Assembly (NCBI GenBank): GCA_964016885.1
Contig: OZ024759.1
Coordinates: 18,724,001 to 18,788,000 of the forward strand
Direction of reading: 5' to 3'
DNA: 64,000 nucleotides
Source: Eledone cirrhosa
Lineage: Eukaryota
The notes under the pieces were generated by a model. The model saw nothing but the letters and a program-made list of their open reading frames with translations, ran no database searches and had not been told where the DNA came from. The stretch's first letter is position 1; every line of letters begins with the position of its first letter. This document shows, piece by piece, positions 1-64,000 of the stretch. The translations under genes were made by a program, and so were the position numbers.

Positions 1-495
1 TCAGGTGAGAAGTGTGTGGGAACAGAGTTCAAAGGGTGTGTAGGGGAGTGGTGGAGAGACATATAGCGAAAGGAAACGGTGATATATGAGCTCAGCTTAT
101 TCATTCATTTTTACTGAAATGGTGGATTACCGTGCGCGGAACTTCGCTTGTGCAACCTGTCTAAATGTACTAAGTGATGGAGTTGATATGATCGACCAAA
201 ATCTCTTAATAGGACTGCCCCAGCATGACCCTGGTCTGACATTCGAAACCAGAGAAATAATAACTGTCCATGGATGGAAACAGGTGTTTGGTTCTATTAC
301 GGCTCTCCTCGGATTTATAGTACCTCAATCATATATATCTCCTCGCTATTTATAGTACCTCAATCATATATATCTCCGTTAAATATGCATAAACAGTTCT
401 ATACTAGAAAACATATTTTTGATTAACCATAAATATGTTATAGGTGAATCCGCGATGCATTTTACCCTCTTTTTGCTGCGTTCGTATATATAATT

Positions 496-527
<32 letters not shown>

Positions 528-670
528 TATATATATATGTAGATAAATCTACCAAAATGTACGGTAGTGTCCAATCCGTATGAAGAACTCAATGTAATCC
601 GAATATCATGAAAAGAGAAGATGTATTCAAAAAATGTTTTCGGTGAAAATTAACGGAAAACAGAGTCAAG

Positions 671-1039
671 ATAAATGAATAAAATAATGAATAAACAAAG
701 AAACAGTTCCTTATATTAAAAAATTCATTTTACGATCGTTTCTAGGATATATATGTTAGTGTTGGTATGCATATCCTATAGATCTATGTAAAATGTTTAC
801 AAACTATCAGAGGGAGTATACATACCTACACATATATATATGCTGTCTTCAGAAATATTTCTGAAGACAGCATATATATATGTGTGGGTGTGTATATTCC
901 CTCTGATAGTTTGTAAAAATTTTACATAGATCTATAGGATATGCATACCAACACTAACATATATATCCTAGAAACGATCGTAAAATGACGAATTTTTTAA
1001 TATAAGGAACTGTTTCTTTGTTTATTCATTATTTTATTC

Positions 1040-1045
<6 letters not shown>
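671..1045. mobile_element. Inverted dimer (near-perfect ~375-bp palindrome) of a Penelope-like 3' end with a possible long-stem-II hammerhead in each arm
   Basis: Arms 671-855 and 859-1045 are reverse complements. The + arm has attt-CTGAAGA(861)...GAAA(971)-cgatcg-TA-aaat with a palindromic stem III, but the base of stem II is mismatched. Right end abuts (TA)n. Confidence 0.6.
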
Positions 1046-1126
<81 letters not shown>

Positions 1127-1182
1127 GTAACGATGATGTTCAGAGCATCAATTATACAAATTTAAATATATATCTTTTAAAC

Positions 1183-1488
<306 letters not shown>

Positions 1489-1497
1489 TATATATAT

Positions 1498-1530
<33 letters not shown>

Positions 1531-1577
1531 ATTTCTAACAAAATTAAAGACATTGTCTGATATACATATAGTTCCGG

Positions 1578-1620
<43 letters not shown>

Positions 1621-1744
1621 ATATATATATATATATATTTATATATATAATAATATATATATATATATATTTATATATATAATAATATATATATATATAT
1701 ATTTATATATATAATAATATATATATATATATATTTATATATAT

Positions 1745-1828
<84 letters not shown>

Positions 1829-1850
1829 ATTTATATATATATATATAATA

Positions 1851-1880
<30 letters not shown>
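1489..1880. repeat. (TA)n microsatellite with higher-order interruptions
   Basis: Direct reading. Confidence 0.95.
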
Positions 1881-1881
<1 letters not shown>

Positions 1882-2455
1882 AGTGCGTGTGTGTGTGCGT
1901 GTGCGTTTCTGTGTATACACCATACATACACATATCTCAGATACACTCAGCTGCAAACGAAGTCTAGCAATCCAATATATACACATATTTTAAGTCCTAA
2001 CATTTGTGAATTCATAATATTTACCCAATTTATATATATTTGCAGACTTCTACTTGTAGTCCACAACTCATTAATATCTGTCAATATCCATCACGTGTTA
2101 GTCTTGCATTATTGGAATGGTCAACAATCTAAAATAATGGAGTATTTTAAGTTTGCTATGATCTTGAACAATTTCCCCAGTGATTATAACTCGTTACAGT
2201 ATCTTGGATAATAAATATTTGCTAAATTACATGTCGGTGAACTCCGGGTTAAGAGATTATCAAACAAAAACTATTGATTAAAAAGAATATTGTCGACAAC
2301 TATATATGAATTGACGTAGAATTTTCTTTTCTTTTTTTATTACTTTTTATTACTTTTTTTTTTTTGGTTATTGTCTCTGCTACTTTTGGTTTCAGTCGCA
2401 ACTCTTTTCCGTTAGACATTATATTACATTATATTACATTATATTACATATCACA

Positions 2456-2775
2456 GTCGATGTTAACTTTGCTTTTCGTCCTTACGGGGTCGATAAAATA
2501 AAGTACCAGTAATACACTGGGTATTTGCTGGCCTCATGCCAAAAGTAGAAACAATTATATTACATATGACAGTCTATCGAGTGAAAACTGCTGAAACAAT
2601 AACTAAGTGCCCCGTAACATAAAATAAAATAGTACTCGAGTTAATTTAGGCACAAGGCCAGCAATTATCCCAGTGCATTACTGGTACTTTATTTTATCGA
2701 CCCCGTAAGGATGAAAGGCAAAGTTAACCTCGGCGGGATTTGAACTCAGATCATAAAGGGACGTAACTATGCTAA
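2456..2775. mobile_element. Two partial tRNA-derived SINE copies (family A) in opposite orientation
   Basis: Core ttgcctttcatccttacggggtcgataaaataaagtaccag on + at about 2465-2510 and on - at about 2680-2730. Confidence 0.8.
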
Positions 2776-2902
2776 TTATTCTCATTCCTAATTATTTTCT
2801 CAACCGTTACATGCATTCATCCAGTTATATATATTGCCTATATATTGACATTTATGTATATTTGTGCTACTTTTAGGAATAAGTATATATATATATATAA
2901 TA

Positions 2903-3355
2903 TAATGGATACTATTTACAGTTATGTATATTTTAAACTATAAACAGGGAAGGTCAGTAATGTATTACTACCTTATTACCAGTAAGATAAATAGCTCAAT
3001 GTAAGAATATCAGTTGTTCTACAGAGCAGTTATATAGAATTCACAAGAACCAAAGCTATGTTCAAAGCATTTATTCACTTACAATTGTTTCATCCAAACC
3101 TAGGCTTGGAGTCTTCGGGGCAGTTTTCAATGCTTGTACATATAATTGACCGCCTATCCAACGCACGAGACATACAGATACATATTGATATATTGATAAA
3201 TATATATATATATGTATCTGTATGTCTCTTGCGTTGGATAGGAGGTCAATTATATGTACAAGCATTGAAAACTGCCCCGAAGACTCCAAGACTAGGTTTG
3301 GATGAAACAATTGTAAGTGAATAAATGCTTTGAACATAGCTTTGGTTCTTGTGAA
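2903..3355. mobile_element. Inverted dimer of a Penelope-like 3' end with a variant hammerhead in each arm
   Basis: 3040-3355 is palindromic. The + arm reads CCGAAGA(3277)-c-tccaa/ttgga-t-GAAA(3304)-caattg-TA then AATAAA; stem I is decayed. The long arm continues left to (TA)n at about 2900. Confidence 0.7.
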
Positions 3356-3595
3356 ATTCTCTCTCTATATATATATATATATGTATGTATATATATGTGT
3401 ATGTGTGTGTGTGTGTGAGTGTGTATACATATATATATATATATATATATAGCACCACCTTCTATATGTATGCATATATATATATACATATATATACATG
3501 TCACCACCTTATGTATGTGTGTATATATATGTATGTGTATATATATGTGTGTATATGTATATATATATATATATGTGTGCGTGTGTGTGTGCGTG

Positions 3596-3628
<33 letters not shown>

Positions 3629-3685
3629 ATGTGTGTTTGTATAGATAAATATATATATAGATAGATAGATAGATAGATAGATACA

Positions 3686-3770
3686 TTTCTTTATTAGCCA
3701 CAAGGGCGCAACAAGAAAAGGGGACAATACAAAGACATGCCGGGGATTTTACATACAGTCGTGTAAAAAA
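3686..3770 (-). mobile_element. Extreme 3' end of a Tx1-like LINE inside (GATA)n
   Basis: tttctttattagccacaagggcgcaac matches the 3' UTR end of the copies at 29164 and 55581; GATA repeats on both sides. Confidence 0.7.
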
Positions 3771-3797
3771 TAGATAGATAGATAGATATAGATACAT

Positions 3798-3875
<78 letters not shown>

Positions 3876-4049
3876 TAGCATCAAGACATGCATATTTGTA
3901 TGCATGTTCGTTGATTGCGGTGAAGATGTTCATCAATGATAATCAACTAAGTTAGATTTGAAAACAACTATATATAAAAGCAATACCCGACATTTCTCGG
4001 GACGGGAATTAAATAATTAAGATAATATATATATTATTATATATTTTTG

Positions 4050-4560
4050 TATCGGTAGAGGGTCGGACGCCATGCTTTCCAGCATAGTTACGTCCCTTTA
4101 TGATCTGAGTTCAAATCCCGCCGAGGTTAACTTTGCCTTTCATCCTTACGGGGTCGATAAAATAAAGTACCAGTAATGCACTGGGTAATTGCTGGCCTTG
4201 TGCCTAAAGTAGAAACAATTATTATATTTTATAAGGCGGTGGATTGGCAGTATCAGTAGAGGGTTGGACGCCATGCTTTCCAGCACAGTTACGTCCCTTT
4301 ACGATCTGAGTTCAAATCCCGCCGAGGTTGACTTTGCTTTTCATCCTTACGGGGTCGATAAATTAAAGTACCAGTAATGTACTGGGTATTTGCTGGCCTT
4401 GTGCCAAAAGTAGAAATAGTTATTATATTTTATGTTCTGAGTTCAAATCCCGCCGAGGTTAACTTTGCCTTTCATCCTTACGGGGTCGATCAAATAAGGT
4501 ACCAGTAATGCAGTGGGTTAATTACTGGCCTTGTGACAAAAGTAGAAACAAGTATTACTA
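4050..4560 (+). mobile_element. Three tandem tRNA-derived SINEs (family A; central domain resembles the Meta-SINE core)
   Basis: A-box-like tggcagtatcagtag, B-box gagttcaaatcc, core gcctttcatccttacggggtcgataaaataaagtaccag, (ATT)n tail. The Meta-domain assignment is from memory of the consensus. Confidence 0.85.
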
Positions 4561-4762
4561 TAGAGTAATGTTCAAGTTCGTTTTGTCTTTAGCAACCATG
4601 GAAACACCTCAACTAAGTGAGCGCAGTTTTGACCAATCAAACTGAACTGTAGCAACATCAGTGATGGAAGCTGTGCTTGCAAGAGTCTTTTGTTGCTGTT
4701 ATTGGTGTTGCACATTCGTCAGTTCTGATGATGAAATGCTCTAGTTGTTCAAAGTAAACAAT

Positions 4763-5045
4763 TTGCTCATGAACTTGACGCGCAAGTGGCTGAGCATTCC
4801 ACAGACATATGCGGCATTAAGCTATTTTTCAACAATGAGGTTCAGTGTAATATAGAGGGATACAAGGGCTGGCGGCCCTTTGGAATCCAGGTACAACACA
4901 TTTTCTGAAGCTGGGAGGAGCAACAAGAAATAAAGTGTCAGCTTCTTTCTCAAGAATACAACGCGCCGCCGGGAATCGAACTCACGACCTTGCGATCATA
5001 AGTAAGCTGAACACCCTAACCACTTAGGCACGCGCGTTCACTCTG
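4763..5045 (-). mobile_element. tRNA-derived SINE (family B, V-domain-like)
   Basis: Minus strand gcctaagtggttagg...gagttcgattccc then tgtattcttgag...gacactttatttc. Confidence 0.75.
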
Positions 5046-5827
5046 GCGCATTTACGCTTCAGTATCCACTACAAATCAATGCATTATTCCAAATCGAAGC
5101 ATAACATAGAACTAGCATCTCTTTCGGAGATAAGTTATACAAATAGTTTTTCAACAACTAAAACTGCTTCAGGAATATGACTGAGAGCTATTTAGCATTA
5201 AGAAAATGATTTCATTTTTTTACCCACCTTTTTTGGAGTTTGTTTCATGTTTCTTATTTTGTTATTACCTTTTTATTGAATATTTTGGGAATTATATTTC
5301 CTTCCAGTTATTTTCTCAGATTTGTCAGCATATATGTATATGCTTTAGCAAATTAGCAATATCTGCTAAAATATGTTAGTCTGAGGCATAAAAATAAACT
5401 TAAACCGGTTATAATCTTCCCTCTCTAAGCGGGGAAAAAGTTTTAGATTTTTTATGTTAGTATTTTTAATATTATTTTTATTATCTTTTTTTAATATGAA
5501 CATTTTATTTCAGTAAATAAGTTTATTTAAGATGAAAATGATATTTTTAAAAATATATTCAACGAACTGGCTCTTAAACAGTACCTCGTTTGAATGTATA
5601 AAAATGTATATAATCGTCACACATACACACCAATTCAGACATATACATACCCCATAGATTTACTCACATAACACACATTTGTATGTAAAGACATACACAC
5701 GCAAATTTGTACTAAGACCAATTTCCGTAAATATTTACATCTATATATATCTGTCGATTGATATATAGATACATATAGATATACATATCAATATTTATTT
5801 TACATAATAAACAACACAATATAATTA

Positions 5828-5897
5828 TTCCATTACCAAAGGTTTCAGGAGACTAGACGATCCTTACAAAAACGTCTAGCTCGTTCATCAGATGAAA
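5828..5897 (-). ncRNA. Type I hammerhead ribozyme in an inverted Penelope-like remnant (about 5800-6030)
   Basis: Minus strand: tttcat-CTGATGA-ac-gagctagacg...cgtctagtctc-ct-GAAA-cctttgg-TA^atggaa. Downstream sequence is related to the 25195 and 55186 elements. Confidence 0.75.
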
Positions 5898-6435
5898 TAG
5901 TTATGTTTTGGATATAAGATTTGAAATTTATAACTAATGAAAGTGAGGGTTTATTATGTAATTAAATAGCTCAGTACTATAAGTAGGGCACTCTTCTTTC
6001 CTTTACATTTTCTACGGAAATACTTAACACACACATACGGATGTATATGTATGTATATACCCCCCCCCCCCCCACATATATATATTTATATATAAAACAA
6101 CAATGAATCAATACATTTTCAAACTAATATATATATATATGTATATATACAAATAAAGATTCAGAGGGAATCGCATTTCGGCGGGCAGGAAAAGCGAAGC
6201 GAAACGCAAAAATCAGAAATGATACTGGCAAAGTGCTCCATAGTTAAAAACCAGAGCTAAACAATGTGTTAAGAAGCCATACAAAACTGAAAAGGTGGTC
6301 AAGAAGGCATTAACCACTCAAGCCAAAAACCAAATCAAGATAAACAGATCAAAACAAAATAAATGATAAAAATAAATATATATATAATATTAATTCAAAA
6401 TATTAATAAATATAGACATTCACGTAATCAAAATA

Positions 6436-6500
6436 TATTTTGTTATATATATTTGGGAGGTACTGTTTTGTTTTCTCAGTACGTCCTCATCAGATAAAGT
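6436..6500 (-). ncRNA. Degenerate hammerhead (GAAA mutated to CAAA)
   Basis: Minus strand: tttat-CTGATGA-ggacgtact...agtacctcc-CAAA-tatata-TA-acaaaata; same architecture as 52109 and 60953. Confidence 0.55.
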
Positions 6501-6659
6501 ATATAAATTGATGTATGACATACCTCAACTGTGCTGATGGTTCAATTCCAGTCTTGGCAGTGGTTCAATTCCAGTCTTGTTTAACTTTTGGTTATATATA
6601 TATATATATATATATATATCTGTAGTTAATACTAGACATTATAATGTATTGAATACTTT

Positions 6660-7480
6660 GCAGCATTCGTTATGGCTCACAGGACTCTCTGATTTCAAAG
6701 ACCTCAACTTTCAAAGATGTCAACTTTGTCTTTCATCCTTTCAGACCGATGAAAAAAATAGATATGAGTTCAGTACTGGAGCCAATTGTTCCTCTATATC
6801 TCCTTTCCACTTCCTCTCACCCACACCTTCTATCCTTCTCTGGGAGACATTGGCTATGTTCAGACCGGGAGAGGAGATGTGCTCTACCAGGTGTAAACTG
6901 CCCAAGAGACGCCGTAATCATTAATGCACCTTGACGACTACAATAGGAGTTATTTGTACATACAATACAACAATACCCATATCGAGAAGAGATAAAAACA
7001 ATTCAAAAATACTTCACAAAACCAAAACAAAAAGTGAGAAGTAAAAACAAGCCTGACTATAATAATTCTTCCTACAGTCTAGTACCGGGCTCGATTCTTC
7101 CTCTATATATATTTCTTACTTCTATTCTTTTAATCTCTCTATTCTTCACTGGAAAAACTCTGTTGTATTCAGAAGTAGAGTGGAGAGTTTAAAAGAGAAA
7201 TGTCCTTGAAACGCCGTATGTCAATATGGCGTCATACGACTCCAACAGGAATTACGGGACCTTACATCATATTTATCTCATTCTTCCTCTATATATGTTT
7301 CTCACTGCCTTTCTTTCATTCTCTCTCTGTCAATCTTTGGAAGATATCTGCTGGAGAGGGGAAGGGCTCCGCCAGGTTTTAGAAATATTCCCCAAAAATG
7401 CATTAGAAAAAGGCCGTAGAAACGCTGTATGTAAATACGGTGCCAAATGACTGCAACATGATTTACGGGACCATTCTTAC
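6660..7480 (+). mobile_element. Old SINE copies (family A core with a long CT-rich 3' tail)
   Basis: Tail ggagagga..gtgctc..ccaggt..aaatgcccaagaaacgccgta..ggagttacgg recurs at about 25760-26050, 34915-35200, 38385-38720. Confidence 0.6.
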
Positions 7481-7757
7481 ATACATAGATTAGAGAAGCA
7501 GAGTTGTAAACATTACTCTATTCTACTCTGCATTGACGCTTTCCATTATATCAACATTGCCTTTATGCACTAATTATACACTTAGAAAGCATGCATAATC
7601 CAACCATTGCATATCTCTCAATTATGCCAAGAAACAATATCTCCTTCCAGAAACCAAACATAACTAAGCAGAAAGTGAAGTCAATATTCTTATCAGTACT
7701 TGCCTTAATCCCATATAGACTGCGAAACAGACGTTAGCATTTATCAGAAAATTTGTG

Positions 7758-7957
7758 CAAAATGTGTTCAATTTCTTATATCAGATTAACGCGACAAACG
7801 GAAAACAAACTTTAAGAAGTCACTTGATCGTAATAGAGTTTTTTCTGCGTCGCTACACACACATAGAACAATCCAAGTTTACATTACTTATCAAAACGTT
7901 GACAATGTCGAAGATAGTATATCGCAGAGTCGTCAAAACATTGGATTATATTATTAG
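7758..7957 (+). pseudogene. Possible eroded TIR-domain (Toll-like receptor) relic
   Basis: With frameshifts it reads NVFISY...VFSASLHTHR...NVDNVEDSISQSRQNIGLY, resembling TIR motifs YDVFISY / FKLCLHxRDF / DNIxDSIxxSRKxI. Judged by eye only. Confidence 0.35.
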
Positions 7958-8059
7958 CGTGATTTGTCCCAACATTCTACGCTCTCTGAGTTCCAATTCC
8001 ATTGAGGTTTGCTTAGAATTTTGAAGGTAAAATTAATAGGGTTTTTCTATGACGTTTGA

Positions 8060-8915
8060 TGTGTCATGAGCAAATGGGGAATGGCGATGTTGATTCGATC
8101 GATATTGCACCCATTACTTAACAGCTATATTATTTAATCGACCACGAAAAGTTAAATGACAAAATTTACCTCATTGGCATTTGAACCCACAAAGTAAAGA
8201 TCCTGAACAAATGCCACAAAGCATTTAGTCTGACGCTCTAACGATCCTGCCAATCTACCTAATGCCCTATTATTACGGATGTTATAAGGGTTTCTGATTT
8301 AGTCACAAAGCCAACAATTACCAGTTACTGGTATTTTATTTTATCGACCCAGTAAGGTTGAAAGGCAAACCTTAACCTCGGCGGGATTTGAACTTAGGAC
8401 GTGAAGGGACGTAACTAAATGCAGAAAAGCATTTCGCCCGACGCTCTAGCGATCTTGCCACTCTACCGACCTAGACGTGTATAATAATAATAATTTCTAC
8501 TATAGGCACAAGGCCAGCAATTTGGGGAGAGGGGGAAAGTCGATTATATCGACCCCAGTGCATTACTGGTATTTTATTTTATCGACCCAGAAATGATGAA
8601 AGGCAAAGCTTAACCTCGGCAGGATTTGAACTCAGAACGTGAAGGGACGTAACTAAATGCCGCAAAGCATTCCGCCCGACCCTCTAACGATCTTGTCAAT
8701 CTAGACGAGTATAGTAATAATTGTTTCTATTTTTGGCACAAGGCCAGCAATTATCCCAGTGTATTACTGGTGCTTTATTTTATCGACCCCGTAAGGATGA
8801 AAGGCAAAGCTTACCTCGGTGGGATTTGAACTCAGAGATCCTAAAGGGCCGTAACTCTATGATGCAAAGCATGGTGTCCGACTCTCTACCGATACTACCA
8901 ATCTACCGCCCGACG
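8060..8915 (-). mobile_element. Cluster of four family A SINEs
   Basis: Repeated ctggtattttattttatcgaccc..gatgaaaggcaaag..ggatttgaactc..ctgccaatc. Confidence 0.85.
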
Positions 8916-9094
8916 TGTATAGTAATAATAATACTAAAAACCGTTGTATGTCTCCATAAGAAGATAATTACTCTTATGGTTCTCTCTGAAGAGAAATCTT
9001 TTTACAGCTTCACTCTGCATGTGAAACAATGTTGAATACAATTGATGAACAAAATCTAATTTGCAATAAATATTTATACGAGTTTAAAAGTGTT

Positions 9095-9345
9095 TAACGT
9101 CTCTCTTGATCGAGGAGGTTCATCAGGCAGGTGTTTATCCTGGTTTCCTTAGCGTTAAGCAACTGAGAGTGCAAGACATCACCCCCATCCTGGACATGAT
9201 TCCAGTCCATTGCAGGAGTATATCCCCGACTAATGCTGGAGCAATGTAAAGTTAAGAAATAACACAACACACAACTCGGTGAAGGAATCGAACGCACAAC
9301 ATTATGATAAGAAATCCAACACTCTAACCACTAGGCCATGCACAT
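9095..9345 (-). mobile_element. Family B SINE
   Basis: Minus strand tggcctagtggttagag...gcgttcgattcc tRNA head. Confidence 0.75.
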
Positions 9346-9960
9346 TTATTTATACGAGTATACGGTGTATATTAAAAGTCTTAATATAACATAGAATATT
9401 ATTCCCAGCCTCTAATCGCCATCATTAATTCACCTTCAAACGTCTAGTATATAGCGTGTTCTCGCATCAATATTTCTTATATAATTGCCAGACGAATGAA
9501 CATTAGACACAATTTCAGTTATATTCTACAACGTATTTGACATATATAGCAACACTATAAAGAAATTTCTCTGTAGACAGAATCTTAAGGGTAGTTATCT
9601 TCTGTTAAGGAAACAATACATTTTAGAGTGCCTAAAGTTTCTATCATACGTTTTACAGATTACACTGAAATAACGGAAACTTTTGACATTTCATTCTTTT
9701 AACAGTGAGATTGCTACTAATAAATCAAGTTATATCTTCATTAAATTTACCTTTACATATAAACTATTATGCTGCTGCATAATTGCAATTCGCCAGATTC
9801 TTTGAGTGAGCTAAACGCTGGCCGAGAAACGCTGAATTTATACCAGCGATCTTCGTTACTTTTGTTATATATATATATATTTTGACTAAAGAAATTAAAG
9901 AAATTATTTAACCTGATAGTGGGGTTAAGAACCCTCGGAGAAATGGGAAAAGGTGAGTAT

Positions 9961-10032
9961 TGACGTACATGGGAGTCGAACCCACATCTTTGGTTCTCTG
10001 GACCACTGTGCTACCATTTACACCAACACACC
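9961..10032 (-). tRNA. tRNA-like cloverleaf (pseudo-tRNA or SINE head; loop CCAGAGA, nominal anticodon AGA)
   Basis: ggtgtgt-tg-gtgt-aaatggta-gcac-a-gtggt-ccagaga-accaa-agat-gtggg-ttcgact-cccat-gtacgtc-a. All four arms pair, but there are many G:U pairs, C33 instead of U33 and a short variable loop, so it is unlikely to be a translating tRNA-Ser. Confidence 0.6.
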
Positions 10033-10034
10033 AT

Positions 10035-10187
10035 GTGTCGGTTGAATATTTTGTGGTACCTGTGTGAAGTCGGGAAACACTGGTCCAATGCCCAGAAGAA
10101 GAGACCTAGCACGTTAGTGCGTACATGCTTCGAGTCTAGTGCATTGAATCGTGTTATGTTTCTAGGTCTGTTTCTATTTCGTCGCCT
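10035..10187 (-). pseudogene. Penelope-like retroelement ORF remnant (RT thumb/linker region)
   Basis: RRRNRNRPRNITRFNALDSKHVRTNVLGLFFWALDQCFPTSHRYHKIFNRH resembles, from memory, the invertebrate PLE motif RxRNIIWFNPPxSKNVxTNxGxxFLxLIDKHFPxxHxLHKIFNRNTVKVSYSC. Confidence 0.7.
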
Positions 10188-11074
10188 GCTACTAGTAGTG
10201 TGTGCATTGTCATGTTGTTCTCTCGGGTTACGCCCTACTCCTATTTGACCCCCTATTCTATTCCTATGCTTAGAACTATTATTTAAGTCTGTGGAAAGCC
10301 ATTCACTCACCATGTTGTTCTGGACACGTTTGCTAGCCCTAGTTCTCGTCCCTGTCCTGCTGTCCGAGTATCCTGCCGTATCAGTGTGGTATTCTTCATC
10401 TTGGTGTTATCCCTATCGAGTTCAAAGCTCCTTGCTGCGTTATCTACTGCACTATCTTTGGTTTCCTCGTCCTGGTGAAACTCACCAGTAACAAGACTCA
10501 TCATGTAGCCATAAAGTATACCATATATATATACGTATATATATATATATATATAACCTGTGTATTTGCTGGCATTAGCGTACATCTGTGCGCTTATGTT
10601 AGTAGATATATTAAATTATCTATATTTATCTCCAAATCACTGATTTGTCGAGCAAACCTGCCAAAACCACTTCTAAATTTTTTTGGGGGTGTTAGTAGGC
10701 GTCTGTCATCTTACCATCCCATTCCTACTGACTAGCCTCTGTGTCACGTGATTGATTCTTTAGAATCGGCCATATGACCAGTGGCAGTGAGAATTTCAGT
10801 ACCTGGAATCCAGTCCTCGATAGCTGTTCCATTTACCGAATTATTATTATTTTTATATGAGTCCCCAGTGTCCGCGCATTGCCTGGAGACTTGGCTGAGA
10901 ATGACCTCCTGATGACGCAATGAAATTCTCAACAGTTCATTACGTAACTGTCTTTATCCCATTGCAGAAACTAATTAGTTGGAGTGAAAATTTAAGTAAG
11001 TAAGTTAATTTTTTAAAAATTTTTAAAAAATGTTCTTATTTTACGTCTTTTATATATATATATATATATATATT

Positions 11075-11445
<371 letters not shown>

Positions 11446-11645
11446 TACATATCTATAATGGTATAACAAACATATATAAACGTACTTGGTATATTTTCTG
11501 TACATAGAAGTTACCATCGATATGCGTATACCAGCGACTATGTAATCAATAAAATAAGGTAAATTCAAACTTACTGGCTTCTACTTTGAGTGTTATACAT
11601 AAACACAAACACACACAACACATACACATACACACATATATATAT

Positions 11646-11672
<27 letters not shown>

Positions 11673-11676
<4 letters not shown>

Positions 11677-11859
11677 TGTTTTACTTTGGGAGGGTCATGT
11701 TGCCAATAAGAAACACACGCACCAGCTGTATCATTGAAATTTATTATAAATTTTTTAAAAATTTCTTTAAACATTTTTTACTTTATAGTAAATTGGAGTG
11801 AAGTCACTGGTGCGTGTGTTTCTTATTGGCAACATGACCCTCCCAAAGTATAACAATAT
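11673..11859. repeat. 53-bp inverted repeat with AT-rich spacer next to (TA)n
   Basis: 11673-11725 vs 11807-11859 reverse complement, 1 mismatch. Confidence 0.85.
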
Positions 11860-12149
11860 CGGTTTCAACACACGTTTTCAGATAAAGAATCTTGCTAAAC
11901 AAATTCATATATATATATTTACATGATTTGAATATATATATTTGCTTTTTCTCTGAGTAGGCGCTACTGGAGATGGGAAAAAGTGGACAGAAAATTCAGC
12001 GAATAGGGAAATTTCTGGTTCTGAATTAGAAGATGCCCATAGTACTAGATATGGAGAATAACATTATAAAATACTCTCCGACACACATAAATATGTGTAT
12101 ATGTATATATTCATATAAATTCTTGTATGTATTCGTATATACATGAATT

Positions 12150-13800
<1,651 letters not shown>

Positions 13801-15414
13801 TATCCTTGGTTATATATATAGGTGCAAATACGTGTACATATTCACACATTTGTATTATATATATATAAGTGTGAATGTATGTGTGTATGTGTATGCATTT
13901 ATATGTGCGAGTGGGTGCGTATGTAACTCATCCTCCCTGCTTATCAATTTGCATGTTCCCCGTCATTGCTTAGAATTAATTTTCTAGCTTGTACTCAGTG
14001 TTTGCCTTGTATAGATCAATAATATCAGGGAATCTTGACACCGACAAAGGAAGATAATTTCTGTTTCTGCTTTGCTGTGATAAAAAAAGATGTAAATATG
14101 CTATATATTTGGTAACTATTGAGGCATCACTTATATTGCTTCATTTTCCTTTACCGTTTGACACTTAATTCCTGATGGGGTCGTTGGGACGCTATAGTGA
14201 TACGAGGCGTATCTGGGCATTTAAATTTGGCGGAACCAATTCCCCATCTAGCTCTGAAAATGGCCGATTTCTTCCAGGGAAAGAAAGGTGGGTGGGAGAA
14301 AGACTGAGAATGAGAGCGAGAGAAGGGTGGAGAGAAAGAATGAAAAAGAAACTTGACCTCGGCGAGATTTTAACTCAGAATCCAAAGAGCCAGATAAAAT
14401 ACGGCAAGGCATCTCGCTCGACACTCTAACAATTCCACCAGTTCACCGTCCTAAATTAGTACTTTATTTCATCGATCCTGAAAGAATACTCAACAAAATC
14501 GTCTTGGGCCAGTTTTGAACTCAGAACGCAGAAAAGAGGGAAAAATATCCGACGTTCTAACGATTTTGCCTATTCGCCATCTCTTCTATTAATTAATTCA
14601 ACAAAATGCCTTTGTACTACTGCATTATTACTGTGAAGATTGTTGTAATTTAAGAGTTGTCGTCCAATTGAAATTAGGATTCAACAACCTCATCGATTTC
14701 ATTCATGATTTGTAAAGGAAATAAAAGAATTATATAATGCTATATTCTCATGTATAACCGATAGAACTCCTTTGAGCTGATAATAATTCTGTCAAGGATT
14801 TAAACTCTCATTAACTAGGATTCATCGTTGTTTGCAAATAGAGTTAACTAAAATCACTCCAGATTCTAAAATGGCGAATTCTACTCACAAATGAAAAGTG
14901 TACGCAATGAAAATGAATTTAATTCACCGCGGCAAATCAAAAATGTTATGAAACCAGTTTATCATAGTTGAGGACCGAAATAAAATTAAATGAATTGAAA
15001 TACTCTAAATACGTGTATCTAATAATATTAATGGAATTAAATAGTCCCAAAGGAAATGTGATGCACTTAAACAAAATATGCATCTTTAATGAATGTAATA
15101 AATGTATTTTAATGAGTGTCGGGTTTGCGTAATTTTAATAAATAATGCATTTTGTAATTAGTGTATCTTGATTCAATAAGGTTAAATCAAAATTGACATA
15201 TTTATTGAAAACTACTTTATTGATCAGAGCACACACAATCACAGCAGAGTTCATTTCTTTGATATCTTTCCTAAACTTTCATCCGTTTATTTATTCATCA
15301 GTTAGAACTGAGTCAAGCAGACATCGCACAACCTCTAAATGATCAAAGGCAAAGATGAACTCGGTGAGATTCGGACTAAAAGTACAAAGAGCCGGAATTT
15401 AATCCTTTCAGTTA

Positions 15415-15620
15415 GTGGAGGAGCCTTGCCTAATAATGGTAAGTGTGTTGGATTTGCGATCAGAATGTCGTGGATTCGATTCCTGGACTGGGTTATGTGT
15501 TGTGTTCTGGGTTGTGTGTTGTTTCATATCCAGGGAGGAGTTTTGTACTTCCTTAACGCCACGAAAACTGGGATAAGAACCGGCCTGATGGGCTTCCGGG
15601 CTCGCGACAGACTGTAAACT
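15415..15620 (+). mobile_element. Family B SINE
   Basis: tRNA-like head, ggattcgattcctggactggg, tail shared with 32360, 39730, 48055. Confidence 0.65.
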
Positions 15621-15856
15621 TTTAGACATTTCAGTTTAAACAGACATCCTCCCTAGACTACCACACCGTTGTCTTAATAATTAGAAGCCACAAGTATATA
15701 ACATACACTATATTTAAGCCCAGAGTTCATATTCTAATGAAGTTGATCTTTAGCCAAAATTCTAGATTACTGTCAACATTTTGTTAGTGAAAGATGTTAT
15801 ATATTTTAAAGATAAAAATTAAATGTTTTATAGTTGATGGTTGAATGCCAAAGGAC

Positions 15857-16382
<526 letters not shown>

Positions 16383-16384
16383 AT

Positions 16385-17705
<1,321 letters not shown>

Positions 17706-17864
17706 AGAGTGTGATGCATATGTATCCAAGCATATACATATACACACATGCAGGCATATCTGGAAACAGCTAGATCAAGAGACCAAGCTGAAACTTCGAA
17801 TTCAATGCAGCTTTTCGTAACCCTACTCTTCGGTATTAAGATAGTGTTTGAATGTTTTAAATAA

Positions 17865-18040
17865 TTGTTTCTACTTTTGGCACAAGGCCAGCAATTACCC
17901 AGTACATTACTGGTACTTTATTTTATCGACCCCGTAAGGATGAAAGGCAAAGTTAATCTCGGCGGGATTTGAACACAGACCGTAAATGGACGTAACTATG
18001 CTGGAAAGCATGGCGTCCGACTCTCTACTGACACTGCCAA
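17865..18040 (-). mobile_element. Family A SINE
   Basis: Near full-length reverse copy. Confidence 0.85.
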
Positions 18041-18192
18041 CACCCCCCCCCCCCCCCACACACATATATACACATATATATATATATACATAAATTAACA
18101 TATATATATTATACAGGCAAACACATATACACATACTTACACACATAAGTGCTTACATATTCATCATACATACACACATGTTTGTATGTGCA

Positions 18193-18232
<40 letters not shown>

Positions 18233-18234
<2 letters not shown>

Positions 18235-18426
18235 CGAAGGAACTGTGGTAAGGAACCAGATGGAACATAACGCACCAAAGTACTCAATACTTAGGGTAGT
18301 AGAGTGGGTAATAGGGACAAGTAAGACCCCGACGGCTGAGCTCAAGCCGTTTCGACGGCTAATTCTGTACAGAATTAGCCGTCGAAACGGCTTGAGCTCA
18401 GCCGTCGGGGTCTTACTTGTTCCTAT
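18233..18426. mobile_element. Half-hammerhead fold-back element, palindrome centred at 18368/18369
   Basis: ...gtttcgacggctaattctgt|acagaattagccgtcGAAAcggcttgagctcagccgTCggggtc; long arm on -, (TA)n on both sides. Confidence 0.8.
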
Positions 18427-18447
18427 ATATATATCTGTATATATCTG

Positions 18448-18481
<34 letters not shown>

Positions 18482-18615
18482 CATATATATATGAATATAG
18501 ACATAGAATATTCGAAAATATTCTGTATGTTTATAATAAACATTTTGAAGACCTAATCGCTATAGAATAGAATACGTCACGTATTACAATTAGATTCTCG
18601 ATAAAAGCAAGGGAA

Positions 18616-18658
18616 GTAATCTACGCGTTTCATTCTTGTTAGAATTCATCAGGACTAC
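18616..18658 (-). ncRNA. Type I hammerhead ribozyme, first of 6 minus-strand copies (18616+310n, n=0-5)
   Basis: Reverse complement of gtaatc-ta-cgcg-tttc-attcttgttagaat-tcatcag-gactac. Confidence 0.92.
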
Positions 18659-20575
18659 ATATCCAGTGCTTTTATCGAGAATGACACAGCTAGAGACTTA
18701 TAGAATACTTAGCTGTGTACAGGAACTGGTTTGAAAGAGCGGTTGCCGGTCCGGCAGAAATTAGAAATTGGAATAAATGCTCTGAAATAGCGATATATAT
18801 GTGAATATAGACATAGAATATTCGAAAATATTCTGTATGTTTATAATAAACATTTTGAAGACCTAATCGCTATAGAATAGAATACGTCACGTATTACAAT
18901 TAGATTCTCGATAAAAGCAAGGGAAGTAATCTACGCGTTTCATTCTTGTTAGAATTCATCAGGACTACATATCCAGTGCTTTTATCGAGAATGACACAGC
19001 TAGAGACTTATAGAATACTTAGCTGTGTACAGGAACTGGTTTGAAAGAGCGGTTGCCGGTCCGGCAGAAATTAGAAATTGGAATAAATGCTCTGAAATAG
19101 CGATATATATGTGAATATAGACATAGAATATTCGAAAATATTCTGTATGTTTATAATAAACATTTTGAAGACCTAATCGCTATAGAATAGAATACGTCAC
19201 GTATTACAATTAGATTCTCGATAAAAGCAAGGGAAGTAATCTACGCGTTTCATTCTTGTTAGAATTCATCAGGACTACATATCCAGTGCTTTTATCGAGA
19301 ATGACACAGCTAGAGACTTATAGAATACTTAGCTGTGTACAGGAACTGGTTTGAAAGAGCGGTTGCCGGTCCGGCAGAAATTAGAAATTGGAATAAATGC
19401 TCTGAAATAGCGATATATATGTGAATATAGACATAGAATATTCGAAAATATTCTGTATGTTTATAATAAACATTTTGAAGACCTAATCGCTATAGAATAG
19501 AATACGTCACGTATTACAATTAGATTCTCGATAAAAGCAAGGGAAGTAATCTACGCGTTTCATTCTTGTTAGAATTCATCAGGACTACATATCCAGTGCT
19601 TTTATCGAGAATGACACAGCTAGAGACTTATAGAATACTTAGCTGTGTACAGGAACTGGTTTGAAAGAGCGGTTGCCGGTCCGGCAGAAATTAGAAATTG
19701 GAATAAATGCTCTGAAATAGCGATATATATGTGAATATAGACATAGAATATTCGAAAATATTCTGTATGTTTATAATAAACATTTTGAAGACCTAATCGC
19801 TATAGAATAGAATACGTCACGTATTACAATTAGATTCTCGATAAAAGCAAGGGAAGTAATCTACGCGTTTCATTCTTGTTAGAATTCATCAGGACTACAT
19901 ATCCAGTGCTTTTATCGAGAATGACACAGCTAGAGACTTATAGAATACTTAGCTGTGTACAGGAACTGGTTTGAAAGAGCGGTTGCCGGTCCGGCAGAAA
20001 TTAGAAATTGGAATAAATGCTCTGAAATAGCGATATATATGTGAATATAGACATAGAATATTCGAAAATATTCTGTATGTTTATAATAAACATTTTGAAG
20101 ACCTAATCGCTATAGAATAGAATACGTCACGTATTACAATTAGATTCTCGATAAAAGCAAGGGAAGTAATCTACGCGTTTCATTCTTGTTAGAATTCATC
20201 AGGACTACATATCCAGTGCTTTTATCGAGAATGACACAGCTAGAGACTTATAGAATACTTAGCTGTGTACAGGAACTGGTTTGAAAGAGCGGTTGCCGGT
20301 CCGGCAGAAATTAGAAATTGGAATAAATGCTCTGAAATAGCGATATATATGTGAATATAGACATAGAATATTCGAAAATATTCTGTATGTTTATAATAAA
20401 CATTTTGAAGACCTAATCGCTATAGAATAGAATACGTCACGTATTACAATTAGATTCTCGATAAAAGCAACCGGCAACCGGCAACCGGCAACCGCTCTTT
20501 CAAACCAGTTCCTGTACACAGCTAAGTATTCTATAAGTCTCTAGCTGTGTCATTCTCGATAAAAGCACTGGATAT

Positions 20576-20618
20576 GTAGTCCTGATGAATTCTAACAAGA
20601 ATGAAACGCGTAGATTAC
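20576..20618 (+). ncRNA. Type I hammerhead ribozyme, first of 8 plus-strand copies (20576+310n, n=0-7); predicted cleavage after 20612
   Basis: Stem I gtagtc/gattac, core CTGATGA (20582), stem II attct-aaca-agaat, GAAA (20603), palindromic stem III acgcgt, GUA triplet; distal stem I attctcgataaaagca/tgcttttatcgagaat (20552-20640). Confidence 0.93.
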
Positions 20619-22947
20619 TTCCCTTGCTTTTATCGAGAATCTAATTGTAATACGTGACGTATTCTATTCTATAGCGATTAGGTCTTCAAAATGTTTATTA
20701 TAAACATACAGAATATTTTCGAATATTCTATGTCTATATTCACATATATATCGCTATTTCAGAGCATTTATTCCAATTTCTAATTTCTGCCGGACCGGCA
20801 ACCGCTCTTTCAAACCAGTTCCTGTACACAGCTAAGTATTCTATAAGTCTCTAGCTGTGTCATTCTCGATAAAAGCACTGGATATGTAGTCCTGATGAAT
20901 TCTAACAAGAATGAAACGCGTAGATTACTTCCCTTGCTTTTATCGAGAATCTAATTGTAATACGTGACGTATTCTATTCTATAGCGATTAGGTCTTCAAA
21001 ATGTTTATTATAAACATACAGAATATTTTCGAATATTCTATGTCTATATTCACATATATATCGCTATTTCAGAGCATTTATTCCAATTTCTAATTTCTGC
21101 CGGACCGGCAACCGCTCTTTCAAACCAGTTCCTGTACACAGCTAAGTATTCTATAAGTCTCTAGCTGTGTCATTCTCGATAAAAGCACTGGATATGTAGT
21201 CCTGATGAATTCTAACAAGAATGAAACGCGTAGATTACTTCCCTTGCTTTTATCGAGAATCTAATTGTAATACGTGACGTATTCTATTCTATAGCGATTA
21301 GGTCTTCAAAATGTTTATTATAAACATACAGAATATTTTCGAATATTCTATGTCTATATTCACATATATATCGCTATTTCAGAGCATTTATTCCAATTTC
21401 TAATTTCTGCCGGACCGGCAACCGCTCTTTCAAACCAGTTCCTGTACACAGCTAAGTATTCTATAAGTCTCTAGCTGTGTCATTCTCGATAAAAGCACTG
21501 GATATGTAGTCCTGATGAATTCTAACAAGAATGAAACGCGTAGATTACTTCCCTTGCTTTTATCGAGAATCTAATTGTAATACGTGACGTATTCTATTCT
21601 ATAGCGATTAGGTCTTCAAAATGTTTATTATAAACATACAGAATATTTTCGAATATTCTATGTCTATATTCACATATATATCGCTATTTCAGAGCATTTA
21701 TTCCAATTTCTAATTTCTGCCGGACCGGCAACCGCTCTTTCAAACCAGTTCCTGTACACAGCTAAGTATTCTATAAGTCTCTAGCTGTGTCATTCTCGAT
21801 AAAAGCACTGGATATGTAGTCCTGATGAATTCTAACAAGAATGAAACGCGTAGATTACTTCCCTTGCTTTTATCGAGAATCTAATTGTAATACGTGACGT
21901 ATTCTATTCTATAGCGATTAGGTCTTCAAAATGTTTATTATAAACATACAGAATATTTTCGAATATTCTATGTCTATATTCACATATATATCGCTATTTC
22001 AGAGCATTTATTCCAATTTCTAATTTCTGCCGGACCGGCAACCGCTCTTTCAAACCAGTTCCTGTACACAGCTAAGTATTCTATAAGTCTCTAGCTGTGT
22101 CATTCTCGATAAAAGCACTGGATATGTAGTCCTGATGAATTCTAACAAGAATGAAACGCGTAGATTACTTCCCTTGCTTTTATCGAGAATCTAATTGTAA
22201 TACGTGACGTATTCTATTCTATAGCGATTAGGTCTTCAAAATGTTTATTATAAACATACAGAATATTTTCGAATATTCTATGTCTATATTCACATATATA
22301 TCGCTATTTCAGAGCATTTATTCCAATTTCTAATTTCTGCCGGACCGGCAACCGCTCTTTCAAACCAGTTCCTGTACACAGCTAAGTATTCTATAAGTCT
22401 CTAGCTGTGTCATTCTCGATAAAAGCACTGGATATGTAGTCCTGATGAATTCTAACAAGAATGAAACGCGTAGATTACTTCCCTTGCTTTTATCGAGAAT
22501 CTAATTGTAATACGTGACGTATTCTATTCTATAGCGATTAGGTCTTCAAAATGTTTATTATAAACATACAGAATATTTTCGAATATTCTATGTCTATATT
22601 CACATATATATCGCTATTTCAGAGCATTTATTCCAATTTCTAATTTCTGCCGGACCGGCAACCGCTCTTTCAAACCAGTTCCTGTACACAGCTAAGTATT
22701 CTATAAGTCTCTAGCTGTGTCATTCTCGATAAAAGCACTGGATATGTAGTCCTGATGAATTCTAACAAGAATGAAACGCGTAGATTACTTCCCTTGCTTT
22801 TATCGAGAATCTAATTGTAATACGTGACGTATTCTATTCTATAGCGATTAGGTTTTCAAAATGTTTATTATAAACATACAGAATATTTTCGAATATTCTA
22901 TGTCTATATTCACATATATATCGCTATTTCAGAGCATTTATTCCAAT

Positions 22948-22949
<2 letters not shown>

Positions 22950-23015
<66 letters not shown>

Positions 23016-23042
23016 TATATTTACATGTATATATATATATAT

Positions 23043-23081
<39 letters not shown>

Positions 23082-23097
23082 TATATACAGATATATT

Positions 23098-23147
<50 letters not shown>

Positions 23148-23185
23148 ATATGCATGTGTGCCTATATATATATGTACACATACAT
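22950..23185. repeat. (TA)n tract with CAG/CATG interruptions
   Basis: Direct reading. Confidence 0.9.
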
Positions 23186-23444
23186 AGGAGGATAATTGCT
23201 TCATCTTGTCAAATGATTGTCATCTCATTAGTCATTGTTCAATGAATGTCTGTTGGCAGTCATACGTCTAATCTAAGTACTCTGAGACGATGCTTAAGAC
23301 AAGCTTATGCCTTGCAAGTTGTAAGCAAACATGACAGACAAAAGTCAACATCTTTACAAAACAAAACAAAACTCTTCATCGTCGTTGTCAATACAGTGAG
23401 ATTTTGCAGTGCAGGTTTTGGCTTTAACGTTCATATTATTATTT

Positions 23445-23820
23445 ATTGTATGGTTAAGGTGTTTGGTTTATAATTATTAGACCTTGGGTTCGATACCATG
23501 TCGCTGCATCTTGGTCAAGTGTTTATTTACAATAGCGTTGAGTTGATTTCAGGTCACTCTCGAGTGTTACGGGTAGCGTGTAACCCACTACAACCTGTCC
23601 TGTGGTCGGTTAGTCGGCGGCTAAACCGGCAACCCCACCAAGTTTACTTGGTGAATAAGGTGATTTTGGACACCCTGCAGGACAAAAAATAAAACCTGAC
23701 AAAGGGCGGAAGAACTCATAACAGTCAACGGCCATCTAAAAAGAAAGAAAAAATCCTGCCAAATCAATGGGTGGCAGTGGTTCCAGCTGCACGCATAGAA
23801 AGACTGGTGTAGTGGTTCTG
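23445..23820 (+). mobile_element. Probable long tRNA-derived SINE or LINE 5' fragment
   Basis: gtatggttaagg...gggttcgatacc head, cttggtcaagtg CORE-like block, GC-richer body. Confidence 0.4.
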
Positions 23821-24065
23821 AGAACAATGCGGCTTTGCAGATGATCAATGTAAATTTAGTAGAGGATAAGTGTTTGTTTGAATGCCCGTTTGATGAACTT
23901 AGCGTGAAATTCAAAGTCTTTCTTCAAACACATAACCAGGCAAATGTAATAATGATAATGGTTTCTGATTTAGGCACAAGGCCAACACATTTAGGGGAGA
24001 GGATAGTCGATTATATCGACCCCAGTTCAATATTGGTACTTAATTTTATCGACCTCGTAAGTATG

Positions 24066-24604
24066 TTTTCTTTATTAACCACAAGGGTTTACATAAAGTA
24101 GACATTAAGGACAATACAGGACGGTACAAATGGGCATTTCTGCGTGTAAAAAAACAGAGGATGAAATAAAATAACAAAGAAAAATTCCCCAATAGGGGGG
24201 AGACTTCCGAGGGACATTTGTGGAGAAAGCCCATTAAAAGACCACAGTGACCCTGACCACCAGGGCAAGTGCCCTCTCCCAGTTTTCCACCTTTAATTTA
24301 CAGATACATACTCAGAAAAGGCCCATTCATTCGGGCCATACTTGCTTCTCTCACCCATCTTTCAACAAAATGCTGGGAAGAGAGCACTTCCCTCTCTACC
24401 CTGATTTTCCGTTTCAAATGAAATTTGAAAAAGTTAATCAGGGCATCACCGAAGAGGTAAGTGCTCGTCTTCAGCCCTTTCAAACGTGTCCACCATACTA
24501 TCTCTTTCGCCATGGCCACCAGACAGATAAAAACTGCCTGCCCTTCCCGGCTAAAAGAAGAGGGCGGGGCAATCCTCACGATGGACTCAGCTGATAGCTG
24601 GATC
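24066..24604 (-). mobile_element. 5'-truncated Tx1/L1-clade LINE inserted into a family A SINE, with a 16-bp TSD
   Basis: ORF2 C-terminus AVFICLVAMAKEIVWWTRLKG..., AATAAA end; TSD cgacctcgtaagtatg at 24050-24065 and 24605-24620; host SINE halves 23960-24065 and 24605-24720. Confidence 0.85.
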
Positions 24605-24744
24605 CGACCTCGTAAGTATGAAAGACAAAGCTAGCCTCTGCAGGCTTTGAACACAGAACGTAAAGGGCAGTAAATCTACGTTGCAAAGCATGTTGTCCGA
24701 CGCTCTACCGATACTGCCAAATAATAATGAAAATAATAATGATT

Positions 24745-25065
24745 TCTAGTATAGGCACAAGGCCAGTGATTTGGTGGGGGAGGGGAGAATCAATTACATC
24801 GACCCCAGTACGTTACTAGTGCTTTATTATATCGGTAACGTACTGGGGTCGATGTAGACTTTCCCCTAACCCCAAATAACGATAATAATAATAAGTTTCT
24901 ACTTTTGGTCCGCAATTATCCCAGTGCATTACTGGTGCTTTATTTTATCGACCCCGTAAGGACGAAAGGCAAAGTTAATCTCAACGGGATTTGAACTGAA
25001 ACCGTAAAGGGCCGTAATTCTGTGCTGCAAAGCATGGCGTCCGACCCTCTACCAATACTGCCAAA
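24745..25065 (-). mobile_element. Family A SINE fragments including a small fold-back (about 24795-24860)
   Basis: Core motif; tacatcgaccccagtacgttac / gtaacgtactggggtcgatgta. Confidence 0.75.
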
Positions 25066-25194
25066 ATAATGATAATAATTATAATATAAAAATTGTGACT
25101 ATATACGTACACAGATTGTGTGTCTATACGTATTTGATACAACACTATAGTTACATCATGTTTGTGTTATATATATATATATATATATATTTAT

Positions 25195-25385
25195 ATAATA
25201 AACAACACAATATAATTATTCCATTACCAAACGTCTGAAAAATGGGTTAGACGTTTCTGTAGTTTCTTGAAGTCTTTGGTAATGGAATAATTATATTACG
25301 TTGTTTATTATGAAATTTAATAGCTCTGTTCTATACATAGAGCACACTTCTTTCCTTTACCTTTTCTACGGATATACTTAACACA
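25195..25385. mobile_element. Inverted Penelope-like remnant related to 5800-6030 and 55115-55452
   Basis: ataataaacaacacaatataattattccattaccaaa / tttggtaatggaataattatattacgttgtttattat plus shared tail. Confidence 0.7.
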
Positions 25386-25454
25386 CACACACATATATAT
25401 AAGTTTATATATATATATAAAATTTAGATGGTTCAATAAGTATTCATTACATTA

Positions 25455-25640
25455 GGTGGATTGGCAGTATCGGTAGAGGGTCGGACGCCATGCTTTCCAG
25501 CATAGTTACGTCCCTTTACGATCTGAGTTCAAATCCCGCCGAGGTTGACTTTGCCTTTCATCCTTACGGGGTCGATAAAATAAAGTACCAGTAATGCACT
25601 GGATAATTGCTGGCCTTGTGCCTAAAGTAGAAACAATTAC
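25455..25640 (+). mobile_element. Full-length family A SINE
   Basis: Close to consensus, A/B boxes intact. Confidence 0.9.
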
Positions 25641-26115
25641 ATTAGTGGAGAAGCATATGTATTTTATATATCTATGATAATCTTATACAAATGGAACATC
25701 TGTCCTGTACAAGTCATTTCTATAATATAAAAAAAGGCTGAGTAGTTAGTACCCCGGATATAAAGCTTTGAGGTATTCGTTTAGACCCTCTATCTCCTTC
25801 AATTCAAATCCCACCGAGGTCAAGTTCGCATTTCATTCTCTCAAGGTCGATAAAATATACCATTCAGGTACTGGGGTAGATTCTTCCTATATATCTTTCT
25901 CATTTCCATTATCTCTGTCTCTATCCTTCTCTGGAAAATACCTGCTCTATCCAGGCCTAGAGAAGGTCGTGCTTCGCCTTGTTCAAAATGCCCAAGAAGC
26001 GCCTTATGCCAATACGGAGCCGCTACGCCTCCACTAGAAGTTACGAGACGCCCCCCCCCCCCCTCCACACACACATACATACATACATACATACATACAT
26101 ACATACACATACACA

Positions 26116-26180
<65 letters not shown>

Positions 26181-26207
26181 ACATACATACATACATACAT
26201 ACATACA

Positions 26208-26607
26208 TGGTGGCTGCCAACTTGTTTTCGAGTACGGCCACTACTTTATATCCATGTAGGAGAACCCCTACTGATGCGCTGAACTTGTGTGACTTTTTAG
26301 TCCAGCCAGCGACTCGAAAACTCTGGTACAAACACTACACTTGTGATAATCATTGACACATAGTGCTGGGCCCATGTGACGACAAGTGCAGAGAGATCTC
26401 CAGATATAAAGCAATGCCTGTGCCATGAAGCTTTTATAGTGAGCAAAGGCAGTGCACAAAGCCAGTCCCACTCTCTTGACCAAGATGATATTTACCAAAA
26501 AGAAGAACAAGTCAACATCATTGGATACCATCAGGGTTGCAGGTGTTATATCAGAGTTTTCCTTCTCCTAGAATTCTGCCTTGACAAAGGCTAAGGGGTC
26601 ATCTCTC
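26208..26607. mobile_element. Unclassified ~400-bp insertion within (TACA)n
   Basis: GC-richer unique block with (TACA)n on both sides; no recognisable protein motif. Confidence 0.4.
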
Positions 26608-26660
26608 ATACATACATACATACATACATACATACATACATACATACATACATACATACA

Positions 26661-26693
<33 letters not shown>

Positions 26694-26834
26694 GGCTTTT
26701 GAAAATACAATGATACTTAAATCATTCTAACATTAACCGGATGAACACTCAATATGTGAAAACAGAATAAGTTTTATTTTCTGGGTAGAAAGAAAAATGT
26801 CATTGACAACGCATTTTCAGCTTGGTTGCTTATA

Positions 26835-27031
26835 TTAAATATATATATATATATATACGTAAATATATATATATACACATATATATATCTATATATATAT
26901 ATACGTAAATATATATATATATATATATACACACACATTTGTATGTATATATATATACACATACTGTGGAGTGCTACTTATCCGATATTTTCATTGCTTT
27001 ATTGTGCTACAATAATATTCACCTCCTATAC

Positions 27032-27094
<63 letters not shown>

Positions 27095-27095
27095 G

Positions 27096-27135
<40 letters not shown>

Positions 27136-27269
27136 TGTATGTGTATATATATAGTGTGTGTGTAAATATACATATACATATATATAAATGTATATATATA
27201 TATATACATATATATACATGTACATATATATATACATATATATACATGTATATATATGCATATATATGT

Positions 27270-27302
<33 letters not shown>

Positions 27303-27520
27303 TTTATATGCATACATATATATATATATGTATATATATAGATTTATATGTGTATATACTTTTATACATATACATATGTGTATATATTTACATACATATA
27401 TATACACATATATACACGTTTATATATATATACCCATATATACACGTACGTTTATACATATATATATATATATTCATATATGTATACACACACACGCCCA
27501 TATACATACACACACTCAGG
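26835..27520. repeat. (TA)n/(TACA)n microsatellite region
   Basis: Direct reading. Confidence 0.92.
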
Positions 27521-28089
27521 AACACATAGCCACATATAGAAATGGGAGCAACAAATATATGAAATGGAAGCTACAATATACGAAATCTTAGAAAAATGCA
27601 GAAGCGAAAAGAAAATGCAAAGTTTGTAAAAATGTGAGAATATGGATGTGCAATAAATCGTGTATAATGTGAAAGCATGTATAAGAATAAAATTTAGATA
27701 GAAAAAAAATGTTTCGCAAATTTTATGCGAAGAATGTGCAATCCTATAACGATTATTGATAAATAAAATGCACAATTATGAGTTTGTAGAAATGCAGCAA
27801 AGCAGAAACACAGATGCACACGAAAGCAGTGATATAGAAATAGAGAAATGTGAACTTCCAAGGTTAAAGGAATGGAAAAATCACGGAGCCGTGTAGCTGC
27901 AGATATAAATTTGGACATTGAAATGTATTGGCATGTATAGCTGTGTGTTTAACCATTTCGTTACCATATTTCTAATGAAAAACGCAATCTATAGTATTCA
28001 AATAATTTGGAATATATAATTTTTTTAGCAACTGAAATATTTTTTCAACAAATTTTAGTTATATAATGTTTGTAATAGAAAAATTAATA

Positions 28090-28500
28090 GTTTCTGATGT
28101 AGGCTCAAGGCCAACAATTTTTGTGGGGAGGAAAAGTCGATTAAATCGACTCCAATGCGTAAATGGTGCTTTATTTTATCAACACCCGTGAGGATGAACT
28201 CAAAGCATGAAGGCCCGTAACTATATGCCGCAAAGCACGATGTCCAATGCTCTACCGATACTGCCAATCCACCACCCTAATAATAATTGTTTCTACTTTT
28301 GCATAAGGCCAGAAATAACAATAATAATGCTTTCTGATTTCAGCACAAGGCCAACAATTTAGGGTGAGGGGAAAATCAATTAAATCGACCCCAATGCGTT
28401 TCCGGTACTTTATTTTATCGATCGTGTAAGAATGAAAGGCAAAGATAACCTCGGCGGAATTTGAACTCAGAACATAAAATATGTAACTATGCTGCTAAGA
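28090..28500 (-). mobile_element. Family A SINE copies
   Basis: Core and tail motifs on minus strand. Confidence 0.75.
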
Positions 28501-29163
28501 CACCACATATGTGTGTTTGTGTGTGTGTATATGTAGAGAGAGATTATATATATATATATATATATATATTCACACGTGTTTGTGGAAGGATTTTTACGTG
28601 TGTTTATGAGTCGTAATGTGACAGTTTGGAGGGAAAAAAAGAGATCGATAATGTACTGGGGTCGATAATATCGACTAAATCAAAGAAGAACCCGAGGGAA
28701 GATGCGATCTAATTACTAGAACCAGTAAAAGGATATAGGAATATATAAGTCTATAGTTGCAAATTACTGAGTGTAGGAACTGTATGGCAAAAACAAAAAG
28801 AAAACAAAGTGAAGAAAGCATTATGTACATAGAATAATGAATTAGACAGAATAGAAATATGGCAATATGGAGATATAACGAATATTAGATTATCAATTAG
28901 GGAGAGTTGAAAGACGAAATTGTGTAACTGCAGATTATCCATGCATCCGTCCATTGCTTTCAATTACTGATGGAGTCGTAAGGACACCGTCGTGATCCAC
29001 GTCATGTCTTGGCATTTTAGAGCTGGTGGAGCCCACCCAACTCTAGGTTTGAGCACAGTTGATTGTTTCCATAGAAAGAGGAGAGAAACTTCAGACATAG
29101 ATAGATAGATAGAGAAATAATAAAGTAGATGGGTAAAGTAGATAGACAGAGATAGATAGATAT

Positions 29164-29751
29164 GTTTCTTTATTAGCCACAGGGGCACAAAAGAAGGGGA
29201 CAAATACAAAGGGCGAAGTTTACATACAATAAAAACGTGTTAAATGTTATAAAAAATGCAATTTAAAAAGTTAGTCGATTTTCCCCAATATGGGGAGACA
29301 TTTCATATGGGTAACACATACTCCCGAAAAAATGTGCAACCCTCATCTCCAGGAGTACGAAGAGTTTGTACTCCTTTCCTCTCCTCCTCCTTTTCCTCAA
29401 CCTACAGGCTGATATAGAGAGAAGGCCCATTCACTCGGGCCATTCTCGCCACTTTCACCCACCTTTCATAAACTTGCTGGGGTACAGCACCTCTCTCGCC
29501 ATCCTGATTCTTCTTCCAAAGTGGTATTTGAAAAAAAGAATCAGTTGTTGGCCGGAGAGAAAGGTGTCCGACCTCAACCCTTTCAACCTTGTCCACCATA
29601 CAACCTCTTTCGCCATAGCTATCACACAAAGGAAAACCGCCTCTCCTTCGTTTTTGAAGGAGGGTGGCGGTTTGATCATGACAATGGACTCGGTGGTCAA
29701 CCGGATTGGTCCCACCCGCGACAATAGTCGTTCTACATAGCCCCACAGGTC
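29164..29751 (-). mobile_element. 5'-truncated Tx1-like LINE within (GATA)n
   Basis: ESIVMIKPPPSFKNEGEAVFLCVIAMAKEVVWWTRLKG... (AKxxIWxxR-type ORF2 C-terminus), frameshifted; AATAAAGAAAC end; GATA repeats on both sides. Confidence 0.8.
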
Positions 29752-29788
29752 AGATAGATAGATAGATATAGATAGATAGATAGATATG

Positions 29789-29834
<46 letters not shown>

Positions 29835-31491
29835 AGAAAGATCGGCCTTAATACTGACTATTTATCGAAAGGTTGAAAGGTAAATTTGACCTCGGCAGGA
29901 TTTGAACTCAGAACACAGAGAACTAAAATGAATGACGCAAAGTATACTCTCTGTCGCTTGAACCTCGTCACTTCAAATTGTAAGTGAACATATTTGAAAA
30001 TTTACGAACTAGAACTTCATACACTGTGGATATTTCAGTTACAAATTCACAAATTTAAAATGTGTGTAGCCATTTTTTCATCATATTTCTAGTGAAAGAC
30101 ACAGCCCCTTATTTTCAAATCAATTTTGAGAGTTTATTATGATAGCCACTTTTTTAAAAAATATTATCAGGTGATTGGAACATCACTTAAAACGTCCTTA
30201 CATAAAATTATAATTGTTTCTACTTTTGGCACAAGGCCAGCAATTATCTCAGTGTATTACTGGTACTTTATTTTATCGACCCCGTAAGGATGAAAGGCAA
30301 AGTTAACCTCGGCGGTATTTGAACTCAGATCGTAAAGGGGCGTCCTTACATAAAATTATAATCCCTTTATAATCCCTTTATAATAAACACCTTTATATCA
30401 TATAACTAGAGGCAGTTTTAGGCCGTTGGCTATCAAAATGGTTAAACAGAGTACACAAAATTAGGTAACAAATCATTCTTACTTCAAATTAAGTAAGTAA
30501 AATTCACGGCTGTAAAATGTTTTGGTACTGGACCACAAATGTTCAAAGTGGGAGAGGCCAGGGTAGAGATGTGTAACGGTATCACACTAATACAGGGCTG
30601 AAATCCTAGAGAAACGTTACGTCTGGGAACATAAATTTGTATGTGGGTCTGCCGATCTATATACAATGCCATAATATTCATAAGGCAAACAAGTGTGAAA
30701 CCTAGGAGCCGAACATGGACTAGAGGCCTTCCATGTGAGTAGAGTGTAAGATTTACTGTTTGAAATGACTGTGACTTGAAAATTTCAGTATTTGCTTCTC
30801 CAGTTCATATATGTTGAAATTAATTTTCAACATTCTGTTGTCTATTGTACATTCCCGTAGAAGACAGACAGCCTCGCCTAGATATTAACCACTTCGCCAA
30901 TCTGCTTGCTTTCACATTCTCATGCCAAAATAATCATTGCTTGATGATTTAATCGCAGCAAAGACGAAACATAAAATATAATAATAATAGTAACAAATAT
31001 AAAATAAATATAATAAAATAGTTGATATCGATGGAAATTTTTCGCTGGAAAAATGTAATGCCGCCGTCGAGAATTTTCTTTTTATGTATATTAAGATCTT
31101 TTTTTTTTTTTTTTTTTTTTTTTTCATTTCAATTATTTATTCTTACATTTCCCTGGACATATTGATATTATAATTAAGATAAGACACCTCCGATATATTC
31201 AAAATAACAAAGGCATCGACAACTCATCCGACTTCCATTTATCACGAACAAATCAATGTAGACCAGCAGAAGTAATATTTTTCACATCTTTTCGCCAACA
31301 TCAAACATCAATATCGGCACCGCCATGTTGTTGTTGTTGTTTTGTTTTTTTTGTCATTTATAAAGTTTTTTACATTTTATTTTATTTTGTTTGTTATGTT
31401 ATTTTTTAATTTTATTTTCTGATACCAGTTCTTTTTCATCATTATATTTTTTTATCATTATTATTATCTTAATCATCATTATTATCATGAC

Positions 31492-31690
31492 GGTGGATTG
31501 GCAGTATCCGTAGAGGGTCGGACGCCATGCTTTGACGCATCGAGTTACGGCCCTTGCCATTCTGAGTTCAAATCCCTCCGAGGTTAACTTTGCCTTTCAC
31601 CTTTCATCCTTACGGGGGTCGATAAAATAAAGTACCAGTAATACACTGGCGTAATTGCTGGCCTTGTGCCTAACGTAGAAACAATTATTA
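31492..31690 (+). mobile_element. Family A SINE followed by a (CAT)/(CAC)-rich low-complexity tract to about 32170
   Basis: Consensus match. Confidence 0.85.
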
Positions 31691-32027
31691 TCATCATGAT
31701 AATCATCACCATCCCCAGACCACCATCATTAAGCATTATCACTGCCAATAACAGCATCAGCAACATCATTCACGTCACCAAAGGCAACATCACGATTTCC
31801 CTCATTTTAGTTCACCTGCTTCTCTTCCTTATCGTCAACATCATCATCATCATCATCATCCTCATCTCTCTCATCATAACCCCCCCCCCCCCCCCACACA
31901 CACACACACACCCAAACACTCACTCACCATCCATCCATCATTCACGTCCGGTTTCTCCTCACCAACACCACTATCACTCCCATCGTTTCCACCACCACCG
32001 CCGCCACTAACACCTTCTCAACCATCA

Positions 32028-32058
<31 letters not shown>

Positions 32059-32359
32059 CAACACCATCAACATCTTCCTTATCAATTTCATCATGAAGCC
32101 ACACCACCATTACCATTCTAACTAACACCAACTCCACCACCACCACCACCTTCATCACCATTATCAATGTCGGCACCTCCCTTCACCCCGCCTTCCTAGT
32201 CCGCCTCATTCTCATGTTTCACTTCCTCATTTAGAGTTTCCTTCCATTTCCATATCCGTCAATTGTGTTAATGTCACATTCAATAGCTCAAGAATTCAAC
32301 CAGAAGTAGTACTCTGCTCTATTGTTGTTGCTATTTCTAGCATATATAAGAATCATAAT

Positions 32360-32655
32360 AGTGGAGGAGTGTGGCCTAGTGGTAAGCGTGTTGGACTTAC
32401 AATCATAATGTCGTGTGTTCGATTTCTGGACTGGGTTGTGCATTGTAGACTTAAGTAAAACACTTCATTTCACGTTGCATCAGTATACTCACCTGAAAAT
32501 GATTACTAAAAATAGCTAGAGGTTTAACCTTGCAATGGATATGTGTCCTGCCCAGGGTCGCGAGGGGGGCGTCTTGTACGCTCCGTCGTTTCACGGCACA
32601 TACACTGAGATATACACCGGCCTTATGAGCCCCCTGGCTCGAAACAGATTTAAGA
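32360..32655 (+). mobile_element. Family B SINE
   Basis: gtggcctagtggtaag..gtgttcgatttc..aaaacacttcatttcacgttg. Confidence 0.75.
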
Positions 32656-33681
32656 CTTTTTAGATAATGACCACGCGGAGAATCCTTTGTTATCCTATCA
32701 TGATTAGTAGTGTAAAACGAAGAGTCTGGCTCAAGAACACAAAGCACTGATCGGCCTAACAATTGAACGCATGATCCTATGATTGTGAGTCCAACACTAA
32801 GTCCTATTCGACTGTTAGAACAGTTAGGAAGACTTCATATGCCAATACAACTGGCATACAGGTTTATTACCCAACCAAGTTAAACAGACATTAGATCATA
32901 AAATAAAGTATTCTGGCAGCCCAACCACCAATTTCGTAATAAGAAGCCTCCACTCCATACATGCTATCAGGAACGCATTTGGGGTTCTTCTCTCTTCAGA
33001 GAAGTGCATCTTCGCGAGGTGGGGAGCTTACTTTCCTGATCATCATCTAGTCGTTCTCCCGATTTATTTAAAATAATAAACAACATAGAGAATCAGGGAA
33101 GGGGGTAGAGAGAAATCAAAGTATGTATAGTTAGTTTATTTAGAAAATTGATGCAGTCTACAAGAAATTAGTTTCTTATAGCAGCATTGATCATAATCGA
33201 TTTTCTAGAAGATATTGCTATAATGGCGACAAGTATTGCTGAAATACAACACATATTGGAATAACATTTGAGGTCGACTTCTTATCACAAAAGGCAAAGC
33301 TAAAAGTAAACAAAAAATACTAAGAAAAGAAATTAAATTTCTGCCTTCCTCTGATAAGGAATTTTATAAGCTATCAACAGACTCTTTGTAATATCAGAAT
33401 TCTGTTCCCTTCAAGAAAGTATCTCAGTGATTAGCTATATCATATGTACTTTCTGAGGCGGCATATTGGCAGAGTAAATAGAATGTCGGCTAGAGTGGTT
33501 TGCAGTAGTCCTTCCTGCTCTCTGAGTTCAAATCCCATTGAAGTCAACTTTGCCTTCCATCCATTCAAGGTCGATAAAAAAAAGTACCAGACAAATACTG
33601 GAGTCGGTTCTTCCTCTATATCTCTTTCCCACTTCTCTCTCTCCCTCTCTCTGTATGTATATATATATATATATATATATA

Positions 33682-33905
33682 TAAAGGAACGATCGACTTT
33701 CGTCAAATCGGACCGAGGGAACAATGTTTCCGTTGGTCTTTCCAATTGCTAATACTATCTATCGGTCGCAACTCCAGGTAGAAGGAGCAATGTGAAATAA
33801 AGTGTCTTGCTCAAGGACATAACGCATCGCCTAGTCCAGGAATCGAACTCACAACCTTACGACTGCGAATCCAATTCTCTAACCACTCAGCCACACTCCT
33901 TCACC
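33682..33905 (-). mobile_element. (TA)n-flanked tRNA-SINE, same family as 11075
   Basis: Near-identical sequence. Confidence 0.85.
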
Positions 33906-33909
33906 AAAA

Positions 33910-34067
<158 letters not shown>

Positions 34068-34131
34068 GGAAAAAATGAAATTTCATTTCTCACTCTTAGT
34101 ACGGCTGATAAACCCATACGTACATAATATA

Positions 34132-34167
<36 letters not shown>

Positions 34168-34231
34168 TATACATACTACTGTACGTCTGTATACATATAT
34201 GTATGTACGTATACATATATATATAATATAT

Positions 34232-34380
34232 AACAAAGATGGTGTGGTAAGATACCAGGTGGACGATAACGCACCAGCGTACTCGATACTTAGGCTAGTA
34301 GAGTGGGTAATAGGAAAAGTTCGGAACTAGCTGTCGAAACGGCCAGAGCTCAGCCGTCGGGGTCCTGACTCTTTTCCTAT
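34232..34380. mobile_element. Half-hammerhead fold-back element
   Basis: Minus-strand tail joined to a + arm ctagctgtcGAAAcggccagagctcagccgTCggggtc. Confidence 0.75.
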
Positions 34381-34391
34381 CTCTCTCTCTA

Positions 34392-34431
<40 letters not shown>

Positions 34432-34639
34432 TACGTATCGAGAAGGAGAAAAAAAGGGGGGATAGGTGATACATATAGTTATTTGCCAAGTAGCGTATGC
34501 CAAAGGTGCTCGATACTAGTGCCGGCAGTATTAAATATTCCAAGTGTTAATATTTAGTGGGCTAGAGATTTAGGTACGTAGGTGCTGTTTTAAATAAACA
34601 TGTTTTAACGGTCTATTCTCCGATTTTTTACTTTCCCAC

Positions 34640-34715
<76 letters not shown>

Positions 34716-34815
34716 AATAAAGCCAAAACAATGCAGGTATGGACATAGAATAAAGAATGCAAATGCAAAAGATATTGTTGACAATTAGTCTTTTACCTTA
34801 GATTTATTTAAATGT

Positions 34816-34850
34816 CCTTAATTTTCGAGATAATATCTCTTCTTCGGAGG
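34816..34850 (-). ncRNA. Minimal hammerhead variant
   Basis: Minus strand cct-CCGAAGA-a-gagat-att-atctc-GAAA-at-TA-agg, then AATAAA; same layout as 43243. Confidence 0.5.
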
Positions 34851-36264
34851 GAAGTAAAGCGGTTAAACCAGTGTTCTAAATAGCTTGCCAAGAAGAGATA
34901 TTATCTCTACGTTCTCCCACCGAGATCAACTTTATCTTTGATCATTTTAAAGTTGATAAATAAAATAATTGCCTTTCATCGTTTTGAGGTCGATAAAACA
35001 ATACCAGTCAAGTAATAGGTTCGATTCTTCCTCACTTCCATTCTCTCACTCTCTATCCTATCCTTCTCTGAAAGAAGTCTGCTGTATTCAGACTTGGAGA
35101 AGAAATGTGTTTCGCCAGGTCTTAAAATGCCCTAGTAACCCCGTATGTCATTACGCTGTCCTTACGACTCCCTTGGGAGTTACGGGGAAATGCATGCATA
35201 CAAATAAAATACAGCGATAGGATCGAGTCTCTCGATCTCACAGGCGATCTTTCCCAGATCTGAGAAAGATCACCTGTGTTCAGATCTGGAGAGAGATGAC
35301 ATCTTCTGGATTTAAATACAGACCTGTCGACTCCCGCCGTCCAATGGGGAGATCTCCCACCTACTTTGGGGAGGGTGAGAGATGTTTTTTCTGGTGAAAA
35401 TTGGAATAGCTTTCATGTAGCTTGCATTTTACCACATTTATCCCCGTTTTAGGGTACATTTTTCATTGTACTCCCCGTTTGGGTTTTTATAGGTTGGCAG
35501 GTCTGTAAATATCCAAGACGTGCCGTATATCACGATGGCTCCTGTACAACTAGATCAGGAGTGTAGAGTTCACGGCATGGCATATTGATGAAGGATGTAT
35601 GTATAAAACGCGGAGAAAATTGATAAACCTGTAGTTTTTTTAATCTAGACGTTTGCAATATTTTTTAGCTACTGTGTAGCAGATATTCATTTCTAACTTT
35701 CCCAATTATTTTTACAGTGAAGCAGCGATTGGAAATATATAACCAACAACATTACTGTGTGCAAGTTGCAATATATTATAATTGAATTAATTAAATCGAT
35801 TTAAGATTGGTTTTTAATGAAAAATAACCATTAGAACAACTTGATTGAGCTAAAAGTGACCGCGAGGGGAAAAGAAAGACAGATAATTAGAATTATATAT
35901 CTTTAAAAACATCATCAATTTCAGTCGCAATAATTCACAGAAAATTTAGAATAAATACTGTTTTATATTGTTTTTATTTTATGTTGTGTATTCAAAATAC
36001 AGTATCGAAGAAATAGATTCGAAAATATGGTAATTTTATTATTATTCCACTAAGTCTCGGAGACGAGTGTAACAGTAATTTTCTTTTTGCTTTTAATTTT
36101 AATGATAGTTAGTTAATAGGTTGGTTAGTATTTTGAAAGTGAATTTGATATTTAATAGAAAAGGAAAATAAAACTGAAAAGAATGGGAATGGCAAGGTCT
36201 CTAGTGTCACAGAAGAGGAGGGTGAGGATGATTGGGTTCCTGGCCAAGGCCCGGCGATGAAGGG

Positions 36265-36900
36265 GCTGCGGCCCGCGGACAATGGCCAGCGACACTCGCC
36301 GCAACAGCCATCCTACCTCGCGAGTTCCATCCTCAGACGGGTCGCCGACGTTCCGATCTTGTGGAGGAGTTCGAATGTACGGGGTGCGCCTGAGGTCTTA
36401 ACGGGGTCCGGTGCGAAGAGAAAGCGGTCAAACAATCCCCGGTATTTGTTTATTTTCCTTTCCTCTGCGAGGCGGGTGGCGGTACCCGGGTTTGTAGCCG
36501 AAGCGACTAAGTCGGAGGCAGACAACGCGTCACAACATGTGGCGTCCCAGATGAAGGATCTACCTCCTTCGATTGGAAAGAGGATGATTCCATAGGAACG
36601 CTTACCGTCTCCGCAGTCAAGGCCTGCTGACTCCAGTTGTGATGGAAAGCCAGCCGCGTCCAGGCTCCTTCTCAGTATGTCGTTGGGGGCAGAATGTCAG
36701 GGGACCTGACTTGCTCTCTGGCAGCAAGACAGTGAATGCAGGCCGAACTTGACAACGATCGCCTTACAACAGCATTTATGTGGCTCACACACACGGAGGC
36801 CAAGGCGTTGGGTTACTCCGATGCGATCGCATTCGTCATCAAGAAAGGTACCGGTTAATGAGTAAGGCGCCGAATTGAGTCATGCGCCGCTGTTGGGCTG
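36265..36900 (-). pseudogene. CRE-clade non-LTR retrotransposon C-terminal zinc knuckle plus restriction-like endonuclease remnant
   Basis: Reads RLGLRVCEPHKCCC..GLHSLSC..NDILRRSL..DGKRSYG..FIWDATCCD..AEERKINKY..RVSLAIVRG with stops. Confidence 0.8.
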
Positions 36901-37993
36901 AGAAATGAGCAGAGGCAGGCGAGGTGGTGTTGGTCCAAGTCAGACTCGATCTGCTTGACAGAAGACCTGCAATTGATGTCACCCCACTATTGTTTTTGAT
37001 GTATTTTGAATGTATATGACGTTCAAAAACGTCGTAAATAATTTGTTATCTGTGATTCCCCCCACTCGGGAACTCCAACAATCCTGACTTGGATAAACAT
37101 GTTCGATTAGAAACAATGGCGCGCTTAAACGTGCCAATATGTTGTTAAAATGCACGAAAGAAAAGCATTGCTAAAATAAGTAAATAAAATTGAAGATATT
37201 GCTGCCAAAACATTTAAAATAAATGGACTTACCCCATATTTTATCGCAATCAAAGCTCTCTGTAATCATGTACGCCATATGTCAAGAGGTGTGAACAGTA
37301 GATACTATCTGGCGGACGACGAATTATGACGGCTGTTTGTGAAGGAAACCTGAACCCTGGGATACACTAGAGTTAAAAGAAAGTAAGTGAATGAGCCCAA
37401 AAGAGAGAAAGAAAGTGAGTGAAAGAGAGAGAGAGGGGGAGAGAGAGATAAGGAGAGAGAGGGAGAGAAGGAGAGAGAGGGGGGATGAAGAAAAAAAGAG
37501 TAACTAAGAAAGAGAAAACAGCCTCAACACACGCTCTGAAAGTTCGATATGCACTTAAATAATATCATAATATATTTAAATAAATAATGACGGTTTCGAA
37601 TCTCCATCAGGACTTACTTAGTTATACGTAACATTATTATTGGATCGTCAAGTATGAAATTTCTAGAAATTTCTAGAAAAAAAGCAAATTACTACAAATT
37701 TCATACTTGACCCAATATATAATTTTATTTCATTTCATTTTAATTAAGTCGAAATACATATTTAAATGCATTTTGAAATAAATTGGGATGTCTGGTTTAG
37801 ACAATGCATAATGCTGCTTGTGAAGGTGCATGACGTGGTTTTTAAGGTGGTCAACTAATGACTGCAAAGCCATAAGTTCGATTAATGGTGTTCATTTTCA
37901 ATCAGCTGGTAAAAAAATTAATTTACTTGTATTACAAAGCGCCAGCCTTGTCAAACACTGTGTCACATTGAATATCTCTGAGAACTACGTTAA

Positions 37994-38192
37994 CCCTTTA
38001 GCATTTACATTACTCTATATTTACTATTATATTTTCGCAGTAAACTATCTCACATAATATCGAATCTAAGGATATTTTGATATTATATATTCTGACATAC
38101 GTATGATCAGCCGATTACAACTAGTTTGAACAGAAAGAGGTAAAATAATGAGAGAATTCTGGCCGGATATGACCGGTTTAAATGCTAAAGGG
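37994..38192. mobile_element. piggyBac-like MITE inserted in a SINE tail
   Basis: TTAA-ccctttagcattta ... taaatgctaaaggg-CTAA terminal inverted repeats. Confidence 0.7.
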
Positions 38193-38739
38193 CTAAAGGT
38201 ACACGTGTTTGTGGTTTGATAAATTAATGACACGTTAATGTCACCAAGCAGGCTGTTTCGTTTTTCGAACAACTGAAACACGTTTAGCGAGCACTGAAGG
38301 AGGTTGAAGGAATAATATGTTTAACACACTCCACACAATGGCTCTAGATTATTTGTGGTTTGTTATGTTCCTGTATATAGTTCGAAGGTGGCGAATTGGC
38401 AGATTCAATAGAACGTCTGATAGAATGATTTGCGGTATTCGTTTCAGCTCTCTGCTCACTGAGTTCAAATCCCACCGAAGTCAACTTTGCCTTTCATTCA
38501 TTCGGGGTCGATAAAAAGATAGTACCAGTCAAGTACTGGGGTCTTTTCTTCATGCATATCTCTTTCTCAATTCCTTTCTCTCACTCTCTCTAACCTTCTC
38601 TGGAAGAAATATATTCATGCCTGGAGAGGATTGGGCTCCTCCAGGTTAAAAATTGCTCGAGAAACGCCGTATACGACACCCCACCGATTCCCTTAGGAGT
38701 TTCGGGGCCATGCATGCATGGATATATAGTTCGACATCA

Positions 38740-39335
38740 TAATCTCCCCTTTCCGTGATGATAAAACACCCCATCTGGGACGAGATATGCAGCGACAACT
38801 TCTCCAACACCAACTAGTGACATCGACGACAGATCAAGGTTCCTCTATTCGACAACTTGAAGATCACAAGCTATTGAAGTATCGATTGTTTTCCGATAGA
38901 TCTGTTGTTGAACCTGTAGTGGTGGAAACGTTTGGCGTCCTTGGTCCACGGACCTGTACCCTACTCACCCGCTGACGTGAATGCCTTAAAGTGGACTGGC
39001 TTCTTGTTAAAACTGGAGCGGTGAAAATTTTTAGTATTCTGGGTCCCCAAACCAGCACCCTACTCACTTTAGCATTTACATTACTCTATATTTACTATTA
39101 TATTTTCGCAGTAAACTATCTCACATAATATCGAATCTAAGGATATTTTGATATTATATATTCTGACATACGTATGATCAGCCGATTACAACTAGTTTGA
39201 ACAGAAAGAGGTGAAATAATGAGAGAATTCTGGCCGGAGTTGGCCACCCGCAGTAACGAGCACCAGCGAATTGAAATGGCTATTTCAACACATCTACCCC
39301 GCTATTCTCCGGAGTAACACTTTCAATATTTGATC
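38740..39335 (+). pseudogene. Second CRE-like endonuclease remnant, interrupted
   Basis: EDHKLLKY..EPVVVETFGVLGP ... WLFQHIYPAILRSN; interrupted at about 38975-39238. Confidence 0.7.
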
Positions 39336-39729
39336 TGCTGGACCCATGAGGGAGCAAGCTCCTGGGATTCTGCACGTCGGAGAGCGTTCTCTAACATTGT
39401 ACAGGAATATATCAGTGGTAGTCATGATTATGGTCTGTGTATTTACGATATATACGCATACATACATACACATGTATATATGTGTATGCATACATGCACA
39501 TGTATACATGCACATGTATATATACACATGTATACATATACATGTATACATACACATGTAAACATGCACATGTATACATGCACAAGTATATATACAGTGT
39601 ATATATACACATGCATACATACACATGTATACATCCACATGTATGCATACACATACATGCATATACATGTATACACAAGCATATATACATACACATGTAT
39701 ACATACACATATATACATGCACATATATA

Positions 39730-39990
39730 CACGTGGCCTAGTGGTTAGGGTGTTAAACTTACGATCATAATGTCGTGGGTTCGATACCTAGGCTGGGTTG
39801 TCTGTTGTGTTCTTGAGCAAAACACTTCATTTTACGTTGCTCCAGTATACTCAGCTAAAATGGAGGTTTAACCCTGCGATGGACTGGCATTCTGTCCAGG
39901 GGTGACTCTTGTAGTCTTAGTCGCTTCACGCTATGAAACCGGTAGAAGCACCTGCCAAATAAGCCTTCTGGCTTAAGACAGACTTTAGAC
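39730..39990 (+). mobile_element. Family B SINE inside a (catacacatgtata)-type 14-bp repeat
   Basis: gtggcctagtggttaggg..gggttcgatacc..gtgttcttgagcaaaacactt. Confidence 0.85.
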
Positions 39991-41849
39991 TTTAGATATG
40001 CATACACATGTATACATACACATGTATACATACACATGTATACATACACATGTATACATACACATGTATACATACACATGTATACATACACATGGAAACT
40101 TCATTAAATATCAGATTATCATAATGTTAAAGTTTGAAATGAAGCAGCACCGACACAATAGAAATTAGTCTATATCCAATTCTGCAAAAGAAAATACCAG
40201 ACAGACATGCTTGGTGTTGAAAGGATTCAACAAATTGTAGAAGAATAGTTTATCCTGTTAAATACAAAAGAGTTGAACAATGACGTTTTGTGAATTACTC
40301 AACTAATCTTTCCAATATTTCATTTAACGTTATTACAGTTTCATTTTGCACATTTTGATAATATATAATTGGAATTAGCTTTCTGTTAATAAGATTTAGT
40401 AATGGGTTTGCTAATGTAGCTCGTCTAGACATATTTTCTTTCATAGATATATAGTTATTGTGTTTAAATACTTTGTTAGCGTTACGTTCTATATGTTATT
40501 GATGAAATTAAATTAGGTTGAAAATATGTGTGATTTAGTTAGTCTTGATTAATTTATTAACTGTACTCCATTTTTTAGCAGAGAATTTCATCTGAAAGAG
40601 TATACCATCAGACAACAAAAAGATCTGGTATGATAAAGAAATCAGATTCGAGATGGAAAAAAAAATTGATATATAAAATTTAATTTATCTCGGTTACTCA
40701 TACGATTAATCTATAATAACATTTACTGTAGTTTGTATTTCCTTTTTTTTCTTCCTTTTTGAGAATATTTCTCTAAAAATCAGACTAAAAACATGAATGT
40801 ACGAGGGTCGGTGGTAGAGTGCATAGACTGAAAAGTGCATACGCGACCAAGATACTCTGATGGAATGACCAAATGAGGTTTATTTTTTAACATAGTCCCT
40901 GGAAAGAAACAATGCTGTTATTAATAAGAAGAGTATAAATTAATGAATGCAAGATAATGAATGCAACTCTAGCATCATTCCTTTATTGTCAGTCCATTCC
41001 CGTATGTATGAACCCTTAATTTCTGATGGATTCGTACGGGTGTTGTAACGTTACGTGTCTTGGACACTTTACACCATGCCCTTACCAGGAGAGAGAGGCT
41101 CCTGATAAAGTCGTAGAGGCAATGAAGTGATATAACTTGGACATGTTAAACATTGCGGTGCCCATTCCTCTCTTCAGAGTGAAAGAGAGGAAGTGTAAAA
41201 CAGATTTAGAAGAAGAATCGACTCCAGTCCTGGACTGATAGTTCTATTATTGACCTCAAAAGGATGAAAGGCAAAGATGACCTTGACAGGATTTGAACGC
41301 AGAGCACAAAGAGAAACAGAGAGAAAATAGTAAGAAAGAATGTCAAGACGACACACCCTACGACTCTTCCAGAAGATGAAGGTCTCAGTGAATCAAATCA
41401 CTGATCGTTTCTACAAGCACCCCGCTCTAAATTATTCTCTACTGGCGCAGACCACCATCACTGGATATAAAAAATATGAAATGTTTTTGTAAAATGAAGT
41501 GTTTTGCTCAAGAACACAACATACAAGTCAGCCTAGCAATCGAACCCATGATATTATGATCGTAAGTCAAACACTCTTACCACAAGGCCATTCACCTCCA
41601 TGCATCTATGTACGTACGTATGTAAGTATTTAGCAACCATCATTTTGTGCCGACATATCGAATTTAAACGTTTAAGTCATGTCACATAAACAATATAATG
41701 TAATAAAATTCTTAATATAATATTATGTATAACGAAGAAAACAAATAAATTGATGTTTTTAAACATTATTTTTTTCTTTAAAAATGTCTGCGCAAAATGT
41801 ATTTCTAACGTTTGTTGCAGTATGATAATGTATTGACATATATAACGAC

Positions 41850-41863
41850 TATACACACACACG

Positions 41864-41898
<35 letters not shown>

Positions 41899-42068
41899 GT
41901 ATACATATATACATACATAGATACATGAATACAGAGATACATACATATATATGTATATATATATATACATATATACATATATATACATATATATACATAT
42001 ATATACATATATATATACATACATATATATATATATATATACATACGCATATACATATACATACGTAT

Positions 42069-42138
<70 letters not shown>

Positions 42139-42189
42139 GTATGTATATACGTATGTATATATATATATGTATATATATATATGTATATA

Positions 42190-42246
<57 letters not shown>

Positions 42247-42300
42247 ATATATATATATATATATGTGGGTGTGTGTGTGTGTGAGTGTGCGTGTATTTAT
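41850..42300. repeat. (CA)n/(TA)n/(TG)n compound microsatellite
   Basis: Direct reading. Confidence 0.92.
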
Positions 42301-42521
42301 GTATATAATAGCTTTAGTTGTATTATACAGAAATTATGTAATATGACACCTGCAGCGAGATAAAGTCTGTCTTACCCATTTGGTGGGTATTGTGGTCCAG
42401 TTTCGCAGACAGGGAAGAGGTCCTGTTAGATTTGATAATTTTTTAGGGTGAGTTCGGTTTGATTTGGCAGGAGTCATGGCTACAGGTTCGCGTTCGGTTT
42501 AGGGTTTGTCTTCTTTACATA

Positions 42522-42546
<25 letters not shown>

Positions 42547-42552
<6 letters not shown>

Positions 42553-43053
42553 ATAATGAAATGATAGGAGGCTGGATTTGTGTAAATCCTTGAAAGGTTT
42601 ATTATACTATGATCATTTCAATGACCGGGTTCCGTATGAATCCGGTGATATCATCAGGTATTCGAAATATAATACGTGAATGTAATAGGTAAAATCCATG
42701 GGCGACCGGCTGAGGTTGAAGGAACAGAATAGCGGTCGCCCTCGGGTCTCGATTTTCAGCCCCATGGATTTTACCTATTACATTCACGTATTATATTTCG
42801 AATACCTGATGATATCACCGGATTCATACGGAACCCGGTCATTGAAATGATCATAGTATAATAAACCTTTCAAGGATTTACACAAATCCAGCCTCCTGTC
42901 ATTTCATTATAATATTTAACTCCGTAATAGCACCACCAACTACAAAAACAAAGACGGTTGAACTGCTTTACGTTGAGTACTCTCTATATTATTGCATTAC
43001 GATTGACCATACGGAATAGACCAGCTCTATACAGTGGTGAACCTCAAACCTGA

Positions 43054-43058
<5 letters not shown>
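42547..43058. mobile_element. Inverted dimer of a Penelope-like 3' end with hammerheads at 42604-42661 (-) and 42802-42859 (+)
   Basis: atac-CTGATGA-tatc-accgg...ccggt-catt-GAAA-tgatca-TA^gtat-AATAAA; palindrome 42547-42916; (TA)n on both sides. Confidence 0.8.
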
Positions 43059-43090
<32 letters not shown>

Positions 43091-43094
43091 CACA

Positions 43095-43161
<67 letters not shown>

Positions 43162-43242
43162 AAAGGTAAACAGAAATAGCACAATAAGTACAGTATAAGG
43201 AAGGAATATATTAGGTTAACGCTTGAAATAGAAGGAAGAGGG

Positions 43243-43278
43243 TCTTAACGTTTCGGACGCTATTCCTTCATCAGAAGA
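43243..43278 (-). ncRNA. Minimal Penelope-type hammerhead
   Basis: Minus strand tctt-CTGATGA-a-gga-atagcg-tcc-GAAA-cg-TT^aaga; tail runs to (TA)n at about 43160 and recurs at 53385-53458. Confidence 0.65.
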
Positions 43279-44158
43279 AAGCATGAGAAATAAGATACAT
43301 TGAAGGGACGGGCGTGTTGGAATTGGAAAACCTGTTTTTTAGATAAAAATAACAGATTCATTCATGTTGGCATCTCTTGGGCCACAAGAACCGAAAAAAA
43401 TGATAATGAGAACAAACTTCATATTTTAATCTTATTATCTTTACACCAAGACAACTTTGGTACACATTTACTCTCGAAAACCTCTATCTCACCTTCTCTT
43501 CTCTTCATATTTATCGTGCATCTAGCAGTTGATCATCGCTGATTTCACATGAAGGAGGGGCGAGCATTTTCATATCAAAGGAGAGAATAACAGTTTTTGA
43601 GATGTTGATTTTGGGCATGATGCAGAAATAGTTGAAAATCACTGCTTTCAAATTTAATCTGATGTAGTGTTATTTCGTATTAAATGTCCACTAGGGAATA
43701 TGCTTACTTTCGCAGTCTTAGAGCAAATACGTTCATTATAATTTTGTACATTTTAAGAATCTCTTTCTAATGCAATCTCATGTGGTTAAATGTTAGCATT
43801 TCGTTAACACTTAAGTGTTAAGTGTTAACATTTCGTCCAATGTGTTCTTAAGTGAATCCCTGCTGTTGTAAAAGTTAAGGTACCTGAGGAAATGTTATTA
43901 TGATGTAAGAATGTTTTGAAACATCGAGCGAGTTTGAAATAGAAGCTTTCAACGTATTCTTTTACTAAAGAAATTTTAGCCTGGTTGTGGGCTTTAGAAC
44001 CCTCTAAGAAATGGAAACAGATTAGTATTGATAACGAACGGGGTATCAAAAAATTGTCGAGGGGGTTGAGTCCAAGAAACAGGACCCAAGGCGGTAAATC
44101 AAACTCTGTTCAGTCCTGGTGCGTGAGGTCTGTGATCTGTGATGTAAAAGGACACCCG

Positions 44159-44228
<70 letters not shown>

Positions 44229-44789
44229 ACATATAAACCATAAGGCAATTGTTGTCTTGTGCGGATATATCTTCTGTTTCCATTTCTTAGAGGGCTCTAA
44301 ACCCCACTATCAGGCTAAAATTTCTTTAGTCAAAAAATACGGCGAAAGCTTCTATTTCTAATTTAGTCACAATCAATAATTGTTCCTGCTTTACGCACAA
44401 AGCCAGCAATTTAAAGGGGAGTGGAAAGTCTATTAAATTGGCCCCAGTGCATTACTGGTGCTTTAATTTATCGACGCCGTAAGAATAAAAAGCGAAGCTA
44501 ACCTTGGCGGGATTTGAACAATTATTAATGCTAACGTTTATCGTTATATATTTCATTGTAACGTTATGTTATAACTGTGAAAAATAAAACTATTAGATAT
44601 TAATCTTGTGCAGACTCTCCTGAAAGAAATCAATTCATTGCTTTTCTTTATTATGTAACATACATTATACTATATTAATAACTTTATTGCGTTATATTGA
44701 TTTTCTGTCATAACTTAAACCTTTAAATTCTATATATCCGCACAAGACAACAATTGCATTATGGTTTATATGTGTATACACACACACAC

Positions 44790-44854
44790 ACACACACACA
44801 CATACACACATATATATATATGGGTAGAGAGAGAGGGAGTGTGAGAGAGATATA

Positions 44855-44889
<35 letters not shown>

Positions 44890-44979
44890 TAAGATAAACA
44901 CGCACACACACACACACACACGCATACACACATATATATATATATGGGTAGAGAGAGAGGGAGTGTGAGAGAGATAGAG

Positions 44980-45019
<40 letters not shown>

Positions 45020-45104
45020 AGATAAACACGCACACACACACACACACGCATACACACATATATATATATATGGGTAGAGAGAGAGGGAGTGTGAGAGAGA
45101 TAGA

Positions 45105-45147
<43 letters not shown>

Positions 45148-45195
45148 AGATAAACACGCACACACGCACACACACACGCATACACACATATATAT
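44790..45195. repeat. ~120-130-bp compound microsatellite unit repeated about 3 times
   Basis: tatgggtagagagagagggagtgtgagagagata..gtaagataaacacgcac x3. Confidence 0.85.
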
Positions 45196-45520
45196 CTAGT
45201 ATACACACATATATATCTATTGCGTGTCCTTTTACATCACGGATCACAGGCCTCGCACACCCGGACTGAACAAAGTCTGAGTTACCGTCTTGGGTCCTGT
45301 TTCCCTCATGGATTCAACTTCCCTCCACAATTTCTGTAATACACCGTCCGTTATTGCACACGCGCTTATACATTCACCACTAGATTCCTTTGGCTCTCAT
45401 GCGGTCAGAAACATATACTCTTACAGCTGATACAGACCAACAAAATACGCACAATCTACTTTTCCCTTCACAGCTTCGTACTTACTTTTGCTCACAGCTT
45501 CGTACTTACAAGCACACACA

Positions 45521-46006
45521 CACTCTTTTACTTACATATACACACATATATCCCCTTGGCTTCGTACGGACGTACACTCTTTTACTTACATATACACACA
45601 TATATCCCCTTGGCTTCGTACGGACGTACACTCTTTTACTTACATATACACACATATATCCCCTTGGCTTCGTACAGACGTACACTCTTTTACTTACATA
45701 TACACACATATATCCCCTTGGCTTCGTACAGACGTACACTCTTTTACTTACATATACACACATATATCCCCTTGGCTTCGTACGGACGTACACTCTTTTA
45801 CTTACATATACACACATATATCCCCTTGGCTTCGTACGGACGTACACTCTTTTACTTACATATACACACATATATCCCCTTGGCTTCGTACGGACGTACA
45901 CTCTTTTACTTACATATACACACATATATCCCCTTGGCTTCGTACAGACGTACACTCTTTTACTTACATATACACACATATATCCCCTTGGCTTCGTACG
46001 GACGTA
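45521..46006. repeat. 54-bp minisatellite, 9 copies
   Basis: cactcttttacttacatatacacacatatatccccttggcttcgtac(g/a)gacgta. Confidence 0.95.
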
Positions 46007-47718
46007 TAATAACACACACACACACACACACGCGCGCGACCTTGAATGGAGGAAAGCCATAGTTGACCTCGGCTGAATTTGAACTAAGGAAGCAGAGAAT
46101 CGGAACGAATATTACAAAACATTCTATCCGACGTTCTGACGACTCTGCCAATTCACCGCCTTATGCATTTCTTTTTATTCATAGCTCCTGATAAAGTCGT
46201 AGAGGCAATGAAGTGATATAACTTGGACATGTTAAACATTGCGGTGCCCATTCCTCTCTTCAGAGTGAAAGAGAGGAAGTGTAAAACAGATTTAGAAGAA
46301 GAATCGACCCCAGTCCTGGACTGATAGTTCTATTATTGATCTCAAAAGGATGAAAGGCAAAGATGACCTTGACAGGATTTGAACGCAGAGTACAAAGAGC
46401 CAAAATAAACATCGTAAAAACATTTTATTCGACATTCTGACGCATCTGCCAATTCGCCGCCTACCATATATCGATATACACCCTTGTTCAAGCAGAACAA
46501 AGTTAATAAAGAGTACTTATAACAAACAATGGGAGGATAACTGTCTGTTGTGAAAACAATTCAGCTTTTATCTCATTTCGCTACTTGTTATTCTTCACAT
46601 GTCCACTATAATCACTGCACATATGCCAACGTAACTTGATAGAACGCAACGTATTCAACCGGATTCAGATTGCAATAACGGTTTTGCATGTGATAGCTAG
46701 TGATTAACAGCTTATTCTTCATTAATCTCAATATATATAGGTATCTACCAATATCTAAAAACACTCCTTTCTCTTACGAACGATTCCAACTACGTAAATT
46801 AATCTAAATAACGTGATATAGATCATACTATTACATTTAGTTTCTCTAACTATTTTCTCTATATCAGATTGTTTTCTCATTTCTTTTATGTAAATGTCCG
46901 GTGACCATTCGTTGTCCTTCTAATCCTTCTTCTTTTAAATTTTCTCTAATTAATTAGTTATAGAAATGTATACAAAAAATCTATATTAGAAAAGTCAAGC
47001 TGATCTCCGTCTGTCTGTCATAGCATATATGTAGGAGGGGAGAAGTGGCGAATGAAAGAGGGAGATAGCCCCTGTCACAACATATATGACATGACCAAAA
47101 CCAAACAGAAAGTGATGGAGGTCTATCAAGAAGGGGTTCCTCCAAAAGAAATGAGAAGGCCCTGAATTGGATCCCTGTATACTTAGAATTGCAGTGAGTT
47201 TGCATACAACATAGAGCAATAGACGAAGTAAATCCATTATTTATTTTATCAATCGTGTAACGTGGTAGTGTACAAGTGTAGTGTATTGGGGGTAGAGGAG
47301 TGTAAACTGTTGGTGATGTGTTGATTTATAATACATTCATACATTCCCGTGTTGATATTACATCCTTCTAGAGCAGTGATTGGTTCCCAACTTTTTTATG
47401 CCCCCCCCCCCCCCACACACACACACACCTCACCCCTAAAAACTTTTAATATGTTCTCCCACCCCTTAAAGTAATAATTTGTATAAGAATAAAGCTGAAG
47501 GTGACAGAAACAAATTTGCATAATCAATTTTTAATAATATATAAACAAAAATGAAACATGGAAAAGAAAAAAATATTACAAGAATCTAAAGGATATATGA
47601 TACATGGAAAGAAAAATCTAGTATTTGATGGAAAATCCCTCCAAGTTTCGAGGTTTACTTTGCTCCTCATTCCTTTCATAGCTGATAAAGAAAGTGCCTG
47701 TCCTGTGCCATTGCATTT

Positions 47719-48019
47719 ATACATACCTGCAGACAGATTTTAGAAAGCCTCTCCTCATTGTTAATTGACATTGCTTTGAGTTCTGTCTGTGATTGAGATT
47801 GAGACAAGCTTAGGATCTGGTATTTCCATTTACTATTGGTGTGTATTCGATTTCTCTTTCCGTGTATCATATATATTCTAGAGAGATATATCAACACATG
47901 AAATAGTAAATGGAAATACCAGATCCTAAGCTAGTCTCAATCTCAATCACAGTCAGAACTAAAAGCAATGACAATTAACAATGAGGAGAGGCTTCTAAAA
48001 TCTGTCTGCAGGTATGTAT
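47719..48019. repeat. ~118-bp diverged inverted repeat with spacer
   Basis: 47719-47837 vs 47902-48019. Confidence 0.85.
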
Positions 48020-48054
48020 GATACCTGTTAAGAGAAATTAAAGATGACCCAATA

Positions 48055-48340
48055 GTCTTAGTGGTAAGGGTGTTGGACTTATGATCATAATGTCGTGGGT
48101 TCGATTCCTGGACTGGGTTGTGTGTTGTGTTCTTGAGCAAAACACTTCTTTTCACATTGCTCTAGTATACTCAGCTGAAATCGTGTACCAACTATAACTG
48201 GGGGTGAAGATTAACTCTGCGATGCACTAGTGTCTTGCTCAGGCGGGGAGTCATATATAATCGGGGGTTGATTAACGCCACAGAAATCGGACTAAACATC
48301 CACCTAATGAACGTCCAGACACGAAACAGACTTTAGACTT
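48055..48340 (+). mobile_element. Family B SINE
   Basis: Consensus match. Confidence 0.8.
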
Positions 48341-48976
48341 TTCAAACCACAGTAAAATGGAAATATTAGATACTAAAATGGTCTGAATATCAATCACGGA
48401 CAGAACGCCAGACAATGACAATGAATAGGAAAAAATGGAGGAAATATATTCGTGATATTTCCTGCTCTGTTGTAAGTGGGAAGAACGATTAAAGTAATTT
48501 TGATATATTTGCAATGTCTGGCTTACAAGTTGAAACACAATCATTACAAACTGTTATGATTTTCTTTCCATTTTTTGTTACTTCAAACATATAATATCTT
48601 CTATAGAAATGTTCTTCCACTTAAAATATCTTACGCAAGATATGGCTTATTAAAACACATATTTTACAGTCAATTTTCCAGACATATATTCTCAAGATGC
48701 TTATCTCGCGATTATATGTGAAGAAAACTCTTGCTACAGAATTTAAATATGCAAAAGTTTCTTTCAAAATTACCATCTAGAAAATTACTTAATGAGAATT
48801 CCAATGACAACACTTCGTGTTCTTTTCGATTCAAACTCTTCCAAAAATATAAATTATTAATGAAGTGGTTGTTACCTACGTGTTAAGCAGATACTGGTGA
48901 ATTATCTATCAAATGTGAACGATAAAATGTATATATAATACATAACGATAAAATAAATATATAAAACATAGTGCAA

Positions 48977-49013
<37 letters not shown>

Positions 49014-49737
49014 TATTATTACACTATGTTATATATATATATGTGTGTGTGTGTGGGTGTGTGTGTGTATATATATATTTATATATGTGTGTGTGTGCGA
49101 GAGTAAAAGTGAGGAAGGAGAAAGAAAGAGATGCACAGAAATGCAGAAAAAGGGAGTTTGCATGTTGGAAAGTATGGACGCTAATTTTGTTTCGAATAAA
49201 ATTACTCTAATCATAAAGAGTGACAATCTAATTTTTGTAATACACATTCTCGAATCTAATCATTAAACAGGAAATCAATACTTGAAACATGAGAAATTTC
49301 CATAATGTTGAAAGAATTTTCTTTTATTTTGCTAACTTTGTTTGTTTTCAATTTTTGGTAAACAATAGAATAGTTGCGGATTTTTAAAGAAAACCTGATT
49401 AAAACAAAGACTGAGGTATTCTATATTATAATGCAATGCTAAAGAATGTAAACGTTGCAGAATTCATCGAAATTTCCAAAAAAAAAAAAAAATGGTAATA
49501 AATAATAAAGGAAAAAAAACAAAATGAAATAAAATAAATACATTTTTAAAATCTATCAAACTTGATAAATGTTTTCCACAGAAGGCGAGATCCGTGAAAG
49601 GAATTCATAATAACTCAAACAACGTATTCCCCTGGAGTGATACTAAAGGATGGAGTAGGGAGAATACGTAGATATTAATAATATTAGTAGGCTTTTTAAT
49701 AAGTTAATTATAGAGTGTGGGATGTACGTATCAGCGG

Positions 49738-50493
49738 AAAGGATCTCCATCGCTTACGACGATGCATGCTTGTCAAGTGTCTTGATCAACAGATCACCTT
49801 GACCAAGATATTAATATGCAGAATAACTTAATTTGTAGAATGTAGGATATACGTATGAAAAGAAAGGATCTCCATCGCTTACGACGATGCATGCTTGTCA
49901 AGTGTCTTGATCAACAGATCACTTTGACCAAGATATTAATATGCAGAATAACTTAATTTGTAGAATGTAGGATATACGTATGAAAAGAAAGGATCTCCAT
50001 CGCTTACGACGATGCATGCTTGTCAAGTGTCTTGATCAACAGATCACCTTGACCAAGATATTAATATGCAGAATAACTTAATTTGTAGAATGTAGGAAAT
50101 ACGTATGAAAAGAAAGGATCTCCATCGCTTACGACGATGCATGCTTGTCAAGTGTCTTGATCAACAGATCACTTTGACCAAGATATTAATATGCAGAATA
50201 ACTTAATTTGTAGAATGTAGGATATACGTATGAAAAGAAAGGATCTCCATCGCTTACGACGATGCATGCTTGTCAAGTGTCTTGATCAACAGATCACCTT
50301 GACCAAGATATTAATATGCAGAATAACTTAATTTGTAGAATGTAGGAAATACGTATGAAAAGAAAGGATCTCCATCGCTTACGACGATGCATGCTTGTCA
50401 AGTGTCTTGATCAACAGATCACCTTGACCAAGATATTAATATGCAGAATAACTTAATTTGTAGAATGTTGGAAATACGTATGAAAAGAAAGGA
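49738..50493. repeat. 125-bp tandem repeat, 6 copies plus diverged flanking partial units
   Basis: ggatctccat at 49741, 49866, 49991, 50116, 50241, 50366. Confidence 0.95.
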
Positions 50494-50955
50494 CCGTTGA
50501 TACGCTTGTCAAGTCTCTCGTTCAACGTAACTCCCTGATCGTCTTATTAATATGTATAACTAAACCACCCGTGACCCGTTGGGTCACGTTAACTTCAAAA
50601 TATATTTTTTTAAATCATGTTCACTTAAAAATAATTTTTAAATAATTAAAATATACGCAGACATGTATATAATGTGAAATGAAACTGGAAGGCCCACATA
50701 TATATACGTGTGTGTATGAATATATATAAATGTGTGTGTATGTATACATATATATATATATATATATATATATGCGTGTGTATATATATATATATGTGGG
50801 TGTCTGTTATCTATATACACTGGTCATAGACACACACAAACATATACAAACACACTCATATATATATACACACAACAACTCCACCACCTCTTTCTTTCTC
50901 TCTTCGATTCTCCTTCTCTATGTTCCTCTTTCACAACCACTATCTCTTTCTGTTT

Positions 50956-50996
<41 letters not shown>

Positions 50997-51221
50997 GAAG
51001 GTACCCAGAAAAGCCCATATCTCGTGAACCCGTGGTCGGATTTACGCGAAACTTGTTTTATTCCATTTGTATTCCCATTTCAGGGGCAACTGTTTTACAA
51101 AATATTTTCCCATCATGCGCCCTTTTGGCTGTATTACATTACAGGCAACCAAGCAATCACAGACCTTTAGTAATATATAGATAACTTAATTTGTGCGAGG
51201 CCGGCTGAATAGTTCACAGGC

Positions 51222-51254
<33 letters not shown>

Positions 51255-51627
51255 GTGTGTGTGTGCGCCTGTGTGTGTGTGACAGTGTGTGAGTGTGACA
51301 GTGTGTGAGTGTGTTTGGCTGAAAGGAATCTTTGAAACATAAATATGCTTTGATATACCCAGTGTGTATATATGTGCATGATTATATGTGTGTGTATGTG
51401 TGTGTGTATGTGTGTGTGTGCCTGTGTACATATAATGTGTAACTAATATATTTCGGTAGACCCATAGTGTGTATATGTGCATGGTTATGTGTGTGAATAT
51501 GTGTAAGGTTGTTTGTGTGTATATATACATAGTTATGTATGTGTGTATATGTGTATTGTTATATGTATGTATGTCAGTGTGTATGGATATCTGTGAGTCA
51601 TTGTGTATATATATGTGTGTGTATAAG

Positions 51628-51659
51628 TACGTATTTGCGCAAGTATATATACGCTTGGA

Positions 51660-51690
<31 letters not shown>

Positions 51691-51737
51691 GATGTGTGTG
51701 TGTGTTCCAAGCGTATATATACTTGCGCAAATACGTA
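51628..51737. repeat. Fold-back palindrome centred on (TA)n
   Basis: tacgtatttgcgcaagtatatatacgcttggaacac / gtgttccaagcgtatatatacttgcgcaaatacgta. Confidence 0.9.
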
Positions 51738-51765
51738 TAAATACCATACTTATTTTTTGATACCC

Positions 51766-51816
51766 AGATTCCTGATGATTTCTAAAGAATGAAACAGTTC
51801 TAGTCCTGTAGAATCT
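51766..51816 (+). ncRNA. Solitary Type I hammerhead ribozyme
   Basis: agattc-CTGATGA-tttctaaagaat-GAAA-cag-ttctagtc-ctg-TA^gaatct. Confidence 0.75.
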
Positions 51817-51828
51817 CATCTATATTAA

Positions 51829-51881
<53 letters not shown>

Positions 51882-51886
<5 letters not shown>

Positions 51887-52310
51887 ATATTAAATAAATG
51901 GAAACTATATTTATAAAACCATATTTATTTTATTATATATATTTCAAGGGTAACCAAGACAACATTGGTGCGCTTTCATCAGATAAAATACAAAGTTTGT
52001 TTTATAAATAGAGACAGACCCATGAGAATCATACCTTATCGGTTGGAAATTCACTATCCAGTGAATTCCCAACCGACGGGTATGTCTCTATTTATAAAAC
52101 AAACTTTGTATTTTATCTGATGAAAGCGCACCAATGTTGTCTTGGTTACCCTTGAAATATATATAATAAAATAAATATGGTTTTATAAATATAGTTTCCA
52201 TTTATTTAATATCATTGAATATTTACTCCAGTATATTGTTGAGTGCTCTAAATCAGTTATAAACATTTATATTTGTCGGACTTCCAACAAATTAAATACC
52301 ACTTCTACTT
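51882..52310. mobile_element. Inverted dimer with hammerheads at 51926-51990 (-) and 52109-52173 (+)
   Basis: tattttat-CTGATGA-aag..accaa/ttggt..ctt-GAAA-tatata-TA^ataaaata; distal stem tatttataaaac/gttttataaata; palindrome 51882-52217. Confidence 0.85.
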
Positions 52311-52326
52311 ATATATATATATATAA

Positions 52327-52454
52327 AACGAAGGAATTGTGGTAAGGAACCAGATGGACCATAACGCACCAAAGTACTCAATGCTTAGTGTAGTAGAGTG
52401 GGTAATAGGAACCAGTATGACCCCGACGGCAGAGCTCAAGCCGTTTCGACGGCT
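52327..52454 (-). mobile_element. Half-hammerhead family element
   Basis: Homologous to the long arm of 18233. Confidence 0.75.
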
Positions 52455-52455
52455 A

Positions 52456-52495
<40 letters not shown>

Positions 52496-52803
52496 CGCTC
52501 CGCTAAAATCTGAGTGTGTGTTATGGGTATGATTATGTGTATATATGTGTTATAGGTATGTCTATATATGCGTGTGTATGTATGTTTGTAGATACGTTTA
52601 TATATGTGTGTAGAGTAAAGGAAGAGATATAGTGTGTATGGTATTGCCCATACACATTTGTAAAGACAGGAAATGTGAAGGAAAGCATGATTTATATATT
52701 TCCTGGGAAGTCATTAGTATATGTAAGCAAGAATGCACTATAAGCTTTCTTTCAGCTGCTTCTGTCGCCTGCAACTATCTATACACAATGCCATATATAT
52801 ATG

Positions 52804-52953
<150 letters not shown>

Positions 52954-53104
52954 TACGCATAAATATATATACATATATATATATATATATAATATATATA
53001 TATATATATTATATATTGATAAATAGATAGATAGATAGATAGATAAATAGCTATATATATACATATATATATATATATAATGTCTCTTTATTAGCCACAG
53101 GGGC

Positions 53105-53148
<44 letters not shown>

Positions 53149-53159
53149 GCCCCTGTGTC

Positions 53160-53292
53160 CAGAATTAGCCGTCGAAACGGCTTGAGCTCAGCTGTCGGGG
53201 TCTTACTGATTCCTATTACCCACTCTACTACCTCAAGTATTGAGTACTTTGGTGCGTTATGGTCCACCTGGTTCCTTACCACATTTCCTTCG

Positions 53293-53294
<2 letters not shown>
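53160..53294 (+). mobile_element. Half-hammerhead family element
   Basis: agaattagccgtcGAAAcggcttgagctcagctgTCggggtc plus tail. Confidence 0.75.
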
Positions 53295-53368
<74 letters not shown>

Positions 53369-53456
53369 TTGTGTGTGTGCGTAGGTTAAAGGGAAACAGA
53401 GATAACAACACAGTCGGTACAGTATATGGAAGGAAAATATTAGGTTAGCGCTTGAA

Positions 53457-53509
<53 letters not shown>

Positions 53510-53517
<8 letters not shown>

Positions 53518-53660
53518 TAATGAAATGACAGGAGGCTGGACTTGTGTAAATCCTTGAAAGAAAGATGATTGAACTGCTTTACGTTCAGTACTCTCCATAT
53601 TATTACATTAAGATTGACCATCTCGATCCAGTGGTGTACCTCAAACCTGAACCTCAAACT
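53510..53660. mobile_element. Internally deleted inverted copy of the 42547 family
   Basis: aatattataatgaaatgacaggaggctgg.. joined to tail gaactgctttacgtt..cctcaaacctgaa. Confidence 0.7.
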
Positions 53661-53661
53661 C

Positions 53662-53734
<73 letters not shown>

Positions 53735-53736
<2 letters not shown>

Positions 53737-54290
53737 TGTGAAGGCGGGTGGCCGAGTTGTTAGAGAACTGGATTCGCAATCGTGAGTTCGATTCCCGAAC
53801 CGGGCGATGCGGTGTGTTCTTGGGCAAGACACTTTATTTCACGTTGCTCCTTCTACCTGGAGTTGCGACCGATAGATAGTATTAGCAATTGGAAAGACCA
53901 ATGGAAACATTGTTTCCTCGGTCCGATTTGACGAAAGTCGATCGACTGTCGATATATATATAGATATATATCATTGGTGGATTGGCAGTATCGGTAGAGG
54001 GTCGGACGCCATGCTTTACAGCATAGTTACGTCCCTTTACGATCTGAGTTCAAATCCCGCCAAGGTTGACTTTGCCTTTCATCTTTACGGGGTCGATAAA
54101 ATAAAGTACCAGTAATGCACTGGGTAATTGCTGGCCTTGTGCCTAAAGTAGAAACAATTATTATGAATAAAGTTCAAATCCCGCCGTGGTTAACTTTGCC
54201 TTTCATCCTTACGGGTTCGATAAAATAAAGTACCAGTAATACACTGATTTAATTGCTGGCCTTGTGCCTAAAGTAGAAACAATTATTATG
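53735..54290 (+). mobile_element. SINE cluster: (TA)n-associated tRNA-SINE (53735-53945) and family A copies (53976-54290)
   Basis: Consensus matches. Confidence 0.85.
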
Positions 54291-54722
54291 GATAGGGTAC
54301 AGATGTTTCACGAACGAAGTTAGAGTGCTCAATTGATATAGCAGCATTAAATATATGAAAAATTGTACAGTCTGCTAATCGCAATTCATTGTGTGGAAAT
54401 GATTCTCTGCTGAGACGAGAATGAGTTGATAGCTTATAGGTTTTTTTTTTAATATGAAACATAGCCTGCAAATGCTCATTTGCATATAATACGACTAGGA
54501 TTAATTATCAGATTAATTACAAGCTAGGATTAATTACGAGTAACTCTAACAACATGGCGTGGCTCGTAATAGTGTTGTTCATTATGTTTTTGTATAATAA
54601 ATATTCAAGCATCTCTGTGAATATTTTAAAATATGTTCATGTCAGCTTGAAATAGATATATCAAGTCATGGGTAAATCCATGTATATACACACACACAAA
54701 CACACACACACACACACACACG

Positions 54723-54758
<36 letters not shown>

Positions 54759-54934
54759 TACATTCATATATTTATAGTTAATACGAAGCATTGTGAGATA
54801 TGTAATAAAAGACCGATAAATTTATAGAGATATACATACACATATATGTACATGTATACGTATTTCACACACATATATATATATATTTATATATATATAT
54901 ATATATATGTGTGTGTGAATATATATATATATAC

Positions 54935-55094
54935 GAAAAGGTATGACCCCGACGGCAGAGCTCAAGCAGTTTCGAAACGGCTTGAGCTCTGCCATCAGGG
55001 TCATACCTTTTCCTATTTCCCACTCTACTACCCTAAGTATTGAGTACTCTGGTGTGTTATGGTCCATCTGATTCCTTACCACAATTCCTTTGTT
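54935..55094. mobile_element. Half-hammerhead fold-back element inverted exactly at tttcGAAA
   Basis: gagctcaagcagtttc|gaaacggcttgagctc. Confidence 0.75.
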
Positions 55095-55114
55095 ATATAT
55101 ATATATATATCTAT

Positions 55115-55452
55115 GTGTGTGAATGAAGTAATTCCGTCGGAAAAGTCCAGGAAAAAAGAGTGCTCTATGTAGGCAACAGAGCTTAATAGTTATGTAATAA
55201 ACAACATAAGGCAATTATTCCATTTACCAGTGGTTTCTTAAAAGCAAAAAATGTTGCTTTCAATCATCAGAATGAAAAAATCCTGGTCTGTTTATTGAAT
55301 TTGGATTTTAAAAATAAATTTGTTTTTAAAATCCAAATTCAATAAACAGACCAGGATTTTTTTCATTCTGATGATTGAAAGCAAAGTTTTTTGCTTTTAA
55401 GAAACCACTGGTAAATGGAATAATTGCCTTATGTTGTTTATTACATAACTAT
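55115..55452. mobile_element. Inverted dimer with hammerheads at 55218-55277 (-) and 55361-55420 (+)
   Basis: tttcatt-CTGATGA-ttgaaagcaaa-gttt-tttgcttttaa-GAAA-ccactgg-TA^aatggaa; palindrome 55186-55452. Confidence 0.85.
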
Positions 55453-55529
55453 ATATATATATAAATATACATATATTCACATATATATATATTTATATAT
55501 ACACACACACATATATGTACATATACATA

Positions 55530-55568
<39 letters not shown>

Positions 55569-55580
55569 ATATATATATAT

Positions 55581-56137
55581 ACCGAGTCTATTGTAATGAT
55601 CAAGCCGCCTCCCCCCTTCAAAGATGAAGCAGAGGCGGTGTTTCTGTGCGTAATAGCCATGGCGAAAGAGGTTGTATGGTGGACGCGTCTGAAAGGACTG
55701 AGGTCAGGCACCTTTCTCTCTGGCCAACAACTGGTCCGTTTCTTCCGATATCATTTCGGAAGAAGGATCAGGATGGAGAGAGAGGTGCTCCACCCCAGTC
55801 GTTTTTATGAAAGGTGGGTGAAAGTGGCGAGAATGGCCCGTGTGAATGGGCCTTCTCTTTACATAAGCCTGTAGGTGGAAAAGAGGAAGGAACGAGGGAG
55901 CACCCCCTCTCTGTGCTCCTGAGGAAAAGGGTTGCACACTTTTTTCGGGGGTGTGTGCGACCCCGCAAGGCGCCTCCTCTCTATTGAGGATTTTGTTATA
56001 AATTTTATTTTTTGTTATATTTTATTTTATTTTTATATTTTGTTATTGCCTCCTCCTTATTGAGGACGCCTTTTTGTGTAAACTCCCCCCTTTGTACTTG
56101 TCCCACTTTTGATGCCCTGGTGGCAAATAAAAGAAAC
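55581..56137 (+). mobile_element. 5'-truncated Tx1-like LINE next to (TATC)n/(TA)n
   Basis: Open ORF2 C-terminus ESIVMIKPPPPF..AKEVVWWTR..ARVNGPSLYISL* (stop at 55874), 3' UTR, AATAAA at 56126. Confidence 0.82.
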
Positions 56138-56179
56138 ATATCTATATATATATATATATATACACCCATATGAATATAT

Positions 56180-57400
56180 ATTTATAAACTTAAATCATGA
56201 CCATGTTTATCTTTGATTTTCAAATAATCACATTCTTAATAAGATTTATCAAATACATGTCCGCGTGTCCAAAAAGACTTTTTCTTTGACTGCTGATCTC
56301 AGGATTCCTGGTGAGAAAGAAACTTTCATATCGAATCAAGTAATGCTGTAAAACTACTTATTTGTGATAATGTAGGAAGTCAATTTTAGATTTAGGAAAT
56401 GAAGATTGCGTGCGAACGCCATGCGGTAGTAATAAGCTCCAATTAAACAGAATCTGCGATACATTGCTCTGTGTACCTGCAATTTCCAAGCATAATTAAT
56501 AGTCTAGGGTGAATGGATTCCACAAAGTTAATTACGCATGAATTTTCTTGAAGATAAAGGTATGGAAGACGCCTCAGTGAGCTATTAAAATATGTTTGTT
56601 TTTAATATAATAATTGTGGAGAATTCTGTGTATGTATATGCTGTATTATAAATAAACTTTCTGGGTTTTGACGGTCACAGCCATGGAACATTCGTTTACC
56701 GCTTCCGGTCGTTAATAGAAACACCGTGAATTAAATTCTCCTGAAACGTTGCGGGAATGTGCAAAGGAATATGTTTTGTGAATCTTTCAAGTTATTACTT
56801 TCATTGCTGTAAAACTTTTCATAGATTGACTCAACTGAGCTTCCCTGGATATTAGTTAACAATTTCATAAATGGATGTGTGACGGTATATAATGTTTTCA
56901 TAGATGCATGCTGTAGCTTTTCAATGAAGGTCGTTTATTATAGCATGTTACGATATAAAAGTTTCCAGTTTTGCAGCAAAGTTAAACGAGCTTTCTGACA
57001 TGATATATTTGTAAAGTGCAGACATTGAGACAGGTTTCTAAATAATTTAATATATCAGTAACTTTGCTACATCACGATGCCTTATGCAATGAACCTACAA
57101 GTGTTTGCTTGATTTTCGAAATCTCACAGTTTTATTGAAGGTCATTTAAATAGTATTTTAGGATATAAAAGTTTTCAGTTTTGCTACAAAGCGAATCAAG
57201 ATTTCTGACATGATACATTTGTAAACATTGAGACGGGTTTCTGAATAACTAAAAATATCAATAGCTTCACTACGTCATGAAGCCTTATGCAGTGAACCTG
57301 GAAGTGTTTGCTTGAATTTCGAAATTCCATAGTTTTATTGATAATATTATACTGAATATCATTATGAATTTAATCAGACTTAAATGATTGGTGTTAGTTA
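56180..57400 (-). pseudogene. Possible eroded leucine-rich-repeat coding relic with an internal ~210-bp diverged tandem duplication (56927-57340)
   Basis: Fragments FNSSLRRLPYLYLQEN, RNLHFLNLK, YLINLIKN, LQNWKLLY in shifting frames with many stops. The duplication itself is directly visible. Confidence 0.25.
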
Positions 57401-58001
57401 GAAACAATAGATCAACGGATTTGTTTAAGTCCCAAGGTAGAATTCACATAGTCATCTGGAGTGGTTAAAATAAATACCGATCAATTATTGCAGTAGATTT
57501 AATCAATTGCCATCTCGTTCAGTAATTAGTGAATTCCTGGCTAGGTTTATGTTGGAAGTCAATTTAAGCAGCCTTAATAATTTTGTTTTGTCAAATTAGC
57601 TTTCATCCGACTGGGACCAATAAAATATTTACAATTGTTACAATGTTATCGATTCAGAAAATCGTACGGTTTAAAGGTAAATCAATGTTATTTATTAGGA
57701 AAAGGATAAAGGACAACTATTGGTCAAATTGATTGCAATGTTTAAAGAGGAAAAATAGTCTGATGGGACAGGCGAAGATCTACGCCGACGAAAAACAGTT
57801 AATAACCTCCTCCTCCTCTTTCTTCTTCGTTTTCTTCTTCTTCTTCGTCGTCGTCGTCGTCTTCATCTTTATCGTCGTCATCGTCTTTTTCTTCTTCTTC
57901 TCCATTTCACCCTAGTCTCACTTCACTTCAGTATCTATCTTTAGAAGAGAGTCTCGTTGAGGAATGTTTTAAAAGCTGTGGTCACTGATGATCTATTATT
58001 C

Positions 58002-58037
<36 letters not shown>

Positions 58038-58048
58038 GGATTGTTATG

Positions 58049-58956
58049 GGTGGATTGGCAGTATTGGTAGAGTGACGGATGCCATGCTTTGGCGCATAGT
58101 GTTACGGCCCTTGCCATTCTGAGTTCAAATCCCGCCGAGGTTAACTTTGCCTTTCATCCTTACGGGGTCGATAAAATAAAGTACCAGTAATACACTGGGT
58201 ATTTGCTGGCCTTGTGCCTAACGTAGAAACAATTATTATTATTATTATTATTATTATTTATCCTCTGTCGTCTGGTATTTTGTCTTTTATTCAAAGCGAG
58301 GTCGATAAAATAAAGTACCAGTAATACACTGGGTAATTGCTGGCCTTGTGCCTAACGTAGAAACAATTATTATTATTATTATTATTATTTATCCTCTGTC
58401 GTCTGGTATTTTGTCTTTTATTCAAAGCGGGGTCGATAAAATAAAGTACCAGTAATACACTGGGTATTTGCTGGCCTTGTGCCTAACGTAGAAACAATTA
58501 TTAATTTTTAATATTATTATTTATCCTCTGTCGTCTGGTATTTTGTCTTTTATTCAAAGCGGGGTCGATAAAATAAAGTACCAGTAATACACTGGGTAAT
58601 TGCTGGCCTTGTGCCTAACGTAGAAACAATTATTAATTTTTAATATTATTATTTATCCTCTGTCGTCTGGTATTTTGTCTTTTATTCAAAGCGGGGTCGA
58701 TAAAATAAAGTACCAGTAATACACTGGGTAATTGCTGGCCTTGTGCCTAACGTAGAAACAATTATTAATTTTTAATATTATTATTTATCCTCTGTCGTCT
58801 GGTATTTTGTCTTTTATTCAAAGCGGGGTCGATAAAATAAAGTACCAGTAATACACTGGGTAATTGCTGGCCTTGTGCCTAACGTAGAAACAATTATTAA
58901 TTTTTAATATTATTATTTATCCTCTGTCGTCTGGTATTTTGTCTTTTATTCAAAGC
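58049..58956 (+). repeat. Family A SINE whose 3' half plus ~40 bp of flank is tandemly amplified 6 times (~132-bp unit)
   Basis: ggggtcgataaaataaagtacc at 58164, 58298, 58429, 58561, 58693, 58825. Confidence 0.92.
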
Positions 58957-59279
58957 AAGCCTAGTGGTCATATAACAGCTTTTCGCCTTAACAAACACTT
59001 TTTTGCTATTTCATTGAATTCAGTAAAGTCTTAGAGCTGCATGGAGCGGCTAGTTGGTTACAGAGAGAGCAGACAAGACTGCTCCGCCATACTTTAATCT
59101 GCTTCTTTATATTCGGAGATCGTTGGGACAGTACTGTAACTCTGTGTCACCAAAAATAACATCTGATCGCTTCATTCTTGTTTTCAGGTGATTGAGCTTC
59201 TTCCACTGATCCCACAGTGTTTCTGAACCAAACAGTGGATAGTTGGATTACAGAGAGAGAAGACAAAGCAGTCCTCCCC

Positions 59280-59433
59280 GAAGAAGAAGAAGAAGAAGAA
59301 GAAGAAGAAGAAGAAGAAGAAGAAGAAGAAGAAGAAGAAGAAGAAGAAGAAGAAGAAGAAGAAGAAGAAGAAGAAGAAGAAGAAGAAGAAGACGACGACG
59401 ACGAAGAAGAAGAAGAAGAAGAAGAAGAAGAAG
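59280..59433. repeat. (GAA)n microsatellite with a GAC interruption
   Basis: Direct reading. Confidence 0.97.
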
Positions 59434-59643
59434 AATATCGTTGGGATCCGTAAGGATTGAAAAACCCCAAGACAACACAGTATGTCACTCTGACACATCT
59501 AAGACCCCATAAGAAGCTAGAGGTCAATATTAAAAGTATAATATTGACCTCTAGCTTCTTATGGGGTCTTAGATCTGTCAGAGTGACATACTGTGTTGTC
59601 TTGGGGTTTTTCAATCCTTACGGATCCCAACGATATTCTTCTT
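59428..59643. repeat. ~105-bp-arm palindrome (1 mismatch, 6-nt loop) whose arms end in TTC repeats
   Basis: gaatatcgttgggatccg...caatatta-aaagta-taatattg...cggatcccaacgatattc. Confidence 0.9.
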
Positions 59644-59664
59644 ATAGATAAATATAAATAATGA

Positions 59665-60168
59665 TTTCTATTATAGGCACAAGGCCAGTAATTATCCCAG
59701 TGTATTACTGGTATTTTAAATGGTTTCTACTATAGGCACAAGGCCAGTAATTTGGTGGGAGGGGAAAGTCGACTAAATCGACACCAGTACATTACTGGTA
59801 CTTTTGTTTTATCGACCCCGTAAGGATGAAAGGCAAAGTTAACCTCGGCAGGATTGGAACTCAGACCATAAAGGGACGTAATTCTATGCTGCAAAGCATG
59901 GCGTCCGACCCTCTACCGATACTGCCAAATAATGTTTAGCGACATAAAAAAAAATGTTTTTTTATATAGGCACAAGGCCAGCAATTTTTTTTGGGGGGAG
60001 GGGAAAGTCGATTAAATCGACTCCAGTGCGTGATTGGTACTTTATTTTATCGCCCCAATAAGGATGAAAGGCAAAGTTAACCTCGGCGGGAATTGAACTC
60101 AGACCGTAAAGGGATGTAACTCTATTCTGCAAAGCATGGTATCCGACTCTCAACCGATACTGCCAAAT
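59665..60168 (-). mobile_element. Family A SINE cluster
   Basis: Two near full-length reverse copies and a fragment. Confidence 0.85.
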
Positions 60169-60593
60169 TATGTACAGCGACATCAAAATACGAGCACGGA
60201 ACATTCAAGTAACAAGAAAGCAGACTATATATGCCGGCACATTTCAAACTGAAAATACTAATTTATAAACGGCTTAGTATATAGCAAATAAATCTGTATT
60301 AAAACATGAATAGTTAATATTTCCTGTATCAAAACCAGCAGGTTATGAGTTTCAGAACGAGGGGGTAATTCCGCAGAAATGTATATTCAATGTAACAAAT
60401 TAGAGTAAATTACTAATATTTTGGTTGAACACCCTGAAGTACATGGAAATATGTATTTCAATTTCCAGGAAACATGTTCGTATTAGGATCTTTAGCAACA
60501 TTCGATTAACATCTTCAGAGCAAGGAAATAAATTTTGTCCGGAAATTAAAATCAATTGAGTAATTATGGATACATGTTGGTGAACAATTGTGT

Positions 60594-60667
<74 letters not shown>

Positions 60668-60753
60668 AGAAAAGTCAGGATCCCGACGGCTGAGCTCCGA
60701 CCCTTTCGACAGCTATATCCGTATATATCTTTATCTATATACATACATATACT

Positions 60754-61155
60754 TATATATACGATATTAAATAAATGGAAACTATATTTATAAAACCATA
60801 TTTATTTCATTATATATATTTCAGGGATATCATATTAAAAATATGGTATGCCTTCTTCAGACAAAATACAATATAAACAGTCTTATAAATAGATAGATTT
60901 GACATACCTTTCAACCTGTCAAATCTATCTATTTATAAGACTGTTTATATTGTATTTTGTCTGAAGAAGGCATACCATATTTTTAATATGATATCCCTGA
61001 AATATATATAATGAAATAAATATGGTTTTATAAATATAGTTTCCATTTATTTAATATCGTATATATACTCCAAATACTTGTTGAGTGCTTTTATATCAGT
61101 TATAAATATTTACTCGTTGTAACCCAACAATTTAAATAAAACTTTGCATATACTT
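60754..61155. mobile_element. Inverted dimer with hammerheads at 60803-60868 (-) and 60953-61018 (+)
   Basis: tattttgt-CTGAAGA-agg..catatt/aatatg..cct-GAAA-tatata-TA^atgaaata; palindrome 60754-61047. Confidence 0.85.
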
Positions 61156-61174
61156 ATATATATATATCTCTCTT

Positions 61175-61521
<347 letters not shown>

Positions 61522-61574
61522 AGGGATAAACACCGATACAAGTATACATGTGTTCGCATTGCAAATGACCAAGT

Positions 61575-61693
61575 TAGCTAGATTGAAAAATACTAATCAA
61601 AATAATACGGTTTGCCTGTCTCGATTTAAATCTTTATTTTAAATCGAGACAGGCAAACCGTATTATTTTAATTAGTATTTTTCAATCTAGCTA
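61575..61693. repeat. ~55-bp-arm palindrome
   Basis: tagctagattgaaaaatactaat..ctcgatttaaa / tttaaatcgag..attagtatttttcaatctagcta. Confidence 0.85.
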
Positions 61694-62589
61694 TTTAATT
61701 GTAAAAGTTTATTTGAGTTTATAACTCTATATATAATATATATATAAAAATATAAAGAGAGAGAGAAGGAGAGAGAGTGGGGGGTAGATAGATAGGCATG
61801 TATTTTTGGATGTGAAAAAAGAGGGTTATGCACCCTGCTGAATCAGGCGCGCCACCTCACGGGATTGGAGGGCTACTGGGAATGGCTGATTGTAGATTGG
61901 TGTGTGTTGTGTGTTGTGTGCGTCTGGCGTGGGAAGGTAGAGTTAGATGTGGCTGTGGATCAGGAATTGCATGTATGTTTAGATTTTGTTGCTGGAATAT
62001 GTGGCTGCTGGAGAGCAAGCGAATGGTTTTCAAATGATCGTGACTTGAGTAGGCAATGGGGAGACTTCAAAAAAGAAGACTGTACGCCGGTAAATTAACT
62101 CTAGATGAAGATGTGGATGTAGTGGGGAAGACGTTACATTGTCGGCTCCGAACGACTTAAGATATGATTAGTTGTATATAGGACTCCTTCCGTTACATAC
62201 AAAAGAATGATCGAAAACAACAGATTTAAGTATCACCTAAGAAATCCATTTTGACACACGATAACTCTTATTATAACCATCATATACAATTAAATACAGC
62301 TGAGAGTGACATAACATGTTAATATTAAATTATAATCTAGCTTTGACCAAATCTAATGGGAGAAAATAACTAATTTATTGGAATTTTTGTACACATGTAA
62401 GATCTGTCTTTTATTCATACATTGTTACAGCTCTGATAGGAAAACACTTATGACCTTGGATATGCCTTAAAACATTAGTCGCAGGTGTTTTCTAAAAGAA
62501 ATCCAGTAGCGGCTGGAAAATATTTTAATGCATAATAAATATTATGTTATTCTTATATTATGCCATAAACCGCGTCTCTGATTGTATTT

Positions 62590-63090
62590 TCATTATCTTT
62601 ATCCTTACGGGGTCGATTTAATTGTCTTTCCTCTTCCCCAAAATTGTTGACCTTTCTGGCTAACTCAGAAACTAATTTAAAATGGTTATAGTTGCGTCCA
62701 TTTAAATTCTGTGTCCAAATCCCGCCGAGGTTAGTTTTGCCTTTCATCTTTACGAGGTTGATAAAATAAAGTACCAGCATCACACTGGGGTAGAATTAAT
62801 TGACTTTCCTTTCCTTTAAAATTGCTGACCTTCTGCCTAAATCAAAGACCATTTAAAAACCAGGGTATAGTTGCGTCCTTTTCTCTTCTGAGTTCAAATC
62901 TTGCAGAGGTTAGTTTTGCCTTTCATCCTTACGAGGTCGATAAAATAAAGTACCAGTATCGCACTGAGGTAGATTGAATCGACTTTCCCTTCATCCAAAA
63001 TTGTTGACTTTGTGTCTAGATCAGAAACCATTTCATAAAAGGGATGGTGGATTGGTAGTATCGGTAGAGCGTCTGCCATCACGCTTTGAA
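62590..63090 (+). mobile_element. Tandem diverged family A SINE fragments
   Basis: Three core motifs about 180 bp apart. Confidence 0.7.
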
Positions 63091-63772
63091 ACACGGTGTT
63101 GATAGTATGAGATACCGGAAAGGAAATAGTTAAGAAATAAATAGGAAGATTGTTTCTGTCACTTGCATAACTGTCTCAGTGGGTTTGAGTTTGTCACACT
63201 TGATTTCAAAAATAATCAGCTTATAATTAATTCTCCTTGAAGTATAAGATAGTAAGAGGGAGACTTCTTGTAAGGAAAGATGTGTAATTGTGTTGCCTTG
63301 ATTAAGCAACATAATCCAGATGGGTGCAGGGTCGATAATAGCAGAGAGAGCCTAGACTTAGAGAGGAGAATGAATTGTAGTGTGTTTGGAGTGTGAGAGT
63401 GACCAAAAAAGGATATTGACATGATTATCGGACACTAATTGATGCAGAGAACTCGGAATAACGAAGATATAACAACAGCGTCTGTGTTGTAGGAATACAT
63501 GACAGAGGAAAAGCTTTTTACATTGGAATCACTGATAGATTGTAAAGAATAGAGAATTGAGATAGCAATCTTCAATAAGAAACGTGTGACAATAAAATAA
63601 CCGATGCTGAATGAGAAGAGATTACTTGACTGTACAGACAGCTGTTAAGGCAACGAATTGGCAGAGTCTTTATAACGTCGATATTTGTTCTGGTTGTCTG
63701 CGCTCTCTGAGCTCAAATTCCACCGAGGTCAACTTTAACTCGTACTTACATACGTACGTACATACATATATG

Positions 63773-63940
63773 CCTGTGATTATTGGGACACTGGGGTATG
63801 TTAGTAACAGCCTCAATACAAATCTTGAGAAGCTAGGCTTCACAGGAACAGAAAGAACACAACTAGTTAGGAAATTACAAGTACAATCCATTAATGGGAC
63901 AGTAAAAATATGTAAAACATTCCAAAAATGTTGCATCTAA
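63773..63940 (+). pseudogene. R4/Dong-like non-LTR retrotransposon C-terminal end
   Basis: PVIIGTLGYVSNSLNTNLEKLGF..KLQVQSINGTVKICKTF resembles the PxxxGALG..L..LG..LQ..GT.KI end of restriction-like-endonuclease LINEs; preceded by TACA repeats. Confidence 0.65.
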
Positions 63941-64000
63941 TAACTGCATATACACATGTACAGATACAAAGCATATACACATGCACACATACAACTCAAA

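What the first reader, a model, noticed from the sequence alone, without database searches (positions are those of the whole stretch)
18483..22948. Retrozyme-like array: 14 identical Type I hammerhead ribozymes in a 310-bp tandem repeat that flips orientation mid-array
Seen: every complete unit has a full hammerhead core (stem I gtagtc/gattac, CTGATGA, stem II attct/agaat, GAAA, GUA site), an internal loop and a perfect 16-bp distal stem I. Stem III is only the palindrome acgcgt. The rest of the unit is hairpin-rich (acacagcta/tagctgtgt, tgccgg/ccggca, aatacgt/acgtatt, atgttta/taaacat, atagcgat/atcgctat) and has no meaningful ORF. Copies are essentially identical, so the insertion is probably very young. 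Established: metazoan non-LTR retrozymes are tandem repeats of a few hundred bp with Type I HHRs that yield circular RNAs, and palindromic short stem III favours dimeric cleavage. Inference: a recently active circular-RNA retroelement. Because of the inversion, read-through in either direction meets sense ribozymes (7 monomers from +, 5 from -). The class is known, but I cannot place this family and the bidirectional arrangement looks unusual.
Basis: partly seen in the sequence, partly recalled or inferred. Interest (0 to 1): 0.92.

Follow-up and report, generated by a model that had tools for sequence, protein, structure and literature searches.

The report
Two-armed hammerhead retrozyme insertion
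This back-to-back array is one of more than a thousand near-identical insertions of a 310-base non-coding repeat with a predicted self-cutting RNA fold; its fixed ends and shared mutations suggest that a Penelope-type jumping-gene enzyme likely copied one small RNA circle round and round from both cut DNA strands, which would make a long-proposed copying step testable.

Summary
The array is real: 14 hammerhead cores (6 minus, 8 plus), 310-bp units, one substitution. The flip is not an oddity of this locus. It is the family rule: 92 of 99 loci are two arms joined back to back. Outer ends are fixed 35 bases apart in the unit and lie in (TA)n, while the inner junction falls anywhere, with microhomology. 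That is the published anatomy of Penelope-like element (PLE) insertions (inverted 5' copy, 30-40-bp tail), and young intact PLEs are in the genome. Both arms of an insertion carry the same haplotype, including rare changes fixed in every unit, which points to one monomer template read repeatedly (inferred: a circle). Inherited changes keep base pairs and are rich in A>G, possibly RNA editing written into DNA. Against: the longest arms also grew by DNA duplication, no helper shares sequence with the unit, and cleavage and circular RNA are untested. Known class (non-LTR retrozyme); the two-armed layout is absent from the retrozyme papers read. This scan reached the same reading for this family on other pieces of this genome.

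The parts
18492..20470 (-). Short-end arm: 6.4 units of 310 bp, six hammerhead cores; outer end at unit position 130, inner break at position 12 (unit numbered from the predicted cut)
20471..20483 (.). Junction insert, extra copies of the 7-mer GCAACCG from the start of the plus arm
20484..22948 (+). Tail-end arm: 8.0 units, eight hammerhead cores; inner break at unit position 182, outer end at 166
20552..20640 (+). First plus-strand type I hammerhead: 16-bp distal stem I, internal loops, 6-bp proximal stem I, core 20582-20606, palindromic stem III ACGCGT, predicted cut after 20612
20613..20922 (+). One predicted monomer (cut site to cut site), the inferred circular RNA
   Evidence: inference
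22913..22948 (+). Tail: the 35-36 bases present at this end only; begins with the CATATATAT tract that can pair with a (TA)n primer
18424..18491 (.). Left part of the (TA)n target
22949..23151 (.). Right part of the (TA)n target

Best explanation
This is one young insertion of a non-coding 310-base hammerhead repeat (a non-LTR retrozyme) whose two back-to-back arms were likely made in a single event by a borrowed Penelope-type enzyme, probably copying one circular RNA monomer many times. Steps: (1) inferred: arrays are transcribed, neighbouring hammerheads pair through ACGCGU, cut out monomers, and a host ligase closes them; (2) inferred: a PLE endonuclease cuts both strands of a (TA)n tract; (3) shown as fixed ends, inferred as priming: one DNA end starts reverse transcription at unit position 165-167, the other at 130, beside an internal UAUAUAU tract; (4) inferred: each copy runs round the template for a median of 3.4 units and stops at random; (5) shown as microhomology: the two far ends are joined, which gives the inversion; (6) shown in the longest arms: later DNA duplication can lengthen an arm. 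New insertions serve in turn as sources.
For: Copy number: 2528 exact matches of one 43-base hammerhead variant; 1197 tail-end/(TA)n junctions. Inversion in 55 of 60 plus 37 of 39 tail-anchored loci. Ends fixed at 130 and 165-167. Of 99 junctions, 69 have no insert and 42 of these share 2 or more bases against 18% by chance (28 of 41, p 2e-12; 14 of 28). Inner breaks are spread evenly, 5 of 198 within 5 bases of the cut site against 6.4 expected, and 195 of 209 arms are longer than 170 bases, so the template was not a cut linear monomer. 110 insertions hold 40 haplotypes (chance of a match about 10%); in the first set the two arms agreed in 55 of 62, and of the 7 flagged 2 were gap-placement artefacts, 4 rested on one unit and 1 (L064) was real; the 37 of the second set agree by eye. 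The pair 119G+131T occurs in exactly two insertions genome-wide, in all units of both arms; L238 has three such changes in both arms. All three arrays with 158G, a change inside the tail, end at 167 rather than 165 (14 of 106 ends do so otherwise). Inherited changes keep pairs 12 of 19 times, single-unit changes 18 of 73 (p 0.002); none of the inherited ones hits the 12 core bases. A sister family is collinear at 67% with four compensatory pairs in 13 bp of distal stem I (majority of only 3 units). Young intact helpers exist: RT plus C-terminal GIY-YIG with the CX4CxxC linker; the L131 family matches at 98-100% in 86 of 86 scored places and ends before an internal ATATATA tract; L133 has the same short end, tail end and inversion. 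PAc protein cuts and extends both strands and starts at two internal sites that bound the tail (PMC11167929).
Against: L075 has a 45-unit arm with an exact 27-unit block duplication, so DNA-level growth is real and young arrays would hide it. About 10 of 110 insertions have variants in some but not all units; L064 and L087 switch haplotype inside an arm. A rare haplotype could come from a source locus missing from this assembly. None of 50 GIY-YIG loci carried a pLTR similar to the unit (the one clear match, in L102, is a sister retrozyme in a neighbouring TA tract), and all 16 other continuations of the exact tail were insertion ends, so the helper is not identified. Stem II closes A-U or U.U, which may weaken cleavage; 8 of 9 Xenopus dimers did not cut in vitro. 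For PAc, ribozyme cleavage was not needed for insertion and uncut RNA was the main substrate. Loci were chosen by the tail end and 93 of 99 lie on one contig.
Confidence: 0.7

Rival explanations
1. Same PLE-made insertion, but the template is an uncut linear multimer from a source array (or two sister RNAs from one locus), and long arms and their uniformity come from later unequal crossing-over and conversion. The hammerhead would be a passenger at this step.
For: 27-unit block duplication in L075 and shared variants in L051 and L055; uncut RNA is the main PAc substrate; Li et al. favour local amplification of PLE ends; multimers exist in axolotl RNA.
Against: A change arising in one unit of a multimer should not end up in every unit of both arms, yet 30 of 40 haplotypes were seen once and 119G+131T fills both arms of two insertions; about 100 of 110 insertions show no partly shared variant; pairing and core are conserved among inherited changes.
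Confidence: 0.23
2. An ordinary satellite array that was inverted after it formed, by fold-back repair or recombination.
For: The unit is rich in hairpins; one junction (L031) sits on the 16-bp stem.
Against: Both outer ends are fixed at two sites and junctions are not symmetric (4 of 62 within 10 bases, 4.2 expected); 92 of 99 loci are inverted exactly once near their middle or show simple repeats of the pattern.
Confidence: 0.04
3. Fold-back or collapsed assembly artefact.
For: Near-perfect identity; no long reads were checked.
Against: Different flanks, different junctions and haplotypes at each locus, asymmetric breaks (12 and 182 here), apparent target duplications in L034 (about 12 bp) and L071 (about 24 bp) read by eye. 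Unit number at this locus could still be off.
Confidence: 0.03

Closest known systems
Metazoan non-LTR retrozymes (coral, mussel, axolotl Rtz331/Rtz353; Cervera and de la Pena 2020, PMC7229834; Li et al. 2026, 10.64898/2026.07.22.740005)
   Same: Tandem 150-450-bp low-GC units, one type I hammerhead each, no ORF, thousands of dispersed copies; one-pair helix III with palindromic tetraloop as in HHR_Amex1 and U.U at the base of helix II as in HHR_Amex2; PLE helper and circular template proposed.
   Different: Neither main text describes inverted arms, a tail or fixed ends ('inverted' 0 times and once in a reference title). Li et al. found pLTR similarity for 24 of 57 families; none was found here. 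Expression and cleavage are shown there, untested here.
Insertions of endonuclease-bearing Penelope-like elements (Penelope/Poseidon, Neptune, Naiad; Craig et al. 2021, PMC8557442; PAc, Frangieh et al. 2024, PMC11167929)
   Same: Inverted 5'-truncated copy, 30-40-bp tail at one end, (TA)n targets, two internal start sites.
   Different: No RT or endonuclease; arms of many whole units rather than partial tandems; the short end has partial homology to the target, whereas PAc starts without homology.
Non-autonomous Chlamys elements such as MRC1 (PMC8557442, passage)
   Same: Non-coding PLE dependants with multicopy head-to-tail insertions.
   Different: Those resemble their helpers at the 3' end and belong to a clade described as lacking canonical hammerheads.
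L1 twin priming (recalled, no call)
   Same: Two primers from the target give an inversion joined by microhomology.
   Different: In L1 the two pieces cover separate parts of a linear RNA; here both cover the same unit many times and breaks do not pile up at the second start site.

Membership tests
Non-LTR retrozyme | Tandem units of 150-450 bp, each with a type I hammerhead | tested here: met
   310 bp, 14 cores in 14.4 units
Non-LTR retrozyme | Low GC, no coding capacity | tested here: met
   34% GC; longest ATG frame 30 codons
Non-LTR retrozyme | Dispersed at many loci | tested here: met
   1197 tail junctions, 2528 exact cores of one variant
Non-LTR retrozyme | Target duplication longer than 4 bp when present | tested here: inconclusive
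   Seen by eye in 2 of 54 flank pairs printed (L034, L071); the rest lie in (TA)n
Non-LTR retrozyme | Self-cleavage as monomer or dimer | not testable with these tools
   Core and pairing conserved, but no assay
Non-LTR retrozyme | Expressed as a circular monomer | not testable with these tools
   No RNA run was offered
Rfam hammerhead families (CL00010) | Score at or above gathering threshold | tested here: not met
   HH9 23 bits against 52, E 0.0033
PLE-type insertion | Inverted 5'-truncated copy | tested here: met
   92 of 99 loci
PLE-type insertion | 30-40-bp tail at one end | tested here: met
   Ends at 130 and 165-167
PLE-type insertion | Microsatellite target bias | tested here: met
   Both flanks (TA)n in 53 of 54 printed; the tail side was selected for it in most, the short side was not
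Autonomous PLE | RT plus GIY-YIG reading frame | tested here: not met
   No ORF in the unit
Derivative of a resident PLE pLTR | Sequence similarity to a pLTR of a coding element | tested here: inconclusive
   None among 50 loci out of 10,597 candidates; only the last 20 or so tail bases resemble the L133 family end (by eye)

The most novel reading that the evidence does not exclude
The family records a full cycle in which single circular RNAs are A-to-I edited in their hammerhead stem and then written into the genome by two-ended rolling-circle reverse transcription, so each array is a DNA print of one edited RNA molecule. A>G makes up 12 of 36 inherited substitutions against 11 of 136 single-unit ones (p 0.0003); among pair-keeping changes in stems 10 are A>G and 1 is C>T where a share of 0.35 was expected (p 0.0002); all five minor variants found on more than one background (20, 158, 259, 260, 276) are A>G. 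Weak points: only 2 of 8 new variants in the second set were A>G, neighbours are not clearly ADAR-like, and template switching can move variants between backgrounds.
Probability: 0.35. Interest if true: 0.8.

Novelty: new variant of a known kind. Interest (0 to 1): 0.57.

Why it matters
How animal retrozymes get back into DNA is proposed (circle plus PLE enzyme) but not shown in the papers read, and how PLEs make tandem and inverted insertions is named there as an open question. This family is young (109 single-unit changes in 190,835 bases, 0.06%), has over a thousand insertions, two mapped start sites and candidate helpers with intact frames, so both questions can be tested with one small RNA and one protein. 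If the A>G excess is editing, it is a route by which RNA edits become heritable in a mobile element.

Tried and rejected
DNA search of the own genome with the unit found nothing because common words are skipped; patterns were used instead. Horizontal transfer: 20 runs under 18 organism labels hold 73-100% of the words. X2 behaves like the host genome (unit depth about 4e5, another host repeat about 3e6); X11 and X1 hold a closed 340-base contig together with low-depth pieces of that other host repeat; raw reads of X23, same organism label as X11, gave 0 in 1,938 million letters, about 1% of the run. Trace host DNA is the simpler reading; transfer is not supported and not excluded. The closed 340-base contigs are what an assembler makes of any tandem repeat and are no evidence of an RNA circle. 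No RNA holder was listed. Search for a helper with the exact tail: none. The first junction script mis-called ends near variants and was replaced; only its chance table is used. L090 (insertion also in L089) was left out of insertion counts and L197 (fetched on the wrong side) out of all counts. Paper searches that found no report of this family or layout: octopus + hammerhead ribozyme, retrozyme + inverted + tandem + rolling circle, Penelope + octopus + non-autonomous + inverted, retrozyme + ADAR, Penelope-like + twin priming, head-to-head + retrozyme. Lunse et al. 2017 was not held. Promoter elements were not examined.

Full report
Observation. The window holds two arms of a 310-bp repeat, 18492-20470 on the minus strand and 20484-22948 on the plus strand, in a (TA)n tract. 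There are 6 and 8 hammerhead cores; units differ at one base. The ribozyme region and the whole circle fold far better than shuffles. Rfam gives a sub-threshold hammerhead match only. I number the unit from the predicted cut (position 1 = window 20613).

The family. One exact 43-base variant of the hammerhead occurs 2528 times in the 3.0-Gb genome, and the first 100 places already showed a minus block followed by a plus block in array after array. The tail end joined to (TA)n occurs 1197 times. I fetched 60 loci from the first hits, then 39 more (33 from the same list, 6 from other contigs): 55 of 60 and 37 of 39 are inverted two-arm insertions. Eight of nine loci picked by the hammerhead were too. 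The sample was anchored on the tail end and lies mostly on one contig.

Ends and junctions. One arm ends at position 165-167 (91, 1 and 14 of 106 ends), the other at 130, just before the unit's own CATATATAT; about two thirds of these short ends have lost the C, as expected if a (TA)n primer pairs with that tract. The 35 bases between are present at one end only. Craig et al. (PMC8557442, passages) describe the inverted 5' copy, the 30-40-bp tail and (TA)n bias as PLE features; Frangieh et al. (PMC11167929, parts 1-2 of 4) show that a PLE protein cuts and extends both strands and starts at two internal sites that bound the tail. Inner junctions fall anywhere: 5 of 198 breaks lie near the cut site (6.4 expected), they are not symmetric, and 42 of 69 junctions without insert share 2 or more bases against 18% by chance; 30 of 99 have short or, once, long inserts. 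So the inversion is made at insertion.

Template. 110 insertions carry 40 haplotypes, 30 seen once. Both arms carry the same one, with L064 the clear exception and L087 a second once its other arm was fetched. Genome-wide, 119G+131T is found in two insertions only, in every unit of both arms; 158G fills three arrays on two backgrounds and occurs in two single units elsewhere. A new change can fill all units of both arms most simply if one monomer was read repeatedly. 195 of 209 arms exceed 170 bases, so they cross the cut site. Cervera and de la Pena proposed this route (PMC7229834, Discussion, section 15 and first third of Results read; PMC4209133, passages). Against it: L075 has a 45-unit arm with a 27-unit block duplicated exactly, so arms can also grow as DNA, and about 10 of 110 insertions have partly shared variants.

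Selection and editing. Inherited changes spare the core (0, against 13 of 180 single-unit changes) and keep pairs more often (12 of 19 against 18 of 73). A sister family of about 310 bp, older and with the same ends and inversion, is collinear at 67% with compensatory pairs. Inherited changes are rich in A>G on the ribozyme strand; this fits A-to-I editing of the template but is not shown. The host is likely a mollusc (closest named relatives of a resident PLE protein are from bivalves); that the repeat landscape looks like an octopus and that cephalopods edit heavily is recalled and untested.

Helper. The genome has at least five RT plus GIY-YIG families among 50 loci examined; four have the CX4CxxC linker that Craig et al. 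give for Neptune and Nematis. The L131 family is the youngest seen; the L133 family (top 44 matches 94-100%) has the same end layout. Neither resembles the unit beyond a few tail bases, so the partner is unknown.

Comparison and verdict. It works like a PLE insertion and meets the sequence-level features of a non-LTR retrozyme; cleavage and circular RNA could not be tested. The two-armed form is not in the main texts of PMC7229834, PMC7761336 (passages) or Li et al. 2026 (parts 1-3 of 5 and a term search); their supplements were not seen and could show it. It may be common in retrozymes and overlooked. The scan's own notes record the same family and reading on other pieces of this genome; I looked these up after forming my reading and they are not independent support. 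New variant of a known kind, interest 0.57.

Noticed in passing
window 18233-18425, also about 52320-52455 and 54900-55200: Short palindromic element (52-bp perfect inverted repeat centred at 18369) with one longer arm, in (TA)n right beside the array; 32 BLAST matches in 0.68 Mb of fetched loci. Looks like a very abundant truncated PLE-type insertion.
   Followed up: partly
window 51760-51835: Another hammerhead-like family (core CTGATGA..GAAAC) that shares a loop motif with the 310 unit and its sister; forms small palindromes in L140 and L148.
   Followed up: partly
window 43274-43240 (minus): Minimal PLE-type hammerhead core.
   Followed up: no
L102:2440-2870 and L151-L180, L240-L246: Older sister retrozyme family, 3279 first-look candidates, stem III ACAGACTGT, same tail and inversion.
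   Followed up: partly
L131 pLTR, L137 and L147 3' regions: Resident PLE ends carry a hammerhead-like motif with U3 and A8 in place of C3 and G8 (read by eye).
   Followed up: no
L055 junction: 272 bases of unrelated GC-richer sequence captured between the two arms.
   Followed up: no
L041: Insertion with a doubled inversion (minus, plus, minus, plus) whose two junctions are the same.
   Followed up: partly
unit positions 2-4 in several loci: The only inherited insertions (+C, +T) lie 2-4 bases from the predicted cut and ligation site.
   Followed up: no
window 9961-10032 (minus): tRNA-like sequence, Rfam 41.8 bits.
   Followed up: no
window 45520-46006, 49698-50493, 58163-58956: Young tandem arrays of 54, 125 and 132 bp; the last is made of a piece of the common SINE-like repeat.
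   Followed up: no
window 29315-29832, 36149-36696, 55449-55874: Open frames that look like decayed retrotransposon pieces (by eye).
   Followed up: no

Follow-up and report, generated by a model that had tools for sequence, protein, structure and literature searches.

Tandem arrays of a retrozyme-like repeat in Eledone cirrhosa are built head to head, their two arms beginning at two different fixed sites of the repeat unit. The array anatomy and the statistics of the family demonstrate this pairing directly, and its cause is quite likely a dimeric Penelope-type RT-endonuclease that primes both nicked strands at two fixed RNA sites, the cDNAs being joined by microhomology with stutter. The observation is real and largely as an earlier note on one of these arrays had read it; the elements are of known kinds (retrozyme, Penelope), and what is new is the head-to-head array with two starts.

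The window array and its repeat unit

The window is the whole stretch of 64,000 nucleotides that was analysed. It contains, within (TA)n, two arms of a 310-bp unit in opposite orientation (18492-20470 and 20484-22948). Units were numbered from the first base past the GTA cleavage triplet of the hammerhead motif (phase 1). The features are as follows.

18424-18491: left (TA)n target tract
18481-18492 (+): left copy of the candidate target-site duplication ACATATATATAT, in the (TA)n flank
18492-20470 (-): left arm, 6.38 units, sense on the minus strand; outer end at phase 130 (short start), inner end at phase 12
20467-20470: GCAA microhomology fitting both arms (antisense phases 15-12, sense phases 186-189)
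20467-20494 (+): GCAACCG four times (once in the unit), three 7-nt slips between the two ACCG repeats of the unit
20484-22948 (+): right arm, 7.95 units, sense on the plus strand; inner end at phase 182, outer end at phase 165-166 (long start, 35-nt tail)
20566-20624 (+): first of 8 predicted type I hammerhead motifs of the right arm; CUGAUGA core at 20582, GAAAC, GUA triplet ending at 20612, fold taken from the next copy
20981-21087 (+): one copy of phases 59-165, a multi-hairpin domain common to two related families, which holds both start sites
21098-21110 (+): predicted GC hairpin UGCCG-GAC-CGGCA of an intact unit (phases 176-188), its loop containing the inner end of the right arm
22949-22960 (+): right copy of the candidate target-site duplication ACATATATATAT
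22951-23151: right (TA)n target tract

TRF delimited the same parts at 18483-20470 (6.4 copies), 20467-20494 (7-mer, four copies) and 20484-22948 (8.0 copies). Compared with the natural unit, the right arm carries one mismatch and the left arm none except in its outermost bases. Hammerhead cores lie on the minus strand in the left arm and on the plus strand in the right arm, and the strand running inward from each flank is thus antisense to the ribozyme, as had been claimed. The 12-nt ACATATATATAT is present at both outer ends. The left outer start (phase 130-131) lies beside or within ATATATAT of the unit (phases 132-139) with one mismatch at 18491, which qualifies the coincidence described before; the right outer start (phase 165-166) has no such homology to (TA)n.

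The unit is a non-coding tandem repeat with a GC content of about 0.33-0.35, and no ORF of 150 amino acids was found within the window array. By motif and fold, each unit comprises CUGAUGA, a 5-bp stem II, GAAAC, a very short palindromic stem III and a 6-bp stem I. CUGAUGA, GAAAC and GUA together with stems I and II were found in all 14 window copies, stem III being minimal; besides the motifs of the right arm these include 6 on the minus strand in the left arm. Rfam at gathering score reported no hammerhead for the window units, and the assignment of the 310-bp unit to the type I hammerheads therefore rests on the motif and the predicted fold. The family is dispersed, one 32-nt ribozyme motif having 3,923 exact matches in the genome compared with 0 for the reversed control. 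Metazoan non-LTR retrozymes are described as non-coding tandem units of 150-450 bp with a GC content under 45-50%, one type I hammerhead per unit and thousands of copies (PMC7229834; bioRxiv 10.64898/2026.07.22.740005, in their available text). The Eledone array shares the non-coding tandem unit of this length, the low GC content, the predicted hammerhead in each unit and the dispersed multicopy state, and by these sequence features the window element fits a non-LTR retrozyme.

Phases 59-165 show about 70-80% identity with two other repeat families and fold into hairpins, in which 4 of 27 pairs are changed on both sides (6 sequences, from three lineages only). This domain is predicted to be a candidate enzyme-binding element.

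The left arm follows the unit as far as 20470 (phase 12) and ends in ATAAAAGCAA; its phase-12 stop reads ...AAAAGCAA. The right arm keeps the register of the unit from phase 182 onwards, and the two arms meet at GCAA(CCGGCAA)3CCG. The earlier note had seen three copies of CCGGCAA (20471-20491) after the end of the left arm, where the unit has one, and had proposed a join by GCAA with two slips. The three copies and the join were upheld, GCAA being common to both arms. The number of slips was not: a GCAA join needs three, and a count of two is compatible only with a 1-nt overlap. Likewise, the 7-nt spacing of the recurring CCG is correct while the repeat between which the slips occurred is ACCG (phases 182-185 and 189-192). 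These slip repeats adjoin the GC hairpin. The slipping polymerase may have been the RT or a host polymerase, RT stutter at a GC hairpin giving the same letters.

The doubled 7-mer pattern had 2 matches in the 3.0-Gb assembly, one in the window and one on another contig (C2), both at inversion junctions. The C2 junction has the same slip site, another partner end (phase 33, ending CAA) and other arm lengths; the slip is therefore tied to the formation of the junction, and the window junction is not a segmental copy. As argued earlier, a non-mirror junction also speaks against a read fold-back artefact, which we rate as very unlikely. In 7 public runs (one of them uninformative) the family sequence was present and no contig bridged 20472-20480, a neutral result since the runs may stem from other individuals or species.

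Sequence related to the unit was also seen outside this genome. Between 63 and 89% of the sampled words from window positions 20200-20800 were present in runs of 18 coded organisms from 17 studies, and in three of those runs the unit formed one 340-nt contig with at least 99% identity. Close relatives, inter-species transfer or contamination could account for this.

Polarity, start sites and junctions across the family

The unselected sample consisted of the first 100 listed of the 3,923 motif matches, which form 12 clusters on one contig (C1); all 12 were analysed. Stretches chosen by a (TA)n-plus-start pattern comprised 40 from 100 listed of 1,590 matches as well as 58 plus two extensions from 100 listed of 950. 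Altogether 112 stretches were examined (window included; the extension L101 in place of L052), 98 of them chosen by the pattern and nearly all from C1. The pattern fixes the polarity of one arm, and the evidence on polarity therefore rests on the unselected arrays. Among the 12 unselected clusters, 10 had two arms and 2 had a single arm. All 10 two-arm arrays, chosen regardless of polarity, were head-to-head (minus, then plus), the chance of which is 1 in 1,024 if both polarities are equally likely. The family thus shares the polarity seen in the window, as the earlier note had predicted. The 112 stretches yielded 98 head-to-head junctions, 13 stretches with one arm and one opposite junction, which lies inside a duplicated junction (L031). 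The 13 single-arm stretches indicate that the two-arm outcome is not obligatory and count against the mechanism proposed below.

(TA)n was found at both ends of 85 of 93 arrays. Interrupted-TA or unique duplications occurred at both ends of 8 of 93 arrays, compared with 1.0 +/- 1.0 in shuffled pairs; a looser test for target-site duplications was not significant (26 vs 21.6 +/- 2.9).

The outer ends form two classes, at about phase 130 (120-139) and about phase 165 (154-172). One short and one long start were found in 96 of the 96 arrays that could be resolved among the 98, and none had two alike. These 96 comprise 93 resolved by script and three by hand (L063, L084, L097); the long start of L079 was read from an adjoining stretch, and in two of the 98 arrays the arms run beyond the analysed stretch. 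No stretch had been chosen on the basis of more than one of its ends. The window array obeys the same pairing, with 130 on the left and 165-166 on the right. Long starts were exactly at 165 in 78 of 93 arrays and short starts at 130 or 139 in 76 of 93, position 139 being ambiguous within ATATATAT. In all resolved arrays the offset amounts to a tail of about 35 nt at one end only. By analogy, this offset matches the Penelope-like "tail" and the two RT start sites seen in vitro. In 30 of 92 arrays the short-start arm exceeded the other by more than one unit, and in 39 of 92 the long-start arm did. Priming by both 3'-OH ends in (TA)n, as suggested before, is supported as regards priming from both flanks; the choice of site is probably governed by fixed starts some 35 nt apart and not by chance homology.

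In contrast to the outer ends, the centres are variable. Junction phase pairs were distinct in 92 of 93 arrays, so that a single junction shared by all, which the earlier note had weighed against its own expectation of variable phases, was not what the family showed. Mirror-like junctions (within 10 nt) numbered 8 of 93 compared with 6.3 expected. No pile-up of arm ends at the cleavage site was found among 186 ends, 3 lying within 4 nt of it where 4.8 were expected. Microhomology, counted by exact matching, was enriched as predicted: the overlap at 74 simple junctions averaged 2.23 nt compared with 0.76 nt for random phase pairs, reaching at least 2 nt in 43 (13.5 expected) and at least 4 nt in 16 (1.7 expected). 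Short inserts were present at 14 junctions and phase jumps at 11; a supposed insert at the junction of L044 turned out to be a haplotype mismatch. Slips cluster at junctions. Slips or jumps within 100 nt of the junction were found in 11 arms over 19 kb; 11 jumps were listed at more than 100 nt over 286 kb, of which, on our reading, 7 are mapping noise at the (TA)n outer ends and 4 are parts of junction stutters.

Several arrays showed further peculiarities. The longest stutter seen, about 11 successive slips of 9-11 nt, lies beside the junction of L181 (near 6010-6140). In L031 the junction itself is duplicated (3843-4020, about 175 bp), and its 65|29 junction with a 5-nt overlap recurs in L185 with other arm lengths. 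In L079/L102 and L101 the arms reach 27 to more than 30 units, and their variants are spread across several units, which suggests later unequal exchange.

Template and origin of the arrays

Of 65 arrays whose arms each have at least two units, 62 carried the same majority haplotype in both arms, whereas two random arrays share a haplotype with a probability of about 0.10 (32 substitution haplotypes among 90 arrays). Most haplotypes are fixed across all units of both arms. The arms differ in haplotype in L087, L095 and L096. L095 consists of X,X and then 15 Y units; both of its arms read X,X,Y from the outer ends, 35 nt out of step, and switch in step, as expected if two polymerases had begun 35 nt from each other on a single RNA of mixed haplotype. 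In L087 and L096 the difference between the arms follows no such order. Among same-turn unit-sites, 68 differ between the arms compared with 7 shared in parallel, and one variant in L057 occurs once per arm, neither mirrored nor parallel.

The mixed order of L095 indicates that the template is not always a monomeric circle. The earlier note had put the arms at about 6.4 and 7.9 turns of reverse transcription; the lengths are confirmed at 6.38 and 7.95 units, while the turns are an interpretation, L095 reading like a mixed multimer. For a typical array a circular template is nonetheless likely. An uncleaved linear multimer transcribed from an older array, a source compatible with double priming, would make the lengths something other than turns, and we consider it the less likely form though one deserving serious weight. 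L075 points to it as well as L095 with its arms switching in step, the weak, minimal and palindromic stem III suggests slow cleavage, the Penelope-like protein PAc uses uncleaved RNA in vitro (available text of PMC11167929) and amphibian retrozymes are described as accumulating multimers (PMC7229834). The same source describes circle formation by metazoan retrozymes. Moreover, with 32 haplotypes among 90 arrays, mostly fixed in both arms, a monomer bottleneck is needed in the cycle; the arm ends are not piled up at the cleavage site; and copying of multimers alone would shorten the arms each round, whereas they reach at least 27 units. Array-wide haplotypes, unpiled ends and long arms thus speak for a circle at some stage of the cycle.

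Since the outer ends are precise and belong to opposite classes, and the centre is ragged and rich in microhomology, the simplest reading places a priming site at each outer end. The enzyme, its dimeric state, the single event, the form of the template and the polymerase that slipped are the inferred elements of the following scheme. A dimeric Penelope-like RT-endonuclease would nick both strands of (TA)n, and the head-to-head insertion would likely be completed in one event. Two cDNAs would be started on the same RNA, one at about unit position 165 and the other at about 130. Whether the template was a circular monomer or an uncleaved multimer, each subunit would proceed through several units and stop at a random place. 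The inward-pointing 3' ends of the cDNAs would anneal by a few bases (GCAA in the window), three slips between the two ACCG repeats beside the GC hairpin may have followed, and extension would then fill both gaps. Several observations count against this Penelope reading: a partner with the start-site domain was not found in the 42 loci examined; PAc, in the available text of PMC11167929, uses its start sites without a strand difference, the use of both in a single event not being demonstrated there; 68 unit-sites differ between arms as opposed to 7 in parallel; and L087, L095 and L096 differ in haplotype between their arms.

The same polarity and a shared haplotype would also arise from single priming. 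The second arm would then be a copy of the first, made after fold-back or self-switching of the first cDNA (or by self-priming of an antisense RNA), and the endonuclease would cut the far end back to the other fixed site. Self-priming on an antisense template has been proposed for Penelope inverted repeats (PMC3846280) and endonuclease-mediated resolution for the tail (PMC8557442), each in the available text, while the two start sites match RT starts in vitro (PMC11167929), which counts against single priming. The X,X,Y order of L095 fits a copying of the outer three units too, neighbouring short families have mirror-like junctions, and the limit on length is always satisfied if the longer arm is called the first. 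However, either arm can be the longer one, and the junctions of this family exceed chance hardly at all in mirror symmetry. The two outer ends are exact and never of the same class; the long end has no (TA)n homology to fix a ligation point, and a ligated end would need the exactness of a priming site. We therefore regard single priming as unlikely.

L1 twin priming employs two target 3'-OH primers on one RNA, the inward cDNAs being joined by microhomology, and leaves a target-site duplication. Among L1 insertions it is the less common result; the first primer sits on poly(A) and the second site varies. The two inward cDNA arms and the microhomology join of our arrays resemble it; they differ in that the two-arm form predominates, each arm has its own fixed internal site, no poly(A) tail is seen and both arms cover the same sequence repeatedly. 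Classical LINE-type twin priming, with one primer at the RNA 3' end and the second at a chance internal homology (here ATATATAT, which the short start adjoins), would yield the observed polarity and join. It is rendered improbable by the lack of a poly(A) or other 3' tail in the arrays read, by both starts lying away from the ribozyme-made end (phase 310/1) and by arm sequences that overlap over many units. Least probable of all is an origin at the DNA level or by artefact, i.e. two separate insertions into a single (TA)n tract, subsequent inversion, segmental copying or an assembled fold-back read. The window junction unbridged in the public runs and the signs of later shuffling in the long arrays (L079/L102, L101) would be in keeping with it, whereas shared haplotypes, the pairing of long and short starts, distinct junctions with non-mirror phases, unrelated outer flanks, a candidate target-site duplication and the same anatomy in a related family are not.

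As to the join itself, polymerase-theta-type end joining uses 2-6 nt of microhomology and leaves short templated repeats at the junction. The arrays are similar in their microhomology and in short repeated units that are seen at the junction only, L181 having as many as about 11 slips.

Relation to retrozymes and Penelope-like elements

RT-made tandem cDNA from circles and the mobilisation of retrozymes by Penelope-like elements have been proposed before (PMC7229834; bioRxiv 10.64898/2026.07.22.740005). Metazoan retrozymes are, however, described as direct tandems in the available text, whereas 98 of the 112 stretches here are head-to-head with two fixed starts. The available text of PMC7229834 does not mention inverted units or unit orientation and that of the preprint does so only in its reference list, though its supplements could show some. 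In the literature searched, in which subscription journals are thinly covered, no report of head-to-head retrozyme arrays or of one start site per strand was found. The preprint, in its available text, leans to local expansion by unequal crossover; the multimers here look built at insertion, and retrozyme arrays have probably arisen in this way rather than grown later.

According to the available text of PMC11167929, PAc cuts and extends both target strands, needs no homology, is a predicted dimer and starts at two adjacent internal RNA sites that delimit a tail of 30-40 nt. Penelope-like elements have head-to-head inverted arms and a tail at one end only (PMC3846280, PMC8557442), and PMC8557442 calls the origin of both undefined. 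Endonuclease-containing elements of this type share with the arrays a head-to-head inverted, 5'-truncated arm, a one-end tail of 30-40 nt, (TA)n or AT-rich targets, a type I hammerhead and two internal RT starts (PMC3846280, PMC8557442, PMC11167929, as far as their available text goes). Unlike them, the arrays are without a coding frame, and each arm consists of many units of one short repeat. The strict pairing of one long with one short start, counted here in 96 arrays, likewise sets the arrays apart from the descriptions of Penelope-like elements.

About a hundred young, nearly unmutated insertions made this pairing rule countable and comparable with the published self-priming model. Tentatively, and with a chance we put a little short of even, a dimeric Penelope-type enzyme may run two rolling-circle RTs at once on one small circular ribozyme RNA, each with its own fixed start and primed by one strand of the cut target, and produce palindromic arrays of several kb in one step. 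A rule of one site per strand may then account for the inverted repeats of Penelope-like elements in general and for their tail at one end. If true, such a two-headed, target-primed writer of multi-kilobase inserts would be of interest for RT-based genome tools. Phases 59-165 would be the short RNA domain that the enzyme likely binds.

The genome contains RT plus GIY-YIG frames of up to 1,096 codons, some of them paired head to head within (TA)n and extended on one side. An autonomous element carrying the start-site domain of the unit was not found among 42 GIY-YIG loci examined of 150 scored, from 10,596 candidates; two matches of the partner search at GIY-YIG loci were neighbouring short repeats and not this domain. 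L140 and L141 are young GIY-YIG RT elements forming head-to-head palindromes of 3.3-3.8 kb (97-99.7% identity) in (TA)n, L140 with about 70 nt extra at one end. Two related repeat families, one with a unit of about 321 bp without an obvious hammerhead and another with one (L096:4200-5030, L082:3315-3820, L106:2436-2875), share phases 59-165 and the two-start, head-to-head anatomy. In one of them, most two-arm copies among 20 loci were long-short and head-to-head.

Other repeats of the window were noted as well. A short family forms head-to-head palindromes in (TA)n with a mirror-like centre at 18230-18430 and 54930-55100, one arm being about 80 nt longer, and also occurs beside GIY-YIG loci (L121, L131, L138, L146). 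The head-to-head pair at 55120-55455 carries a different type I hammerhead-like motif (cores at 55270 on the minus strand and 55368 on the plus strand); it lies in (TA)n as a 268-nt palindrome (97%), one arm exceeding the other by about 65 nt. At 9961-10032 (minus strand) lies a tRNA-like match of 41.8 bits, possibly the head of a tRNA-derived SINE. Further young tandem arrays are located at 49698-50493, 45520-46006 and 58163-58956 (units of 125, 54 and 132 bp; 97-99% matches).
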